NCBI GenBank assembly: GCA_965202805.1
Contig: OZ241869.1
Coordinates: 3,328,001-3,392,000 of the forward strand
Direction: 5' to 3'
Origin: Longimicrobiales bacterium
Lineage (GTDB): Bacteria > Gemmatimonadota > Gemmatimonadetes > Longimicrobiales > Gaopeijiaceae
DNA length: 64,000 nt
The notes beneath the pieces were generated by a model, which did not search any database, was not told where the DNA came from, and was given only the letters and a program-made list of their open reading frames with translations. The translations under genes were made by a program, and so were the position numbers. The first letter of the stretch is position 1; every line of letters begins with the position of its first letter. Positions 1 to 64,000 of the stretch are shown one piece after another.

Positions 1-2
1 CC

Positions 3-2513
3 GACGTCCGCGACGGCCTGAAGCCCGTACACCGTCGCATCCTCTACGCGATGAGCGAGCTGGGGCTCGGCCCCACGCGCCCCTACAAGAAGAGCGCGAC
101 CGTCGTCGGCGAGGTGCTGGGCAAGTACCATCCGCACGGCGACTCGGCGGTCTACGACTCCATGGCGCGCATGGTGCAGGACTTCTCGCTGCGCTATCCG
201 CTGGTGGACGGCCAGGGCAACTTCGGCTCCATCGACGGGGATTCCCCCGCGGCCTACCGCTACACCGAGGCGCGGCTCACCCCGCTGGCGACCCAGCTCC
301 TCACCGACATCGATGAAGAGACCGTCGACTTCATCCCCAACTTCGACGGCCGCATCGACGAGCCCACGGTGCTGCCCGCGCGCGCGCCCAACCTGCTCGT
401 CAACGGCAGCTCGGGGATCGCGGTGGGGATGGCCACCAACATCCCGCCCCACAACCTGCGCGAGGTGGTGGATGCGACCATCGCGCTGATCGAGAACCCG
501 GACCTGCCGCAGGAGGTGCTGGAGAGCATCGTGACCGGGCCGGATTTCCCGACCGGCGCCTTCATCTGCGGCCGCCGCGGCATCCGCGACGCCTACCGCA
601 CCGGCCGCGGCCGAATCGTGATGCGCGCCCGCGCCGACGTGGAGGAGGCCGGCAAGCGCGGCAACGCCCGCATCGTGGTGCGCGCGATCCCCTTCATGGT
701 CAACAAGACCCGCCTGATCGAGCAGATCGCCCAGATGGTGCGCGAGAAGAAGCTCACCCAGGTGTCGGCGCTGCGCGACGAGTCGGACCGCGACGGCATG
801 CGCATCGTGATCGAGCTGAAGCGCGCCACCGTCCCCCAGGTGGTGCTCAACCTGCTCTACAAGCACACCCAGATGCAGGCGACCTTCGGCACCATCCTGC
901 TCGCGCTGGTGAACGGCGTGCCGCGGGTGATGGGACTTCGCGAAATCCTCTTCCACTTCGTGGATCACCGGCACGACGTGGTGGTGCGGCGAAGCGAGTT
1001 CAGGCTCGCGAAGGCCAGGGCGCGCGAACACATCCTCGAGGGCCTCGAGATCGCCGTCGACAACATCGACCGGGTGATCGCCATCATCCGCTCCTCACCG
1101 GATACCGCGACCGCGATGGCGCGGCTGAGGGCCGAGGAGTTCCGGGTGGATGCCGAGGAGCTGGCGGCGCGGGCCGACTCCGCCGAGGATGCCCGGCTGC
1201 TGGAAGCGGAGGCAGGGGAAGCACCGTCCCTCCGCCTTACGGAGCGTCAGGCCGAGGCCATCCTCAACATGCGCCTGGCCCGGCTCACAGGCCTCGAGAT
1301 CGACAAGCTGGAGCGGGAGCTGGCCGACGTGCGCGCCGTCATCGCGGAGCTGGACGAGATCCTCTCCAGCAGACTTCGGCGCATGCAGATCATCGTCGAG
1401 GAGCTCCGGGAGGTCGCGAAGCGGTTCGGGGACGACAGGCGGACCGAGATCCTCACCGGCGTGGCCGACCTGGAGATGGAGGACCTCATCAAGGACGAGG
1501 AGGTCGTGCTCACCGTCAGCCGGCAGGGCTACCTGAAGCGCATCCCGCTGACGGCGTATCGCGCGCAGCGGCGCGGCGGCCGCGGGCTCAAGGGCATGGC
1601 CACCAAGGACGAGGACGAGGTCGGGCACCTCTTCGTGGCGAACACCCACGACTACCTGATGATCTTCACCCGGTCGGGGAAGTGCCACTGGATCAAGGTC
1701 TGGGAGGCGCCCGACGCGGGGCGCTACTCGCGCGGCAAGCCGGTGGTGAACCTGCGCAACATCGACCCCAGGGACGGGATCGCGGCGTTCGTGCCGGTGC
1801 GCACCTTCGCACCGGACTGCCATCTGCTGTTCTGCACCCGCAAGGGCATCGTCAAGAAGACGCCGCTGTCGGCGTACGGCAACGTCCGCATGGTGGGCAT
1901 CCACGCCATTCGGGTGGATGAGGACGACGAGCTGATCGACGTGCAGATCACGGACGGCGCCAGCGAGGTACTTCTGGCGACGCGCGAGGGCATGGCCATC
2001 CGCTTCCACGAATCGGATGTGCGTCCCATGGGACGGGTGGCGCGCGGGGTGAACGGCATTCGCCTGCGTGAGGGCGACGAAGTCGTGGGCATGATGGTGC
2101 CCTCGGAGGATTCGTCGATCCTGGTGGCCACCCGCGGGGGCATGGGCAAGCGCTCGGCCGTCGGCGAGTACCGGCTGCAGCGGCGCGGGGGGTTCGGGGT
2201 CATCAACATGAAGACGACCGACAGGACGGGGCCGGTGGTGGCGGTGAAGGCCGTGCACCCGTCCGACGAGCTCATGCTGATTACGCGCAACGGGGTGGTG
2301 AACCGGCAGCGGGTGGAGGAGATCCGTGTGATCGGCCGCGTGACCCAGGGGGTGCGCCTGCTGAACCTGGACGAGAACGACGAGCTGGTGGACCTGGCGC
2401 GCGTGATGGGCGACAACGGGGACGGCGAGGAAGCCGGCCGCGAGGCTGAAGGCAACGGACCGCAAGCTGGCCGGGAGGCGGTTGCGGGCGCCGAGCGGGA
2501 GCGCACCGGGTGA
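3..2513 (+). CDS. gyrA: DNA gyrase subunit A (5' end outside window)
   Basis: Frame open from base 3 ([17 protein letters not shown]); [11 protein letters not shown], catalytic [21 protein letters not shown]; GyrA-box QRRGGRG and C-terminal pinwheel repeats. Confidence 0.97.
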
Positions 2514-3484
2514 CGGCTCCGTCGCTCGACAGCGTACGTGCGGCGGCGGCGCGCCTTGAGGGCGTGGCGGTGCGCACGCCGCTGCTCTGGTCCCCCGACC
2601 TCTCCGACGAGGTGGGCGCGAGCGTGCGCCTGAAGTGCGAGTCGCTCCAGCGCTGCGGCGCCTTCAAGCTGCGCGGAAGCTACAACTTCATCTCCCGGCT
2701 CTCCGACGAGGATGTGGCGCGCGGCGTGATCACCTACTCCTCGGGCAATCACGCCCAGGGGGTGGCGCTGGCGGCCCGCATCCGCGGCGTGCGCGCGGTG
2801 GTGGTCATGCCGACCACGGCGCCGGCGGTGAAGCATCGGGGCGCGGCCCGGCTCGGTGCCGAGGTCGTGTTCGAGGGCACCACCTCGGTGGAGCGGCGCG
2901 CGCGGGCGGAGGAGATCGCCGCCGCCGAGGGGCTCGTGATCGTTCCGCCCTTCGACCATCCGGACATCATCTCGGGACAGGGCACGGTGGGCCTGGAGAT
3001 CGCGGCGGACTGGCCCGAGGTGGACACCGCGGTCGTCCCCATCGGTGGTGGCGGGCTGGCGGCGGGCACGGCGGTGGCGTTGCGGGCGCTGCGCCCCGGC
3101 ATGCGCATCATCGGGGTGGAACCCGAGGGCGCGCCGTCGATGCGGGCCGCGCTGGACGCGGGCCGGGTGGTGCGCATCGACCGCATCGACACCATCGCCG
3201 ACGGGCTGGCGCCGGTGCAGGTGGGCGACCTCACCTACGCGCTCGTGCGCGACCTGTTGGACGAGGTGGTGCTCGTGTCCGACGCCGCCATCCGGGAGGC
3301 GGCCGTTTTCCTGCTCGAGCGCGCCAAGCTGGTGGCCGAGTTCTCCGGGGCGGCCACGGTGGCGGCGCTGCGGTCGGGGGCCGCCGGCTTCGGCGACCGG
3401 ATCGCCGCCGTGATCAGCGGCGGCAACGCCGACGTCGCCGCGCTGGTGGCGCGCACGGGTTCGCCGGCGAGAGTTCGGGCTTAG
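2510..3484 (+). CDS. PLP-dependent threonine/serine dehydratase (serine racemase-like, no ACT domain)
   Basis: [35 protein letters not shown] motifs; GTG start overlaps gyrA stop (GTGA). Confidence 0.9.
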
Positions 3485-3526
3485 CTAAGGCAAGTGAACT
3501 TAGTCCGACAGTCGCCCCGACCTGCC

Positions 3527-4213
3527 GTGAAGCGCCTCATCCTCTTCGATATCGACGGCACCCTGGTGTGGGGAGGCCCGGCCAAGGAGGCGTTCACCCA
3601 TGCGCTGATCGAGGTGTACGGCACCACCGGTCCGGTGAACCTGGTGTCCTTTGCGGGCAGGACCGACCCGCAGATCGCGCGCGAACTCCTGCGCAAGGCG
3701 GGACTGGACGACGGCCGCATCGACGAGGGACTGCCCAGACTGTGGACGCTCTACCCGCGTGAGCTCGAGCGGCGCCTGCCCGCGAAGCCGGTCACGGCGC
3801 TTCCGGGCGTGCGCGAACTGCTGGCGGCGCTGGACGACCGCCAGGAGGTGGCGATGGGTCTGGTCACCGGCAACATCCGCGAGGGCGCGCGCCTGAAGCT
3901 GGGTTCCGCCGGGCTGGCCGCGGATGCGTTTCCGGCGGGCGGCTTCGGCTGCGACCGGGAGAGCCGCAACCACCTGCCCGCCGTCGCGGTCGGCAGGGCG
4001 GAGCAGGTGTGGGGGGTGCGCTTTCCCCCCGAATCGGTGGTGGTCGTGGGGGACACCCCGCTCGACGTGGAGTGCGGCCGGCACTTCGGGGCGCGCACCT
4101 TCGCCGTGGCCACCGGGCACTTCAGCGCCGCGGACCTCGAGGCCACCGGCGCGGACCACGTCGCGACCGACCTGACCCGCACCCGGGAAGTGGTCGAAGT
4201 GCTCACGGCCTGA
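3527..4213 (+). CDS. HAD-superfamily hydrolase/phosphatase
   Basis: Motif I LILFDIDGTL, VTGN, motif IV VGDTPLD; start uncertain (3494 or 3527). Confidence 0.88.
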   Translation: MKRLILFDIDGTLVWGGPAKEAFTHALIEVYGTTGPVNLVSFAGRTDPQIARELLRKAGLDDGRIDEGLPRLWTLYPRELERRLPAKPVTALPGVRELLAALDDRQEVAMGLVTGNIREGARLKLGSAGLAADAFPAGGFGCDRESRNHLPAVAVGRAEQVWGVRFPPESVVVVGDTPLDVECGRHFGARTFAVATGHFSAADLEATGADHVATDLTRTREVVEVLTA

Positions 4214-4370
4214 CAAGGGTGGGCCGCGGCGCTCCATCTTGTGCGCGGGTTCGCCGACGCGCCAAGTTTAGCCTGCGGCCGGAGGTGAGGGACGCGCATC
4301 GCGCCCGCCACCCCATCACGCGCCCGGACGCGCGTGGTTTATCGACAACGACCGGCGACGGAGTATACGG

Positions 4371-5117
4371 ATGCCCAGCAGAGCGCAGCAGCGAAAGGAA
4401 ATGAGGCAGAAGCCCGCGAGCGGCGGGGTCAAGCGCCTCTACCTCATCCTCGGCGGAGTGGGGCTCATCGGAGTGGTGGCGGCGGTCTACACGACCGGAT
4501 CGACGGTGTTCAGCAACGCCGTCACCGAGCCCGTGGACCTGGGCGACCTCTCCGACGAGGAACTCGTGAATCTGGCCTACGGCTCGGAACTGGGAGACCC
4601 GGAAGCGCCCATATCGGTGGTGGAGTTCGGGGACTATCAGTGCCCGGCCTGCGCCATGTTCGCCTCGGGCGTGAAGCCCCTCATCGAGTTGAACCTGGTA
4701 GAGACCGGGCGGGCCAAGTTCGTCTTCTACGATCTGCCCATTTCGAGCATTCACTCCAACTCGTTCCTGGCGTCGAGAGCATCCCACTGCGCCGGCGACC
4801 AGGACCGCTACTGGGAATACCACACCACGCTCTTCGATAACCAGTTTTCGTGGGCGGCCTCGGGCGATCCTGTAGGCAACTTCGTGGGCTATGCCCGCGC
4901 CCTGGGGCTGGACGACGGCGCCTTCCGCGACTGCCTCAACTCGGCCCGGCACGCCGACCGGGTCACCGCGAACCTGCGCCTCGCCAGCGCGCTCAACCTG
5001 ACCAGCACCCCGAGCGTTCTGGTCAGCCGAGGAACCGGAGCCGCGAGGAGGCTGCCGGGCAACGACTACGTCACCATCGAGAGCGCGGTCGAGCAGCTGA
5101 CGGAAGGAGAGCCATGA
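4371..5117 (+). CDS. Membrane-anchored DsbA/BdbD-like thioredoxin-fold protein
   Basis: N-terminal TM helix, VEFGDYQCPAC, cis-Pro loop STPS. Confidence 0.88.
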   Translation: MPSRAQQRKEMRQKPASGGVKRLYLILGGVGLIGVVAAVYTTGSTVFSNAVTEPVDLGDLSDEELVNLAYGSELGDPEAPISVVEFGDYQCPACAMFASGVKPLIELNLVETGRAKFVFYDLPISSIHSNSFLASRASHCAGDQDRYWEYHTTLFDNQFSWAASGDPVGNFVGYARALGLDDGAFRDCLNSARHADRVTANLRLASALNLTSTPSVLVSRGTGAARRLPGNDYVTIESAVEQLTEGEP

Positions 5118-5323
5118 GCGCAGGCGATACGGCCACGGTGCGCCTGGTTTTCGTCGACAGGGGGGTCTATCACCACGAAGACGTCCGGCTCCCCAGCACC
5201 GGCCTGAACTCCAGCGAACGCCTCATCGACTGCCTCCGCGAAGACCCGGAAGTGCTCGGCGACCTCTACGTGGACCTCAAGCGGCTGTGCGCCGCGTACC
5301 GGGTGGAGGACGGGGGAGACTGA
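5114..5323 (+). CDS. Small hypothetical protein (69 aa)
   Basis: ATG overlaps upstream stop (ATGA), AGGAG RBS, protein-like composition (MSAGDTATVRLVFVDRG...LIDCLREDP). Confidence 0.65.
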   Translation: MSAGDTATVRLVFVDRGVYHHEDVRLPSTGLNSSERLIDCLREDPEVLGDLYVDLKRLCAAYRVEDGGD

Positions 5324-5345
5324 GCGGAGGCGAGCGCGTCCAGGG

Positions 5346-5900
5346 TCAGGCCGCATCCAGCACGCCGAGCGCCCGCTCCCGCGTCCATTCCTGCACCACG
5401 GGAGGAGGCCACGTGCCGGCGCCCGCGCGCTCCAGAATCCGCTCCGCTTCCTCCCGGGCGCGACGCGCCGTCGCCGCCTCCAGCGCATCCGCGTCCAGCG
5501 CGGCCTGAAGTTCGTCCTCGTCGAGGAGCCTGGGCGCCCGTCCCGGCTTCATCCACACGTCGAGAAAGAGATCGGTGGTGTGCCAGACGTGTCCGGGCAG
5601 CATCTCCACCGGCGTAAGGAGGTTGGCGTAGAAGCCGGTGAACGCGCCCCGGGAGTCGTGGAAACGCCCGATGTCGTGCCAGAGACCCGGGAACGTGAAC
5701 CAGACGATGTCGGATCCGGTTTCGAGCACGACCTCACCGTCCAGCTCCATCGGCGACGAGACGCGGATGCCGCCCGAGAAGGTGACGATCACCTCCGGGC
5801 TCTGATGGATGATGGGCTGGCGAAAGGTCTGCAGGTGATCCGGGGGCCTTAGGTAGTGGATGGTGACGCGGGGAAGGGAACAGCCCGGATTCGAGGTCAT
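5346..5900 (-). CDS. DUF402 (FomD-like) family protein, putative nucleoside phosphatase
   Basis: GFYANLLTP, TTDLFLDVW, LLDEDEL motifs; ATG at 5900 overlaps upstream stop. Confidence 0.8.
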   Translation of the reverse strand: MTSNPGCSLPRVTIHYLRPPDHLQTFRQPIIHQSPEVIVTFSGGIRVSSPMELDGEVVLETGSDIVWFTFPGLWHDIGRFHDSRGAFTGFYANLLTPVEMLPGHVWHTTDLFLDVWMKPGRAPRLLDEDELQAALDADALEAATARRAREEAERILERAGAGTWPPPVVQEWTRERALGVLDAA

Positions 5901-6259
5901 GCGCCGGGGTCGTCTTCGTCGCCGCCGGCGCCCGCGGACACCCGCTCCACGAAGATGTCCATGATGCCGCCGCACACCGCCGGGCTCCACCCCATCAGGT
6001 CCTCGGTGAGGTCGACCTTCACCAGGCGCGGGACTCCGTCGTCGATCACCTCATGCGCGGCTTCGATGACCTCCGCCTCCCCGCACCCGCCGCCGACCGT
6101 GCCCACCAGCCCGGTCTCCGGGTCCACCAGCATGCGCGAACCGGCCTTGCGCGGCGTCGACCCGCGCGTGGAGACGATGGTCGCGAGCGCCGCCCGCCTG
6201 CCGGCGCGCACGGTCGCGAGAACGGCTTCGTACACGTCCTGGTCGCCCGGCGAACTCAT
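5897..6259 (-). CDS. XdhC/CoxI N-terminal domain protein
   Basis: ATIVSTRGSTPRKAGSRM, GTVGGGCGE, CGGIMDIFVE. Confidence 0.88.
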   Translation of the reverse strand: MSSPGDQDVYEAVLATVRAGRRAALATIVSTRGSTPRKAGSRMLVDPETGLVGTVGGGCGEAEVIEAAHEVIDDGVPRLVKVDLTEDLMGWSPAVCGGIMDIFVERVSAGAGGDEDDPGA

Positions 6260-7242
6260 TTCACGCTCCCGGCAGGGGGTTTCTTCGCCAGGAAGCGCTC
6301 GACGATGCGCTCCCGGCCGCGCAACGGCGCTCCCGTCCCGCCGCGCCGCTCGAGGATCATCTCCCCCAGGACGCTCACCGCGATCTCGGCCGGCGTCTGC
6401 GCGCCGATGTCCAGGCCCACCGGAGCCCGCACGCGGGCGATGACATCGTGAGGGATGCCCTCCGCCTCCAGCTGCACGAAGGTTGCGCGCACGCGGCGGC
6501 GGCTGCCGATCATGCCGATGTAGGCCGGTGTCGCCTCACCGTGGCGGGCGAGCAGTCGGCGCAGGCACTCGTAGTCGTACTTGTGCCCGCGCGTCACCAG
6601 CACGAAATGGCACCCGGCGTGGACATCGATGCCGGAGAGGGGATCGGCGAAGTCGATGGTGCGCACGGCGGCGGCTTCCGGAAACCGCTCGCGGGTGGCG
6701 AACTCGGGGCGGTCGTCCAGCACGGTGACCTCGAAGTCGAGCAGGGTGCCCAGGGTGGCGAGCGGTTGGGCGATGTGGCCGGCGCCCACGACGATGAGCT
6801 CCTGGCGGGGGCGGTGGCCCTCCACGTACACCTGCAGACGCCGGCCCGCCGGCGTCTGCAGGTTGTGGAGGGACCCGCCGGGCCCGTGCGCCAGCCGTTC
6901 GCGGGTCGCGACGGCCAGCGCGGCCGCGTCCAGTTCGGGGTCGCCGAGCGATCCCTCGACCGCGTCCGGGCGCACCAGCATGCGGGCGCCCGCCGCCCGC
7001 CCGTCACTGTCCGAGACCACCAGCAGCTCGACCGTGCCCCGCGACCCGCGCAGCGACTCGAGGATGCGGGCGGCCGCGGTCGTCGCGTCGGGCGTCGCGA
7101 GATCGGGCTCGCCGGACGTGGGCGGGCCGGGCTCGCCGGGCGGCGCCGCGGGCGTCCGGTCGCGGTCGCCGGAAGCGCCCGCTACGTCGACGGGCGATCC
7201 GGAGGTCATGCCGTCGGGCCCAGACCGCTCGGGCATGGTCAC
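6256..7242 (-). CDS. XdhC family Moco-insertion chaperone (degenerate N domain + Rossmann domain)
   Basis: VGAGHIA, DDRPEFA, VTRGHKYD, YIGMIGSRRR, APVGLDIGAQTPAEIAVS; start 7242 (GTG) or 7236. Confidence 0.88.
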   Translation of the reverse strand: MTMPERSGPDGMTSGSPVDVAGASGDRDRTPAAPPGEPGPPTSGEPDLATPDATTAAARILESLRGSRGTVELLVVSDSDGRAAGARMLVRPDAVEGSLGDPELDAAALAVATRERLAHGPGGSLHNLQTPAGRRLQVYVEGHRPRQELIVVGAGHIAQPLATLGTLLDFEVTVLDDRPEFATRERFPEAAAVRTIDFADPLSGIDVHAGCHFVLVTRGHKYDYECLRRLLARHGEATPAYIGMIGSRRRVRATFVQLEAEGIPHDVIARVRAPVGLDIGAQTPAEIAVSVLGEMILERRGGTGAPLRGRERIVERFLAKKPPAGSVK

Positions 7243-7838
7243 GCCACCTGGAAGTGGCTGCGGTACTCGGCGGGCGTGTCGATGTCCGCGACCACGCCCG
7301 CGTCTTCCACCACGCACTCGCGGACGCGGCCGGGGCGCCGCCGCACCACCGTGCGGGCCCCCTCGGGAAGGTCGGGGTCGAGAAGTTCGGCGAACAGGCG
7401 GCGGTGGAAGATGGCCGGGTGGCCGCGCCGGCCGCGCCAGGTCGGGATGACGATGTCGGTCGACCCCTCGTGGAAGCACGCCGCCAGCGACCGCACCGTG
7501 GCGCCCCTCACCAGCGGATGATCGACCGGGCAGATGGCGCATCCGTCCATCCCGCCGCCCCACCCCGCCAGCGCCAGCCGGATGGACGAGATGGGCCCTT
7601 CGTCGGGATCGGGGTTGGCTGCCACCACGGCGCCGGCCGCTTCCGCTTCCGCCGCCACGGCGCCGGCCGCCTCTCTCGCGACCACCACGACCGGGCCGCA
7701 CCCGCCCGCCGCCAGGGCGGACACGACACGCACCAGAAAGGACTGTCCACCCGCATCGAGAAGCGCCTTGGCGCTTCCCATGCGGGTGGACAGTCCGCAG
7801 GCGGGGACTACGCCCAGCAACCTCGATGGACGATCCAC
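7239..7838 (-). CDS. MocA/MobA-like nucleotidyltransferase (Moco cytidylyltransferase)
   Basis: GLSTRMGSAKALL, PVDHP, GHPAIF, DIDTPAEY; adjacent to xdhC genes. Confidence 0.85.
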   Translation of the reverse strand: MDRPSRLLGVVPACGLSTRMGSAKALLDAGGQSFLVRVVSALAAGGCGPVVVVAREAAGAVAAEAEAAGAVVAANPDPDEGPISSIRLALAGWGGGMDGCAICPVDHPLVRGATVRSLAACFHEGSTDIVIPTWRGRRGHPAIFHRRLFAELLDPDLPEGARTVVRRRPGRVRECVVEDAGVVADIDTPAEYRSHFQVA

Positions 7839-7887
7839 GAGACCGGGTGCCGGCCCGGGTGGCCGGACGGGCGCCCGGGCCGGCCGG

Positions 7888-8655
7888 TCAGAGGATGGGG
7901 CGGACCTGTGCGTTGCTCTCGTCGAGCGTGAACGCCACCGGCTCGCCTTCCACCATGAGGGGGACGTTCCAGTAGAGTTCGTCGAAGGAGCGCTCCCAGC
8001 GCGCGTACACCCAGTATTGCCCCGCGGGCGCGGCCAGGAGCGCGCTGCCCGAAGCGTCGGTGGTGTCCACGACCGGGTCGAGGCCGCTCACGTCGATCAT
8101 GAACTGGGACACCGTGCCGTATTCCGCGAACGCCTCGTCTCCCCACATCTCGCGCAGCATCCTGACCTGGTCGGCCTGCTCGATCATGGAACCCTGGATG
8201 GAGGTGAACTCCTCGAAGGCGGCGTCGCGCTGGCGCTCGACCTGGGCGAGTCGCTGCTCCTTCTCGTCGAACTCCATGAACAGCACCCGGTACTGGGCTT
8301 CGGCCGGATTCAGCCGCTCCATCTCCGTGCTGAGGTTCAGGAGATCCTCCCGCAGCAGCGACCACTCGCTTTCCAGGCTCTGCCATTCCCCCTGCGCCGC
8401 GGCGACCTGGTTCTGGGCCTCGAGCAGATCCGGTGGAATCTCCGGCTCGGGCGCGTCGGCCTCGCCCGCCAGAGAGTCGAAGATCGCGTCACGGTCGAAC
8501 GGAAGAAGCTGGACTTCCATGTCGGCCAACGGTCGCATCTCCGTGCCCTCGGCTCCGGTGACCTCCATCTGCGCATTGATCGTGACCTCGGTCGGCCCGC
8601 ATGCCGCGGAGGCGATCGTGCCGGCGAGAGCGAGGAAAAGGATTCCGTTCCGCAT
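7888..8655 (-). CDS. Hypothetical lipoprotein with central coiled coil
   Basis: MRNGILFLALAGTIASAAC lipobox-like signal; acidic heptad-rich middle. Confidence 0.7.
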   Translation of the reverse strand: MRNGILFLALAGTIASAACGPTEVTINAQMEVTGAEGTEMRPLADMEVQLLPFDRDAIFDSLAGEADAPEPEIPPDLLEAQNQVAAAQGEWQSLESEWSLLREDLLNLSTEMERLNPAEAQYRVLFMEFDEKEQRLAQVERQRDAAFEEFTSIQGSMIEQADQVRMLREMWGDEAFAEYGTVSQFMIDVSGLDPVVDTTDASGSALLAAPAGQYWVYARWERSFDELYWNVPLMVEGEPVAFTLDESNAQVRPIL

Positions 8656-8769
8656 GGTGCAGTTACTCCAGGCTATCACGTTGAAACTTCCGAGCTGGCT
8701 CCTTCCGGCTCGCATGCACATCCCTGCCATGTAATCGGGCCGCAAAGTAACTGTCCCCATGCCCTTGCA

Positions 8770-10047
8770 TCAAGACGGCGGCTCCCCTGGCCCGTAGACC
8801 AGCACGCGCGGTTCTCCCAGATCGGCTGCCGCCCGCTGGACCTCCTCGGAAGACAGACCCTGCAGGGGCGCGAGCAGTTCCCCCGGCCCGCCGTCCGTCG
8901 CCTCGATGAGCAGCCGGCGGCCTTCGCGCCCGGGCTCCGCGAGTTCGAGCGTCCTCGCGGACCGAAACCGCCGGTGCTGCATGTACAGGTCGTCCAGGGG
9001 GAGGGTTCCGGCGGACAGGCGCTCCACAATGTCGACGATACGTTGCTCCCAGGCTCGCACGGTCGGCCACTGGGCGGCGATCGTCACCTGAAGAACGGGC
9101 CCTCCGGGGAGCTCCCGCACTTCAGCCCGCCGGCTGATCAGCCCCGGGGCGGGCGGGTCGATAACGATCAGCTCCCCGATCAGGTGAGCCAGGAACTCCA
9201 TCGGCCGGCGCGGGCTGTCACCCGAAAACGGATAGGCGGCCAGGATCCAGTTGTTCGTGATGTCGTCGGCGACCGAAGTGCGCCCGCCCGTCTCCCACGT
9301 CCACCTCGAGGCACGCAGAGCCAGGGGCGCGCCCTCGATCACCCAGCCTTGCTCGCCGGGCCGTGCAATCGTCCGGTGCGCGCCGACGACGGATGCTCCC
9401 TCGGCGGGTGCGACCCCGCCAACCACCGCCACGCGCGCCCGGTCCAGCCGGTAGATGCGCGCCCGCGTCGCCTCCAGGGCCTCGACCGTCATGCCGCGCA
9501 CGCTGGACGCCGTTCCCATGGGAGCACGGGCCCGCCCCGCCCCGAGAAGCATCCGCTGAGCCTCCAGTTCGAACGCGCGCACGGGCGCGTCGCGCTGGAA
9601 GAACACCTGGCCGGACAGGTCGGCGCGCGCCTCTGCAGCCAGTGCCGGATCGAGCGGATCCGTGAGCAGCGTGCGGGTGAGGATTCGGTACGCCGCCGCC
9701 CAGTCGCTCGATGTGGTCCGCAGGGTGACCCAGGTGCGGTCGCCTTCCACTTCGATGTCCGCGGCCGCGCCCGTTGCCGCGAGATTGGCGCGGGCGGCCC
9801 GCTCGAGCACCAGGCCCAGAAGCCAGGCGGTTCCCTCGGCCCCGGGCGCGTCGTCGCCGTATCCGCCGGCGAAGGAGAGGGTGACGGTGACGGCGGAGGT
9901 CCAGGGCCGCTCGCTCACCGCCAGGAGTTCCAGCGTGTCCGGGACCGTCCGGGCGTGCGGCGCAGCCTCCGCGGGCGCGGCGTGCAGCAGGATCGCCCAG
10001 AACGCCGTCCACGCGAGCCGCCGCGTCGGAGGGCGTGAAATCGCCAT
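8770..10047 (-). CDS. M16 peptidase-like protein lacking HxxEH
   Basis: Signal peptide; GYGDDAPGAEGTAWLL at the HxxEH position; PMGTASSV and VAVVGGV M16-type segments. Confidence 0.65.
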   Translation of the reverse strand: MAISRPPTRRLAWTAFWAILLHAAPAEAAPHARTVPDTLELLAVSERPWTSAVTVTLSFAGGYGDDAPGAEGTAWLLGLVLERAARANLAATGAAADIEVEGDRTWVTLRTTSSDWAAAYRILTRTLLTDPLDPALAAEARADLSGQVFFQRDAPVRAFELEAQRMLLGAGRARAPMGTASSVRGMTVEALEATRARIYRLDRARVAVVGGVAPAEGASVVGAHRTIARPGEQGWVIEGAPLALRASRWTWETGGRTSVADDITNNWILAAYPFSGDSPRRPMEFLAHLIGELIVIDPPAPGLISRRAEVRELPGGPVLQVTIAAQWPTVRAWEQRIVDIVERLSAGTLPLDDLYMQHRRFRSARTLELAEPGREGRRLLIEATDGGPGELLAPLQGLSSEEVQRAAADLGEPRVLVYGPGEPPS

Positions 10048-11234
10048 CAGTCGCCGACCTCGGCGGTAATGGCCTCCGTCGCGGCGATTTCCTCGAGGAA
10101 CGCGGCCATGTCCTCGAAATCGATCTCCTCGAGCCGCCGCAGATAGTCCCCCGCGGCATCGGCATCGCCCGTGGCGTCCAGATGCCGCCCGATGACTTCC
10201 GCGAGCCCCGCCGGCGAGCGCGTCTCCAGGAGCAGCTCGGAGCGGAGCGATGACCTCGCGTGGCGCACAACGGTCGGGCTCAGTGCCGCCCGCAGGTCAC
10301 CGATGTAGCCTCGAATGCGGGCGCGCATCGTCGTCGCATTGCGGGAAAAGGCCGCCGCCGTCAGCACCAGCCAGGACCGCTCCCCCAACTCCCACCGCTC
10401 GAGATGGGGTTCAAACTCGCCGCCGAACTCCTGAAGGTGGTCGTTCGCGAGGTGCGCGAGCAGGGCGGAGCGCGGATCCCGCGCGTTTCCCGACGGATAT
10501 GCCGTCCCGTACCAGATCCGGATTCGCTCGGGTCTGGGAGCTGTGGATCTTCTCGTCGCCGCTTCCGGGAGCCCGCCCGTCTCCGGCGCCGGCCCCGCCT
10601 CCCCCAGCTCCGAGAGGGCCGAGAACACGGCCTCCAGCGGCAGGTCGGCGACCACGACCACCGAGAGGTTGCCACGACGGTGCGACGCCCGCCAGCGTTC
10701 CACCAGCCGGGCCGGGTGCAGCGCCGCCAGCGACGCGAGGGACCCGGTCACCGACGGAATCGGTGAAGCCATGCGTGAGCGCAACCGGAACCGGAGCGTG
10801 CCCCGGGCGGTTTCCCGCTCTTCCCGGTTCATGCGCTCAAGGCGCGTTCGAGCCGCGACGAAACCGGGCGAAACCGGGCGAGCCACCAACTCGCGCGCAA
10901 CGCCGGCAAGCTGGTCGAAGTCCGCGACCGCGCCGTTCAGCCGATAGACGAGTCCGGAAGAGGTGCGGTGCGCCAGGACTTCGATCCCCAGCATCTCCCT
11001 GAACCTCCGAACGCGCTCCAGCGCCAGAAGCTGGATGAGGTATCCGGCTCCGGCGTCGGAATCGGATTCGACGAAGGGCACCGTGATGCGGATCGCCGCC
11101 GCCCGCGAGCCGGTGGCTTCGACGAAGGCGACGGTCGGGCCGTCAGGCGGACGGAGGATCGTGTCGGGGCGGAGCGACTCGGGGTCGGAGATGGCGCTCA
11201 GAAGCGCGACCCCGGCGAGAAAAGCGGCCGTCAC
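10047..11234 (-). CDS. M16 peptidase-like protein lacking HxxEH
   Basis: GAGYLIQLL at the HxxEH position; GSLASLAAL...NLSVVVVADL; C-terminal YLRRLEEIDFEDM. Confidence 0.6.
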   Translation of the reverse strand: MTAAFLAGVALLSAISDPESLRPDTILRPPDGPTVAFVEATGSRAAAIRITVPFVESDSDAGAGYLIQLLALERVRRFREMLGIEVLAHRTSSGLVYRLNGAVADFDQLAGVARELVARPVSPGFVAARTRLERMNREERETARGTLRFRLRSRMASPIPSVTGSLASLAALHPARLVERWRASHRRGNLSVVVVADLPLEAVFSALSELGEAGPAPETGGLPEAATRRSTAPRPERIRIWYGTAYPSGNARDPRSALLAHLANDHLQEFGGEFEPHLERWELGERSWLVLTAAAFSRNATTMRARIRGYIGDLRAALSPTVVRHARSSLRSELLLETRSPAGLAEVIGRHLDATGDADAAGDYLRRLEEIDFEDMAAFLEEIAATEAITAEVGD

Positions 11235-11249
11235 CTGCCTTGGGCCGGA

Positions 11250-12188
11250 TCAGGGAATGACGTCGATTACGAAACGGTACGGATCGATCGGTCTTCCGTT
11301 CTGGCGCACCTCGTAGTGGACATGCGGAGCCGTCGTGATTCCGGTCCTCCCGACCAGCGCGATCACCTCGCCGCGCTCCACCTCCTGACCTTCTCGCACC
11401 AGGATCTGGCTCGCATGGCCGTACAGGGTCTCGTACCCGAAGCCGTGCTCGATGAGCACGGTCAGGCCGTACCCTTTCCGGCTACCGGTGTCGGTCACCC
11501 TGCCCTTGGCCGTCGCCACGATGGGCGAGCCCGCGGCGGCGGAGATGTCTATGCCCTCGTGCGGGAGCGGAAGGTGGTGCACCGGATGCATGCGGGAGGG
11601 GGAGAAGCGGCTGGAGATGTAGCCGCGGGCCGGAAGGATGGAGGGAAACGACTCCAGCCAGTCGCGATGCCGGTTCAGGGAATCCGCGGCCTCGGAAAGG
11701 CTGGTGCCGAGCAAACGCACCCGGCGCTGGAGCGCCTTCAGATCGAAGGATGTCGCAAAGGCGTCCTTGGAATACAGCGAGTCGAGGCCCCACAGAGGGT
11801 GCGATCGGGGCGTGCTGGTCCCGGGCCCACCGACACCCGCCTGGAGAACCTCGGCGTCGATGGATTCCAGGCCGGCCAGAGCGCGGGTCCGCGCATTCTG
11901 TTCCGTCAGGGATTCGACCGCGCCCTCCAGACCTGCGAGCTCCTGCCGGATGCCGGCCAGTTCGTCGGCCATGACCTGGTTCTTCGCGGCCAGCTGGCGT
12001 GCCTGCATCCGGTGCGCCCCCCCGGAGGCGACGAAGAGCGCAGCCGCCAGGAGAACGGCGAAGACGCCGAGCACGGACAGGATGAGCCTGGGCGAGGCTT
12101 CGAACTGCCGGTGCCGCCCGCCGTTGGACGGCACAAGGAGGATTGAGAACCTGGTCTTCAGCTTGGCGCCGAGGGATTTGTTTGGCAT
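11250..12188 (-). CDS. M23 family metallopeptidase (TM + coiled coil + LytM domain)
   Basis: HEGID, YGH, TGITTAPHVHYEV. Confidence 0.92.
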   Translation of the reverse strand: MPNKSLGAKLKTRFSILLVPSNGGRHRQFEASPRLILSVLGVFAVLLAAALFVASGGAHRMQARQLAAKNQVMADELAGIRQELAGLEGAVESLTEQNARTRALAGLESIDAEVLQAGVGGPGTSTPRSHPLWGLDSLYSKDAFATSFDLKALQRRVRLLGTSLSEAADSLNRHRDWLESFPSILPARGYISSRFSPSRMHPVHHLPLPHEGIDISAAAGSPIVATAKGRVTDTGSRKGYGLTVLIEHGFGYETLYGHASQILVREGQEVERGEVIALVGRTGITTAPHVHYEVRQNGRPIDPYRFVIDVIP

Positions 12189-12271
12189 ACCTCAGGAGCG
12201 GTCGAGGGCCGGGGGCTTACGGCAGAAGGAAAACGACGGTCGTGCAACCTATCCGGGCCCGCCGCGGGACG

Positions 12272-13816
12272 TCAACCCGAAGGCAGCCGTACCCGCGGGA
12301 AGAGGGGGTCGCTGCGCGTCACGGCTCTTCCAGCCAGAGGGGCGTCGAAGGCCCGGTCCAGAGTGGGAACCCGGACGAAGCCCAAGGTTCCCGCCAGCGC
12401 GTTCATCTTCGCGGGCATGACCGGCTCCAGGAGTGCCGTGAGCACCGTCAGGCAGCGCGCGAGCGAGACCAGGGTCTCGTCGAGATCCCGCGCACGCCCC
12501 GGGTCCTTCGCCTGCGCCCACGGCTCCCGCTCCTCCACGTATCGGTTCGCGTGCCGCGCGAGTTCCATGGCCGCGGCCAGGGCGCGATGCAGGCGGAGGC
12601 TGTCCATGAACTCCCGGTAGCGGCGAAGCGCTGCCGCGGTCTCTGCAGCCAGTCCCTGTCCGGCGACGTCGGGCAGCACGCCGTCCCGGTAGCGCGCGAT
12701 CATCGACGTCACCCGGCTGGCGAGGTTTCCCAGAACGTTGGACAGCTCGTCGTAGCGGGTGAGGAAGCGCTCGGGCGTGTATGAGGCGTCGCTGCCGGTA
12801 GGCATCTCGCGCAGCAGGTACCAGCGTACCGCGTCGACCCCGTGGGTCGCGATCAGGGCGAGAGGGTCCACCACGTTCTGCAGCGACTTCGACATCTTGG
12901 TCTCGCCGACGAGCCACCATCCGTGGGCGAGGATGTGCCGCGGCAACTCGACGCCGCACGCCATCAGGATGGTGGGCCAGTACACCGCGTGGGTGGTGAG
13001 GATGTCCTTGCCCATCACGTGCAGGTCGGCCGGCCACCACGACTCGGCGGGCGTGTCGAATCCCTGCTCGTGCGGCGGGGCTTCGGGGGCGATGGCGCCC
13101 GATGCGGTCACGTAGTTGATGAGCGCGTCAACCCAGACGTAGCAGACGTGCTCGGGGTCGAAGGGCAGGGGAATGCCCCAGCTCACGCGGCTCCGTGGAC
13201 GGGAGATCGAGAGGTCCTCGAGCGGCTGCTGGAGAAATCCGAGCACCTCGTTGCGCCGCACGGCCGGAATGATCCAGTCGGGATTGGCCTCGATGTGGCG
13301 CACCAGCCGTTCCTGGTAGGCGCTCATGCGGAAGAAGTAGTTGACCTCCTCGATCTGGCGTACCGGCCGCCCGCAGTCGGGGCAGGTTTTGCCGGGCCCC
13401 AGGTCCTTCTCCGTCCAGTAGCGTTCATCGTGGATGCAGTACCATCCGAAGTAGTGGTCCTTGTAGATGTGCCCCTGGTCGTGGAGCCGCTGCAGGAAGG
13501 CGGTGACGACGGCGATGTGGTCGGCCTCGGTGGTGCGGATGAAGCGGTCGAAGGAGATGTCGAGTTCGTCCCACGCCTCGCGGAAGCGGCCCGCCATGCG
13601 GTCGCACAGGTCGATCGGGGTCAGGCCGCGCCGGGCCGCCTCCTCGGCGATCTTGGGACCGTGTTCGTCGGTGCCGGTGAGGAACCTCACCTCGGCCCCC
13701 GTCTGCCGGTGAAAGCGGGCCAGCACGTCGGTGAGAATGGTGGTGTAGGCGTGCCCGATGTGGGGTTCGCCGGACGCGTAGTAGATCGGCGTCGTCAGGT
13801 AGCGGCGTCGGCTCAT
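12272..13816 (-). CDS. metG: Methionine--tRNA ligase (short form)
   Basis: YLTTPIYY, HIGH, GTDEHG, YVWVDALINY, KMSKS. Confidence 0.97.
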   Translation of the reverse strand: MSRRRYLTTPIYYASGEPHIGHAYTTILTDVLARFHRQTGAEVRFLTGTDEHGPKIAEEAARRGLTPIDLCDRMAGRFREAWDELDISFDRFIRTTEADHIAVVTAFLQRLHDQGHIYKDHYFGWYCIHDERYWTEKDLGPGKTCPDCGRPVRQIEEVNYFFRMSAYQERLVRHIEANPDWIIPAVRRNEVLGFLQQPLEDLSISRPRSRVSWGIPLPFDPEHVCYVWVDALINYVTASGAIAPEAPPHEQGFDTPAESWWPADLHVMGKDILTTHAVYWPTILMACGVELPRHILAHGWWLVGETKMSKSLQNVVDPLALIATHGVDAVRWYLLREMPTGSDASYTPERFLTRYDELSNVLGNLASRVTSMIARYRDGVLPDVAGQGLAAETAAALRRYREFMDSLRLHRALAAAMELARHANRYVEEREPWAQAKDPGRARDLDETLVSLARCLTVLTALLEPVMPAKMNALAGTLGFVRVPTLDRAFDAPLAGRAVTRSDPLFPRVRLPSG

Positions 13817-13823
13817 GTCCGGG

Positions 13824-14672
13824 TCAGTTGGAGCGTTTCCCCCGGGGAACCCTGGACACCTCCTTCTTGAGCTCCTTCAGCGCCACCTTGCGGCGGGCTC
13901 CGTCGTTGGCCAGAAGGGTGACCGTCTCGCTCCAGATGTCCACCGCGACCACCTTCTCCCTGCCCAGCGAGGTCTTCACCGATCTTCCCTCGCGCGGGAA
14001 GCGCCTGCGCGCGCGGACGTACGCATCGTGCTCGTACTTGAGGCAGCACATGAGACGGCCGCAGCATCCGGAGATCTGCGACGGGTTGAGGGACAGCCGC
14101 TGATCCTTCGCCAACTGAAGGCTCACCGGGCGCAGGGAGGGAAGCCAGGTCGAGCAGCACAGTTCGCGGCCACAGCGGCCGACGCCTCCAAGCATCGCGG
14201 CCTCGTCGCGCACGCCGATCTGGCGCAGCTCGATGCGGGTGCGGAAGGTACGGGCCAGATCACGTACCAGGGCCCGGAAGTCGACCCGCCGCTCGGCCGT
14301 GAAGTAGATGATCAGCTTCTTGCGGTCGAACTGCCACTCCGCCTCGGTGACCTTCATCTTCAGCCTGTGGCCGGTCACCTTGTCGCGCGCCAGCGCGCGC
14401 ACCCGATCTTCGTCGGTGCGCAGCCAGCCCACATGCCGGATCTCGTCGGCGAGGGCCTGCCTCAGGACCTTCCGGGACGGTTCCGGCGTGGCGCATCCGC
14501 CGGAGGTGCCGCATTTCCGTTCGGCGATGGCGCCGAGCGCGCTCACCCGGCCGAGATCGCGGCCGCGCTCGGCTTCCACCATCACCCAGCTGCCCGGCTG
14601 AAGCGTCCCGGGCTGGCAGGTGAAGTAGTCCTTGCGCGTTCCCTTGAACCGGACTTCCGCGAACTCTGGCAT
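13824..14672 (-). CDS. ricT: PSP1/RicT (YaaT) family Fe-S protein
   Basis: RVDFRALVRDLA, RIELRQIGVRDEA, CGRELCC, CGRLMCCLKYE; directly upstream of metG. Confidence 0.9.
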   Translation of the reverse strand: MPEFAEVRFKGTRKDYFTCQPGTLQPGSWVMVEAERGRDLGRVSALGAIAERKCGTSGGCATPEPSRKVLRQALADEIRHVGWLRTDEDRVRALARDKVTGHRLKMKVTEAEWQFDRKKLIIYFTAERRVDFRALVRDLARTFRTRIELRQIGVRDEAAMLGGVGRCGRELCCSTWLPSLRPVSLQLAKDQRLSLNPSQISGCCGRLMCCLKYEHDAYVRARRRFPREGRSVKTSLGREKVVAVDIWSETVTLLANDGARRKVALKELKKEVSRVPRGKRSN

Positions 14673-14701
14673 CTATTCTCGAACCCGGGCGGGGTATGTC
14701 C

Positions 14702-15736
14702 TCAGCCGCCAGCTCCCATGCTTCTGCCGCTCTCCGCGTCGAGTCGGGGCCCCGTGAACCCGGACTCTTCGATCGCCTTCCCGGCCCAGTCCCCGATCGT
14801 CTCGTACTTGGCCCAGCGCCGTGACAGCAATTCGTCGCTGTCGAGCACGGTCAGCTCGGCCAGGTGCCGCTTGAGTGTCCTGGCAACGCTCCTCGAGGCG
14901 GCCTCCCAGTCGGAGTGGGCGCCGCCGACCGGTTCCGCGATGATGTCGTCCGCCACGCCCAGCCCGAGCAGATCGCTCGAGGTCAGGCGCAACGCCTCGG
15001 CGGCCTTCTCGCGGTGGTCCCGCGACCGCCAGAGGATGGCGGCGCACCCTTCCGGGGAGATGACCGAATACACGGCGTGCTCCAGCATGAGGATGCGGTC
15101 GGTCACCCCGATGCCGAGCGCGCCGCCGGACATGCCCTCGCCGATGACTACGGAGATGGTAGGGACCCGCAGTGCCGCCATCTCGCGGAGGTTGCGGGCG
15201 ATGGCCTCGCCGATGCCGCGCTCCTCGGAGCCGAGTCCGGGGTACGCCCCGGGGGTGTCGATGACGGTGACGACCGGGCGCCCGAACTTTTCTGCCATCT
15301 TCATCAGGCGCAGCGCCTTGCGGTATCCTTCCGGGTGGGGCATGCCGAAGTTGCGGCGCAGGTTCTCCTTCATGGCCCGGCCCTTCTGCTGGCCGATGAC
15401 CATCAGGGACTGTCCGTCCAGGCACGCCCAGCCCGCCACGATGGCCTGGTCGTCCCGATAGCTCCGGTCGCCGTGAAGCTCGATCCAGTCGGTGAAGAGG
15501 CGCTCCACATAATCGAGCATGTACGGGCGGTTGGGATGGCGCGCCACCTGCACGCGCTCCATCGGGGCGAGGTTCCGGTAGGTCTCCTCGGTCATGGCCG
15601 CGAGCCGGCTGCGAAGGACCTCGATTTCCCGCACCACGTCGATGCCCTTCTCGTCCGCCAGCGCGCGAAGACCGTCGATCTGCTGCTGCAGTTCGGCGAT
15701 GTCGCGCTCAAACCTGAGATGTGTGGTCCCGGCCAA
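14702..15736 (-). CDS. accA: Acetyl-CoA carboxylase carboxyltransferase alpha
   Basis: ARHPNRP, ELHGDR, NFGMPHPEGYRKALR, DTPGAYPG, YSVISPEGCAAILW. Confidence 0.97.
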   Translation of the reverse strand: MAGTTHLRFERDIAELQQQIDGLRALADEKGIDVVREIEVLRSRLAAMTEETYRNLAPMERVQVARHPNRPYMLDYVERLFTDWIELHGDRSYRDDQAIVAGWACLDGQSLMVIGQQKGRAMKENLRRNFGMPHPEGYRKALRLMKMAEKFGRPVVTVIDTPGAYPGLGSEERGIGEAIARNLREMAALRVPTISVVIGEGMSGGALGIGVTDRILMLEHAVYSVISPEGCAAILWRSRDHREKAAEALRLTSSDLLGLGVADDIIAEPVGGAHSDWEAASRSVARTLKRHLAELTVLDSDELLSRRWAKYETIGDWAGKAIEESGFTGPRLDAESGRSMGAGG

Positions 15737-15853
15737 GAGCCGTCTCCATTCATTTCATGTTCGCCTTCGCGATGGACAAGGCGGAAACTGCCATGGTCGC
15801 GCATCCGGGCCGCGAATACAAGTGTTTACAGCTTCGGCCCGGGGCTCGGCCCG

Positions 15854-17650
15854 TCAGTTGCCGCCCGTCTGCATGAGCAGATGGCCCTGCGGGTCGAGAG
15901 TCGTTGCGGAAGGCGCGGCTTCGAGCGGGATGCGGAACGTCTGTTCCCTCCCGGTGACCTCGACGCGGCGGCGTTCGGCGTTGCCGTTCACCTCGAAGCC
16001 GATGTCCAGCGGGAGACGGAAGGCGGGCCAGTCGGCCTGCTGGGTCTGCCGGATGGTGACCTCCGCCTCGCCGGCATCCGCATCCCAGGTGGTCTCGGAC
16101 GTGACCACCGGAAAGCCGGGCCGGTAAAGCCATTGCTCGAAGAACCAGCCCAGGTCGGAGCCGGAGACCTCCTCCATGACGGCGCGGAAGTCCGAGGTGC
16201 TCGCCACGCCGTCGCGGAAGCGCGCGTAGTAGCTGCGGATGCCGGCGAAGAAGACCTCGTCTCCCAGCATGCCCCGCAGCATGTGCAGCACCCATGCTCC
16301 CTTCGGATAGTTGTTCGCGTTGAGCAGGCTGAAGAGGTTGGTCTCCTCGCGGTCCACCACGGGCCGGTTGACGTCGGTCGAGGCGAGCACGCGCTGGCGG
16401 TTGCCTTCCATCATATTGCGGAAGTCCGCGGGTCCGTCGGCCTCCTCGAAGAAGAGCGCCCCGAAGTAGGTGGCGAAGCCCTCGGAGAGCCAGAGGTCGT
16501 ACCACTCCGACTCCGTGACGCTGTCGCCGAACCACTGGTGGGCGATCTCGTGTGAGACGGTGCCCTCCATGTTCCGGCCTTCGGCGATGCCCTGCTCGGT
16601 GTAGAAGATGGCCGAGGAGTTCTCCATGCCGCCGAAGCGGGTGGCGCTCTGCACGTTGGCCAGCTTCTCGTAGGGGTAGGGGCCGATGAGGTCGGTGAAG
16701 AAGTCGACCATCTCGGCCGCGCGCCGGAAGATGCGGGCGGCGTTTTCGGTGTCCTGCGGGTAGACCCAGTAGCTCACGCGCGTGCAGCCGTCGCTGCGCG
16801 GGGAGACGGGGGAGTTGCCGCACGCGGCCAGCCCCACCTGGCGCACGGCGAGGTCGGCGCCGCCGACCACCATGGTGTAGCTGGGGATGGGCACCGAGGT
16901 GGTCCAGCGCCAGGTGCGCCGGCCGGCCGCGCCTCCCAGGGCGTCGTCGCCGGTGGGGGTGGGGGGGGCTGCGATAGTGCCGTTGGCGATCACCTGCCAG
17001 GCGGCGGGCGCGTGGATGGTGTATTCCACCGTCGCCTTGTCGCTCGGGTGGTCGACGGACGGGAACCAGAAGCGCGCCCGGTTCGGCCAGTTGTCGGCGA
17101 AGGCCGCCGGGTCGCCGTGCACGTTGTCGCGCAGGATGAGCCCGTCGTCGGGGGTGCCGCCGTAGGCCACGGCCACCTCCACGGTGCCGGTCGCGCCCGG
17201 GGGCGCGAAGACGCGCAGCTTGCCGTCGGCGTACTCGAACGGGGTGCGGACGCCGTCGACCTCGATGGCGTGAACGGCCAGCCCCACCAGGTCGAACTCC
17301 ATCGGCGCCTCCGGGTCGGCGGGGGGCGCGACCACGATGCGCGCGCGGGCGTCGAAGTCGTCCCGGTCCTCATGGAGCGATAGCTCCAGGTCGTAGTGGA
17401 GGACGTCGAAGGCGCCCGCGTACTCGCCGGGGAGGGGGGCTCGCCCCGCCTCTACGGGGTCCGGCTCGGAGGCGCTCATCACGGCTCCGGGCTCGAGGGG
17501 AACGTCCGGGGCGAGCTCGGGGGCGGGGGTGTCCGCCGCGGGCGGGGTGGCGGGGGCGCATGCGGCGGCGAGCATGCCGGCCAGGACCAGCAGGGGAGAC
17601 GGCATGCCGGGGGGCGGTGCAATGAAGCCGAGGGCCCTTCGAGGGTTCAC
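15854..17650 (-). CDS. M1 family aminopeptidase, probable lipoprotein
   Basis: GGMEN, HEIAHQWFG...WLSEGFATY, YPKGAWVLHMLR; LAAAC lipobox; GTG at 17650 follows GGAGG. Confidence 0.92.
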   Translation of the reverse strand: MNPRRALGFIAPPPGMPSPLLVLAGMLAAACAPATPPAADTPAPELAPDVPLEPGAVMSASEPDPVEAGRAPLPGEYAGAFDVLHYDLELSLHEDRDDFDARARIVVAPPADPEAPMEFDLVGLAVHAIEVDGVRTPFEYADGKLRVFAPPGATGTVEVAVAYGGTPDDGLILRDNVHGDPAAFADNWPNRARFWFPSVDHPSDKATVEYTIHAPAAWQVIANGTIAAPPTPTGDDALGGAAGRRTWRWTTSVPIPSYTMVVGGADLAVRQVGLAACGNSPVSPRSDGCTRVSYWVYPQDTENAARIFRRAAEMVDFFTDLIGPYPYEKLANVQSATRFGGMENSSAIFYTEQGIAEGRNMEGTVSHEIAHQWFGDSVTESEWYDLWLSEGFATYFGALFFEEADGPADFRNMMEGNRQRVLASTDVNRPVVDREETNLFSLLNANNYPKGAWVLHMLRGMLGDEVFFAGIRSYYARFRDGVASTSDFRAVMEEVSGSDLGWFFEQWLYRPGFPVVTSETTWDADAGEAEVTIRQTQQADWPAFRLPLDIGFEVNGNAERRRVEVTGREQTFRIPLEAAPSATTLDPQGHLLMQTGGN

Positions 17651-17838
17651 GTCGATATCCTCCGAGGCGCCCGGGGAGCCGGCGGGCACCATGCTGGTTT
17701 GCATGCATGATCGTGAGCGGTCCAATATCACGGATGCCTCATGCTGCCGCCAACCGGGGCCTCGAGTACCGGGCCCGATGCGCCGTGCGCCCTGCGCGGC
17801 AACCGGTCACCGGACGATCACCGACCCGCCCTCATCCC

Positions 17839-19152
17839 ATGAATCGCATCATGTATCGCCATCCATCGTGCAACAGACTCCGCGCCATCGTCCTCGCGTC
17901 GCTCCTCGCCCTCACGGCACTGGCCGGATCGGCTCCGCGCCAGGCGCGCGCGCAGGAGCTGCCCCGCGTCGCCCCCGCCGAAGCCGGGTTCGCGCCCGGC
18001 CGCCTGGAGCGGGTCGGCGCGATGCTGGACGAATACGTCGTCGACGGGCGCTTGCCGGGCGCGGTCGTCGCCGTGCTTCGGGACGGCGCCGTGGTGTATG
18101 AGCACGCAACCGGTTCCGCCGACCTGGAGGCGGGCACGCCGCTGGGGGCGGACGCGATCTTCCGCATCGCCTCGCAGACCAAGGCCATCGTGAGCGTGGC
18201 TGTGATGATGCTGCAGGAGGACGGCGCGCTGCTGATCTCCGATCCGGTGGGGAAGTACCTGCCTGCGTTCACGGAGACCACGGTCGCCGAACCGCTGCCG
18301 GACGGAGGGTACGACGTGGTGGCGGCGCAACGGCCGATCACCGTTCGCGACCTGCTCACCCATACGGCGGGGATCGCCTACGGCATGGGCGGGCCCGGAG
18401 CGGATCGCTGGAGGGAGGCGGAGATCAGCGGATGGTATTTCGCCCACCGCGAGGAACCTGTGCGCGCGACGGTCGACCGCATGGGGTCGCTGCCCTTCCA
18501 GGCCCAGCCCGGGGAGCGCTTCGTCTACGGCTACAACACCGACATCCTGGGGGCGCTGGTCGAAGCCGTCTCGGGGCGGACCCTGGAGGCCTTCCTGCAC
18601 TCGCGCATCTTCGAGCCGCTGGACATGCGCGACACCCACTTCTACCTGCCGCCGGAGAAGCGGGACCGGCTGGCGACGGTCTACAACCGGAGAATCCCGG
18701 GGGCACTGGCGCGGGCCCGCGACGGCGAGGGCATGGATGCACAGGGGCAGTACGTGGACGGCCCCCGGATCAGCTTCTCGGGCGGCGCGGGACTGCTCTC
18801 CACCGCGCGCGACTACGCCCGCTTTCTGCAGATGATGCTCGACGGCGGCACGCTCGGAGATTCGCGCATCCTTTCCCCGGCGAGCGTCGCGCTGATGACC
18901 AGCAACCACGTGGGCGACCTATTCGCGCCGGGGATGGGGTTCGGGCTGGGCTTCAGCGTGCGCCTGGATCTGGGGGAGGCCGGTGAACCGGGCTCGCTCG
19001 GGGACTACGGCTGGGGCGGCGCCTACCACACCACCTACTGGGTGGACCCGGTGGAACGGCTGGTGGTCGTCTACTTCACCCAGGTCATCCCCGCCGCCGG
19101 CCTGGACGATCACCAGAAGCTGCGAGCGCTGGTGTACGGGGCGCTGCGCTAA
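17839..19152 (+). CDS. Exported serine hydrolase, beta-lactamase class C-like family
   Basis: FRIASQTK (SxxK), LLTHTAG, PGERFVYG, WGGAY; signal peptide; start uncertain. Confidence 0.9.
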   Translation: MNRIMYRHPSCNRLRAIVLASLLALTALAGSAPRQARAQELPRVAPAEAGFAPGRLERVGAMLDEYVVDGRLPGAVVAVLRDGAVVYEHATGSADLEAGTPLGADAIFRIASQTKAIVSVAVMMLQEDGALLISDPVGKYLPAFTETTVAEPLPDGGYDVVAAQRPITVRDLLTHTAGIAYGMGGPGADRWREAEISGWYFAHREEPVRATVDRMGSLPFQAQPGERFVYGYNTDILGALVEAVSGRTLEAFLHSRIFEPLDMRDTHFYLPPEKRDRLATVYNRRIPGALARARDGEGMDAQGQYVDGPRISFSGGAGLLSTARDYARFLQMMLDGGTLGDSRILSPASVALMTSNHVGDLFAPGMGFGLGFSVRLDLGEAGEPGSLGDYGWGGAYHTTYWVDPVERLVVVYFTQVIPAAGLDDHQKLRALVYGALR

Positions 19153-19247
19153 GTGGCAGCCCTCGGGCGAACCCCGCGCGGCATTCGCGCGGCGATGCAT
19201 CAGCGCTGAATCGCTTCGCTCTGCGGTGCCTTCAGGCCGCTTCCGAG

Positions 19248-19607
19248 CTACCCTCCGACGTGCCGCCGATAGTGCAGCAGGCGCGCCGCGTGGGCGAAAC
19301 CGTAGAAGTACTTTCGCAACCCTTCCGCTGATTCAGGGGGCACGTCGGGATCGAAGAAAAGGCGGCAGAATTCCTCTCGCGCTCTGAGAATCTCCTGACA
19401 GCGGTGGCCGTGCCAGCGCGGGTCTGCGGCGGTCAGATCGAAGAGCTCCAGCGCCCGTTCCAGGGCACCCTCGAACCGGCTCGTCCGTCCGGCGCTGTGG
19501 GCTCGGATGGTGCGCTCCACTTCGCTGCCTGTGTTTCCGAGCTGTTCAACGAGCTCCAACCGGTTCCAGCCGCCTGCCGCGGCGCGCTTGTGGAGGGTGC
19601 GGCTCAT
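19248..19607 (-). CDS. Helical hypothetical protein, partner of DUF5674
   Basis: W..L.LVEQLGNTGSEVER, ERALELFDLT, EILRARE, KYF pattern; starts 10 bp after the DUF5674 stop. Confidence 0.75.
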   Translation of the reverse strand: MSRTLHKRAAAGGWNRLELVEQLGNTGSEVERTIRAHSAGRTSRFEGALERALELFDLTAADPRWHGHRCQEILRAREEFCRLFFDPDVPPESAEGLRKYFYGFAHAARLLHYRRHVGG

Positions 19608-19617
19608 CTGCAGTGGA

Positions 19618-19971
19618 TCATCCCGCGATGATCAATGATTCGACGACGACGCGGATGCGAGCCCGGGTTCGCGCGTCGTCGACGCCTCGCGACCGATTGC
19701 CGTCGCGGGGACGGATGTTGATCATGGAGTCGAACTCGATCCAGTCCGCGCCGTCGTCCCCCGGATAGAGGTTGATTCCCCAGAGATCGCCCTGACGAGA
19801 CCCCTGTGCCAGGAGGACGGCTTCGTCGTCGGCGTGCAGGTCTCCGCCGACGACCATGATCCCGCGCGATACGTCGACAACGGCCTTGATCCAGTCGCCG
19901 AACTGCTCTTCGGCCCACCCGAAAAGCTCTTCGCGGGCGATGGGGGTCGTGACCACGCGTCCGGTTGTCAA
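19618..19971 (-). CDS. DUF5674 family protein
   Basis: IKAVVDV, GGDLHADDE, GSRQGDLWGINLYP, EFDSMINIRP, NRSRGV; probable TTG start at 19971. Confidence 0.8.
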   Translation of the reverse strand: MTTGRVVTTPIAREELFGWAEEQFGDWIKAVVDVSRGIMVVGGDLHADDEAVLLAQGSRQGDLWGINLYPGDDGADWIEFDSMINIRPRDGNRSRGVDDARTRARIRVVVESLIIAG

Positions 19972-20157
19972 TCCATGGATTCCTGGCCTGGGGAGCAGTT
20001 GGTGCCCGCCTGGGTCCCGCGAGTCGCCAGAACGGCGCGACACAAGGTAACGCCCGGCTGCCTCGCGCGGGGATGGCCCGCCGCGATCGCGTGCGTTGCC
20101 CGTCAGGCGCGCCCGAGCGTGGCGTAGCCCATTGACGCGGCTCCCGGCCCCGGGGCC

Positions 20158-21360
20158 TCACTCCTGCTCCGGCTCGGGCAGCTTCGCCCACACCATCCAT
20201 CCCATGCAGAACACGGCGACCGCGCCGATGACCGTGTTGCCGGCGAATCCCAGGTTCGAGTAGGAGTACCCGGCCACCATCGCGCCCAGCGCGAACCCGA
20301 CCTGTCCGAGCGCGACCGTCAGGCTCATGAGGGAACCGCGCCGGCTGGCGGGCACGAGCGCGGTCAGGAGTGCCGAGTACGGGCTCGTGCGCATCGCGAT
20401 CAGCATCATCATCACGGCGTAGAGGGGATAGGCGACCCAGAGGCTGGTGATCAGCGGCACCGTCGCGAGCATGACCACCGAGAGCCCCAGGCAGGAAGAG
20501 ATCACCATCACCTTGCGGCCCACCCGGTCCGACAGCCTGCCCGCCTGGGGGCCCGCGATGACGTTGGCCACGCCCGCCACCAGGAACAGCGAGGCGATCT
20601 GTTCGGGGCTGGCGTCGTGGAAGGCCGCCAGCCAGGTGGGGAAGTAGACCACGAAGAGCGCGACCCCCAGCGACACGGTGCAGAAGGCGAGCGCGGCAAA
20701 GGCGATCTCCGGGCGGCGCAGCATGACGACATAGCTCGCGATCGCCCGGTTGACCGTCAGCCGCGAGCTCCGGCGCTTCACAGGGGGCTGCGGCACCCGC
20801 GTGTACACCAGCAGGAAGGTCAGCGCCATCATGACGCCGAAGAAGTAGAAGGGGCTGCGGAAGCCGAAATCGCCCGCGAGCAGGACGCCCACCGGAATGC
20901 CGATGATGAGGCCGACCGCCGATCCGCTCATGACCCAGCCCGTCGCCCATCCGCGCCGCCGGTAGGGGAAGTAGTCGCCGACGTAGGACACCGCGGCGCC
21001 GGACAGCACGCCGCCCGCGGCGCCCGCGAGCACGCGCACCACCAGGAACTCCAGATAGGAGTCCACGAAGGTGTGCAGGGCGAGCGCGCAGGTCATCGCC
21101 CCGGATCCGAGCAGCAGGATGCGGCGCCGCCCGACGCGGTCGGAAATCGGTCCGGAGATCACCGCCATGATCCCCACCATCAGGCTGTAGACCGTGACCA
21201 GGGTGCCCAGGAATGCATCGGCGATGCCCAGTTCTTCCCGGATCAGCGGCAGGATCGGGGCGATCACCATGGTCTGACTGCTCGCGGAGAAGACGAGCAG
21301 CCAGAGCGCGAAGACGATCAGGTATGGGTGTGCGGGTGCGTTCGGATCCTTCACGAACAA
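20158..21360 (-). CDS. MFS transporter
   Basis: About 12 hydrophobic segments; GPISDRVGRR and GRLSDRVGRK motif A copies. Confidence 0.92.
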   Translation of the reverse strand: MFVKDPNAPAHPYLIVFALWLLVFSASSQTMVIAPILPLIREELGIADAFLGTLVTVYSLMVGIMAVISGPISDRVGRRRILLLGSGAMTCALALHTFVDSYLEFLVVRVLAGAAGGVLSGAAVSYVGDYFPYRRRGWATGWVMSGSAVGLIIGIPVGVLLAGDFGFRSPFYFFGVMMALTFLLVYTRVPQPPVKRRSSRLTVNRAIASYVVMLRRPEIAFAALAFCTVSLGVALFVVYFPTWLAAFHDASPEQIASLFLVAGVANVIAGPQAGRLSDRVGRKVMVISSCLGLSVVMLATVPLITSLWVAYPLYAVMMMLIAMRTSPYSALLTALVPASRRGSLMSLTVALGQVGFALGAMVAGYSYSNLGFAGNTVIGAVAVFCMGWMVWAKLPEPEQE

Positions 21361-21520
21361 GGTCCGATCGGTCCCGCGCGCCCCGTCCCGGGTTTTCGAG
21401 GCGGATCGACCAATGGCGCGCCGGCGTCAGCTACGCGAACGCACGGCTCTCCCGGCGCCCGCCATGCCCCCCTCCGGACAATCACCCCGGGATGTCGTCG
21501 TCGCCCGGCGCCCGGAGCCG

Positions 21521-23254
21521 TCAGCTTCCCGGCGGCGCCGCCGCTCCCCCGTCCGGACTGCGCGGATCGGGCGCGCCGATGAACTCGCCGGTCGCCGGGT
21601 CTACCCCGATCGAGCTGGCGCGCCCCTGGCTGCCCCGCACCTGCACCTCGTGGCCCATCGCCTCCAGCGCCGCGACATCCGCATCCGCAACGCCGCCCTC
21701 CTCGACGCGCACGTTGTTCGGGAGCCACTGGTGATGGATCCGGGGCGCGGTCACCGCCTCCTCGATGGTCATGCCGTGGTCGACGATGTTGAGCACCAGC
21801 TGCATCACCGTATTGATGATGGTGCGCCCGCCCGGGGTCCCGATGACCGCCACCAGCTCTCCGTCGCGCGACAGCACGGAGGGGCTCATGCTCGAGAGCA
21901 TGCGCTGCTCGGGCCGCGCCAGGTTGGCCTCCGTCCCGATCAGTCCCCGCTCGTTGGTGAGGCCGGGCTTGCCGTTGAAGTCGCCCATCTCGTTGTTGAG
22001 GAGGAAGCCCGCTCCGGGCACGGTGATCTTGGAGCCGTAGCCCTGCTCCAGCGTGTAGGTGACCGAAACCGCCATGCCGTCGCGGTCCACGACCGAGTAG
22101 TGCGTGGTCTCGGTGCTCTCTTCCGCCATGACCAGCTGGGACGGCTCCGAATGGCCGGCCCGGTCGGCGGCGATCCCGCCCCGCAGCTCGTCCGCGTAGG
22201 CCTTGCTGGTCAGCCGCTCCAGCGGCACCTCGGCGAAATCGGTGTCGGCCAGGTGCTGGGCCCGGTCGCGGTACGCGAAGCGCATGGCCTCGGTGAGATG
22301 GTGGATGTAGGCCGCGGAATTGTGCCCCATCGACGCCATGTCGAAGCCTTCCAGGATGTTCAGCATCTGTACGATGGCGGTGCCGCCGCTCGAGGGAGGC
22401 GGCATCGAGACCAGGTCGTAGCCCCGGTAGGTCCCGCGGATGGGCGTTCGCTCCTGCGCCTCGTAGCGCGCCAGGTCCTCCTCGGTGATCATGCCCCCGC
22501 CGCGCTCCATCTCCTCCGCGAGGAGACGCGCGGTCTCGCCCGCGTAGAACCCGTCCCTGCCCTGGTCGCGGATGAGCCCGAGGGTGCGGGCGAGGTCCGG
22601 CTGCCGGAACAGCTCTCCCTCATCATAGGGAACGCCGTCCTTCGAGAACTGGGCGACGCTCGCGGGATAGGGCTCCATGCGCGAAAGCACGGAGGCCAGC
22701 GAACGCGCCAGCGCGGGGCTCAGCGGGAAGCCGTCGCCGGCCAGGCTCACCGCGGGCTCGACGAGGTCCGCCCAGGCCGTCCCGCCGCCGTAGCGCTCGT
22801 GGGCGAGAGCGAAGCCCGCCACGGTTCCCGGCACGCCGACCGCCAGATAGCTGCCGTGGTGGATGTCGAAGGAGTACTCGCCGTTCTCGTCCGTGAACAT
22901 CTCGGGATGCGCGGCGAGCGGCGCCTTCTCGCGGAAGTCGAGGGCGGTCGCGCCGCCGTCGGGACTCCGGATGACCATGAAGCCTCCGCCCCCGATGTTC
23001 CCGGCGGAGGGATGGACCACGGCCAGGGCGAAGCCGGTGGCGATGGCGGCGTCGACGGCGTTGCCTCCCGCGGCGAGCACGTCGGCGCCCACCTCGCTGG
23101 CGATGATGTTGGTGGACGACACCATGCCGTCGTGTGAGCGCAGGCCCAGGGTCGGGGGGGCGTCATCTCCCGTACGGGATGGCATTTCGCCCGCCTGACA
23201 GGCAGCCAGGGCCACGAGCAGCGGGAGCATCCAGCGCGACTTCGAACTCATCAT
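21521..23254 (-). CDS. ggt: Gamma-glutamyltransferase, lipoprotein
   Basis: GGNAVDAA, DFREKAP, ETTHYSV nucleophile Thr, LNNEMGDF, LSSMSP, GTPGG; LAAC lipobox. Confidence 0.95.
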   Translation of the reverse strand: MMSSKSRWMLPLLVALAACQAGEMPSRTGDDAPPTLGLRSHDGMVSSTNIIASEVGADVLAAGGNAVDAAIATGFALAVVHPSAGNIGGGGFMVIRSPDGGATALDFREKAPLAAHPEMFTDENGEYSFDIHHGSYLAVGVPGTVAGFALAHERYGGGTAWADLVEPAVSLAGDGFPLSPALARSLASVLSRMEPYPASVAQFSKDGVPYDEGELFRQPDLARTLGLIRDQGRDGFYAGETARLLAEEMERGGGMITEEDLARYEAQERTPIRGTYRGYDLVSMPPPSSGGTAIVQMLNILEGFDMASMGHNSAAYIHHLTEAMRFAYRDRAQHLADTDFAEVPLERLTSKAYADELRGGIAADRAGHSEPSQLVMAEESTETTHYSVVDRDGMAVSVTYTLEQGYGSKITVPGAGFLLNNEMGDFNGKPGLTNERGLIGTEANLARPEQRMLSSMSPSVLSRDGELVAVIGTPGGRTIINTVMQLVLNIVDHGMTIEEAVTAPRIHHQWLPNNVRVEEGGVADADVAALEAMGHEVQVRGSQGRASSIGVDPATGEFIGAPDPRSPDGGAAAPPGS

Positions 23255-23458
23255 CCGGCTCTCCAGGTATCGGTTCGGATTCGGACCCGGAATATGTACG
23301 GTCGGGCCGCCGAATCACCAGACCCGGAGCGCAAATCCCGGAACCAGCCGAGCCGGGTGCTGGTACAGATGGCGCGGGCGCGGCCCCATGGCGGTTGGCC
23401 CTGCGCCGCCCCGCGTCCAGCCCCTCACGAAATCCGCGCACGGAAGGGTCGGCCCGAG

Positions 23459-24214
23459 ATGACACCATGGGTCAGACGTCTGATCACCGCCAACGTGGCG
23501 GTTTTTCTGCTCCTTGCGGTCGCAGGGCCGCGGTCGGACGGCTTCTGGGCCCTCACGCTGGTGCCCCAGTTGGCCTTCCTGCGTCCATGGACGCTCCTCA
23601 CCTACATGTTCCTCCACGCCGGCTTCTGGCATCTCGCCCTCAACATGCTGGGGCTGTACTTCTTCGGTCCCCGGCTGGAGTTGCGCATGGGGTCGGCGCA
23701 CTTCCTCAGGCTCTACCTGTTCGGCGGTCTGGGGGGCGCGCTCTTCTCCTTCCTGCCCCCCATGGCGCCGGTGGTGGGCGCCTCGGGCGCCGTGTTCGCG
23801 GTCCTGCTGGGCTTCGCCCGCTACTGGCCCCGGGAGCCGGTCTACATCTGGGGCATCCTGCCCATCCGGGCGCGCTGGCTGATCCTCTTCCTCGCGGGCT
23901 TCAGCCTGTTCGCGGGCATCACCCAGGTAAACGACGGCGTGGCGCACTTCGCGCACCTGGGCGGTTTTGCCGGCGCACTGGTCTACCTCTGGGCCCGGGA
24001 GCGCCGCCGCCGGAGGGTGCGGCGGCGCATGCAGGGGGTGGTCAAGGCCCGGCCCGAAGCGGAGATGCGGCGCAAGTGGGAACTCATCCCGGTGGACGAG
24101 CTGCACGAGCTCAACCGCGCCGAAGTCATCGCGCTGCTCCGCAAGGTGCAGGCCTTCGGCGCGCGCAGCCTCACGGTGGACGAGCGCGCTTTTCTGGACC
24201 GCATGGTGCCCTGA
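23459..24214 (+). CDS. Rhomboid intramembrane serine protease with C-terminal DUF6576-like tail
   Basis: PWTLLTYMFLH, HLALNM, GASG, AHFAHLGG; tail LLRKVQAFGARSLTVDERAFL. Confidence 0.92.
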   Translation: MTPWVRRLITANVAVFLLLAVAGPRSDGFWALTLVPQLAFLRPWTLLTYMFLHAGFWHLALNMLGLYFFGPRLELRMGSAHFLRLYLFGGLGGALFSFLPPMAPVVGASGAVFAVLLGFARYWPREPVYIWGILPIRARWLILFLAGFSLFAGITQVNDGVAHFAHLGGFAGALVYLWARERRRRRVRRRMQGVVKARPEAEMRRKWELIPVDELHELNRAEVIALLRKVQAFGARSLTVDERAFLDRMVP

Positions 24215-24238
24215 CGCTATCCTGTCCCAAGATTCCAG

Positions 24239-24297
24239 GTCTGCCATTTTGGCAGACTTTCGCTCCCGCAGATGATGAATCTGCCATTTTGGCAGAC
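24239..24297. promoter_or_regulatory. Two copies of palindrome TCTGCCA-TTT-TGGCAGA, 40-bp period, upstream of amidohydrolase
   Basis: Read directly at 24239-24257 and 24280-24297; same motif at 44296-44314. Confidence 0.6.
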
Positions 24298-24350
24298 CTT
24301 CGGGTCGCCACCGTTTCATCCGGCTCTCTCCATCCTGCCCGGAGTTGCCC

Positions 24351-26084
24351 ATGAGCAAGCTGTCTCTCGTTGTTCCGCTCACGCGATCGGCGCTTCTGCC
24401 GGGCCTGGTGATCGCGGCCTGCGTGCCCGGTCCCGCCGAGTACGCGGATCTGGTGCTTACCGGAGGCAAGGTCGTGACCGTGGACGACGCCCTGCCGGAA
24501 GCGGAGGCGCTCGCGGTGACCGGGCACACCATCACGGCAGTGGGGACGAGCGAGGAGATCGGCGGATACGTCGGTCCCGCGACCGAGGTCGTCGAGCTCG
24601 GCGGCCGGCTGGTGATTCCCGGCTTCATCGAGGGGCACGGGCACTATATGAGCCTCGGCCGCGCGAAGATGATTCTCGACCTCACCACCGCCACCAGCTG
24701 GGACGACATCGTCCGGATGGTGGGGGACGCGGCCGCCCAGGCGCCGCCGGGTGAGTGGGTGACCGGACGCGGCTGGCACCAGGAGAAGTGGACCTCGACG
24801 CCAGAGCCGAACGTGGATGGCGTGCCGCTGCACGCCGCGCTCTCGGCGGCGAGCCCGGAGAATCCGGTCAGCCTGGAGCACGCCAGCGGCCACGCGGCCT
24901 TCGCCAACGCGCTGGCGATGGAGCTGGCCGGAATCGACGACAACACCCCCGATCCGCCGGGCGGCACCATCGTGCGCGATGCTTCCGGCGCCGCGACCGG
25001 TCTGTTGCGCGAGACCGCCCAGTTCCTGGTGGAAGACGCCATCGACCGTGCCGGCGAGGGGCGTTCGCCCGAGGACGTGGACGCCGAATTCAGGCGCGCG
25101 GTGCAGCTGGCCGGTGAGGAGGCGCTGGCCTTCGGGGTCACCTCCTTCCAGGACGCCGGGAGCGACTTCGAGACGATAGATCGCTTGCGCGCGATGGCGG
25201 TCGAGGGGACGCTGCCGGTGCGCCTCTACGTGATGGTGCGGCGTGAGTCGAACGAGGTCATGGACGAGAAGCTGCCCGACTATCGCATCATCCCCGAGGG
25301 CAACGACTTCCTCGCCGTGCGCTCCATCAAGCGCCAGATCGACGGGGCGCTGGGGTCGCACGGGGCCTGGCTGCTCGAGAACTACATCGACATCGACAAC
25401 ACCGGGCTGGTGCTGGAGACGGTGGAGGACATCACCGGCACCGCCGAGGTGGCCATCCGGCACGGCTACCAGGTGAACACACACGCGATCGGCGACCGCG
25501 CCAACCGGGAGGTGCTCGACATCTACGAGAGGGTCTTCGCGGCCAACTCCGACCGGACCGACCTGCGCTGGCGCATCGAGCACGCCCAGCACCTCGCCCC
25601 GACGGACGTGGGGCGGTTCGCGGAACTGGACGTGATCGCCTCGATGCAGGGCGTGCACGCCACCTCCGACGGTCCCTGGCTTCCCCTCCGCCTCGGGCTC
25701 GCGCGCGCCGTCGAAACCTCGTACGTGTGGCGTGACATCCTGGATGCCGGGGTCATGATCGCCAACGGCACGGATGTGCCGGTGGAACACATCTCTCCCA
25801 TCGCCAGCTTCTACTCATCGGTGAGCCGGCGCATGAACAACGGCGAGGTCCTCTCGGGCGAGCATCGCATGACGCGCGAAGAGGCGCTCGAGAGCTACAC
25901 CATCAACAACGCCTATGCCGCCTTCGAGGAGCACCTGAAGGGCTCGCTCACCCCCGGCAAGCTCGCCGACATCGTCGTCCTCTCGCGGGACATCATGACG
26001 ATCCCCGAGGAGGAGATCCCCGCCACCGAGGTCGTGTACACGATCGTCGGCGGCGAGGTGAGGTATTCGGGCCCGGAGGACTGA
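24351..26084 (+). CDS. Amidohydrolase 3 (YtcJ-like), probable lipoprotein
   Basis: PGFIEGHGH, HAIGDRAN, RIEHAQ, GTDVPV, GSLTPGKLADIVVL; IAAC lipobox. Confidence 0.92.
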   Translation: MSKLSLVVPLTRSALLPGLVIAACVPGPAEYADLVLTGGKVVTVDDALPEAEALAVTGHTITAVGTSEEIGGYVGPATEVVELGGRLVIPGFIEGHGHYMSLGRAKMILDLTTATSWDDIVRMVGDAAAQAPPGEWVTGRGWHQEKWTSTPEPNVDGVPLHAALSAASPENPVSLEHASGHAAFANALAMELAGIDDNTPDPPGGTIVRDASGAATGLLRETAQFLVEDAIDRAGEGRSPEDVDAEFRRAVQLAGEEALAFGVTSFQDAGSDFETIDRLRAMAVEGTLPVRLYVMVRRESNEVMDEKLPDYRIIPEGNDFLAVRSIKRQIDGALGSHGAWLLENYIDIDNTGLVLETVEDITGTAEVAIRHGYQVNTHAIGDRANREVLDIYERVFAANSDRTDLRWRIEHAQHLAPTDVGRFAELDVIASMQGVHATSDGPWLPLRLGLARAVETSYVWRDILDAGVMIANGTDVPVEHISPIASFYSSVSRRMNNGEVLSGEHRMTREEALESYTINNAYAAFEEHLKGSLTPGKLADIVVLSRDIMTIPEEEIPATEVVYTIVGGEVRYSGPED

Positions 26085-26097
26085 GGCGCGTTGAGCC

Positions 26098-26129
26098 TCA
26101 GGGGGGCGGAGGTCCACCGCCCGCTCTGA
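26098..26129. terminator. GC-rich hairpin between convergent genes
   Basis: tcaggggggcgg-aggtcca-ccgcccgctctga imperfect stem; no clear U-tract. Confidence 0.35.
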
Positions 26130-26318
26130 TGCCTGTCTCGTGGTTCACACCCAGCGCGCGCCTCCATCACCTCGTGCCGTCCTCTCTTTGATTTCTCGTA
26201 ATATGGGCTTGGATTTCTCGTATTAGGGAGTGCGCGAAGCACGCGGAGTGGGCCGAGGAGGAGGCACGGATCGCGGCCACGGCGTCGTGAATCGAGCGTC
26301 CCGCGGGGGAAGGGGAGA

Positions 26319-28904
26319 CTACGTCCCCGGCGCGGCCTCCGCGCCGCGGGCGCGGTAGATGGCGCGCGCCTCGTCGAACTGGGCGTACACGTGGTCCTTT
26401 TCGGCGTCCGAGCGCCAGCCGGGCCACAGCTCGGCCATCGTCTGAAGCTTGTCGATCCAGCGCAGCGCGTAGTCGGCGGCGCTGCGGCTGCGCACCGGGG
26501 CCCCGCCCACCGTGACCCACACGGGGTTGGTGAGCGCGAGGGGGTAGGAGGTGTCGAGCGGGAAGCGATCCTCGGGGTCGCCCTGGACGCGGACGTGAAT
26601 CCAGCTGCTCCGCTCCACCCGCACGGTGCGCTCCACCTCCAGCGAACGCCGGTCTCCCCCGAAGGGAATCTCCTCCACGACCTCGCCGTTCATCACGACG
26701 ACCGCCGTGCGCATGGGCACGATCCCCCAGGCCCGGACCGCCAGCGTGACCTCGCCTCCGCCGGCGGGCAGCGCCAGTTCCTCTCCCGGGATGCGGCCGT
26801 CGACCCTGACGTCGAGCAGGGGACCGCTGGAGACGAAGGCGTTGCCGGCGCGCATCCCGTCGAACCAGCCCTCCATCGACAACTTTCCGTCCGGCGTGCG
26901 CACGTAGGTGCGCATCGACCCCACCAGCGGGGTGGCCTGCAGATTGGAGATGGAGTCCTCGCCGCCGACCACCGTCGCCCGCACGTCGTTGCTCCACACG
27001 GCGTAGAGGGGCGGGTATCCGTCCTGAGGCGTGGACCACTCCACCGCGTCGGCGGCCTCCAGGGCGGCGTCGACGATGAACCCCTTGGCGCCTCCCAGCG
27101 TCCCCTCCAGTGGATCCCCGTTGTAGAAGGAGTGCACGTAGCCGGTGATCGCGCCCTGCGCCTTCGCCTTTCTGAACATGTCGGTGTTGGAGGGATAGAG
27201 GCTCTCGATGGCCGTCTGCTCGTAGCCGGTGACGAACGGGGAGATGAGGTGGTCGGTCATCCCGAACATGAAGACGTGTCCGTAGAAGGGCGGGCGGTAT
27301 TCCTGGCCCACCACCAGCACCATGTCGTCGCGGGAGAGGGGATGGGCGCCGCCCCCGGGTACGAAGAACTGGTGGTCCAGAATGCGGTTGTCCTTGTTGG
27401 CCACCTGCTCGGCCACCACGTCCTGGTCCTCGGCCTCCGACATCATCATGAGGTTCTCGAGGGTGTTGTGGAGGTTGCCGCCGTAGTTCATGTGGACGTG
27501 GGTGGAGCCCGAGTACCAGCCCTGGTCGCTCAGGTCCGAGATTTCCTCCAGGTGGACGCTGACGCGGTGGTTCTCGTTCGCCGCGATGTTCAGCTCGAAC
27601 TCCTGCGGCGCGTGCTCGAATCCTCGCGTCACCAGCATGTGCGCGGGCCCGGGAGGCAGCTCGACCTGGAACACGCCGGCGTGGTGGAAGATGCGGTCTC
27701 CGGCGCGGCTGACCCGCGAGTACTCCCCGGCGGGGGTGTAGTGCTTGCCGTCGGAGGCCGTGAGATGGACGCGGGCGCCGACAGGCTCGCCGTTCTGGCC
27801 CAGAGTCGTGACCGTGAGGGTGCCCATGGGCTCCCTCCAGCGGCGCTCCTCGATGGTTACCGTGCGGAGCGCCCCGCCGTAGGTCTCGAGCAGGGCGAGC
27901 TGGGGCAGCCCGCCCTCGTTGCTGATGAAGGCGATCCACTCGCCGTCCGGCGACCAGCGCGGGTGGAACGCGTCGTGCTCGAAGAAGGTGAGCTTGTAGG
28001 GCTCGCCGCCCGTCGTGGGCTGGACGTAGAGGTTGTTGAACTGGTCGGCCGCGCCCGCCGTGGACGAGTAGACGAAGCGGCGGCCGTCGAGGGACACGTC
28101 GGGCTGGGTGCGGTAGAGGCTCTGTTCCTCCAGCACCGCGACCCGCTCGTCGATGCCGTTCTCGCGCGCCGGAACGCGGTAGACGTTGCCGCTCCCGAGC
28201 GGCACATCGCGGTTGGAGACGATGATGAGCTCGTCGCCGGAGGGCAGCCATGCGGGCGAGATGTGCATGTCCCATGCCCCGAAGTAGAGGCGGTCCCGTC
28301 CGAAGGTGTTGTCGTAGCTGACCGCGATCTCCTCACCTGCCCAGGACCCGTCCGCGATCTCGCGGATGTAGACGTCGAAATAGCCGTTGGAGCGGGTGGA
28401 GACGTAGGCGAGGCGGCGGCCGTCGGGCGAGAAGCGCGGATCGACGTAGATCTGGTCGTCGTCGGTGAGCCTGCGGGTCTCGCCGGTGTGCGTGTCGAGG
28501 ATCTCCAGCTGGATGGGGCCGCCCCCCGCGTCGGCCGTGTAGACCAGCCAGCGCCCGTCCGGCGACCAGTTGGGGGAGGAGAGATAGTCCCCGGAGCGGG
28601 CCAGCTCGGTCGCGATCCCCGTGTCCGGGTCCACGCTCCAGATCGAGCCGCTCATGCCCACCGCGATCCGCTCGCCGTCCGGAGACCACGCCGGATACCA
28701 CGGGGTGGAGCTGGGGGCGGGGGGAAAGTAGAAGTTGTGCATGTAGTTGCCCCCGTGCGCGGCCGCGGCGTACTGGCGCTGGGCGCTGGCGGCCGAGGGC
28801 CCGGCCGCGGTCGCCAGCATGCTCAGGGCGGCGAGGGTGACGAACGCGCGGGAAGCGGTCGGGCGGGGGGCGGTGCGGCGGGGCGCAAGGGGGACCACGG
28901 ACAT
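26319..28904 (-). CDS. Exported TolB/PD40 beta-propeller + CehA/McbA-type PHP metallohydrolase
   Basis: Repeated P.WSPDG motifs; GWYSGSTHVH, GQEYR, GH, YVH, GGED; signal ending ASA. Confidence 0.82.
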   Translation of the reverse strand: MSVVPLAPRRTAPRPTASRAFVTLAALSMLATAAGPSAASAQRQYAAAAHGGNYMHNFYFPPAPSSTPWYPAWSPDGERIAVGMSGSIWSVDPDTGIATELARSGDYLSSPNWSPDGRWLVYTADAGGGPIQLEILDTHTGETRRLTDDDQIYVDPRFSPDGRRLAYVSTRSNGYFDVYIREIADGSWAGEEIAVSYDNTFGRDRLYFGAWDMHISPAWLPSGDELIIVSNRDVPLGSGNVYRVPARENGIDERVAVLEEQSLYRTQPDVSLDGRRFVYSSTAGAADQFNNLYVQPTTGGEPYKLTFFEHDAFHPRWSPDGEWIAFISNEGGLPQLALLETYGGALRTVTIEERRWREPMGTLTVTTLGQNGEPVGARVHLTASDGKHYTPAGEYSRVSRAGDRIFHHAGVFQVELPPGPAHMLVTRGFEHAPQEFELNIAANENHRVSVHLEEISDLSDQGWYSGSTHVHMNYGGNLHNTLENLMMMSEAEDQDVVAEQVANKDNRILDHQFFVPGGGAHPLSRDDMVLVVGQEYRPPFYGHVFMFGMTDHLISPFVTGYEQTAIESLYPSNTDMFRKAKAQGAITGYVHSFYNGDPLEGTLGGAKGFIVDAALEAADAVEWSTPQDGYPPLYAVWSNDVRATVVGGEDSISNLQATPLVGSMRTYVRTPDGKLSMEGWFDGMRAGNAFVSSGPLLDVRVDGRIPGEELALPAGGGEVTLAVRAWGIVPMRTAVVVMNGEVVEEIPFGGDRRSLEVERTVRVERSSWIHVRVQGDPEDRFPLDTSYPLALTNPVWVTVGGAPVRSRSAADYALRWIDKLQTMAELWPGWRSDAEKDHVYAQFDEARAIYRARGAEAAPGT

Positions 28905-29207
28905 CGGGGTTGCTCCTTGGGTTGTCGGTGGGTTCGCCGGGCGACCGTGCGTGGCTCGCGCGGACACGGCGTCCATGCCTCCGCCAGTGTAGGCAGCGGG
29001 CGCGCTGCGGGCTACCGGCCCGGCATCGCGGGCGGCTCCGCCAGAGCCCCGCGCGTCCGCGCCGCGCGGCGCCCGGCCTTCCGTGGTCACGGTCGCGGGA
29101 CCATCTTCCGCCTGCACCCGCGGCGTCGCCGGAGGAGCAGCGCGCGGCAGACGGCGTACGGCGCAAGGAAGAAGCGGGCCCTGTCCTCACCAACGAGGTG
29201 ATCGCCG

Positions 29208-30503
29208 GTGTCGAAACCGAGCGCGATGTGCCGAACGAGCCTGTTCCTGGCGGCCTCGCTGGCGGCATGCGCGGCCTGGCCGGCCCCGGCGGCGGAGGGG
29301 CAGGAGCCGGCTTCCGGGGATCAGGGACTCCCGGAGCCGGAGCCGGGCTCGGAACTGAGCGTGTCGCTCATTACCGTCGGCGCCGGACCCGTGGTCTACG
29401 AGATGTTCGGCCACAACGCCATCCGCATCCAGGATCCGGCCACGGGACTGGACGTCTCGTACAACTGGGGCATGTTCGACGTCAGCCAGGAGGGCTTCTT
29501 CTGGCGTTTTCTCCTGGGCGACTGGCAGTACTGGATGGCCGGCCTCTCCTCCGAGGGAATGATCGCGCACTATGTGGCCTCGGACCGCGGCGTCGTGGAA
29601 CAGGAGCTGGATCTGACCCCGGACCAGCGTCTCCAGCTGCTCGGGATCGTCGAACTCAATCGGCGCCCGGAGAACGCCTACTACCGGTACCAGTATTTCC
29701 TCGACAACTGCTCGACGCGTGCCCGGGACGCCCTCGACACGGTTCTGGGAGATAGCCTCCAGGCGCGCTTCGCGAACCTCCCCGGCGAGACGTTCCGCTT
29801 CCACACCCGGCGGCTCACGGCAGGCAATCCGCTCGTCTACGTGTCGCTCGACTTCTTCATGGGCGGCCGCGGCGATCGTCCCATCACCGCCTGGGACGAG
29901 ATGTTCATTCCGATGATGATGCGGGACTTCCTGCGCGAGACCGATGTTGTCACCTCCGAGGCCGTACTGGACGAGCCGGCCCACGTCCCCCCCGCCGAAC
30001 CGCCCCCGCGCTTCCTCTGGTTCGCCCTGACCGGGGTGATGCTGACAGGGTTGCTCGCGAGTTCGGCGTGGGTGGGCACCGCGGCGCGGGTCAAGGCCGG
30101 CAACCCGCGTGTCTCGGGACTCGCACGCGCGGGGTTCGTGCTGGTCGCTGGAATCTGGTCTCTCGGCGCGGGCCTGTCGGGGCTGGTGATGATCGTGTCA
30201 CACTTCACCAGCCACGAGTTCATGCACTGGAACGAGAACTTCCTCCAGGCCAACCCGCTGTCGCTGGTGCTCGCCGCCGCGCTGGTCCCGGCCGTCTTCG
30301 CCGACAGGTGGGGTCCCCTGGCGACCCGCACAGCGCTTCTGGCGGCCGGGGTGTCGATTTTGGGGCTCACGATGCAGGTTGTTCCCGGGATCGACCAGGT
30401 GAACGGATACCATCTTGTGGTGACGGTACCCGCGCACCTGGCGGTTGCGTGGGGCGTGAAGGCAATGGTGCCCGTCGACACGGAGCGGTCCGCGACAAAC
30501 TGA
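29208..30503 (+). CDS. DUF4105 / Lnb-like protein (permuted papain-like domain + C-terminal TM helices)
   Basis: FGHNAIRI, YNWGMFD, YRYQYFLDNCSTR; four C-terminal TM segments. Confidence 0.8.
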   Translation: MSKPSAMCRTSLFLAASLAACAAWPAPAAEGQEPASGDQGLPEPEPGSELSVSLITVGAGPVVYEMFGHNAIRIQDPATGLDVSYNWGMFDVSQEGFFWRFLLGDWQYWMAGLSSEGMIAHYVASDRGVVEQELDLTPDQRLQLLGIVELNRRPENAYYRYQYFLDNCSTRARDALDTVLGDSLQARFANLPGETFRFHTRRLTAGNPLVYVSLDFFMGGRGDRPITAWDEMFIPMMMRDFLRETDVVTSEAVLDEPAHVPPAEPPPRFLWFALTGVMLTGLLASSAWVGTAARVKAGNPRVSGLARAGFVLVAGIWSLGAGLSGLVMIVSHFTSHEFMHWNENFLQANPLSLVLAAALVPAVFADRWGPLATRTALLAAGVSILGLTMQVVPGIDQVNGYHLVVTVPAHLAVAWGVKAMVPVDTERSATN

Positions 30504-30601
30504 TCCCGCGGCCTGATCCCGTCGCCCGCAGCATGCACGGTCACCAAGCGGGACTGACTCGACAGGGGAGTCCGCATGACACGTCGCAGCGAGGAAGCCC
30601 G

Positions 30602-32365
30602 GTGAGCCCGGGTATCGACCGGCAGGACGTCCGCTACGAACCCGACGAGCGGCCTCCGCTGCCGATCACGGCGGGGTTGGGCATCCAGTACGCTATCCTG
30701 TGCATCGCCAGCGTCATCCTGACGCCCACGGTGATGATCACCGTCGCCGGAATGGGCGACGCCTACCTGTCGTGGGCCGTGTGCGCGGCGCTGGTGATCA
30801 GCGGGGTGACTACGGCCATCCAGGCGCGCAAGGTGGGCCGCATCGGCGCCGGCTACATCCTCGTCATGGGGAGCACGAGCGCGTTCCTGGCGGTGAGCGT
30901 GACTGCGCTCGAACAGGGCGGGCCGGGCATGCTCGCGACCCTGATCATCGCATCCGCCCTGGTTCAGTTCGTCCTGGCGGCGAGGATGGCGCTCCTCAGG
31001 CGCATCTTCACGCCCATGGTCGCGGGCACGGTGCTGCTGCTCATCCCGATCACCCTCTCGCCCCTGATCGTCCGCAAGCTGGGCGAGGTGCCGGCGGATG
31101 TTTCGCCCCTGGCGGGACCGGTCATCGGGGGGGTGACGCTGCTGGTCATGATCCTCGTCCCGCTTCGAGCCTCCGGGGCGCTCCGTCTGTGGGCACCGGC
31201 CATCGGCATCGTCGCGGGGTGCCTCACCGCCCGGCTGGGGTTCGGCCTGTACGACACGTCGGCGGTAGCGGAGGCTGCCTGGATCGGGCTGCCGCCGCTG
31301 GCCTATCCCGGCGTCGACTTCAGTTTCAGACCGGAGTTCTGGGCGCTTCTGCCGTCCTTCATCATGGTCACGCTGGTGGGCGCGCTGGACACGCTCGGGG
31401 ATGCCATCGCGATTCAGCGGGTATCGTGGCGCAGGCCGCGCGCGATCGACTTTCGCTCCATCCAGGGCGCGATTTCAGCCGACGGCGTGGGCAATCTGCT
31501 GTCCGGACTCGCGGGGACGGTTCCGAACACCACCTACGGCATGAGCATCAGCGTCGCCGAGCTCACCGGAGTCGCCGCCCGCCGAATCGGGATCTGCGTC
31601 GGCATCGTGTTCGTGTCGCTCGCGTTTCTGCCGAAGTTCATCAACCTGATCATCGCGATCCCGGGGCCGGTCGTCGCGGCCTACTTCATCATCATCGTGG
31701 CCCTGATCTTCGTCTTCGGAATGAAGATTCTGCTGCAGGAGGGCCTGGACTTTCGCAAGGGCCTGGTGGTGGGCGTCGCGTTCTGGCTCGGGCTCGCGTT
31801 CCAGTTCGACTGGATCTATCCGGAGTACTTCCAGGGGATATGGGGCGAGCTTCTCGGCAACGGCATGACCGTCGGCGGCTTCACCGTCATCCTGCTGGCC
31901 ATGTTCGAGGAACTGGTCGGGGGACGGCGGTCGCGTCTGAAGACCCGGCTCACGCCCGGAATCTGGTCCGAGATCGACGAGTTCATGGTGAAGTTCGCCG
32001 CGCGCAAGCGCTGGGGCGAGGACATGGAGCGGCGCCTGCGTGCCGTCGGCGAGGAGACCGCGCACATTCTCATGCGCGGAGATGAGGAGGGAGATGGAGA
32101 CGCGGGCTCGGAACGGCGTCTGCTTCTCATCGCCGGCAGCGACGGCGGCGCGGCCGACCTCGAGTTCATCGCGACCACCGACGAGACGAACATCGAGGAC
32201 CAGCTGGTGATGCTCAGCGAGGGAGCCCCCACCGGCGGGTCGGAGATCCCGCTGAGGCTCCTGCGCCACTACGCCTCATCCATACGCCACCAGCAGTATC
32301 ACGACATCGACATCCTGTCGATACGGGTGGAAGGCGCCGCGCAGCCGGGCGGGGGGATCGACTAG
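30602..32365 (+). CDS. NCS2 (xanthine/uracil permease family) transporter with soluble C-terminal extension
   Basis: YEPDERPP, LGIQY, FTPMVAGTV, ADGVGNLLSGLAGTVPNTTY, IPGPV; about 150-aa soluble tail. Confidence 0.82.
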   Translation: MSPGIDRQDVRYEPDERPPLPITAGLGIQYAILCIASVILTPTVMITVAGMGDAYLSWAVCAALVISGVTTAIQARKVGRIGAGYILVMGSTSAFLAVSVTALEQGGPGMLATLIIASALVQFVLAARMALLRRIFTPMVAGTVLLLIPITLSPLIVRKLGEVPADVSPLAGPVIGGVTLLVMILVPLRASGALRLWAPAIGIVAGCLTARLGFGLYDTSAVAEAAWIGLPPLAYPGVDFSFRPEFWALLPSFIMVTLVGALDTLGDAIAIQRVSWRRPRAIDFRSIQGAISADGVGNLLSGLAGTVPNTTYGMSISVAELTGVAARRIGICVGIVFVSLAFLPKFINLIIAIPGPVVAAYFIIIVALIFVFGMKILLQEGLDFRKGLVVGVAFWLGLAFQFDWIYPEYFQGIWGELLGNGMTVGGFTVILLAMFEELVGGRRSRLKTRLTPGIWSEIDEFMVKFAARKRWGEDMERRLRAVGEETAHILMRGDEEGDGDAGSERRLLLIAGSDGGAADLEFIATTDETNIEDQLVMLSEGAPTGGSEIPLRLLRHYASSIRHQQYHDIDILSIRVEGAAQPGGGID

Positions 32366-32452
32366 GAGTGGCCGTTCAAGGCGGGCTCGGACGGGCTCGG
32401 CGGCGGCACGGAGTAGCGTTGAGCGAGCGAGTGTTGGTACGATGATGCATCT

Positions 32453-32482
32453 TCGTAGCTAATCGTTGCTTATCGTAGTAAA
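32453..32482. repeat. Three imperfect 10-bp direct repeats upstream of AAA ATPase
   Basis: TCGTAGCTAA / TCGTTGCTTA / TCGTAGTAAA in an AT-rich patch. Confidence 0.55.
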
Positions 32483-32502
32483 CTCACATAACATCGCTAT
32501 AA

Positions 32503-33687
32503 ATGGACCGACGAACGAATCCCTATGCCCCCGGGGCCGGCACTCCCCCTCCCGAACTGGTGGGCCGTGACGTCGTGCTCGAGGACGCCGAGATCGCTCT
32601 CGAGCGCCTGCGCAACGGTCTGGCGGCCAAGGGTATTCTCATGGTTGGCCTGCGGGGTGTCGGGAAGACGGTACTTCTCAACCAGATGCTCCTCGACGCG
32701 GATGGACGCGGACATGAGTGTGTCCTGATCGAAGCCCCCGAGGACAGATCCCTGCCGGCCACCCTCGCCGGGCCGCTCAACTCCGCGCTCATCCGCCTGA
32801 GTCGCAGTGCCGCCGCCGCGCGCCTTGCGAGGAAGGCGCGGAGGTCGCTCGCAGGATTCGTCCGCGCGATGAAGGTCAGCTATGAGGACATCAGCTTCTC
32901 CATCGATCTGGACGGGGAAGAAGGCGTTGCGGACAGCGGCGATCTCGACACCGACCTGACCTCGCTCCTTGCGGTAGCGGGAGAGGCGGCTCGCGCGCGC
33001 GGCACGGTGTTGGCGCTGTTCATCGACGAATTGCAGTATGTGGCCGAGCGTCAGCTTGGTGCTCTCATCACGGCCCTGCATCGGGCCGCGCAACGTCGCT
33101 TGCCGGTCACCCTCATCGGATCCGGGCTGCCGCAGCTCGTGGGCCATGTCGGATCCGCCAAGTCGTACGCCGAGCGGATGTTCTCCTTCCCGGAGATCGG
33201 ACCCCTGGCCGGGGAAGCGGCGCGAAGAGCCCTCGAGGCACCGGCGGGCCGCCTGGGCGTCACGTATTCCACGAAGGCGTTGGACGAGATTCTCCGGGTC
33301 ACGGAGGGATACCCCTATTTCCTCCAGGAATGGGGCAGCGCGTGCTGGATGATCGCCGATGGACCCGCCGTCACACGCAGTGACGTGGAAGCCGCATCCC
33401 CGGTCGCGATCCACGAACTCGACACGACCTTCTTCAGGGTTCGCTTCGAGCGAACCACTCCCTTCGAACGGCGGTACCTGCGCGCGATGGCCGATCTGGG
33501 GCCGGGCCCGAATCGGTCCGGAGAGGTCGCGCAGGCTCTGGGCCGAAAAGTCCAGAGTGTCGCTCCCACTCGGTCGACGCTGATCCGGAAGGGGATGATC
33601 TACAGCCCAGCGCACGGCGACACGGCCTTCACCGTGCCTTTGTTCGACCAGTACCTGAAGCGCGTCATGCCGGAGCTTCAGCAGTAA
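32503..33687 (+). CDS. AAA/STAND-like P-loop ATPase with probable C-terminal winged HTH
   Basis: NPYAPGAGTPPPELVGRD, Walker A GLRGVGKT, Walker B LFIDELQ, GYPYFLQ, C-terminal RSTLIRKGMIY. Confidence 0.85.
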   Translation: MDRRTNPYAPGAGTPPPELVGRDVVLEDAEIALERLRNGLAAKGILMVGLRGVGKTVLLNQMLLDADGRGHECVLIEAPEDRSLPATLAGPLNSALIRLSRSAAAARLARKARRSLAGFVRAMKVSYEDISFSIDLDGEEGVADSGDLDTDLTSLLAVAGEAARARGTVLALFIDELQYVAERQLGALITALHRAAQRRLPVTLIGSGLPQLVGHVGSAKSYAERMFSFPEIGPLAGEAARRALEAPAGRLGVTYSTKALDEILRVTEGYPYFLQEWGSACWMIADGPAVTRSDVEAASPVAIHELDTTFFRVRFERTTPFERRYLRAMADLGPGPNRSGEVAQALGRKVQSVAPTRSTLIRKGMIYSPAHGDTAFTVPLFDQYLKRVMPELQQ

Positions 33688-33718
33688 CGGTAGCCGTCAC
33701 GCCTTCGACGGACAGCCC

Positions 33719-34543
33719 TCAGCCCGCAGCCGCCTTCCGCGTCGTGGCCGCGGCGTCCTCTCCCGAGCCGCCCTCTCCGGCGATGCTCGCCTTCAGTGCG
33801 GCCATGAGGTCGATGATCTGGGCCTGCGGCTCGGCGGAGGGCGCCACGGTGATCTGCTCGCCGTCGATCTTCTGCTGGATGAGTTCGAGCTGCCGCTCGC
33901 GCACTTCATCCCTGTAGTCGTCGGGCTGGAATTCATCCGCGGTCTTCTGCTCGATCATCTGGACCGCCAGATCGAGTTCCGCGGAGTTGATCTCCCCTTC
34001 ATCGACCGGGACCTCGTCCCAGGACCGGACCTCCGTCTGGTAGCGCAGCTGTTCGAGCATCAGCCCGTTCCTGTACGGGCGCACCATCACCAGGTACTGC
34101 TTGCCGCGGGTCGCGAAGCGGGCGACGGCGACGCGTCCGGTCTGCTCCAGCGCGGCCGCCAGCAGGCGGTAGGCTCGGGCGCCGCCCCGGTCCGGCCCCA
34201 GGTAATAGGCCCGGTCGAAGTACACCCGCTCAACCTGCTCGGCGGGGACGAACTCGGCGATCTCGATCGCGTCGGTCTTGGGCTGTTCGAGCACCTTGAG
34301 CTCGTCGGGCTCCAGGATCACGAACTGGTTCTTCGCGAACTGGTATCCCTTGACCATGTCCTCCCTGGGCACGACTTCGTTGTTGTCGGGGTTGAAGTAC
34401 TGCTGGCGCACCCGGACGCCGGTCTTGCGGTCGATCCAGTTGAAGCTGACGCGCGCGCCCGATTTGCTCGTCGCGAACAGCTTTACCGGAATCGTGACGA
34501 GACCGAAAGAGATGCTGGAGGTGCCGATCGCTCGTGCGGCCAT
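33719..34543 (-). CDS. ku: NHEJ DNA end-binding protein Ku
   Basis: ISFGLVTIPVKL, KGYQ, YYLGPD, YRLLAAAL, IIDLMAALKAS. Confidence 0.95.
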   Translation of the reverse strand: MAARAIGTSSISFGLVTIPVKLFATSKSGARVSFNWIDRKTGVRVRQQYFNPDNNEVVPREDMVKGYQFAKNQFVILEPDELKVLEQPKTDAIEIAEFVPAEQVERVYFDRAYYLGPDRGGARAYRLLAAALEQTGRVAVARFATRGKQYLVMVRPYRNGLMLEQLRYQTEVRSWDEVPVDEGEINSAELDLAVQMIEQKTADEFQPDDYRDEVRERQLELIQQKIDGEQITVAPSAEPQAQIIDLMAALKASIAGEGGSGEDAAATTRKAAAG

Positions 34544-34686
34544 GATGTCCCCGGTGAATCGGTATCCGTAACGGGCAGGGGAGATAACATGATGGCTGAC
34601 CGAGCCGGCAAACGGAAGATGGAGACGGCCGCGGGGCGTTCCGGACCCGTGCGCTCGTCCGAACTCCGGCGGGGCTCCGCGTCGGG

Positions 34687-37221
34687 ATGACTCCGGTGCC
34701 CGGCAGGACCTCCGGCGACCGCCTCGCCGAGTATCGCGCAAAGCGGCAGGCCTCCCGCACCCCGGAGCCGTTCGGCGGTGCGACCCTGGCCGGGAGCCGC
34801 CTCTTCGTCGTCCAGCAGCACGATGCGACGCGCCTGCACTGGGATTTCCGGCTGGAGCTGGACGGGGTGCTGCTCTCGTGGGCAGTGCCGAAGGGGCCAT
34901 CGCCCAACCCGCAGGACAAGCGCATGGCCGTCCACGTGGAGGACCATCCGCTGGACTATGCGGAATTCGAGGGGGTGATTCCGGAAGGCAACTACGGAGC
35001 GGGCTCGGTCATCCTGTGGGACAAGGGGGTGTGGGTGCCGGTCGAGGACCCGCGCGCCGGACTCGAAGGCGGGAAGCTGCTCTTCGATCTGCGCGGCTTC
35101 AAGCTGAACGGCCGCTGGACCCTGGTGAAGACGCGCCAGACCGAGAACTCGTGGCTCCTGATCAAGGAGTCCGATGCGTGGGTGGATGAACGCGGCACCG
35201 AGGCCTACCCGGTGGAGTCGGTCTATTCGGGGCTCGCGGTCGACGAGGTCGCGCACCCGGAGCGCCGCCAGGCGGCCGTGGAGGTGCGGGCCCGGGAGCT
35301 GGGCGCGCGCGCGGGCCGGGTCGAGTCCCGCGGGGTGCGCCCGATGCTCGCGACCTCGCGGGACACCCCGTTCACGCGCCCGGGATGGGTGTTCGAGATC
35401 AAGTACGACGGCTACCGCATCATCGGCGCCCGCGAGGGGGGCGAGGCGGTGCTCTGGTCCAGAAACGGGAACGACCTCACGGCGACCTTCCCGGAGATCG
35501 CCCGCGCCGTGCGCGGCCTCCCCTTCGGCCACGTGATTGTCGACGGCGAGGTGGTGGTCCACGATGCCGCGGGCCTGCCCAGCTTCGCCCGACTGCAGAA
35601 GCGGGGCCGTCTGCAGAACCACGCCGACATCCAGCGCGCGGCGGTCGAGCTTCCGGCGCGCATGTACGTCTTCGACCTGCTGGCCGTGGGGGACCTGGAC
35701 CTGCGCGGCCTGCCCCTGCTGGCGCGCAAGCAGGTGCTGCGCGAAGTGCTGCCTCCGGCGGGGCCGCTGCACTACTGCGACCACATCGCGGAGGCGGGCG
35801 AGGTGATGTACGAACACGTCACGCAGATGCGCCTCGAGGGCATTGTCGCCAAGAGGGAGGACAGCATCTACGTGTCGGCCCGTTCGGGCTCCTGGATGAA
35901 GATCCGGGCGGTGGAGACCGGGGACTTCGTCGTCGTCGGCTGGTCGGAGCCGCCGGACGAGCGGCCCGGGCTGAGTTCGCTGCACCTGGCGCGCTACGAG
36001 GGCGGCACGCTGGTGCACGCGGGCACCGTCGGCACGGGCTTCACGGCCGCAGAGCTCGGCGAAATCCGCGAGATGCTGCTCGAGATGGAGGTCGGGGAGT
36101 GTCCGGCGACGGGGGAGGGGACGTTCGTGGCCGGCCGGGTGCAGCGCTGGGTCCGCCCCGAGCTGGTTGCCGAGGTGCGCTACAAGAACCGGACGGAGGC
36201 GGGTCTGCTGCGCCATCCTTCCTTCGTCCGCTTTCGGGAGGACAGACAGCCGCGGGCGTGCATCCTCCAAAACGACGCGGCGTCCGGCGAGACGCTGGCC
36301 GAGCCTCTGCCGGTGCGTGCTCCGAGCGTCGCGCGCGAAGTGCACTTCACCAACCTGGACAAGGTGTTCTGGCCGGCGGAGGGGTACACCAAGGCCGACC
36401 TGATCGACTACTACCGCGCCATCTCGCCCTGGCTGCTTCCGTACCTGGCGGACCGCGCGCTGGTCATGACCCGCTACCCCGACGGCATCGACGGCAAGTC
36501 GTTCTACCAGAAGGACGCGCCCGAATGGGCCCCGGACTGGCTGCGCACCGAGACCGTCTTCTCGGAGAGCTCGGGTCGGGACTTGAACTATTTCGTGGCC
36601 GATTCGCCGGAGGCCATCCTCTACATCGCGAACATGGGCACCATCCCGCTGCACATCTGGCACAGCCGCCTGGAGACGCCGTCCCGCCCGGACTGGTGCG
36701 TCCTTGACCTGGACCCCAAGGAGGCCGGCTTCGCCGATGTGATCGCAGTGGCGAAGTGCATTCGCGGGATGTGCGAGGAGGCGGGGCTGCCGAGCTACGT
36801 GAAGACCAGCGGGTCGTCCGGGCTGCATGTCCTCATCCCGCTGGGGCGGGGCTGCACCTACGAGCAGTCGCAGCTGTTCGGCGGGGTGATAAGCCGGGTC
36901 GTCGCGGTGGAGCTGCCGGAAATCGCCACGGTCGAGCGGCGGGTGAGCCGGCGGGAGGGGAAGGTGTACCTGGACTACCTGCAGAACGGCCACGGCAAGC
37001 TGATCGCGGCTCCCTTCTGCGTGCGGCCCAAACCGGGCGCCCCGGTCTCCATGCCGCTCGAGTGGAGCGAGGTCGAGGACGGACTCGCCATCGAGCAGCA
37101 CACCATCCGAACGGCGCCCGGGCGCATGGCGGCGCTGGGAAGGGACCCGCTGGCCACGGTGCTGGAAGAGGAGCCCGACCTGGTGGCCGCGCTGGAGCGG
37201 TTGATGGGGTGGTTCGGTTAG
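34687..37221 (+). CDS. ligD: NHEJ DNA ligase D (phosphoesterase-ligase-polymerase)
   Basis: PE: FVVQQHDATRLHWDFRLE, SWAVPKG; ligase: EIKYDGYR, EGIVAKR; polymerase: RYPDG, DLDP, KTSGSSGLH, DYLQN. Confidence 0.95.
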   Translation: MTPVPGRTSGDRLAEYRAKRQASRTPEPFGGATLAGSRLFVVQQHDATRLHWDFRLELDGVLLSWAVPKGPSPNPQDKRMAVHVEDHPLDYAEFEGVIPEGNYGAGSVILWDKGVWVPVEDPRAGLEGGKLLFDLRGFKLNGRWTLVKTRQTENSWLLIKESDAWVDERGTEAYPVESVYSGLAVDEVAHPERRQAAVEVRARELGARAGRVESRGVRPMLATSRDTPFTRPGWVFEIKYDGYRIIGAREGGEAVLWSRNGNDLTATFPEIARAVRGLPFGHVIVDGEVVVHDAAGLPSFARLQKRGRLQNHADIQRAAVELPARMYVFDLLAVGDLDLRGLPLLARKQVLREVLPPAGPLHYCDHIAEAGEVMYEHVTQMRLEGIVAKREDSIYVSARSGSWMKIRAVETGDFVVVGWSEPPDERPGLSSLHLARYEGGTLVHAGTVGTGFTAAELGEIREMLLEMEVGECPATGEGTFVAGRVQRWVRPELVAEVRYKNRTEAGLLRHPSFVRFREDRQPRACILQNDAASGETLAEPLPVRAPSVAREVHFTNLDKVFWPAEGYTKADLIDYYRAISPWLLPYLADRALVMTRYPDGIDGKSFYQKDAPEWAPDWLRTETVFSESSGRDLNYFVADSPEAILYIANMGTIPLHIWHSRLETPSRPDWCVLDLDPKEAGFADVIAVAKCIRGMCEEAGLPSYVKTSGSSGLHVLIPLGRGCTYEQSQLFGGVISRVVAVELPEIATVERRVSRREGKVYLDYLQNGHGKLIAAPFCVRPKPGAPVSMPLEWSEVEDGLAIEQHTIRTAPGRMAALGRDPLATVLEEEPDLVAALERLMGWFG

Positions 37222-37282
37222 GTGGTCCGGGTGGACATCCCACGTTGGCCCTCTATCCTGCCTGGCCAGGACTCGCACGGGG

Positions 37283-37954
37283 TCAACGCGACCGGATCCA
37301 CCCCGCCACCGTGTCGGCCACCTCCGCCATCACCTCCTCGTGGGTGCGCCCGCTTCTCTTGAGCACCTTGAACGAGTGGTCCCCGCCCTCGACCACGTGG
37401 AGCGTCGCGCGGGGTCCCAGCCGATCCACCACCGGGCACAGGAAGTCCAGGTGGGCCAGCCGGTCGCGCGTGCCCTGGACGAACAGGAGGGGCAGCTCGA
37501 CCCGGTGGAGATGCTCGCTCCGCTCGATGCCGGGCGGCTTGCCGATACCGTGCAGGGGGAAGCCCAGAAAGGCGATCCCGCGCACGCCCGCGAGCGAAGC
37601 GTCCGCCGCGGCCAGCGAGGTCATGCGCCCGCCCATGGACTTGCCCCCCGCGAACAGCGGCAGATCGGGCGCGGCCTCGTGCGCCGCCGCCACCGCCCGC
37701 CGCACCGTGGCGGTCAGGATGCGTTGCGGGTTGGGATACCGCCGCCCGGCCTCCATGTAGGGGAACTGGTAGCGGAAGGTCGCGACCCCGCGCTCGCCCA
37801 GCAGTTCCGCCATCTCCTCCATGAAGACGTGCCGCATGCCCGCGCCCGCGCCGTGCCCGAGAACCAGCAGGGCCCGCACGTCCCGCGGCCGCAGCAGCAG
37901 CGCCGAGACGGAGCCCCCGGCGACCTTGAAGGAGAGGGAACGAGCCTGCGTCAT
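37283..37954 (-). CDS. Alpha/beta hydrolase (KANL3/Tex30-like)
   Basis: HGAGAGM, GGKSMGGR, GFPLH, QGTRD, GGDHSF. Confidence 0.88.
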   Translation of the reverse strand: MTQARSLSFKVAGGSVSALLLRPRDVRALLVLGHGAGAGMRHVFMEEMAELLGERGVATFRYQFPYMEAGRRYPNPQRILTATVRRAVAAAHEAAPDLPLFAGGKSMGGRMTSLAAADASLAGVRGIAFLGFPLHGIGKPPGIERSEHLHRVELPLLFVQGTRDRLAHLDFLCPVVDRLGPRATLHVVEGGDHSFKVLKRSGRTHEEVMAEVADTVAGWIRSR

Positions 37955-37967
37955 CCGGCGCTCACGC

Positions 37968-38402
37968 TCATCCGCCGCTGATCGCGGGAAGCACGAAGAT
38001 CTCGCTGCCGGCCTCCACCCCGGTTTCCAGCCCGCCCGTGAAGCGGATGTTCTCCCCGTCGACGAAGAGGTTCACGTGCGGTCGCAGCAGGCCCTGTTCG
38101 GTCATCAGGCGGTCGTAGAGGCCGGGGTGGGAAGCGCTCAGCGCCCCGAGCACCCCGCCGACCGTGCGCGGGACATCGGCGCCTGGGCCTCGAACCCCGG
38201 CGCCCGAGCCCGAGCGTCGAACCCCGGCGCCCGCACCCGCGCCGACCCCGGCCCGGCCCGAACCGACAGCGCCCGTTTCCGCGCCGACCCCCACCTCCAC
38301 CACCGCCCGCCCGCCGGCCAGCTCGTGCAGCGTCTCCGGGAGCACGATCCTCACGCGCGCGACGGTCCGCCCCGTCCCGCGCGCACCGTCCCGCACCGTC
38401 AT
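37968..38402 (-). CDS. MoaD/ThiS ubiquitin-like protein with Gly/Ala-rich insertion
   Basis: VRIVLPETL, RPHVNLFVDGENIR, C-terminal LPAISGG; start uncertain. Confidence 0.85.
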   Translation of the reverse strand: MTVRDGARGTGRTVARVRIVLPETLHELAGGRAVVEVGVGAETGAVGSGRAGVGAGAGAGVRRSGSGAGVRGPGADVPRTVGGVLGALSASHPGLYDRLMTEQGLLRPHVNLFVDGENIRFTGGLETGVEAGSEIFVLPAISGG

Positions 38403-38416
38403 CCTCGCCGCCGTCC

Positions 38417-39514
38417 TCACGCCGCCGTGCATGCCTTCACGCACACCACCGGCGGGAGCCCGTCGCGCACCAGCTCCCAGGAGTCGCCGTCGTCGCCCGA
38501 GGCGTACACCTTGCCGCTGCGGGTCCCGAAGAAGACCTGCCCGGGCGCCAGCGTCGCGAGCGCATCGCGCAGCACCGTCTCGTACGCGTTCTCCTGCGGA
38601 AGACCCTCGGTGAGCGGGTGCCAGCTCGCCCCGCCGTCGCGGGTCCGGTAGACGCGCAGCTTCGCCTCCGGCGTACAGCGGAACCCGTCCGACTCGATGG
38701 GCACGATGTAGACGGTGTCGGGATCCTCCGGATGCATCGCCATGGCGAAGCCGAAGTCCGAGGGCACCCCGTTGGCGATGTCCACCCAGGAGTCCCCCCA
38801 GTCCTCGCTCCTGTAGATTCCCCAGTGGTTCTGCAGGAAGAGCCGTCCCGGGTTCGTGGGATGGTGCGCGATCTTGTGCACGCACTGACCGAACTCGGGG
38901 TGCTTGTCGGGCAGGAACTCCGCGCGCACGCCCCGGTTGCGCGCCACCCACGTGGCTCCCCCGTCGTCGCTCCGGTACGCCCCCGCCGCCGAGATGGCGA
39001 TCATCAGGCGCCCGGACGGGTCCCCGTCCCCGACGATGGTGTGCAGACAGAGCCCGCCCGCACCCGGTTGCCAGCGCTCGCGGTGCGGGTGGTTCAGCAG
39101 GCCCTCCACCGGCTGCCAGGTCCCACCCGCGTCCCGTGACTCGAAGAGACACGCCGGCTCGACCCCAAGCCGGATCACGTCGGGTTCCGCCTGCGAACCC
39201 GGCCGGATCTGCCAGATGCGCTTGAGCGAGAGCTCCGAATCCCCGGGGAACCTGACCGGGCGCTCATCCTTGCCGGACCAGCTCGCCCCGAAGTCGTCGG
39301 AAAAGCGGAGCGTCGTCCCCCAGAAGGGACTGCCCGGCGCCGCCCACAGGCGTGACCGCCCGGCGCGGTCGTCGTACGCCATCGCATAGACTTCCTCGCC
39401 CGGAAAGTGTGGCCCGGCAACATCCCAGCCGCCGTCGCGGGCGCACGCCAGGAAGGCCCCTTTGGTCGTTCCCAGCAGCAGGACCGTTTCCCCGGCGCGA
39501 ACTTCAACATTCAT
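38417..39514 (-). CDS. BNR/Asp-box repeat beta-propeller protein
   Basis: LLGTTKGAF; SDDFGASW, SRDAGGTW, SDDGGATW, SEDWGDSW, TRDGGASW, SGDDGDSW. Confidence 0.88.
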   Translation of the reverse strand: MNVEVRAGETVLLLGTTKGAFLACARDGGWDVAGPHFPGEEVYAMAYDDRAGRSRLWAAPGSPFWGTTLRFSDDFGASWSGKDERPVRFPGDSELSLKRIWQIRPGSQAEPDVIRLGVEPACLFESRDAGGTWQPVEGLLNHPHRERWQPGAGGLCLHTIVGDGDPSGRLMIAISAAGAYRSDDGGATWVARNRGVRAEFLPDKHPEFGQCVHKIAHHPTNPGRLFLQNHWGIYRSEDWGDSWVDIANGVPSDFGFAMAMHPEDPDTVYIVPIESDGFRCTPEAKLRVYRTRDGGASWHPLTEGLPQENAYETVLRDALATLAPGQVFFGTRSGKVYASGDDGDSWELVRDGLPPVVCVKACTAA

Positions 39515-39761
39515 CGGCGTCCCTCCCTCTTCCATTTCCACATCCTCGCCGTCGTTCTCCACAATCTTGGCATCCTTTACACATTTTCTGCTGGTTTGGA
39601 TGCCCGATCCGGGGTCCGCCCGTCAAACTGCGGTCGGCGACGGTTCGACGCGACGGCCCGTAGAAGACTATGGCGAACGGAGGCGGGCACAAGACACGCC
39701 CGGCAGCGCAGCTCCGCTCCCCCGTCTGGCGCGACTCCCGGCTCCCGCGCATCATTCCGCC

Positions 39762-40505
39762 ATGCGCATCTGGACGGGAACCAGCGGCTTCTCCTACAAG
39801 GAATGGAAGGGACGGTTCTACCCGGAGAAGCTCCCGCAGCGGGCCTTCCTCTCGCACTACGCCGGCCAGCTGCCCGCCGTCGAGATCAACAACACCTTCT
39901 ACCGGCTGCCCAAGGTCGACCTGCTGGCGAAGTGGGCCGGGCAGGTGCCGGAGGACTTCCGCTTCTCGATCAAGGCGTCGCGCCGGATCACCCACTTCAA
40001 GCGCCTCGGGCTCTCGAGCACCGACGAGACCACCTACCTGGTCGATACCTGCGCCACCCTGGGGCCGCGCCTGGGCGTGATCCTGTTCCAGCAGCCCCCC
40101 AACATGAAGAAGGATGCGGCGCGTCTGGCGGCCTTTCTGGATCTGCTTCCCGACGGCACCCGCGCCGCGTTCGAGTTCCGCAACCCCTCCTGGTTCGACG
40201 ACGAGGTCCGAACCCTGCTGGCCGATCGCAACTTCGCCCTCGTGCACGCGGACGTGGACGAGCCGCTGCCGGGCCTGTCCCCGGACGCACCGCTGGCTTC
40301 CGGCACCTGGGGCTACCTGCGCATGCGCCGCCTCGGCTACACCCGCGATGAGCTGGAGGGATGGATGGAGCGCATCCAGCGCCAGGGCTGGGACGACGCC
40401 TTCGTCTTCTTCAAGCACGAGGACGAAGCCGCCGGACCGGCAATGGCGAAGGACTTCCTCTCGCTTGCCGGCCCCTCCTCAGGCGGAGCCGGCGATCCGG
40501 AATAA
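39762..40505 (+). CDS. DUF72 (YecE) family protein
   Basis: GTSGFSY..W.G.FYP, VEINNTFYR, ITH, LFQ.PP, EFRN.SW, YLRMR, FFKHE. Confidence 0.92.
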   Translation: MRIWTGTSGFSYKEWKGRFYPEKLPQRAFLSHYAGQLPAVEINNTFYRLPKVDLLAKWAGQVPEDFRFSIKASRRITHFKRLGLSSTDETTYLVDTCATLGPRLGVILFQQPPNMKKDAARLAAFLDLLPDGTRAAFEFRNPSWFDDEVRTLLADRNFALVHADVDEPLPGLSPDAPLASGTWGYLRMRRLGYTRDELEGWMERIQRQGWDDAFVFFKHEDEAAGPAMAKDFLSLAGPSSGGAGDPE

Positions 40506-40562
40506 CGCATTTCACCCGCGCGGCGATCTCACGTGCCGCCCAACACAAGGGAGACGAAGCCC

Positions 40563-41147
40563 ATGGCCGAGTCACGCAGAACCTTCTTGAAACAGTCCGC
40601 GGCCACGGTCGCCGTGGTGTCGCTGCCCGGTTGTGCGCCGATGCCGGGGGAAGGTCCGGACGCGCTCGTGCCCGCCACGTTGCGGGCCGTGGGGGAAGCG
40701 ATGCTGCCGGAGGAGCTGGGCGCGGACGGCCGCGAGCGGGCGGTGGCCGCCTTCGAGCTGTGGTCGGACGGACTCGAGCCGGTGGCGGAGATGGCCCACC
40801 CCTATCTGGTGCCGGAGACGGTCTACACGGGTCCGGACCCGCGGCCGGGCTGGGCCGCGCAGTTGCGTGGGCTGGACATCGAGAGCCGCAAGCGCTTCGG
40901 GGCCTCGTTCGGCGAGATCCGCGTCCCCGAGCGGCGATCGATTCTCGAGCCGCACGTGCGCAGGGCCGGTCCCGACTTCGGCCGGCCGGGGAACACCGCC
41001 CACATCGGGGTCGCGCTCGCGGCCCACTTCTTCGCCTCCCCGATCGCGACCGACCTCTGCTACGGCCGGGCCATCGCCAAACAGCAGTGCAGGGGCCTCG
41101 CGGGCGCCGGAGACGAACCCGCCCCGCTGCCGGGAGGCGCGTCATGA
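40563..41147 (+). CDS. Tat-exported small subunit of GMC dehydrogenase (gluconate 2-dehydrogenase subunit 3-like)
   Basis: SRRTFLK Tat motif, LPGC lipobox; stop overlaps GMC start (ATGA). Confidence 0.7.
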   Translation: MAESRRTFLKQSAATVAVVSLPGCAPMPGEGPDALVPATLRAVGEAMLPEELGADGRERAVAAFELWSDGLEPVAEMAHPYLVPETVYTGPDPRPGWAAQLRGLDIESRKRFGASFGEIRVPERRSILEPHVRRAGPDFGRPGNTAHIGVALAAHFFASPIATDLCYGRAIAKQQCRGLAGAGDEPAPLPGGAS

Positions 41148-42724
41148 GCCCGGTCATCGAGAGCGACGTCTGCATCATCGGCGGCGGCATCAGCGCGGCC
41201 ATGGTCGCGGAGCGCCTTGCCGAAACCACGGAGGCCTCCATCACGGTCGTGGAGGCCGGAGGCCGTACGGCATCTCTCGAGGAGAGAACGGCGACCCGGG
41301 CGCGCATGCTCGCGTACGGCGAGAACCCCTACCCGAACGACCACATCCCCGGCCAGACGGGCACCGGCGAGATGTACCGGTCGATGGTCCTGGGGGGTGC
41401 CGCGATGCACTGGGGGGGCGCCGTGCCCCGGTATTCACCGGAGGACTTCCGGGTCCGCTCCCTCTACGGGGTGGGGTACGACTGGCCCATCTCCTTCGAC
41501 GATCTCGAGCCCTTCTACCAGGAGGCCGAGGAGCGCATGGGCGTTGCCGGGGAGCAGGGCCCGCCCGAGTACGATCCCCGGTCCAGCCCGTATCCGATGC
41601 CGCCCCTGCCGCTCTCCTGGAACCTCCTGCGCATGCGCGAGTGGACGGACGCGGCGGGCATCCCCTTCTGGACCCAGCCGTGGGCGCGTAACACCGAGCC
41701 TTGGCAGGGGCGCAACGTGTGCCAGCGCTGCGACACCTGCGCGGTGTGCCCCACGGGCGCCAAGTACACCCCGGACTTCGCCTTCGACCGGCTGCTTGCG
41801 GCGGGGCGCATCCGGCTCGTCGAGCGCACCTTGATTCGCTCGCTGGATCTCGAATCGGGCTCGGACCGCATCGCGTCCGCCACGGGCTTTCATCAGGACG
41901 CCCCGGACGAGCCCATGGGATTCCGGGCCCGAACCTTCGTGCTGGCGGCCGGTCACACGTGGAGTTCCCATCTCCTTCTGATGTCCGCCAACAGCCGCTT
42001 CCCCAACGGCCTGGCCAACAGCACGGACAACGTGGGCCGCTACATGACCGGGCACTGGTTCGCCAGCGGTTTCATCGAACTGCCCATGCGGCTCTATCCG
42101 GGGATCTTTCCCGCCAACAGCCTGCTGTCACACCGCTTCGCGAGTCCCGGGCCGCTGGACCGATACCTGCGTCACGACATCCGGCTGTGGGAATCGACCG
42201 TGGGCCGTGAAGCCCGTCTGACGACGGACGACGGGCGGGTCCTCTGGGGCGACGAGGCGATGGCGGACTGGCGCGCGCGCACCCGGTCCACCGCCACCGC
42301 CCGCATCCGCTCGTATTACGACGTGATTCCCACCCCGGAGAGCCGCCTGACCCTCGACTCCGGAATGCGCAACAGCCACGGGGATCCGATGCCGCGCATC
42401 GACTACGTGGCGGGCCAGGCCACCCTCGACCTGGAACCGCACACCCACGAGACCCTGCTGGGCCGCTTCGACGAGCTCGCGCGGGCCGCGGGGGGGCGCA
42501 TGATGAGCACGCGGGCGTCACGGCTGTTCGAGCATCCCGGCGGGGGCTGCCGGATGGGCGACGATCCCGCGACCAGCGTGGTGGATCGTCGGGGGCGCAC
42601 CCACGACCACGAGAACCTGTTCGTGGTGGGCGCGCCCACGATCGTCTCGAGCGGCTGCGCCAACGGAACCCTCACCTTCTGCGCGCTGTCGCTGATGGCT
42701 GCGGAGGAGATCGCGAGGGGATAG
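41144..42724 (+). CDS. GMC family flavoprotein oxidoreductase
   Basis: DVCIIGGG, VEAG, LGGAAMHW, CQRCDTCAVCPTGAKY, NVGRYMTGH, HPGGGCRMG, NLFVVG. Confidence 0.92.
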   Translation: MSPVIESDVCIIGGGISAAMVAERLAETTEASITVVEAGGRTASLEERTATRARMLAYGENPYPNDHIPGQTGTGEMYRSMVLGGAAMHWGGAVPRYSPEDFRVRSLYGVGYDWPISFDDLEPFYQEAEERMGVAGEQGPPEYDPRSSPYPMPPLPLSWNLLRMREWTDAAGIPFWTQPWARNTEPWQGRNVCQRCDTCAVCPTGAKYTPDFAFDRLLAAGRIRLVERTLIRSLDLESGSDRIASATGFHQDAPDEPMGFRARTFVLAAGHTWSSHLLLMSANSRFPNGLANSTDNVGRYMTGHWFASGFIELPMRLYPGIFPANSLLSHRFASPGPLDRYLRHDIRLWESTVGREARLTTDDGRVLWGDEAMADWRARTRSTATARIRSYYDVIPTPESRLTLDSGMRNSHGDPMPRIDYVAGQATLDLEPHTHETLLGRFDELARAAGGRMMSTRASRLFEHPGGGCRMGDDPATSVVDRRGRTHDHENLFVVGAPTIVSSGCANGTLTFCALSLMAAEEIARG

Positions 42725-42795
42725 CCGGGGAGTCCCGCGGCTACATTGCCGCGCCCGGTGCTCCCGATGTTTCCGTGGACGCAGGATTCCCGGAG

Positions 42796-44001
42796 CTACA
42801 TCGGCACGCCCGGGCCCGTCCCCGTCGTCCCGACGGCGGCCCGCCGCAACTCGCCGGCGGCACTACTGTCGCCCGGGGGCGCCTGGAGCTGCTCGAGCCA
42901 TTCCGCGAACCTGCGTTCCGGGCGGCCTTCCCAGGCCCGGCGGTGCCAGGCGTCGCTCGCGAGCAGCGAAAAACCCAGCGTGGCTTCACAGAACACCATC
43001 TGTTCGCGCGCGGTTTCCACCTTCCCCCAGCTCGTGGCCTCGCGCAGGGTGGACCCGGACAGCGCGCCGTCACGACTGTCCGCGACCGTGAGCTGCACGG
43101 CGTAGCGGTGCATCGGCACATCCGCGGGCGTCGCCGCGCCGGTCCCATCTTCTGAAGCCAGCGCCCGCGCCCCGGCGACATCGTCCTCCTGCAGCATCTC
43201 CGCGGCCACGACGATGTCCTGCGCGAAGTTCTTCGGGACCCCTCCCCCCAGCATCAGCAGCCCCGTAGCACGGGACGCGAGCTTGATCCGGGCCAGTTCG
43301 AGGAAGTCCTTCCCCGAGTCCAGCGACACGGATTCGCGCCCCTCGCGCGCGGCCGCAGCCCGGTGCAGCACGATGCCGAACCCGGCCGAGGAGTCGCTGA
43401 GGGCGGGGACGAAGATCGGGATGCCCTTCCGGCAGGCCGACAGCACCACGGATTCCGACTCGGGAAAGGTGGTTTCGAGAAACCGGCCCATTTCGGTCAG
43501 GATTTCCCGGGAGGAGTAGGCGCGCGCGGGAAGGCGGTCGAAGATGCGCCTCATCGTCCGGTCGCAAACGCGCAATTCGTTTTCGTCGATGTACGTGTCG
43601 TAGATGCGATCGATGGCCAGCTCGCGCAGATGCTCATCCGGCACCGCGGGATGCTCGGGCGAGCCGGGCGCCATGTAGTGCCGGAAGCCCAGGGCCTCGA
43701 AGAAGTCCTGATCCACCATGTTGGCGCCCGTCGACACCACCACATCCACCATCCCGGAGTCGATAAGCGTCACCAGCGCCTTCTTGAGGCCCGCGGACAC
43801 GAGCGATCCGGCGAGGGTGAGGATGACGGTGCAGTTCCGGTCGGCGAGCATCTCGGAACAGATATCCGCCGCGCGCGCCAGGTTGCGGGTCTGGATGGCG
43901 GTGCGCCGGAACTGGTCGATGACCGGGCGGGCGTCGAACGCGCGGATGTCGACGTGCTCCACCGGCCGGGAAAGAAGGTCGCGTCTGGTGAGCTCGCTCA
44001 C
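42796..44001 (-). CDS. Deoxyhypusine synthase-like protein (probable SpeY-type homospermidine synthase)
   Basis: LAGSLVSAGL, STGAN, RIYD, DSSAG, GGGVPKNF, GALSGSTLREATSWGKV with the catalytic Lys. Confidence 0.9.
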   Translation of the reverse strand: MSELTRRDLLSRPVEHVDIRAFDARPVIDQFRRTAIQTRNLARAADICSEMLADRNCTVILTLAGSLVSAGLKKALVTLIDSGMVDVVVSTGANMVDQDFFEALGFRHYMAPGSPEHPAVPDEHLRELAIDRIYDTYIDENELRVCDRTMRRIFDRLPARAYSSREILTEMGRFLETTFPESESVVLSACRKGIPIFVPALSDSSAGFGIVLHRAAAAREGRESVSLDSGKDFLELARIKLASRATGLLMLGGGVPKNFAQDIVVAAEMLQEDDVAGARALASEDGTGAATPADVPMHRYAVQLTVADSRDGALSGSTLREATSWGKVETAREQMVFCEATLGFSLLASDAWHRRAWEGRPERRFAEWLEQLQAPPGDSSAAGELRRAAVGTTGTGPGVPM

Positions 44002-44229
44002 GAGGCCTCCGGGTGCGGGAAGCGGTTGGGAGGACCGCTAATCTGTCGGAATCGGCGGCATTCCTCCATTCCCGGTACCGGCGGAAGTCAGCGAGATTGT
44101 CCGGGGTGGCGCGACCCGCCGGGGTGCGCCGGACGCGAGAGGCGTTTCGGAGCATTCCCCGGATCCGCACGGGGATTGCGCATGGTCCACCCGGTGATGG
44201 TTCGGCAGCCGCGTCACGCCGGAGGGGGG

Positions 44230-44257
44230 TTGACGATTTCGCAAGACGGCATATCAT
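44230..44257 (+). promoter_or_regulatory. Putative sigma70 promoter of the arg operon
   Basis: TTGACG-16 bp-TATCAT in an AT-richer patch upstream of argR. Confidence 0.55.
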
Positions 44258-44275
44258 GTGCATAACACTGTTAGT

Positions 44276-44314
44276 ATGCCATTTTGTCATGTGGCGTCTG
44301 CCAAAATGGCAGAC
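44276..44314. promoter_or_regulatory. Putative operator pair: ATGCCATTTTGTCAT and GTCTGCCAAAATGGCAGAC
   Basis: Palindromes just downstream of the -10; the second is the exact reverse complement of 24239-24257. Confidence 0.55.
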
Positions 44315-44346
44315 CGACGATGGATTCCCCGAGACCCTCTGCCGGA

Positions 44347-44823
44347 ATGTCAGACCGACGAACAGCTCCCGCACGACGCCGGGCGGTGATCGCGGCCATC
44401 CTGGAGAAGCGCCAAGTCGCCAGCCAGGCGGAATTCGTGCGCCTGCTGGGAGAACGGGGGATCGCAGTGACCCAATCCTGCATCAGCCGTGACCTGGCCC
44501 GGCTGGGAGCGATGAAGGGCGCGGGCGGCTACAGCCTGCGGCCTCTCAACCTCTCGGAGGAGGACCGGCGCACGCTATCGAGCTATGCGCGCGCGGTGCA
44601 CGCGGCAGGTCCCAACCTTACCGTGGTGCGCACCGCCACAGGCGCTGCCCAGCGCATTGCGCTCTTCCTCGACCGGATGGGTTGGAAGGAAGTCCTGGCG
44701 ACGCTGTCGGGCGACGACACCATCTTCATCGCGACGCGAAACCGCAGCGAGCAGCGCGCCCTGGTGGGCCGCCTGCGTCGCGAGGCCGGCCTGACGAGTC
44801 CGCGGAGCGGGGGCAATGCGTAG
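44347..44823 (+). CDS. argR: Arginine repressor
   Basis: SQAEF, VTQSCISRDL, VVRTATGAAQ, TLSGDDTIFI; start 44320 or 44347. Confidence 0.93.
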   Translation: MSDRRTAPARRRAVIAAILEKRQVASQAEFVRLLGERGIAVTQSCISRDLARLGAMKGAGGYSLRPLNLSEEDRRTLSSYARAVHAAGPNLTVVRTATGAAQRIALFLDRMGWKEVLATLSGDDTIFIATRNRSEQRALVGRLRREAGLTSPRSGGNA

Positions 44824-45874
44824 CATCGTCATCGACAAGCTGGCGTCCGTGGCCTCGGACCTGGGTGCCGACCGCGAAATCCGCGTGGGCGACGCCATTC
44901 CCAGCGAGGAGGGTGTGATGGTCGCGGTGGAGGTGCTGACCGAGAAATCCTCCTACAACCAGCTCGAACTGGCCAGCGGGCGCATGGCGCGCGTGCGCCG
45001 GGGGGATGTAATCGTGGGCGCCCTGGGCCACCGCAAGGCGCTGTTCGGCTATTCCGGATACGTGCCCGAGACCACCCGGCCGGGCGACATCGTCCAGATC
45101 CTGAACATGGGCGGTGTGCTGGGCGTATGCGACGCCGTCAACGCGTCGCTGGGGAAGCCTTTCGACGCGCGTGTGCTCGGGGTGGTGCTGGAGTTCCCCT
45201 ATCTCGGCGAGCGCGTGGGCGTCCCGGCCCGGGTGGGCGGCGACCCACTGGACGCCCGGCCCGAACTGGAACTGGGAGGGGTTCCCGTGGTAGCCCTCGC
45301 GGGCACCTGCATGAACTCCGGCAAGACGGCGGCCGCATGCGCGGTGATCGGGCGTCTCCGGCACATGGGGCATGTGGTCGACGCCTTCAAGGCGACCGGG
45401 GTCTCGCTACGGCGCGACATCCTGGCCATGGAGGACGCGGGAGCGCGCAACACCGCCATTTTCACCGACTTCGGTGTGGTAAGCACCGGGCCGGGAAACG
45501 CGCCCGGCCTGGCGCGCACCATGTTGCGCCTGCTGGCGACCGAACGGCCCGACGCGATCGTCTTCGAGCTGGGGGACGGAATCCTCGGCGCATACGGCGT
45601 GGAGGCCATCCTGCGGGACGACGCGGTGCGCGCAAACATCTCGTGCCTGCTGCTGTGCGCGTCCGATCCGGTCGCGGCCTGGGGCGGCGCGCGGCTGCTC
45701 GAAGAGGAGTTCGGGATGTCCCCTGCCTTCATCACGGGGCCCGCGACCGACAACAAGGTCGGGCTCGACATCATCCGGGAAAGGACCGGACTTGACGGCG
45801 TGAACGCGATGACGCACGGCGCCCGGCTCGGAGATGCCGTCGCCGCCCGCATCGGGCTGGGCGCGCATGCCTGA
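44816..45874 (+). CDS. DUF1611-like P-loop protein of unknown function within the arg operon
   Basis: LELASGR...GDVIVGALG.R, Walker-A-like GTCMNSGKT, KATG, D.G..ST, FELGDG; overlaps argR and argC by 8 bp each. Confidence 0.75.
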   Translation: MRSIVIDKLASVASDLGADREIRVGDAIPSEEGVMVAVEVLTEKSSYNQLELASGRMARVRRGDVIVGALGHRKALFGYSGYVPETTRPGDIVQILNMGGVLGVCDAVNASLGKPFDARVLGVVLEFPYLGERVGVPARVGGDPLDARPELELGGVPVVALAGTCMNSGKTAAACAVIGRLRHMGHVVDAFKATGVSLRRDILAMEDAGARNTAIFTDFGVVSTGPGNAPGLARTMLRLLATERPDAIVFELGDGILGAYGVEAILRDDAVRANISCLLLCASDPVAAWGGARLLEEEFGMSPAFITGPATDNKVGLDIIRERTGLDGVNAMTHGARLGDAVAARIGLGAHA

Positions 45875-46922
45875 GACGATTCCCGCCATCGTGCTCGGCG
45901 GATCCGGCTACGTCGGCGGCGAGTTGCTGCGCCTGCTCGCGTCCCATCCGTGCATCCGACCGACCGCCGTCGTGTCGCGAAGCCGGAGACGGGAGCCGGT
46001 GGAAGCTGTCTTCCCGAACCTGCGGGGCGTGTGGCCGGAGCTGAGCTTCACGTCCCTGGACGAGCTCCCCGACACGCTCGGAGATCGCTGCGCCATCTTC
46101 TCGACGGCCGCCCATGGAGCCAGCGCCCGGCTGGTCGACCGGGCTCTGGGCATCTGCGAGGAGCGCCAATGCGTCGCCAGCGTGGTCGACGTCTCCGCGG
46201 ATTTTCGTTTTCGCGACGCCGACGCGTACGAGGCGGTGTACGGGGTCGAGCACGGGGCCCCGGATCGCATGCCGATGTTCCGCAGTCTGTTGCCGGAGCA
46301 CGCTACCACGCGAAAGCCCCGCCACGTCGGCCATCCCGGATGCTTCGCGACCGGCATGCTGCTCGCCAGTATGCCGCTGATGCGCCCCGGACTGGTCGAT
46401 CCCCGCCTGATGGTCAGCGCGGTGACGGGAAGTACCGGGGCGGGCCGCGCCCCCCGGCCGACCACCCACCATCCGACCCGGCACGCCAACATGTTCGCCT
46501 ACAAGCCCCTCGCGCATCGCCATGCGCCGGAGGTGGAGGGGATCCTGCGGGCGCTGACGGGCCGCGGCGTCCAGCTTCATTTCGTTCCCGGCTCCGGGCC
46601 GTTCGCGCGCGGGATCTACATGGTGATGCAGGCTCGGCTGCTCGACGGCGTTGAGGCGAACCAGGTACGCGACGCCTATTCCGACCATTATGCGAAGGCG
46701 CCCTTCGTGCACCTGGTGGATGTTCCGCCGAGGCTGAAGGACGTGGTGGGCAGCAATCACGCCCGCCTGGCCCTGGCGGTGAACCGGGGCGTGCTGGCGG
46801 TTGCGGTGGCGCTCGACAACCTGGTCAAGGGCGCCGCCGGCGGGGCGATCCAATGGATGAACGTGCTGCACGGGCTTCCCGAAACCACCGGGTTGACCAC
46901 CCCCGCACCGGGGTGGACATGA
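45867..46922 (+). CDS. argC: N-acetyl-gamma-glutamyl-phosphate reductase
   Basis: GGSGYVGGELLRLL, DVSADFR, PGCFAT, GSTGAGR, HRHAPE, DNLVKGAAGGAIQ. Confidence 0.95.
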   Translation: MPETIPAIVLGGSGYVGGELLRLLASHPCIRPTAVVSRSRRREPVEAVFPNLRGVWPELSFTSLDELPDTLGDRCAIFSTAAHGASARLVDRALGICEERQCVASVVDVSADFRFRDADAYEAVYGVEHGAPDRMPMFRSLLPEHATTRKPRHVGHPGCFATGMLLASMPLMRPGLVDPRLMVSAVTGSTGAGRAPRPTTHHPTRHANMFAYKPLAHRHAPEVEGILRALTGRGVQLHFVPGSGPFARGIYMVMQARLLDGVEANQVRDAYSDHYAKAPFVHLVDVPPRLKDVVGSNHARLALAVNRGVLAVAVALDNLVKGAAGGAIQWMNVLHGLPETTGLTTPAPGWT

Positions 46923-46977
46923 ACGCGAAGCCTCGCGCGAGCGCCCCCGGCTCCGACAATTCACGCCGGGCGCCGCG

Positions 46978-48168
46978 ATGAACGCACATCCTCCCACGCC
47001 CCTGCCGGACGCGCGCCGGGCCGAAGCGCGGCATCTGGCTCAGGTGTACGGCCAGTTGCCGGTGGAGCCGGTGTCGGGCCAGGGTGTCTACCTGCGGTGT
47101 GCGGACGGGCGCCGACTGCTCGATCTCTACGGCGGACACGCCGTGTGCGCGCTCGGCTACGGACACCCGAGAGTGCTGGAAGCGGTCCGCCGGCAGGCCG
47201 GGGAGCTGATGTTCACCAGCAACCTGAACGCGCTGAGGGTGCGGGCGCGCGCCGCCGACAAGCTCGCCGGGTTCGCGCCGGCCGATCTGGATTGCGTCTT
47301 CTTCGTCAATTCGGGGGCGGAGGCCAACGAGAACGCCCTCAGGCTGGCCTGCAGATTGACCGGCCGCAGGCGCGTGGTCGCGCTGGAGCACGGGTTCCAC
47401 GGCCGCTCGGCTGCGGCCGCCGCCGTGACCTGGCGGGCCCGCGAGCGCTGGTACGGCTTCCCGGATACCCCGTTCGACGTGACCTTCGCCCCCCGCCACG
47501 ACGCAGCCGGGGCGGCTGCCGCCATCGACGACGAGACCGCTGCCGTCATCTTCGAGCCCATCCAGGGCATCGCGGGCGCTTACGTGCTCGAATCGGACCA
47601 TGTGCGTGCCCTGCGCGCCGCGTGCGACCGCCACGGGGCCCTGCTGATCGCGGACGAGGTGCAGTGCGGGATGGGGCGGAGCGGAAAACCCTTCGCGATC
47701 GAGCACACCGGCGTCGTTCCGGACATGGTCACTACCGCGAAGGCGCTCGGAGCCGGGTTCCCCTGCAGCGCCCTCATCATGTCACGGTCTCTGGGCGATC
47801 AGCTGCGAATCGGGGATATGGGGAGCACCTTCGGGGGAGGGCCGCTCGCGTGCGCGGTCATCGAAGCGGTGCTGGACACCATCCGCGAGGAAGGGCTTCT
47901 GCATCAGGTGGCGACCCGCGAGCGAGAGATTCGCGCCAGTTGCGTTACGGGGCCGGTGCTCGGGATTCGCGGGCGCGGCATGCTGCTCGGGCTCGAGTGC
48001 GCGACCTCCGCGCGTGAGGTTCGCGACGCGCTCCTGGACCAGGACATCCTCGCGGGAACCAGTTCGGACCCGGCATGGCTGCGGGTCATGCCTCCGCTTA
48101 CGCTGCGGGCGTCCGAAGCAGCGCAGCTCGCCGAAGCGCTGCGGGCCATGCCGGAGGAGGCAACGTGA
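46978..48168 (+). CDS. argD: Acetylornithine aminotransferase
   Basis: NSGAEANE, FHGR, EPIQG, DEVQCGMGRSG, TTAKALGAG, STFGG; arg operon context. Confidence 0.9.
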   Translation: MNAHPPTPLPDARRAEARHLAQVYGQLPVEPVSGQGVYLRCADGRRLLDLYGGHAVCALGYGHPRVLEAVRRQAGELMFTSNLNALRVRARAADKLAGFAPADLDCVFFVNSGAEANENALRLACRLTGRRRVVALEHGFHGRSAAAAAVTWRARERWYGFPDTPFDVTFAPRHDAAGAAAAIDDETAAVIFEPIQGIAGAYVLESDHVRALRAACDRHGALLIADEVQCGMGRSGKPFAIEHTGVVPDMVTTAKALGAGFPCSALIMSRSLGDQLRIGDMGSTFGGGPLACAVIEAVLDTIREEGLLHQVATREREIRASCVTGPVLGIRGRGMLLGLECATSAREVRDALLDQDILAGTSSDPAWLRVMPPLTLRASEAAQLAEALRAMPEEAT

Positions 48169-49109
48169 AGCGCTTGCGAGCAGCCGACCGGGGGTTTGCA
48201 GGCCTGCGCGCGGCCGCGCCCTACGTCCGCCTCTTCCGCGAGCGCATCTTCGTCCTCAAGGTGGGCGGCGAGGTCCTGCAGAGCTCCGGGCGCATCGATG
48301 CTCTGATGGAACAGGTGGGCATCCTCAACTCCCTGGGGATCCGACTGGTTCTCGTGCACGGCGGCGGGCCCCAATCCACCGAACTCGCGCGCCGCCTGGG
48401 CCACGAGCCCCGAATGGTGGCCGGCCGCCGGGTCACGCGTTCCGAGGACCTGCGCGTCGCCGCCCAGGTGCTGAGCGGCGAGGTCAACACGGCGCTGCTG
48501 GGCGCCTGCCGGAAGGAAGGGTTTCACGCCGTCGGCGTCTCGGGTGTGGACGCCGGCCTGGTCACGGCCACGCGCCGTCCTCCCATGCACATGGAGGGGG
48601 AGGGCCCGGAGCCCGTGGACTTCGGATTCGTGGGAGACATCGATTCCGTCGACCCTTCGTCGCTGCACGTCTTCCTGGACCAGGGATGGGTGCCGGTGGT
48701 GAGCCCGCTCTCCGCGGACGCGGAGGGGCGACTTCTCAACATCAACGCCGACACCGTGGCGAGCGCGCTCGCGCAGGCGCTCAAGGCCACAAAGCTCGTT
48801 TTCACCATGTCGGCGCCCGGCATTCTCCGCGATCTTGAGGACCCGGCGACACTGATCTCCTACCTCGACCTGGCCGGGCTCCGCGAATTGCGCGAGCAGG
48901 GCGTGCTGGCCCGGGGCATGCTGGCCAAGGCAGCGGCCATCGAGAGCGCCATCGAGGGCGGCGTCCCGCGCGTGCATCTCATCTCTGGAAGCGCGCGCGA
49001 CAGCCTCCTGCGCGAAATCTTTACCAACGAGGGCTCGGGCACTCTCGTCGTGCGCAGCGTCGGAACGCTGTCGAGTGACGAGCAGCAGGCGGGGGAACCG
49101 GACGGCTGA
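48165..49109 (+). CDS. argB: Acetylglutamate kinase
   Basis: VLKVGG, VHGGGPQ, GRRVT, NINAD, GMLAK, EIFTNEGSGT; GTG overlaps argD stop. Confidence 0.93.
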   Translation: MKRLRAADRGFAGLRAAAPYVRLFRERIFVLKVGGEVLQSSGRIDALMEQVGILNSLGIRLVLVHGGGPQSTELARRLGHEPRMVAGRRVTRSEDLRVAAQVLSGEVNTALLGACRKEGFHAVGVSGVDAGLVTATRRPPMHMEGEGPEPVDFGFVGDIDSVDPSSLHVFLDQGWVPVVSPLSADAEGRLLNINADTVASALAQALKATKLVFTMSAPGILRDLEDPATLISYLDLAGLRELREQGVLARGMLAKAAAIESAIEGGVPRVHLISGSARDSLLREIFTNEGSGTLVVRSVGTLSSDEQQAGEPDG

Positions 49110-49206
49110 AGGCCGAGATCTCGTGGGTGTTCTCGGTTGTCGCGCAGGTGACCGCCACCGGGGACCTGTGGCGTAACCTTCCGGCGCGGAGAGCCATGCA
49201 TTAGCT

Positions 49207-49229
49207 TGTGTTCGGTATGTGTTCGGTAT
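49207..49229. promoter_or_regulatory. Direct repeat TGTGTTCGGTAT x2, containing GTTC-N7-GTTC (LexA-box-like)
   Basis: GTTC at 49210-49213 and 49221-49224, just upstream of RBS GAGGAGG. Confidence 0.5.
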
Positions 49230-49245
49230 CAGCGAGGAGGTTCTG

Positions 49246-50013
49246 TTGGCAACAGGCACCGGAATCGAATGGACGGACGCGACCTGGAATCCGGTCACGG
49301 GCTGCACGCGCGTATCCAAGGGCTGCGACAACTGCTACGCGGCGACCCTGGCGGGCAGACTGCTTCGGGACGCCTACCTCGCACGAGCACCAGTTGTCGA
49401 TTCGGACATCACGCGCGCCGACCCGTTCGCGGTTCGCATCTGGCCGGAGCGAATCACACAGCCGAAGAAGTGGCGCGAGCCGCGAATGATCTTCGTTAAC
49501 AGCATGAGCGATCTGTTTCATGCGCATGTCCCGGCGGAGTTTGTGCGCGAGATCTTTCGAACCATGCTCCGGGCCGACTGGCATACCTACCAGATTCTCA
49601 CCAAGCGTCCCAGCCGCGCCTTGCGCTTCTGGAGGCAGAACCGGGACCTGTTCGATGGCGACCCGTTGCCCGGGCACATCTGGCTTGGAGCCTCGGTTGA
49701 GGATCAATCGGTGGCCTACCGGGTTCGCCATCTGCGCAGTATCCCGGCAACGGTTCGATTTCTCTCCTGCGAACCGCTGATCGGTCCGCTCCGGCTTGAC
49801 TTAACGGGTGTCCACTGGCTGATTGCCGGCGGCGAGAGTGGTCCGGTGCGGCGTCCGATGAAGGCCGAGTGGATCATCGAACTCCGCAATCAGTGCCGGG
49901 CTGCGAACGTACCATTCTTCTTCAAGCAATGGGGCGGGCGGACGCCCAAAGCGGGTGGCCGGGAGCTCGAAGGCAGGTTATGGGATGAGATGCCAAGGGC
50001 GGCAGTCGGGTGA
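49246..50013 (+). CDS. DUF5131 (phage Gp37/Gp68-like) three-Cys-motif radical-SAM-like protein
   Basis: IEWTDATWNPVTGCTRVSKGCDNCYA, FVNSMSDLFH, QILTKR, SCEPLIG, GGESG, FFFKQWGG. Confidence 0.92.
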   Translation: MATGTGIEWTDATWNPVTGCTRVSKGCDNCYAATLAGRLLRDAYLARAPVVDSDITRADPFAVRIWPERITQPKKWREPRMIFVNSMSDLFHAHVPAEFVREIFRTMLRADWHTYQILTKRPSRALRFWRQNRDLFDGDPLPGHIWLGASVEDQSVAYRVRHLRSIPATVRFLSCEPLIGPLRLDLTGVHWLIAGGESGPVRRPMKAEWIIELRNQCRAANVPFFFKQWGGRTPKAGGRELEGRLWDEMPRAAVG

Positions 50014-50061
50014 ACAGCGCCACTTCATTCGACACCGGCGTTCCAGGCCGATTGGAAGACG

Positions 50062-50889
50062 ATGGCCCTCTACACTCCGACCGTGAAAGAGCACTCGCTC
50101 CGGAAGATCCGACTGCACAACTTCTATGTCTCGCTCTTCAGCACGGCGATGAAGAACCACTGGCCGCAGCGCGCCTACGTGGGGTTGTATTCAGGAGCTG
50201 GAAGAGCGCGGGTAGCCGAAACTGGCAAAATCGTTGTTACCACCGCACTCTCGGCTGTCCAGGCCCGTTACCCGTTCACGAAGTACATCTTCGTCGATAA
50301 CAATCCCCGCTGCATCGAAGCGCTCGAGGCGCGCATCCAAGCTCTCGAAACCAACGTCGACGTGAGTTTCATCGAGAAGGATGTGTCGGAAGCGGTCCCC
50401 GATGTCATCAGAGCGATGCCGACATACAGTAAGGCCAAAGGCCTTCTGTCGTTCTGTTTTGCCGACCCGTTCTCCGCCGAACTTGACTTCGAGATCTTCC
50501 GAACTCTGGGGAGCAAGTACAAGATCGATTTCCTTGTACTTCTCATGCTGGGGCGGGACGTACGAACGAACTTTCGCCAATACCTGCAGGACGAGAACGA
50601 CGACCGCATTGCCAGGCTCATCGATGATGAGAACTGGCGGGAGGAGTGGATCGCTGGCGGATATCGACGCAGCAACGTGATTCGATTCATGCTCGACAAG
50701 TTCGATCGAGCGATGACCAGAATTCGATATCAGCCCCAAAGGCCTGACGACGCTCATCCGATCCGATTGCTCGAAAAGAAGAATGTTCTGCTTTACTACC
50801 TCGTGCTATACAGCAAGCACGAACTGGGACGAAGGTTCTGGAAGGAAGCTCGGAGCGGAGTCGACGACCAACTTGATCTCCTGAAGTGA
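50062..50889 (+). CDS. Three-Cys-motif partner protein (TcmP-like, methyltransferase-like fold)
   Basis: HSLRK, YVGLYSGAG, FADPF, LYYLVLYSKHELG..FW; directly after DUF5131; visibly more AT-rich than flanks. Confidence 0.8.
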   Translation: MALYTPTVKEHSLRKIRLHNFYVSLFSTAMKNHWPQRAYVGLYSGAGRARVAETGKIVVTTALSAVQARYPFTKYIFVDNNPRCIEALEARIQALETNVDVSFIEKDVSEAVPDVIRAMPTYSKAKGLLSFCFADPFSAELDFEIFRTLGSKYKIDFLVLLMLGRDVRTNFRQYLQDENDDRIARLIDDENWREEWIAGGYRRSNVIRFMLDKFDRAMTRIRYQPQRPDDAHPIRLLEKKNVLLYYLVLYSKHELGRRFWKEARSGVDDQLDLLK

Positions 50890-50890
50890 G

Positions 50891-51700
50891 TCAGCCGCCC
50901 GGCCCCTCGAACATCCCTTCCGGCATCTCCAGCGACGCCTCCATGTTGTCGAAGTTCACGCGCGAGTAGCCGGTCGAGTCCGGGCGTCCCGCGGAGAGCA
51001 GCAGCGGGCCATGGCGGGTCCATTCCGTCCAGGCCAGCGTGAAGGCAGGCTCGGGGTCGCTGGCGTTGCGCCAGTGCTGCCAATAGGCCATCAGGCCCGT
51101 TTCGGGGTCCACCCAGCCGCGGTACTTGTTCTGGGGCGTGCGCCCGACGGCGTCGAAGGTGAGTTCCACCACTTCATAGGGCCGACCGTCCATTCCCCTT
51201 TCTCCCAGGTAGACGGTGTTGACCCCTGGGTCGGCCCATTTGTAGGGCATCAGCAGCCAGTAGGTATCGTTGATGAAGCTCCCATGGGCGCGATCCGCGA
51301 GCGAGTCGGAAACGGCGGGGTCGGTGACGAGTTCACCATCGAGCCAGATGCGCTCGCCCTCCGTGGGGTTGTTGGTGTCGATGACGGCCACGATCTCCTG
51401 TTCGCCCGAGGCGCCCTCCATACGATACGTCCCGCCCCACACGTCCCACCGGTGCGCACGCCGGTCGAGCACAGGGCCGCCGCGGTCCACCACCCGGTCG
51501 AAGGCGATGTAGCGCACGCGTTCCCATCCGCGGTCGGGCGCCATCTCCTCCATCATGCGGCTGTAGATGCGCTGGAGATCCGGGTCCTCGAAGTAGGTGG
51601 GGGGGCCGTCGTCCGCCGGAGAACATGCCGACATCCAGAGGGCGAAGGCTGCAAAGACCACGGGAATACGACGAATGGCCTGGAAAGAGATGGCACGCAT
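50891..51700 (-). CDS. Hypothetical lipoprotein
   Basis: MSAC lipobox; FINDTYWLLMPYKWADPGV and GRTPQNKY motifs. Confidence 0.7.
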   Translation of the reverse strand: MRAISFQAIRRIPVVFAAFALWMSACSPADDGPPTYFEDPDLQRIYSRMMEEMAPDRGWERVRYIAFDRVVDRGGPVLDRRAHRWDVWGGTYRMEGASGEQEIVAVIDTNNPTEGERIWLDGELVTDPAVSDSLADRAHGSFINDTYWLLMPYKWADPGVNTVYLGERGMDGRPYEVVELTFDAVGRTPQNKYRGWVDPETGLMAYWQHWRNASDPEPAFTLAWTEWTRHGPLLLSAGRPDSTGYSRVNFDNMEASLEMPEGMFEGPGG

Positions 51701-51871
51701 GGGCTCCTCCATGTACCGATGGGCAGACACCGGAATACTAGACGCGGGCGAGCCCCCCTGCCAGCGCCGGAGATGCCGCCGCCGGCGACCGAAGCCAGGA
51801 TTAGCCGCGACACTCGCGCTCCTGCGCCGCGCCGCGAGGCGGTCAGTCCGATCCTGCGCTGCGGACTCGTG

Positions 51872-52780
51872 CTAGTCTTCCGGCGAGTACAGCGTGGTGG
51901 TCAGATAGCGTGCGCCGTCGTCGGGCGAGATGGCGGCGACGCGGTGGCCGGGTCCGATCTCGCGCGCGATCTGCAGCGCTGCGCACACGATGGCGCCGCT
52001 GCTCATCCCCAGAAAAAGACCTTCCTCGCGGGCGAGGCGCCGCCCCAATGGGAAGGCGTCTTCCTCGTACACCGTGATCACCCGGTCGAGCACCGTCCGG
52101 TCCAGGTTCTCGGGGATGAACCCCGGTCCCATTCCCTGGAACTGGTGTTGCCCGCGCTCGCCTCCTGAAATCACCGGCGAGCGCGCCGGCTCGACTGCCA
52201 CCACCTCGATGTGCGGATCCATCTCCTTCAGGAATCGCCCCGCCCCGCTGATGGTCCCGCCGGTTCCCGATCCGTACACAAACACATCGATGCGCCCCTG
52301 CATGTCGGCCCAGAGTTCCGGCCCGGTGGTCTCGTAGTGGACGCGCGGATTGGCGGGATTGGAGAACTGGTCCGGGTAGACGGCCCCGGTCTCGGAAGCG
52401 ATGCGCTCGGCCTCCTCCCGCGCCGCAAGCATGCGCCGCTCCGGGTCGGTGAGGACGATATCGGCACCGTAGGCTTTGAGCGTGCGCTTGCGCTCTGCGC
52501 TCATCGACGAAGGCATGCAGAGGATGAGCCTGTATCCGCGCCAGGCCGCGATCTGCGCCAGGCCGATGCCGGTATTCCCGGAGGTGGGTTCGACGATGGT
52601 GCCTCCGGGCTGAAGAAGCCCCCGCGCTTCGGCGTCGTCGATCAGCGCCCGCGCCGTCCTGTCCTTGATCGAGCCGGCGGGATTCATGCCCTCCAGCTTG
52701 AGCCACACCTCCGCCATGTTCGGCTCCACGACGCGCACGAGGCGCAGCGTCGGCGTGCGTCCGATGAGTGCATCGATCAT
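51872..52780 (-). CDS. cysK: Cysteine synthase
   Basis: KLEGMNPAGSIKDR, EPTSGNTG, QFSNPAN, GTGGT, QGMGPGFIP, GMSSGA. Confidence 0.93.
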   Translation of the reverse strand: MIDALIGRTPTLRLVRVVEPNMAEVWLKLEGMNPAGSIKDRTARALIDDAEARGLLQPGGTIVEPTSGNTGIGLAQIAAWRGYRLILCMPSSMSAERKRTLKAYGADIVLTDPERRMLAAREEAERIASETGAVYPDQFSNPANPRVHYETTGPELWADMQGRIDVFVYGSGTGGTISGAGRFLKEMDPHIEVVAVEPARSPVISGGERGQHQFQGMGPGFIPENLDRTVLDRVITVYEEDAFPLGRRLAREEGLFLGMSSGAIVCAALQIAREIGPGHRVAAISPDDGARYLTTTLYSPED

Positions 52781-52826
52781 GGTCGCGCCATTTCCGCGCC
52801 GAGCGTCGGCCTCCCCTGGATTCGTC

Positions 52827-54575
52827 CTATCCGGACGCCCCGCTGTCCAGGTCCGGGTACTTCCGGTGGTGGTCGGTCGCGTCCTGGTACGCGCGCGCCA
52901 CCGTCAACAGTTCCGTCTCGCGGAAGGGCTGAGCGCAGAAGGTCATGCTCGTGGGAAGTCCGGCGTCGTTGAACCCGTTGGGCACCGCGAGTGCGGGATG
53001 GGTCGCGTAGTTGGTCATGCTGCTCGCGTTGCGGCCGTGGCTGTAGGGCGGCGGTTCGTCGGACTGTTGGCCGGGCGGGCGGCGCGGCCCCCGAGGGATG
53101 AGATAGACGTCCACGCCGGAGGTCGCCTCCGCGAGTTGCATCATCATCATGGTGCGCGCGCGCTGTGACTGGAGGTACTCGACCGCCGGGATCACCCGCG
53201 CGGAGCGCAATCCGTCGGCGCGGGTCTGGCGGCCCAGCAGTTCCGCCCTGCCGGAACGCAGCAGTTCGTCGAAGAAGACCGCCATCTCCACGCTGTGCGC
53301 GGTGACGGTGATCGACCATTCGGGGATGTGGATGGGCGTCAGCATGAAACCGAGGGACTCGAGCTCCTCGAGGGTGCGCTGGTGGGCGCTCCGGTAGTCG
53401 GCCTCCTCGATCTCCTCGAACGCCCCCTCCAGGTAGCCCACCCGCAGTCGGGTCGCCTCGCGGGTGCCGTCCCAGTTGAACGGCAGGTCCTGCACGCTCA
53501 GGTCGAGGCCGTCCGGGCGCGAGATGGCCCGCATCACCAGGGCGCAGTCCTCGGCGGAGCGGCACATCGGGCCCAGCCGGTCCTGGGTCCACGAGAGCGC
53601 CATCACCCCGTACCGGCTGATCCGGCCCAGCGTCGGACGAAGCCCGGTGAGGCCGCAGCGCGACGAGGGGCCCAGGATCGAGCCGCTGGTCTCGGTTCCG
53701 ATCGAGAAGCCGACCAGCCCGGCCGCCGTGGCCGATCCCGGACCCGCCGAAGAACCACCCGAGCCCGTCGACGGGTCCCAGGGGTTCATCGTCTGGCCCC
53801 CGAACCACTGGTCTCCGCCGGCCAGCTCGCCGGTGGTGAGCTTGGCGACCAGCACCGCGCCCGCCTCGCGCAGCATCTCGATGATCGATGCGTCCATGTC
53901 GATGACCTGGTCCTGGTAGGCAGGGGAGCCCCAGGTGGTCTTGTAGCCGCGGGTCGCGATGATGTCCTTGGCGCCCCAGGGGATCCCGTGGAGCGGCCCC
54001 CGGTAGCGTCCGGCGCCAATCTCACGGTCCGCCTCGCGCGCCTGGGCCAGCGCCAGTTCGTCGGTGAGGGTGACCACGCAGTTGAGCAGCGGGTTGTAGC
54101 GCTCCAGGCGCTGCAGGTACATCTCCGTGAGTTCGACCGAGGTGACCTGCCGCGTGCGGACGAGTTCCCCGAGCTCCCGCACCGTCCAGAACGCGACGTC
54201 CTCCAGGTTCGAGGGTCGCTCGATTCTCGGCAGGTCGCTCATCCTGAACGGCGTGACCGAGCGGTCGACCTGCATGCCCGGGACGAGCGGGTTGAAGTGG
54301 AAGGGCGGCGAGATGTCGTTGGGGATCTTCAGTTCATGAAGTTCCCGATAGTCGTCCAGCCGGTTATTCACCGACTCGACCATGCGCCCGCGTTCCTCCT
54401 CGCTGAACTCGAGGCCCGAAACAGCCAGGGCGTCGTCAAGCATATCGGCGGTGACTTCCCGGGCGCCGGCTTCCTGCATTCTGGCCCAGAGCACGCCCGG
54501 GAGCAGGGTGGCGCCCAACCCGGTTCCGGCGAAATGCGCCATGAACCGCCTGCGGGTGGTATTGGAGTCGAGCAT
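52827..54575 (-). CDS. Tat-exported amidase-signature enzyme
   Basis: TRRRFM Tat motif; GPLHGIPWGAKD, GGSSAG, GTETSGSI..PS. Confidence 0.9.
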   Translation of the reverse strand: MLDSNTTRRRFMAHFAGTGLGATLLPGVLWARMQEAGAREVTADMLDDALAVSGLEFSEEERGRMVESVNNRLDDYRELHELKIPNDISPPFHFNPLVPGMQVDRSVTPFRMSDLPRIERPSNLEDVAFWTVRELGELVRTRQVTSVELTEMYLQRLERYNPLLNCVVTLTDELALAQAREADREIGAGRYRGPLHGIPWGAKDIIATRGYKTTWGSPAYQDQVIDMDASIIEMLREAGAVLVAKLTTGELAGGDQWFGGQTMNPWDPSTGSGGSSAGPGSATAAGLVGFSIGTETSGSILGPSSRCGLTGLRPTLGRISRYGVMALSWTQDRLGPMCRSAEDCALVMRAISRPDGLDLSVQDLPFNWDGTREATRLRVGYLEGAFEEIEEADYRSAHQRTLEELESLGFMLTPIHIPEWSITVTAHSVEMAVFFDELLRSGRAELLGRQTRADGLRSARVIPAVEYLQSQRARTMMMMQLAEATSGVDVYLIPRGPRRPPGQQSDEPPPYSHGRNASSMTNYATHPALAVPNGFNDAGLPTSMTFCAQPFRETELLTVARAYQDATDHHRKYPDLDSGASG

Positions 54576-54761
54576 CGGAACAACCTCCGGTCCTGCGGTC
54601 TGAATGGGAGTACCCGTCAAGATGGGGACCACGGGCTGACGGTGCCAACCGCGAATGGCCGCGCGGGGAGAATGCGCTCCGGTGGGAACTCCGGCGCTCC
54701 ACGGTCCCGGCCGGAGCGGCGGCGGTGGAGGGGGGCGCGCGCGGATGCGTCCGGCGTCGGG

Positions 54762-56012
54762 CTATTTCGGCTGCTGAGGCTCCGTTTCCAAAGCCATCAC
54801 CAGGCCGCTGCGAATCTTGGGCTGAAACCAGGTCGACTTGGGCGGCATGATGCGATTCTGGCGACACACCGCCGCGAACTGACGAAGGGTGACGGGCGCG
54901 AGGGTGACGGCGTAGCGGTACCGGCCGCTGTCCACGCCCGCCTGCAGGAAGTCGAGGTCGCGGTCTCCTCCGACGAAGTTGAGTCTCTGGTCGCCCGGTT
55001 CGGCGATGCCGAGGACGGCATGGAAGAAGTTGCGCTGGACGATGTCGGCGTCGATGCACTCCACCGCGTTGCGCTCGTCATAGCTGCCGGGAAGAGGACG
55101 CAGTCGATACCAGGCGCGTCCGGCATAGAGGCCGATGTGGTGCGTTCGGGCGGGCTGATGCGCGTGTGGGACCTTCTCGATCGCGAAGCATTCGCGGAGA
55201 CCCGCGAGCACCGTCTTGTCCTCCATTCCGACATCGCGCACCAGCCGGTTGTACGGGGCCAGCGACATGCGGGCCATCGGGAAGAAGACGCACAGGAAGT
55301 GCTCGCGGTCGAGCATCGCGGCGGCGGCGCTGCGATGGTTGCCGTCGGCGACGTAGGCTTCCGGTTCGGAGGCCGCCAGTGCGACGAGACGCGCCTGGGT
55401 GGAGGGGTCGTCGATGAGCCAGATGTCGTGGCGGCACCCGCGGTCGTCGTCGGCTGCGTGGTCCGGCGCCCGACCTGACGCCAGGTGATCGAGAGTGCGG
55501 GCGAACTCTCCCGAGGGATCCGGGACGGCACAGTTGACCGTGCCAATGAACGCGGATGTGGCCTCGATGAGGCGGGCCCGCCCGCGCGCCTTCGGCTCGC
55601 GCACGCCCTCGTTGCGGATGATGGGGGCGCTCGGGGTGGCGTCGGTCCGGATCTCCCCGATGCGGGCCATGCCGCCGAGACCGATCTGGTCGACGCCGGT
55701 CCGGTTCGGGTCGTCGATGCGGTAGACGTAGAGCAGGTTGGGCGCGACCCGCACGCTGTCGCTGTCGATCAGTGCCCGCATGTTGGCGGCGGCGCGCGCG
55801 AGCGCGGGAGGGGAATCGGCGGCCAATTCCTCCTCCGCCCCCGGATCGCAGTGCGGCATGGTCACGCGGAGCACGCTCTCGGGCGTCCGCCGGATGAGCG
55901 CGCGCACCTCTTCGTCGCTCTGGAACTCGTCGTAGTTGGGGGCGCTCACGCGGGCGGCGGCGGCAGAATCGACCGGCACGAGCGCGCGGCGGATGGGACG
56001 GATGCTGATCAC
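54762..56012 (-). CDS. DUF1015 family protein
   Basis: PNYD, YVADGNHRSAAA, YNR, MPPKSTWFQPKIRSGL; probable GTG start at 56012. Confidence 0.85.
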   Translation of the reverse strand: MISIRPIRRALVPVDSAAAARVSAPNYDEFQSDEEVRALIRRTPESVLRVTMPHCDPGAEEELAADSPPALARAAANMRALIDSDSVRVAPNLLYVYRIDDPNRTGVDQIGLGGMARIGEIRTDATPSAPIIRNEGVREPKARGRARLIEATSAFIGTVNCAVPDPSGEFARTLDHLASGRAPDHAADDDRGCRHDIWLIDDPSTQARLVALAASEPEAYVADGNHRSAAAAMLDREHFLCVFFPMARMSLAPYNRLVRDVGMEDKTVLAGLRECFAIEKVPHAHQPARTHHIGLYAGRAWYRLRPLPGSYDERNAVECIDADIVQRNFFHAVLGIAEPGDQRLNFVGGDRDLDFLQAGVDSGRYRYAVTLAPVTLRQFAAVCRQNRIMPPKSTWFQPKIRSGLVMALETEPQQPK

Positions 56013-56269
56013 GGATCGAGGGACGCGGGGATGCAGGATTCGGCGGGTCGCTCGGAAGATCGCGCGGGGACCGATGGGCGGCAATCGGGTACAATCGGGC
56101 TCCGCTGACGGCCCGCGGCGGGAAGCGGCATGGGGCCGAGCCCGGGATCGCGGCATGTGCCGCCCGACGCGTGTGGGGTCGGATCCTCACTCGGTCGCGG
56201 CGGCTGGCCGGGCCGGCCGGTATGGCGTCCGGGCTTCCCATCCGTTCGTTCCCGATGGAGATTGACCGC

Positions 56270-57484
56270 ATGTGGCATCTCTCTTCGTTGTCGGCCGGCA
56301 TTGTTGCCGCCGCGCTGCTGCCGGCCGCCGATCCGGCGTGGTCGCAGGAGACCGGCGAGGTTGGTCCCGCCGGCGGCCTGACCGACGTGCCCGGGATCCG
56401 GGTGGGACACCACACCCTGGCGGAGCGTCCCACCGGGTGCACGGTCGTGCTGGCGCCCGAGGGCACGGTCGGGGGCGTCGACGTGCGGGGAGGGGCCCCC
56501 GGCACGCGTGAGACCGACCTGCTCGACCCGGTCAACACGGTCGAGATCGTGAACGCGGTCGTACTCGCGGGCGGCAGCGCCTTCGGGCTGGACGCCGCGA
56601 GCGGTGTGGTGCGCTATCTGGAAGAGCAGGGGGTGGGATACCCGGTCGGTCCGGTCGTGCGCGTACCGATCGTGAGCGCGGCAATCCTGTTCGATCTGGG
56701 CGTGGGCGGGGACTGGACAGTGCGTCCCGGACCCGAGTGCGGGTACCGGGCGGCAACGGGGGCGACCGAGGGTCCGGTGGAGTCCGGGAGTGTCGGTGCG
56801 GGCGCGGGTGCGACCGTCGGCAAGCTGGCGGGGATGGGCCGCGCGATGAAAGGAGGGGTCGGGAGCGCCTCCATCACGCTGCCCACCGGGCTGGTGGTAG
56901 CCGCCCTGGTGGCAGCCAACTCCGTGGGCGATGTCGTCGACCCGGCGACCGGCCGGGTGGTCGCAGGCACGCGCAGCGAGGACGGGACCACCCTGGCGGA
57001 CGCCCGCGTCCTCCTCCGTGCCGGGTCCTCGTCGGGCGGGTCGGCCGGCCGGAACACGACCATCGGGGTCGTCGCCACCAACGCGCGCCTCACCAAGGTG
57101 GAGGCCGCCCGGGTAGCCCTCATGGCCCAGGACGGGTACGCCCGCACGATCTACCCGGTGCACACCCCCGGCGACGGCGACACGACCTTCTCGCTCGCGA
57201 CGGGCACCCTCGGCGAGGGCGCGCGGGCGAGCGCCGGACAGGTGGGCGCGCTTGCGGCCGAGATGGTCGCGGAAGCGATCCTGGACGCCGTCCGCAGCGC
57301 AACCCCCCTCCCCGGCCTCCCCACCGCGACCGACATGGAACCCCCACCGGCCGACCGCGCCGACCCATCCGAGCATCCGACCGCCCCGCCTCGCGCACAC
57401 GTCGAGCCCGCAACCGACCCATTCGAGCATCCCGCCGCCCCGGCCCGCGACCATCCCGCCCCGCCCCCCACCCCCCGCCCGTGA
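56270..57484 (+). CDS. P1/S58 (DmpA/NylC-like) peptidase, exported
   Basis: LTDVPGIRVGH, GGAPGTRETDLL, GGSAFGL, GAGAGA, NTTIGVVATNA, HTPGDGDT. Confidence 0.9.
   Translation: MWHLSSLSAGIVAAALLPAADPAWSQETGEVGPAGGLTDVPGIRVGHHTLAERPTGCTVVLAPEGTVGGVDVRGGAPGTRETDLLDPVNTVEIVNAVVLAGGSAFGLDAASGVVRYLEEQGVGYPVGPVVRVPIVSAAILFDLGVGGDWTVRPGPECGYRAATGATEGPVESGSVGAGAGATVGKLAGMGRAMKGGVGSASITLPTGLVVAALVAANSVGDVVDPATGRVVAGTRSEDGTTLADARVLLRAGSSSGGSAGRNTTIGVVATNARLTKVEAARVALMAQDGYARTIYPVHTPGDGDTTFSLATGTLGEGARASAGQVGALAAEMVAEAILDAVRSATPLPGLPTATDMEPPPADRADPSEHPTAPPRAHVEPATDPFEHPAAPARDHPAPPPTPRP
57361..57445 (+). repeat. Imperfect 54-bp period repeat encoding a Pro-rich tail
   Basis: CGACCCATCCGAGCATCC at 57361 and CGACCCATTCGAGCATCC at 57415. 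Confidence 0.6.
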
Positions 57485-58878
57485 ACACCACCCTCCTGCT
57501 CCTCCTCGCCTACTCGGCCGGGCTGATCGGCCTCGGCCTCTGGCTGGGGAGGCGGGTCTCGAACGCGGGCGGCTTCTTCGTCGCGGGCCGGTCGCTCGGC
57601 CCCGGACTGCTCTTCGCCACCGTCCTCGCCGCCAACATCGGCGCGGGCACCACCATCGGCGCCGCCGGCCTGGGCTACCGGGACGGTCTCGCGGGCTGGT
57701 GGTGGGTGGGCTCCGCGGGAGTGGGCACGCTGGCGCTCGCGCTCTGGGTGGGGCCGCGCATCTGGGCGGTCGCGCGCGCCCGCGGCCACCTCACCCTGGG
57801 TGACTATCTCGACGACCGCTACGGTCCCTCGGTCCGCGCCATCATCGCCGTGCTGCTCTGGTTGGGCACGCTCGCGCTGCTGGCCGGCCAGCTCATCGCG
57901 ATGGCCGATATCTTCACGGTCGTGGCCGGGTGGCCGCGGGGGTGGGGGGTGGTGGTGGGGGGGGTGGTCGCCACCGCCTACTTCGCCGCCGGCGGGCTCA
58001 TGGTGGCCGCGTGGGTCAACCTGGTGCAGCTGGTCGTCATGGTCGCCGGCTTCGGGATCGCACTCCCATGGGCGATGGCCGCCGCGGGCGGCTGGGAGGC
58101 GGTCGCCGCCGCCGCCCCGCCCGACGGCCTGGACTTCCTGCAGGGCGGCGAATCCGGCTGGATCTACCTCGCCCTGGTAGCGCCCGGATTCGTCATCTCC
58201 CCCGGCCTCATCCAGAAGGCGTATGGCGCCATCGACGCCCGCGTGATCCGCATCGGCCTCGCCGCCACCGCGGTCGCCCTCCTCCTCTTCGCCGCCGTCC
58301 CGCCGCTCCTGGGCATGATCGCGCGCGTCTACGACCCCGCACTGGCCGACCACGAGTTCGCCCTTCCGCTCGTGCTCACCGTGGGCGTTCCGGTGTGGCT
58401 CGGCGCCCTGGGCCTCGCCGCCGTCTTCTCGGCGGAGCTCAGCTCCTCGGACGCCATCCTCTTCATGCTGTCGACGTCGCTCTCGCGCGATCTCTACCGC
58501 CGCTTCGTCCGCCCGGACGCCTCCGACGCCTCCGTCCTCCGGGTGGCGCGCATCGCGGCGCTCACGGGCGGCGCGCTCGGCATCCTCCTGGCGGCCGCGC
58601 TTCCCGGCGTCATCGAAGCCCTCACCATCTTCTACGCCCTGCTCGCCGTCAGCCTTTTCGTGCCCGTCCTGGGCGGCCTCTACACGCGCCGCGCCGGCTC
58701 ACCCGAGGCCCTCTCCGCGATCGCGTTCGGGGTGATGCTCTGGGTCGCGGTCCGCACCGGCCTCATCGACAATCTGCCGCCGCTTCTCACTGCCAGCGTG
58801 GTCGGCCTGCTCGGCTCCGCCATCGCGTTCGGCGCGGTGCTGGGGGCACGGGCCCTGTTCCGGGGCGACACGCAGTAG
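57481..58878 (+). CDS. Sodium:solute symporter family protein
   Basis: FFVAGRSLG, TLGDYLDDRY, AAGGL, AELSSSD; many TM segments; GTG overlaps upstream stop. Confidence 0.9.
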   Translation: MNTTLLLLLAYSAGLIGLGLWLGRRVSNAGGFFVAGRSLGPGLLFATVLAANIGAGTTIGAAGLGYRDGLAGWWWVGSAGVGTLALALWVGPRIWAVARARGHLTLGDYLDDRYGPSVRAIIAVLLWLGTLALLAGQLIAMADIFTVVAGWPRGWGVVVGGVVATAYFAAGGLMVAAWVNLVQLVVMVAGFGIALPWAMAAAGGWEAVAAAAPPDGLDFLQGGESGWIYLALVAPGFVISPGLIQKAYGAIDARVIRIGLAATAVALLLFAAVPPLLGMIARVYDPALADHEFALPLVLTVGVPVWLGALGLAAVFSAELSSSDAILFMLSTSLSRDLYRRFVRPDASDASVLRVARIAALTGGALGILLAAALPGVIEALTIFYALLAVSLFVPVLGGLYTRRAGSPEALSAIAFGVMLWVAVRTGLIDNLPPLLTASVVGLLGSAIAFGAVLGARALFRGDTQ

Positions 58879-58987
58879 CAATCGGCAACCGGCCTGCCCG
58901 CGGCGATCCCTGCGATAAGGCCCGAACCGATCCCTCGCCCGCGACACCATCCCGCCGCCCCTCGGCGTCCGGCCGCGCAAGCCCTCC

Positions 58988-60007
58988 CTACAACCCGAAC
59001 CTCTGTCCCTCGGTCGCCACCGAGAACCCCCGGCTCATGATCTCCCGGGCCTCCGCCGAAGCTTCGTCCAGCGCGGGATTGGTGTTGTTCAGATGGATGA
59101 ACGCCACCTCGCTCTCACCCCGCACAACCTCCTGCAGCAGATCCATCGTGTGCGGCACCATGGGGTGCGGAATGTCCTCGATGTTCCGCCCCGGAACCTC
59201 CCCCGGGCTGTAGAAGGTAGCGTCCAGCAGGGCCACATCCACGCCGCGCACGACCTCCGCGACGTCCCGGTCCCATGCCTCCCAGCTGTCGATGTCCGGG
59301 AGATAGAGGACGGACCGGCTCGGACCCCGGAAGGTCCAGCTGACGGTATCCGAGAACTCCGGGCGATGGGGAACCGGTGTGGCCATCGCGGAGAGGCTGT
59401 CGTCGATCTCGTACCAGCGGTCGAACTCGACGGGGCGCAGGTCCAGACGCCCCTCGTCCACGAGCAGGCTCCAGGGGCCGTTGGATGCAAGAAAGCCCGC
59501 CATCTCGGGGCTGCAGTAGCACGGCGTGGGGGCGATTCCCAGGCCTTCCCGGCCCAGGTGGGCGAGCCCCAGGTAGTGTCCCATGTGCGCGTGGGTCAGG
59601 AAGATGCCGTCGAAGGGCCGCCGCGCCTGAGCGCGCGCACGGAACCCCGGGTCGTCGATCAGGTCCATCTGCTGCCGCAGATCCGGGGAGGCGTCCACCA
59701 GGTAGTAGCGCCCGGCGTCGGGCTCCACGATGGCGAGAGAGCACACGTAGCGCGGCTGCTCGCGCTCGCGAGCCCGGTCGCATCGGGGCGCGTAGCACCC
59801 GGTTTGGGGCATGCCGCCGTCCTGAGCCACCCCGAGCACCAGCACGTAGGGATCCGCGCGGCGCCGCGACGCCAGCCGCGGGCCGAGGAGGGTGGCCCCG
59901 GCCGCGGCGCCCAGGAATTCCCGCCGGGAGACGTGCTCGCGCGCCCGATGCTCCGCCGGCTCCCTCCACTTCTTCGGCGCCGCGCGCCCCTGCAACGACT
60001 CATCCAT
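58988..60007 (-). CDS. PqqB-like MBL-fold metallo-hydrolase with Tat signal
   Basis: SRREFL; VLGVAQDGGMPQ.GC, DASPD, THAHMGH, VPHR.E.SD, YLPDID, DATFY, IHLNNTN. Confidence 0.82.
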   Translation of the reverse strand: MDESLQGRAAPKKWREPAEHRAREHVSRREFLGAAAGATLLGPRLASRRRADPYVLVLGVAQDGGMPQTGCYAPRCDRAREREQPRYVCSLAIVEPDAGRYYLVDASPDLRQQMDLIDDPGFRARAQARRPFDGIFLTHAHMGHYLGLAHLGREGLGIAPTPCYCSPEMAGFLASNGPWSLLVDEGRLDLRPVEFDRWYEIDDSLSAMATPVPHRPEFSDTVSWTFRGPSRSVLYLPDIDSWEAWDRDVAEVVRGVDVALLDATFYSPGEVPGRNIEDIPHPMVPHTMDLLQEVVRGESEVAFIHLNNTNPALDEASAEAREIMSRGFSVATEGQRFGL

Positions 60008-60208
60008 TTCGCATGCTCCTCCGTTCGCGACCGACCCGAAGCCGTCCGCGAGGAGCCTGGTCAAGTCCGAGCGTCCCCGGGAATGCAGTGCATGATGGGC
60101 GGCTTCCCGATCCTCCCTCGCGACCGCCCCGGTTGGCGGCCACGCTGTAGAGCCGCAGTTTGGATCGACAGGAATCCGCCACGCAACCCGGGGGTAGGCG
60201 AAACCGCG

Positions 60209-60715
60209 ATGGCGCACGAGATCGAACGCAAGTTTCTGGTGCGTTCCGACGCATGGAGGGCCGATGCGTCGAAGGCGGGCGTGTCCGGCGTCCGCATCCG
60301 CCAGGGCTACCTGTCCACCTCCGCCGCCCGCTCGGTACGCGTGCGCACGGCCGGCGAACGGGCCACCCTGAACGTGAAGGGCAACAAGGTCGGCCCCCGC
60401 GCCACCGAGTTCGAATACCCGATCCCGTTCCGCGACGCACTTCAACTGCTCGAAGAGCTTTGTCGGCGTCCGCCCATCGAAAAGACCCGCTACGATATCC
60501 CGGCGCCCGACGGACACATCTGGGAAGTCGACGAGTTCCACGGCGAGAACACGGGCCTCGTGGTCGCCGAGATCGAGTTGTCCCATGAGGACCAGGCGTT
60601 CACCAGTCCCGACTGGCTGGGTGAGGAGGTCACGGAGGATCCGCGGTACCTGAATACCAACCTCGTGGAGCGTCCCTTCACCACCTGGGACCGGGAAGCG
60701 AGGTCGCGCGACTAG
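60209..60715 (+). CDS. CYTH domain protein
   Basis: EIERKFLV, QGYL, VRVR, EFEY, IEKTRY, WEVDEF, AEIEL, DPRY.N. Confidence 0.93.
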   Translation: MAHEIERKFLVRSDAWRADASKAGVSGVRIRQGYLSTSAARSVRVRTAGERATLNVKGNKVGPRATEFEYPIPFRDALQLLEELCRRPPIEKTRYDIPAPDGHIWEVDEFHGENTGLVVAEIELSHEDQAFTSPDWLGEEVTEDPRYLNTNLVERPFTTWDREARSRD

Positions 60716-61478
60716 CCCCAAACCGCATCGCACCGCCCGCGCCCCCCGAACGACTCAGCCACGCCTCGAGTCCCGGATCCACATCCGGCCGGCCAGAGAC
60801 AAACGCCCCCATCCGCGGCCAGCCCGGCGCCAATGTTCCGATCTCTGGCGGATCCATCCCCCATCCACCCGCTCGCAACGCTTCCATCCGCGGCGGATCC
60901 ACGGCGGGCGGGTCGAGCGCCTGCACCTCCACCCGTGCGAGCCCCCTTTCGGCGATTCCGAGCTTCACCGCCGCGACGTAGGAGAGGTCGATGACGCGGC
61001 CCTCCACGAACGGCCCCCGGTCGTTCACCCGCACCACCACCCGGTTGCCCGTGTCGAGGTCGGTGACCCGCACGTAGGTGGGGAGGGGAAGCGTCTTGTG
61101 CGCCGCCGTCATGGCGTACATGTCGTAGGTCTCGCCCGTGGAGGTTGCCCGCCCGTGGAAGGGGTGGCCGTACCAGGAGGCGATCCCGCGCTGCACATAG
61201 TCCTTGCTGGTCTGAAGCACGCGGTAGCGAACGCCGAACTCGTCGTAGAACGCGGGATTGCCCAGACGCGACTTGTACTCCTGCCGCGGCTCCGCGTCGG
61301 GGGGGAGAGAGACCCGGGCGGCACGCGGCGTGTTCACGCGGAAACATCCCGGCGCCCCGAGAAGGACGACGACGAGGAGGACGAGCACCGGTGCGCGGGG
61401 AAGCAGCGCGAGTCGTCCCGAAAACCGCCTCAAGCGATCGAGGAGGGATATCACCAGTAAGTCACCAGTAGACACCAT
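60678..61478 (-). CDS. rlpA: RlpA family lytic transglycosylase lipoprotein (no SPOR domain)
   Basis: GIASWYG..FHG, TAAHKTLPLP, VRVNDRGPF, IDLSY; APGC lipobox. Confidence 0.88.
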   Translation of the reverse strand: MVSTGDLLVISLLDRLRRFSGRLALLPRAPVLVLLVVVLLGAPGCFRVNTPRAARVSLPPDAEPRQEYKSRLGNPAFYDEFGVRYRVLQTSKDYVQRGIASWYGHPFHGRATSTGETYDMYAMTAAHKTLPLPTYVRVTDLDTGNRVVVRVNDRGPFVEGRVIDLSYVAAVKLGIAERGLARVEVQALDPPAVDPPRMEALRAGGWGMDPPEIGTLAPGWPRMGAFVSGRPDVDPGLEAWLSRSGGAGGAMRFGASRATSLPGPRW

Positions 61479-61523
61479 ATAATGTCAGTGACAGTCCAAA
61501 ACAGTCCCCGCTTTCGCACCAGG

Positions 61524-63998
61524 CTACGCCCGCACCAGCTCCACCCGCGTCTGCCCCAGCACCTCCCGCAGCTCCCGCAAGGTCGCGGCTCCCGGATCCA
61601 CCCTCAGCGTCCTCGAGCGCAACCGCAGGTCGCGCTCCCCGCTGCCCGACCGCCAGAGCACTTCCACCGGGGCGCCTCCCGGATGTCCCGCGAGCACCCT
61701 CTTCGCCTCGGCGAACGCATCCTCGCCAGGCTTCGCCCCCGTATCCGGCGCAATGCGCAGCGCCAGCCGTCCCGACGTGAGCACTTCGTCCAGCAGCTCC
61801 ACCTCGTCGAGGAAGATCGGCGGATCCTCCTCGTCGCGCTCCCGGCCCGACACCTTGCCCCGGATCAGCACCACCGCATCCTGCTGCAGGGGCTCCTTGC
61901 CGGCCGCCCAGGCGTCGCGGAAGGCGAGCACCTGCGCGGTCCCGTGGAAGTCCTCAATGGTGATCCGCCCCCACTCCGAGCTGTCCCTGCGCGAGATCTG
62001 CCGCTGCACCTGGGTCACGACGCACGGGATCTCGACGGAGGCGTTTGCGTGCCTGCGCAGCCTGGAGGTGTTGACCTCGCGGAAGACGTGCACGGCATCG
62101 CTGAAGCGGTCCAACGGATGGCCGGAGATGAAGAATCCGAGCGCCTCCTTCTCCTGCGCCAGCCGCTTGCGTTCCGGCCACTCGGGAACCGCGGGAAGCT
62201 CGGGCGCCGGATCGTCGACCTCCTCCAGCCCCCCGAAGAGCGATTCCTGGCCGGCCTCCCGATCCGCCTGGCGGGCGTTCACGTCCGCATAGGCGATATC
62301 CAGCCCGGCCACCAGCTGGGCCCGGTGTCCGAAGGCGTCGAGCGCGCCCGCGGCGATCAGCGCCTCGCACGCCCGCTTGTTGAGCGCACGCGTGTCGATA
62401 CGATCCAGAAAATCGAACAGCGTCTCAAAACGCCCGCCCTCCGCCCGCGCCGCCAGCACCGACTCGACCGCGCCCGCGCCCACTCCGCGCACCGCCCCGA
62501 GCCCGAAACGAATCCGCGCGCCCCCGCTGACCGTGAACTTCCACCCCGACTCGTTCACGTCCGGCGGAAGCAGCTCCAGCGGCTCCTCGAGGCTCGGGAT
62601 GGAGCGGTGCAACTCCCGGCTCTCGAGGATGTATTTCACCACCTGGTCGGTATTCGACAGCACCGACGACAGCAGCGCCGCCATGAACTCGGCGGGATAG
62701 TGGCACTTGAGCCACGCGGTGTGATACGACAGGAGCGAGTATCCGGCGCTGTGCGCGCGATTGAAGCCGTAGCGCCCGAAGGTCTCGATCTGGTTGGCGA
62801 GTTCCCTGGCGATCTGCGGGTCCACGCCCTTGCCCGTGGCGCGCTCCCGGAAGGTCGCGAGCTCGGCGCGAATCAGCTCCGGGATCTTCTTGCCCACCGC
62901 CTTGCGCACCACGTCGGCTTCGCCCAGCGAATACCCCGCGAGGATATTCACGATGCGCATCACCTGCTCCTGATAGACGATGATGCCGTAGGTGGGCTCG
63001 AGCAGCTCCTCCAGCTCGGGATGCGGATAGGTGACCGGCTCCTGTCCCAGCTTGCGCCTGATATAGACGTCGGTCATTCCGGAGTCGAGGGGACCGGGCC
63101 GGATGAGGGCGTTGGTGGCGACCAGGTCCTCGAAGCGGTCGCAGCGCATCGCCCGCAGCTTCCCCGTCGCCAGCGCGGACTCGAACTGGAAGACGCCGGA
63201 CGTGCCTCCCTGCGCGAGCATTTCGTAGACCCCCGCGTCGTCCAGGGGAACCTCGTCCATTGTCGGATAGACCGCGCCCGTCTCGGGGTGGCGCAGCCCC
63301 CCGGCCTTCCGCTTAACCAGTTCGACGGCGTCGTGGATGATGGTGAGGGTGCGCAGCCCCAGAAAGTCCATCTTGAGCATGCCGGCGTCGTCCACGCTGT
63401 TCATGTCGTACTGCGTGACCAGATCCACGTCATCCGCCGGGCCGTCTCGTGATGTAGCCCCCTCTGTCGCCGTCGCCCGCGCCGTGCCGTTCCCGCGCAC
63501 CCCGCTTCCCCGCGACTGGACGCACACGGGCACATAGTCGGAGAGCGGCCCGGGCGCGATCACCACGCCGGCGGCGTGCACCGACGCGTGCCGGCTCAAT
63601 CCCTCAAGGGTACGCGAATAGTCGAAGAGCTTTCGGTAGTTCTCGCCGGCCCCATACAGCTCCCTGACGTCCGGGAGCTTCTCCAGCGCCTGTCCGATGG
63701 TCAGCGCCTGCCCCGGCTGGTTGGGGATCATCTTCGCGATGCGGTCGGTCTCGCTCGGCTTGAAGCCGAGGGTCCGGCCCACATCCCGCACCACCGCGCG
63801 CGACTTCATGGTGCCGAAGGTGATGATCTGTCCCACCGCGTCGCGGCCGTACTTGCGGCGCACATAGTCGATCACCTCGCCCCTGCGCTCGAAGCAGAAG
63901 TCGATGTCGATATCCGGCATCTCCCTGCGCTCCGGGTTCAGGAATCGCTCGAAGAGGAGCCCGAACTCGAGGGGGTCGATATTGGTGATCCAGAGCGA
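61524..63998 (-). CDS. dnaE: DNA polymerase III alpha subunit (5' part outside window)
   Basis: LLFERFLNPER, MPDIDIDF, HAAGVVI, KMDFLGL, RPGP, YQEQVM, YGFNRAHS, EKEALGFFISGHP. Confidence 0.97.
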   Translation of the reverse strand, partial: SLWITNIDPLEFGLLFERFLNPERREMPDIDIDFCFERRGEVIDYVRRKYGRDAVGQIITFGTMKSRAVVRDVGRTLGFKPSETDRIAKMIPNQPGQALTIGQALEKLPDVRELYGAGENYRKLFDYSRTLEGLSRHASVHAAGVVIAPGPLSDYVPVCVQSRGSGVRGNGTARATATEGATSRDGPADDVDLVTQYDMNSVDDAGMLKMDFLGLRTLTIIHDAVELVKRKAGGLRHPETGAVYPTMDEVPLDDAGVYEMLAQGGTSGVFQFESALATGKLRAMRCDRFEDLVATNALIRPGPLDSGMTDVYIRRKLGQEPVTYPHPELEELLEPTYGIIVYQEQVMRIVNILAGYSLGEADVVRKAVGKKIPELIRAELATFRERATGKGVDPQIARELANQIETFGRYGFNRAHSAGYSLLSYHTAWLKCHYPAEFMAALLSSVLSNTDQVVKYILESRELHRSIPSLEEPLELLPPDVNESGWKFTVSGGARIRFGLGAVRGVGAGAVESVLAARAEGGRFETLFDFLDRIDTRALNKRACEALIAAGALDAFGHRAQLVAGLDIAYADVNARQADREAGQESLFGGLEEVDDPAPELPAVPEWPERKRLAQEKEALGFFISGHPLDRFSDAVHVFREVNTSRLRRHANASVEIPCVVTQVQRQISRRDSSEWGRITIEDFHGTAQVLAFRDAWAAGKEPLQQDAVVLIRGKVSGRERDEEDPPIFLDEVELLDEVLTSGRLALRIAPDTGAKPGEDAFAEAKRVLAGHPGGAPVEVLWRSGSGERDLRLRSRTLRVDPGAATLRELREVLGQTRVELVRA

Positions 63999-64000
63999 AT

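Follow-up and report, generated by a model that had tools for sequence, protein, structure and literature searches.

Which enzyme acylates glutamate, the first step of arginine biosynthesis, in a bacterium whose arg operon carries no known gene for this step? The question is raised by a window of 64,000 nucleotides of a Longimicrobiales bacterium, in which a gene that we call X lies between argR and argC, in the order argR-X-argC-argD-argB (Table 1). An earlier note, made from the DNA alone, had described the product as a DUF1611/BioD-like P-loop protein, a candidate replacement of ArgA. The ORF of 352 residues, its 8-bp overlaps with the stop of argR (44816-44823) and the start of argC (45867-45874), and the motifs GTCMNSGKT and ELGDG are all present in the sequence as that note had read them. 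The gene is real and conserved: homologues at E ≤ 0.001 number 6836 among 8000 scored candidates, and 1365 clusters at 50% identity match it.

Table 1. Features of the arg operon and of gene X, in positions of the window
Feature	Position	Strand	Assignment or basis
Sigma-70-like promoter of the operon, TTGACG-16-TATCAT	44230..44257	+	Promoter-like site scan
ARG-box-like half-sites overlapping the -10 region, putative ArgR operator	44248..44280	.	Hexamer match to an assumed consensus
argR, arginine repressor, probable start ATG 44347	44347..44823	+	PF01316 and PF02863 over cut-off
Gene X (352 aa, ATG start)	44816..45874	+	Predicted N-acyl (succinyl) glutamate synthase
N-terminal all-beta domain of X, residues ~1-147	44816..45256	+	Candidate substrate-binding domain; model pLDDT 93 when modelled alone, strands only
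Walker A loop GTCMNSGKT, residues 163-171 (K170, T171)	45302..45328	+	Aligned to E. coli BioD GTDTEVGKT
K192	45389..45391	+	Aligned to the BioD active-site Lys (Lys37, literature numbering)
ELGDG, residues 251-255, Walker-B-like	45566..45580	+	E251 aligned to the Glu of BioD EGAGG
argC, N-acylglutamyl-phosphate reductase	45867..46922	+	TIGR01850, 282.7 bits (cut-off 233.6)
argD, N-acylornithine aminotransferase	46978..48168	+	Best NCBIfam matches are argD models, below cut-off; operon position
argB, N-acylglutamate kinase	48165..49109	+	TIGR00761 over cut-off

The promoter is the only promoter-like site between 43900 and 49400, where 0.2 would be expected, and a similar TTGAC box is found 5' of argR in many related loci. 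The half-sites that overlap it were counted with an ARG-box consensus that we take to be the usual one: such hexamers are present upstream of argR in 53 of 68 regions, versus 86 of 1360 random windows. The gene argR has in-frame alternative starts at 44320 and 44284, and alignments of the upstream regions point to the start that we give. A direct repeat of 24 bp (44297-44320 and 44338-44361, 41 bp apart, 21 of 24 positions identical) duplicates the start region of argR; the ATG of its first copy is out of frame, and the repeat is also present in our loci L012-L016 and L018. On the minus strand, a divergent gene (42796-44001), which lies close to the operon in each of the seven closest loci, scores 503.4 (cut-off 500) with the model of 1,9-bis(guanidino)-5-aza-nonane synthase, an enzyme of arginine-derived polyamines. 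On the other side, 3' of argB, a DUF5131 gene and its three-Cys-motif partner TcmP (49219-50889, plus strand) lie in DNA of 58.7% GC, compared to 68.4% for the genome, so that this piece is likely a separate insertion.

The product of X belongs to no family of Pfam or NCBIfam, the only match being EF-G_D2 at E 0.09. The profiles of ArgA (GNAT), ArgJ and LysX/ArgX are not among its matches at E ≤ 0.1; the earlier note had likewise recognised no features of these enzymes. The sequence of X by itself has no match in the PDB, and the profile of the family finds there only weak P-loop matches (FtsY, BioD, MobB). No relatives were found in viral contigs, nor any match in a metagenome scan with a Priestia homologue as the query.

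The AlphaFold model (mean pLDDT 96.3) has two domains. The best matches of the C-terminal domain in the VIA search, over 180-191 residues, are two DUF1611 proteins (Z 16.8 and 16.5), CTP synthase (16.0), BioD (15.9 and 15.8) and DgcN (15.3); the SRP, HypB and UreG GTPases are also neighbours in fold. The N-terminal domain has invariant columns at E51, G55, R56, G71 and R73. Its best VIA match has a Z of 3.2 and Foldseek gives none at E ≤ 0.001, which is no proof of a new fold, and DUF1611 entries are absent from its 39 rows at Z ≥ 2, which is still compatible with a relation. The designation DUF1611/BioD-like is thus borne out by structure (Z 15-17), and it is not by the DUF1611 family model PF07755, which does not match X.

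An arg gene adjoins X in each of the 80 best loci (out of 534 confirmed GTDB matches); argC is the next gene downstream in 79 and argG the next upstream in 71, the usual order being argR-argG-X-argC-argD-argF'-argB-argH, and no argA, argJ or argE was seen in these 80 loci. Sixteen further regions come from other families of the host phylum. In 13 of them the order is argG-X-argC-(argD)-argF'-argB-M20-argH-argR and in two it is argR-X-argC-argD-argB-argG-argH, so that 15 are arg-linked; the last one has a distant homologue (30% identity) outside any arg context. Reduced operons, (argR)-X-argC-argB devoid of argD, argG, argF' and argH, occur in L083 (8608-13093) and L089 (950-4100).

The absence of argA, argJ and lysW from the window extends to the whole genome of the host, which is a single contig and 97.98% complete. 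It contains no ArgJ and no short ArgA (NF005840, E ≤ 0.001); the only match to long ArgA is ArgB itself; no LysX is over cut-off, and tblastn with LysW and LysX of the sister genus finds no match. There is also no N-acylornithine transcarbamylase (ArgF'), and argG-argH, an ordinary ornithine transcarbamylase (OTC) and CarB are encoded away from the operon.

The same exclusion is seen in the phylum. Among 201 genomes, X is present in 65 (64 of the arg type) and ArgJ in 64, and no genome has both, where about 26 would be expected among argB carriers; these counts overstate the exclusion, since kin genomes are not independent, and they include three genomes flagged as unpublished (G053, G152, G177), on which the result does not depend. 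At the level of genera, arg-type X is found in 20 and ArgJ in 34, with none shared. Short ArgA (E ≤ 1e-20) is present in 71 of the 201 genomes and, by hand count, in none of the 64 with arg-type X. The 140 genomes whose argB is over cut-off divide into 59 with X, 61 with ArgJ, 17 with short ArgA only, and three with none of these. In the sister genus, lysW-lysX occupies the slot of X. In a second set of 50 genomes with X, taken from the best 80 and picked mostly for long contigs, ArgJ is absent and long ArgA never passes its cut-off; one stretch of genome G230 matches positions 148-426 of the long ArgA model with 70 bits, below cut-off. The vertebrate-like NAGS domain (PF04768) gives 0 of 51, a count that carries no weight, as no control matches either.

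Since the genomes with X have none of these priming enzymes, X would have to acylate glutamate de novo. From its place in the operon and its mutual exclusion with ArgJ, short ArgA, long ArgA and LysW/LysX, we conclude, with good confidence, that X most probably serves step 1 of arginine synthesis as a non-orthologous replacement, as the earlier note had inferred. ArgA (GNAT), ArgJ (Ntn) and LysW/ArgX (ATP-grasp) share with X this slot in the pathway, one taking the place of another from genome to genome in the host phylum; no relation to X was found in their sequences or folds.

It may be argued that X is an NTPase that only helps, as a chaperone or regulator of ArgB or ArgC in the manner of HypB or UreG, while an unrecognised GNAT carries out step 1. 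The GTPases SRP, HypB and UreG have the same fold, and weak partial GNAT matches (E 1e-12 to 1e-16) are indeed found in 12 of the 64 genomes with arg-type X. But there is no reason for a helper to exclude ArgA, ArgJ and LysX, as X does, ArgB, ArgC and ArgD do without X in genomes with ArgJ, and no match to NF005840 is found in the host, so that we regard this explanation as very improbable. Another candidate function, that of a carbamate kinase or a substitute for carbamoyl-phosphate synthetase, was rejected: CarB is present, so that X is not needed for carbamoyl phosphate, and the host module contains no transcarbamylase.

Step 1 is not the only gap in the pathway of the host; the other is deacylation. 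Seven M20 hydrolases of the host match the ArgE model, none of them over the ArgE cut-off and three over a broad DapE/ArgE cut-off, and the genome has no DapE orthologue. ArgE is over cut-off in only nine of 52 genomes with X, many assemblies in this tally being incomplete, and the operonic ArgE-type M20 hydrolase of family f4 is without an orthologue in all of the 53 others. Most carriers of the gammaproteobacterial type of X have no recognisable ArgE. Two close gammaproteobacterial genomes have DapE, encoded beside dapD, as their best M20 match; being a desuccinylase, DapE could moonlight on the pathway. Three small gammaproteobacterial genomes (G207, G209 and G210; L169-L171) have a full X operon with a succinyl-type ArgF' and no ArgE match at 1e-30; their best M20 match is again DapE, a candidate moonlighting N-succinylcitrulline desuccinylase.

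This pattern would be explained if X, like ArgJ, both made N-acylglutamate and recycled the acyl group, from N-succinylcitrulline or N-acylornithine. In the host module X is alone for protection and release, while the sister genus uses LysW, LysX and an Ntn-type hydrolase. The arginine-feedback motif of ArgB, typical of cyclic pathways, is found in 69 of 72 matches; the ArgB of the window has it as EIFTNEGSGT at its C-terminus, a motif which we take to be of this type. On the other hand, X and an ArgE-like M20 gene occur together, in the operon, in 13 of the 16 regions from other families of the host phylum, which argues that X is not the deacylase there, and no Cys is invariant in the family (C105 is kept in 36 and C165 in 39 of 67 homologues). 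The missing ArgE could moreover be accounted for by DapE and by the incomplete assemblies, and a separate deacylase route exists in the 17 genomes of the phylum that have short ArgA and no ArgJ. A recycling role for X is conceivable, unneeded and, in our opinion, improbable. The idea that X only replaces ArgE, as the sole deacylase, was discarded: X co-occurs with operonic ArgE, and genomes with X would then miss step 1.

The slot is filled in yet another manner in the sister genus (L180, 5122-10544) and in family f7 (L181, 6806-11504), where the order is lysW-lysX-argC-[Ntn]-argB-argD. The Ntn gene, which codes for an EgtC-like hydrolase of 216 residues, stands in the expected place of the LysK-type peptidase that releases the carrier, and is a candidate non-orthologous LysK.

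The acyl group can be approached through ArgF', the N-acylornithine transcarbamylase encoded beside X in most relatives, whose best PDB match is the E92A mutant 3L02. Enzymes for acetylated substrates carry Glu92, Asn185 and Lys302, and those for succinylated substrates A/S/P/V/Q, P and V/I/E at these positions (PMC4581275). Of the 72 ArgF' proteins linked to X, 56 have Ala and 10 have Val at position 92 (six unparsed); position 185 is Pro in 63 (nine unparsed), and position 302 is Val in 38, Ala in 21 and Glu in 13. This succinyl-type signature suggests that the X family likely makes N-succinylglutamate. The host itself has no ArgF', which makes the case less sure there, and succinyl is its probable acyl group. 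The earlier remark that the acyl group might be a different one is probably right, and N-acetylglutamate is likely not the product of the family. The ArgB kinases do not help: GRRVT, which stands in the window in place of GLRVT, is found in all of 81 X-linked kinases and solved acetyl kinases have GLRVT or GFRVT, but 11 of 20 controls also carry GRR, which rules it out as a marker of succinyl.

Two chemistries for the acylation come into consideration, and both had been envisaged in the earlier note. In the first, X is an ATP-dependent ligase. In the second, which bears on the mechanism only, L-glutamate would receive its succinyl (or acetyl) group from acyl-CoA, the P-loop of X holding the phosphates of CoA; the model is DgcN, a D-glutamate N-acetyltransferase (PMC12363236; GapMind 2026 preprint), with which X shares N-acylation of glutamate as its likely chemistry. 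Transfer from acyl-CoA is a real possibility, short of an even chance. In the VIA search, DUF1611 structures rank first and second and DgcN sixth; the clusters of the ESM Atlas that look like X are auto-named DUF1611; PF07755 weakly matches 10 of 67 homologues. The characterised N-acetylglutamate synthases use acetyl-CoA (PMC4490483), and the analogy with DgcN is also drawn in Appendix 2 of the GapMind preprint. The three solved DUF1611 proteins (7XRJ, which is DgcN, 2OBN and 2G0T) share with X the C-terminal P-loop fold (Z 15.3-16.8, rmsd 2.9-3.0), but the overlap of 185-188 residues covers approximately the C-terminal domain only, at 14-17% identity. They also differ at the active site: X has GTCMNSGKT and FKATGV instead of GTDxxxGK[M/R] and ATGQTG, so that all three lack the Thr of Walker A and the Lys of BioD type (GKT and K192 in X), and have GK-M (2OBN, 7XRJ) or GK-R (2G0T).

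BioD and CTP synthase, P-loop enzymes that form C-N bonds at the expense of ATP, have the same fold (Z 15.3-16.0). The profile of X aligns to 28 BioD sequences with a probability of 93.5, compared to 9.5-21.6 (hhalign) for a DUF1611 alignment whose two sequences are too thin to weigh. In the BioD alignment, K170/T171, K192 and E251 pair with the Walker A K-T, the second Lys and the EGAGG Glu of BioD, positions that appear in a list of its active-site residues (PMC9932657); the equivalent of Asp49/54 is ambiguous, D201 or D207. These four residues of X are kept in 65, 65, 66 and 66 of 67 diverse homologues, in all of 104 arg-linked and in all of six distant ones. The set is general to SIMIBI P-loop NTPases. 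X differs from BioD by its extra beta domain of 147 residues and by the absence of a TIGR00347 match, and a separate bioD match is present in 40 of the 46 X genomes tested.

BioD forms its C-N bond via a carbamic-phosphoric anhydride (PMC11089781). The conservation of K170, T171, K192 and E251, together with this chemistry, makes us prefer, by a small degree, a route from ATP, succinate and L-glutamate over transfer from acyl-CoA, which fits the conserved residues less well. Structure alone does not favour ligation, because the DUF1611 proteins are tied with CTP synthase and BioD and the score of DgcN is close.

Whichever the chemistry, X most probably opens an ornithine module repressed by ArgR, acylating the alpha-amino group of L-glutamate de novo in place of ArgA, ArgJ or LysW/LysX. 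On the ligation route, Mg-ATP at its P-loop would phosphorylate the free carboxylate of succinate to an acyl-phosphate, the parallel in BioD being the carbamate, and attack by the amine of glutamate would give N-succinylglutamate, ADP and Pi. ArgB, ArgC and ArgD would then yield N-acylornithine, from which an unlinked M20 hydrolase would release ornithine for the ordinary OTC, ArgG and ArgH of the host. An X that depends on ATP would be a carrier-free counterpart of ArgX. As a whole, we put forward tentatively that X represents a family of acid-amine ligases which depend on ATP and need neither CoA nor a carrier. Made of a BioD-type P-loop domain and a beta domain that has no clear solved relative, they would join succinate and L-glutamate in arg operons and constitute a fourth start of arginine synthesis; where ArgE is missing, release or recycling of the acyl group may be a further task of X, and in phosphonate clusters the distant members may couple a phosphono-acid with an amino acid.

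These distant members (25-30% identity) are found in plasmid clusters of L164 (NZ_CP085446.1, 4757-13445) and L166 (NZ_CP116206.1, 1805-10128), along with a PEP-mutase-like gene, a split ThDP decarboxylase, two ATP-grasp proteins, an MFS exporter and an extra transcarbamylase gene, OTC-like in L164 and ATCase in L166. Our guess is that the product is a phosphono-acyl amino acid which inhibits a transcarbamylase, the extra copy being for self-protection and the X homologue acting as the ligase. A literature search, at the level of titles, found no description of such clusters. Another distant subfamily (L148, 8874-14173; L165, L167 and L168), annotated as "DUF1611" or "dethiobiotin synthase", retains K170, T171, K192 and E251; its genes immediately precede an ABC exporter or are close to one, and an alpha/beta hydrolase, an S8 protease or an MslH/CapA-like gene is found nearby.

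How did the host come by its module? The seven closest loci are 90-93% identical and share the flanking gene; four carry Gemmatimonadetes or Longimicrobiales in their titles, and the other three are titled Gammaproteobacteria, probably unreliably. The five genes of the window are 57-76% identical to those of the gammaproteobacterial loci L019-L022 and 32-51% identical to same-phylum operons, while argG and argH of the host are not closer to L019-L022. In a tree of 33 proteins, which left out the distant L148 and 45 of 53 representatives, X groups with L019-L022 (100/100) inside a clade of Pseudomonadota-titled sequences; a clade of X and five f4 sequences is rejected (p-AU 9e-91), the grouping having been picked after a quick tree was inspected. 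Within the host family, X is present in all of the seven other genomes of the genus and in none of 17 others. The simplest reading is that an ancestor of the host genus acquired the operon from Gammaproteobacteria, and that argG, argF' and argH, whose functions the host already covered, dropped out and X was kept, which left argR-X-argC-argD-argB.

The earlier note ranked X as the strongest novelty of the window. This was overrated: the step-1 role is not new, as the GapMind 2026 preprint, the only relevant item in a search for ACG33_RS14135, A0A127FCT3 and 7XRJ, predicts that ACG33_RS14135 of Steroidobacter denitrificans is an alternative N-succinylglutamate synthase. (A search on DUF1611 returned, at the level of titles, nothing related to X, and, according to a 2015 review, the gene for succinylation of glutamate was still to be identified, PMC4490483.) X very likely belongs to the same family, because the same operon in Steroidobacteraceae-titled loci (L060, L085, L087-L089) codes for proteins that share 63-67% identity with X. 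The preprint's family likewise sits in arg clusters with argR, G, C, D, F', B and H, excludes ArgA, often misses ArgE, has a remote likeness to DgcN (for X and 7XRJ, Z 15.3, rmsd 3.0, 186 aligned residues) and lies near a succinyl-type ArgF', as do 66 of the 72 relatives of X, the host itself having none. The preprint uses the succinyl-type ArgF' (A/P/S/V at 92) to infer the acyl group and not to define the family; its statement is a prediction only, and its complementation methods do not list argA. The two studies differ on three points: the host described here has no ArgF' and uses an ordinary OTC; the preprint argues from DgcN and we argue for ATP-dependent ligation; its exclusion check concerns long ArgA only. 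As far as the text of the preprint available to us goes, three things go beyond it: the ATP-ligase mechanism, the OTC-type host, and an exclusion that also holds versus ArgJ, short ArgA and LysX.

The X family would fill step 1 in many Gammaproteobacteria and in about one in three of the genomes sampled from the host phylum, which makes it a common gap in annotation. If ATP and free succinate are indeed used, this would be new enzymology for a core pathway. The copy of the host is a good test case, a compact module of five genes that has passed from one phylum to another and has to function alongside an ordinary OTC, and it isolates two questions, that of the acyl group and that of deacylation.
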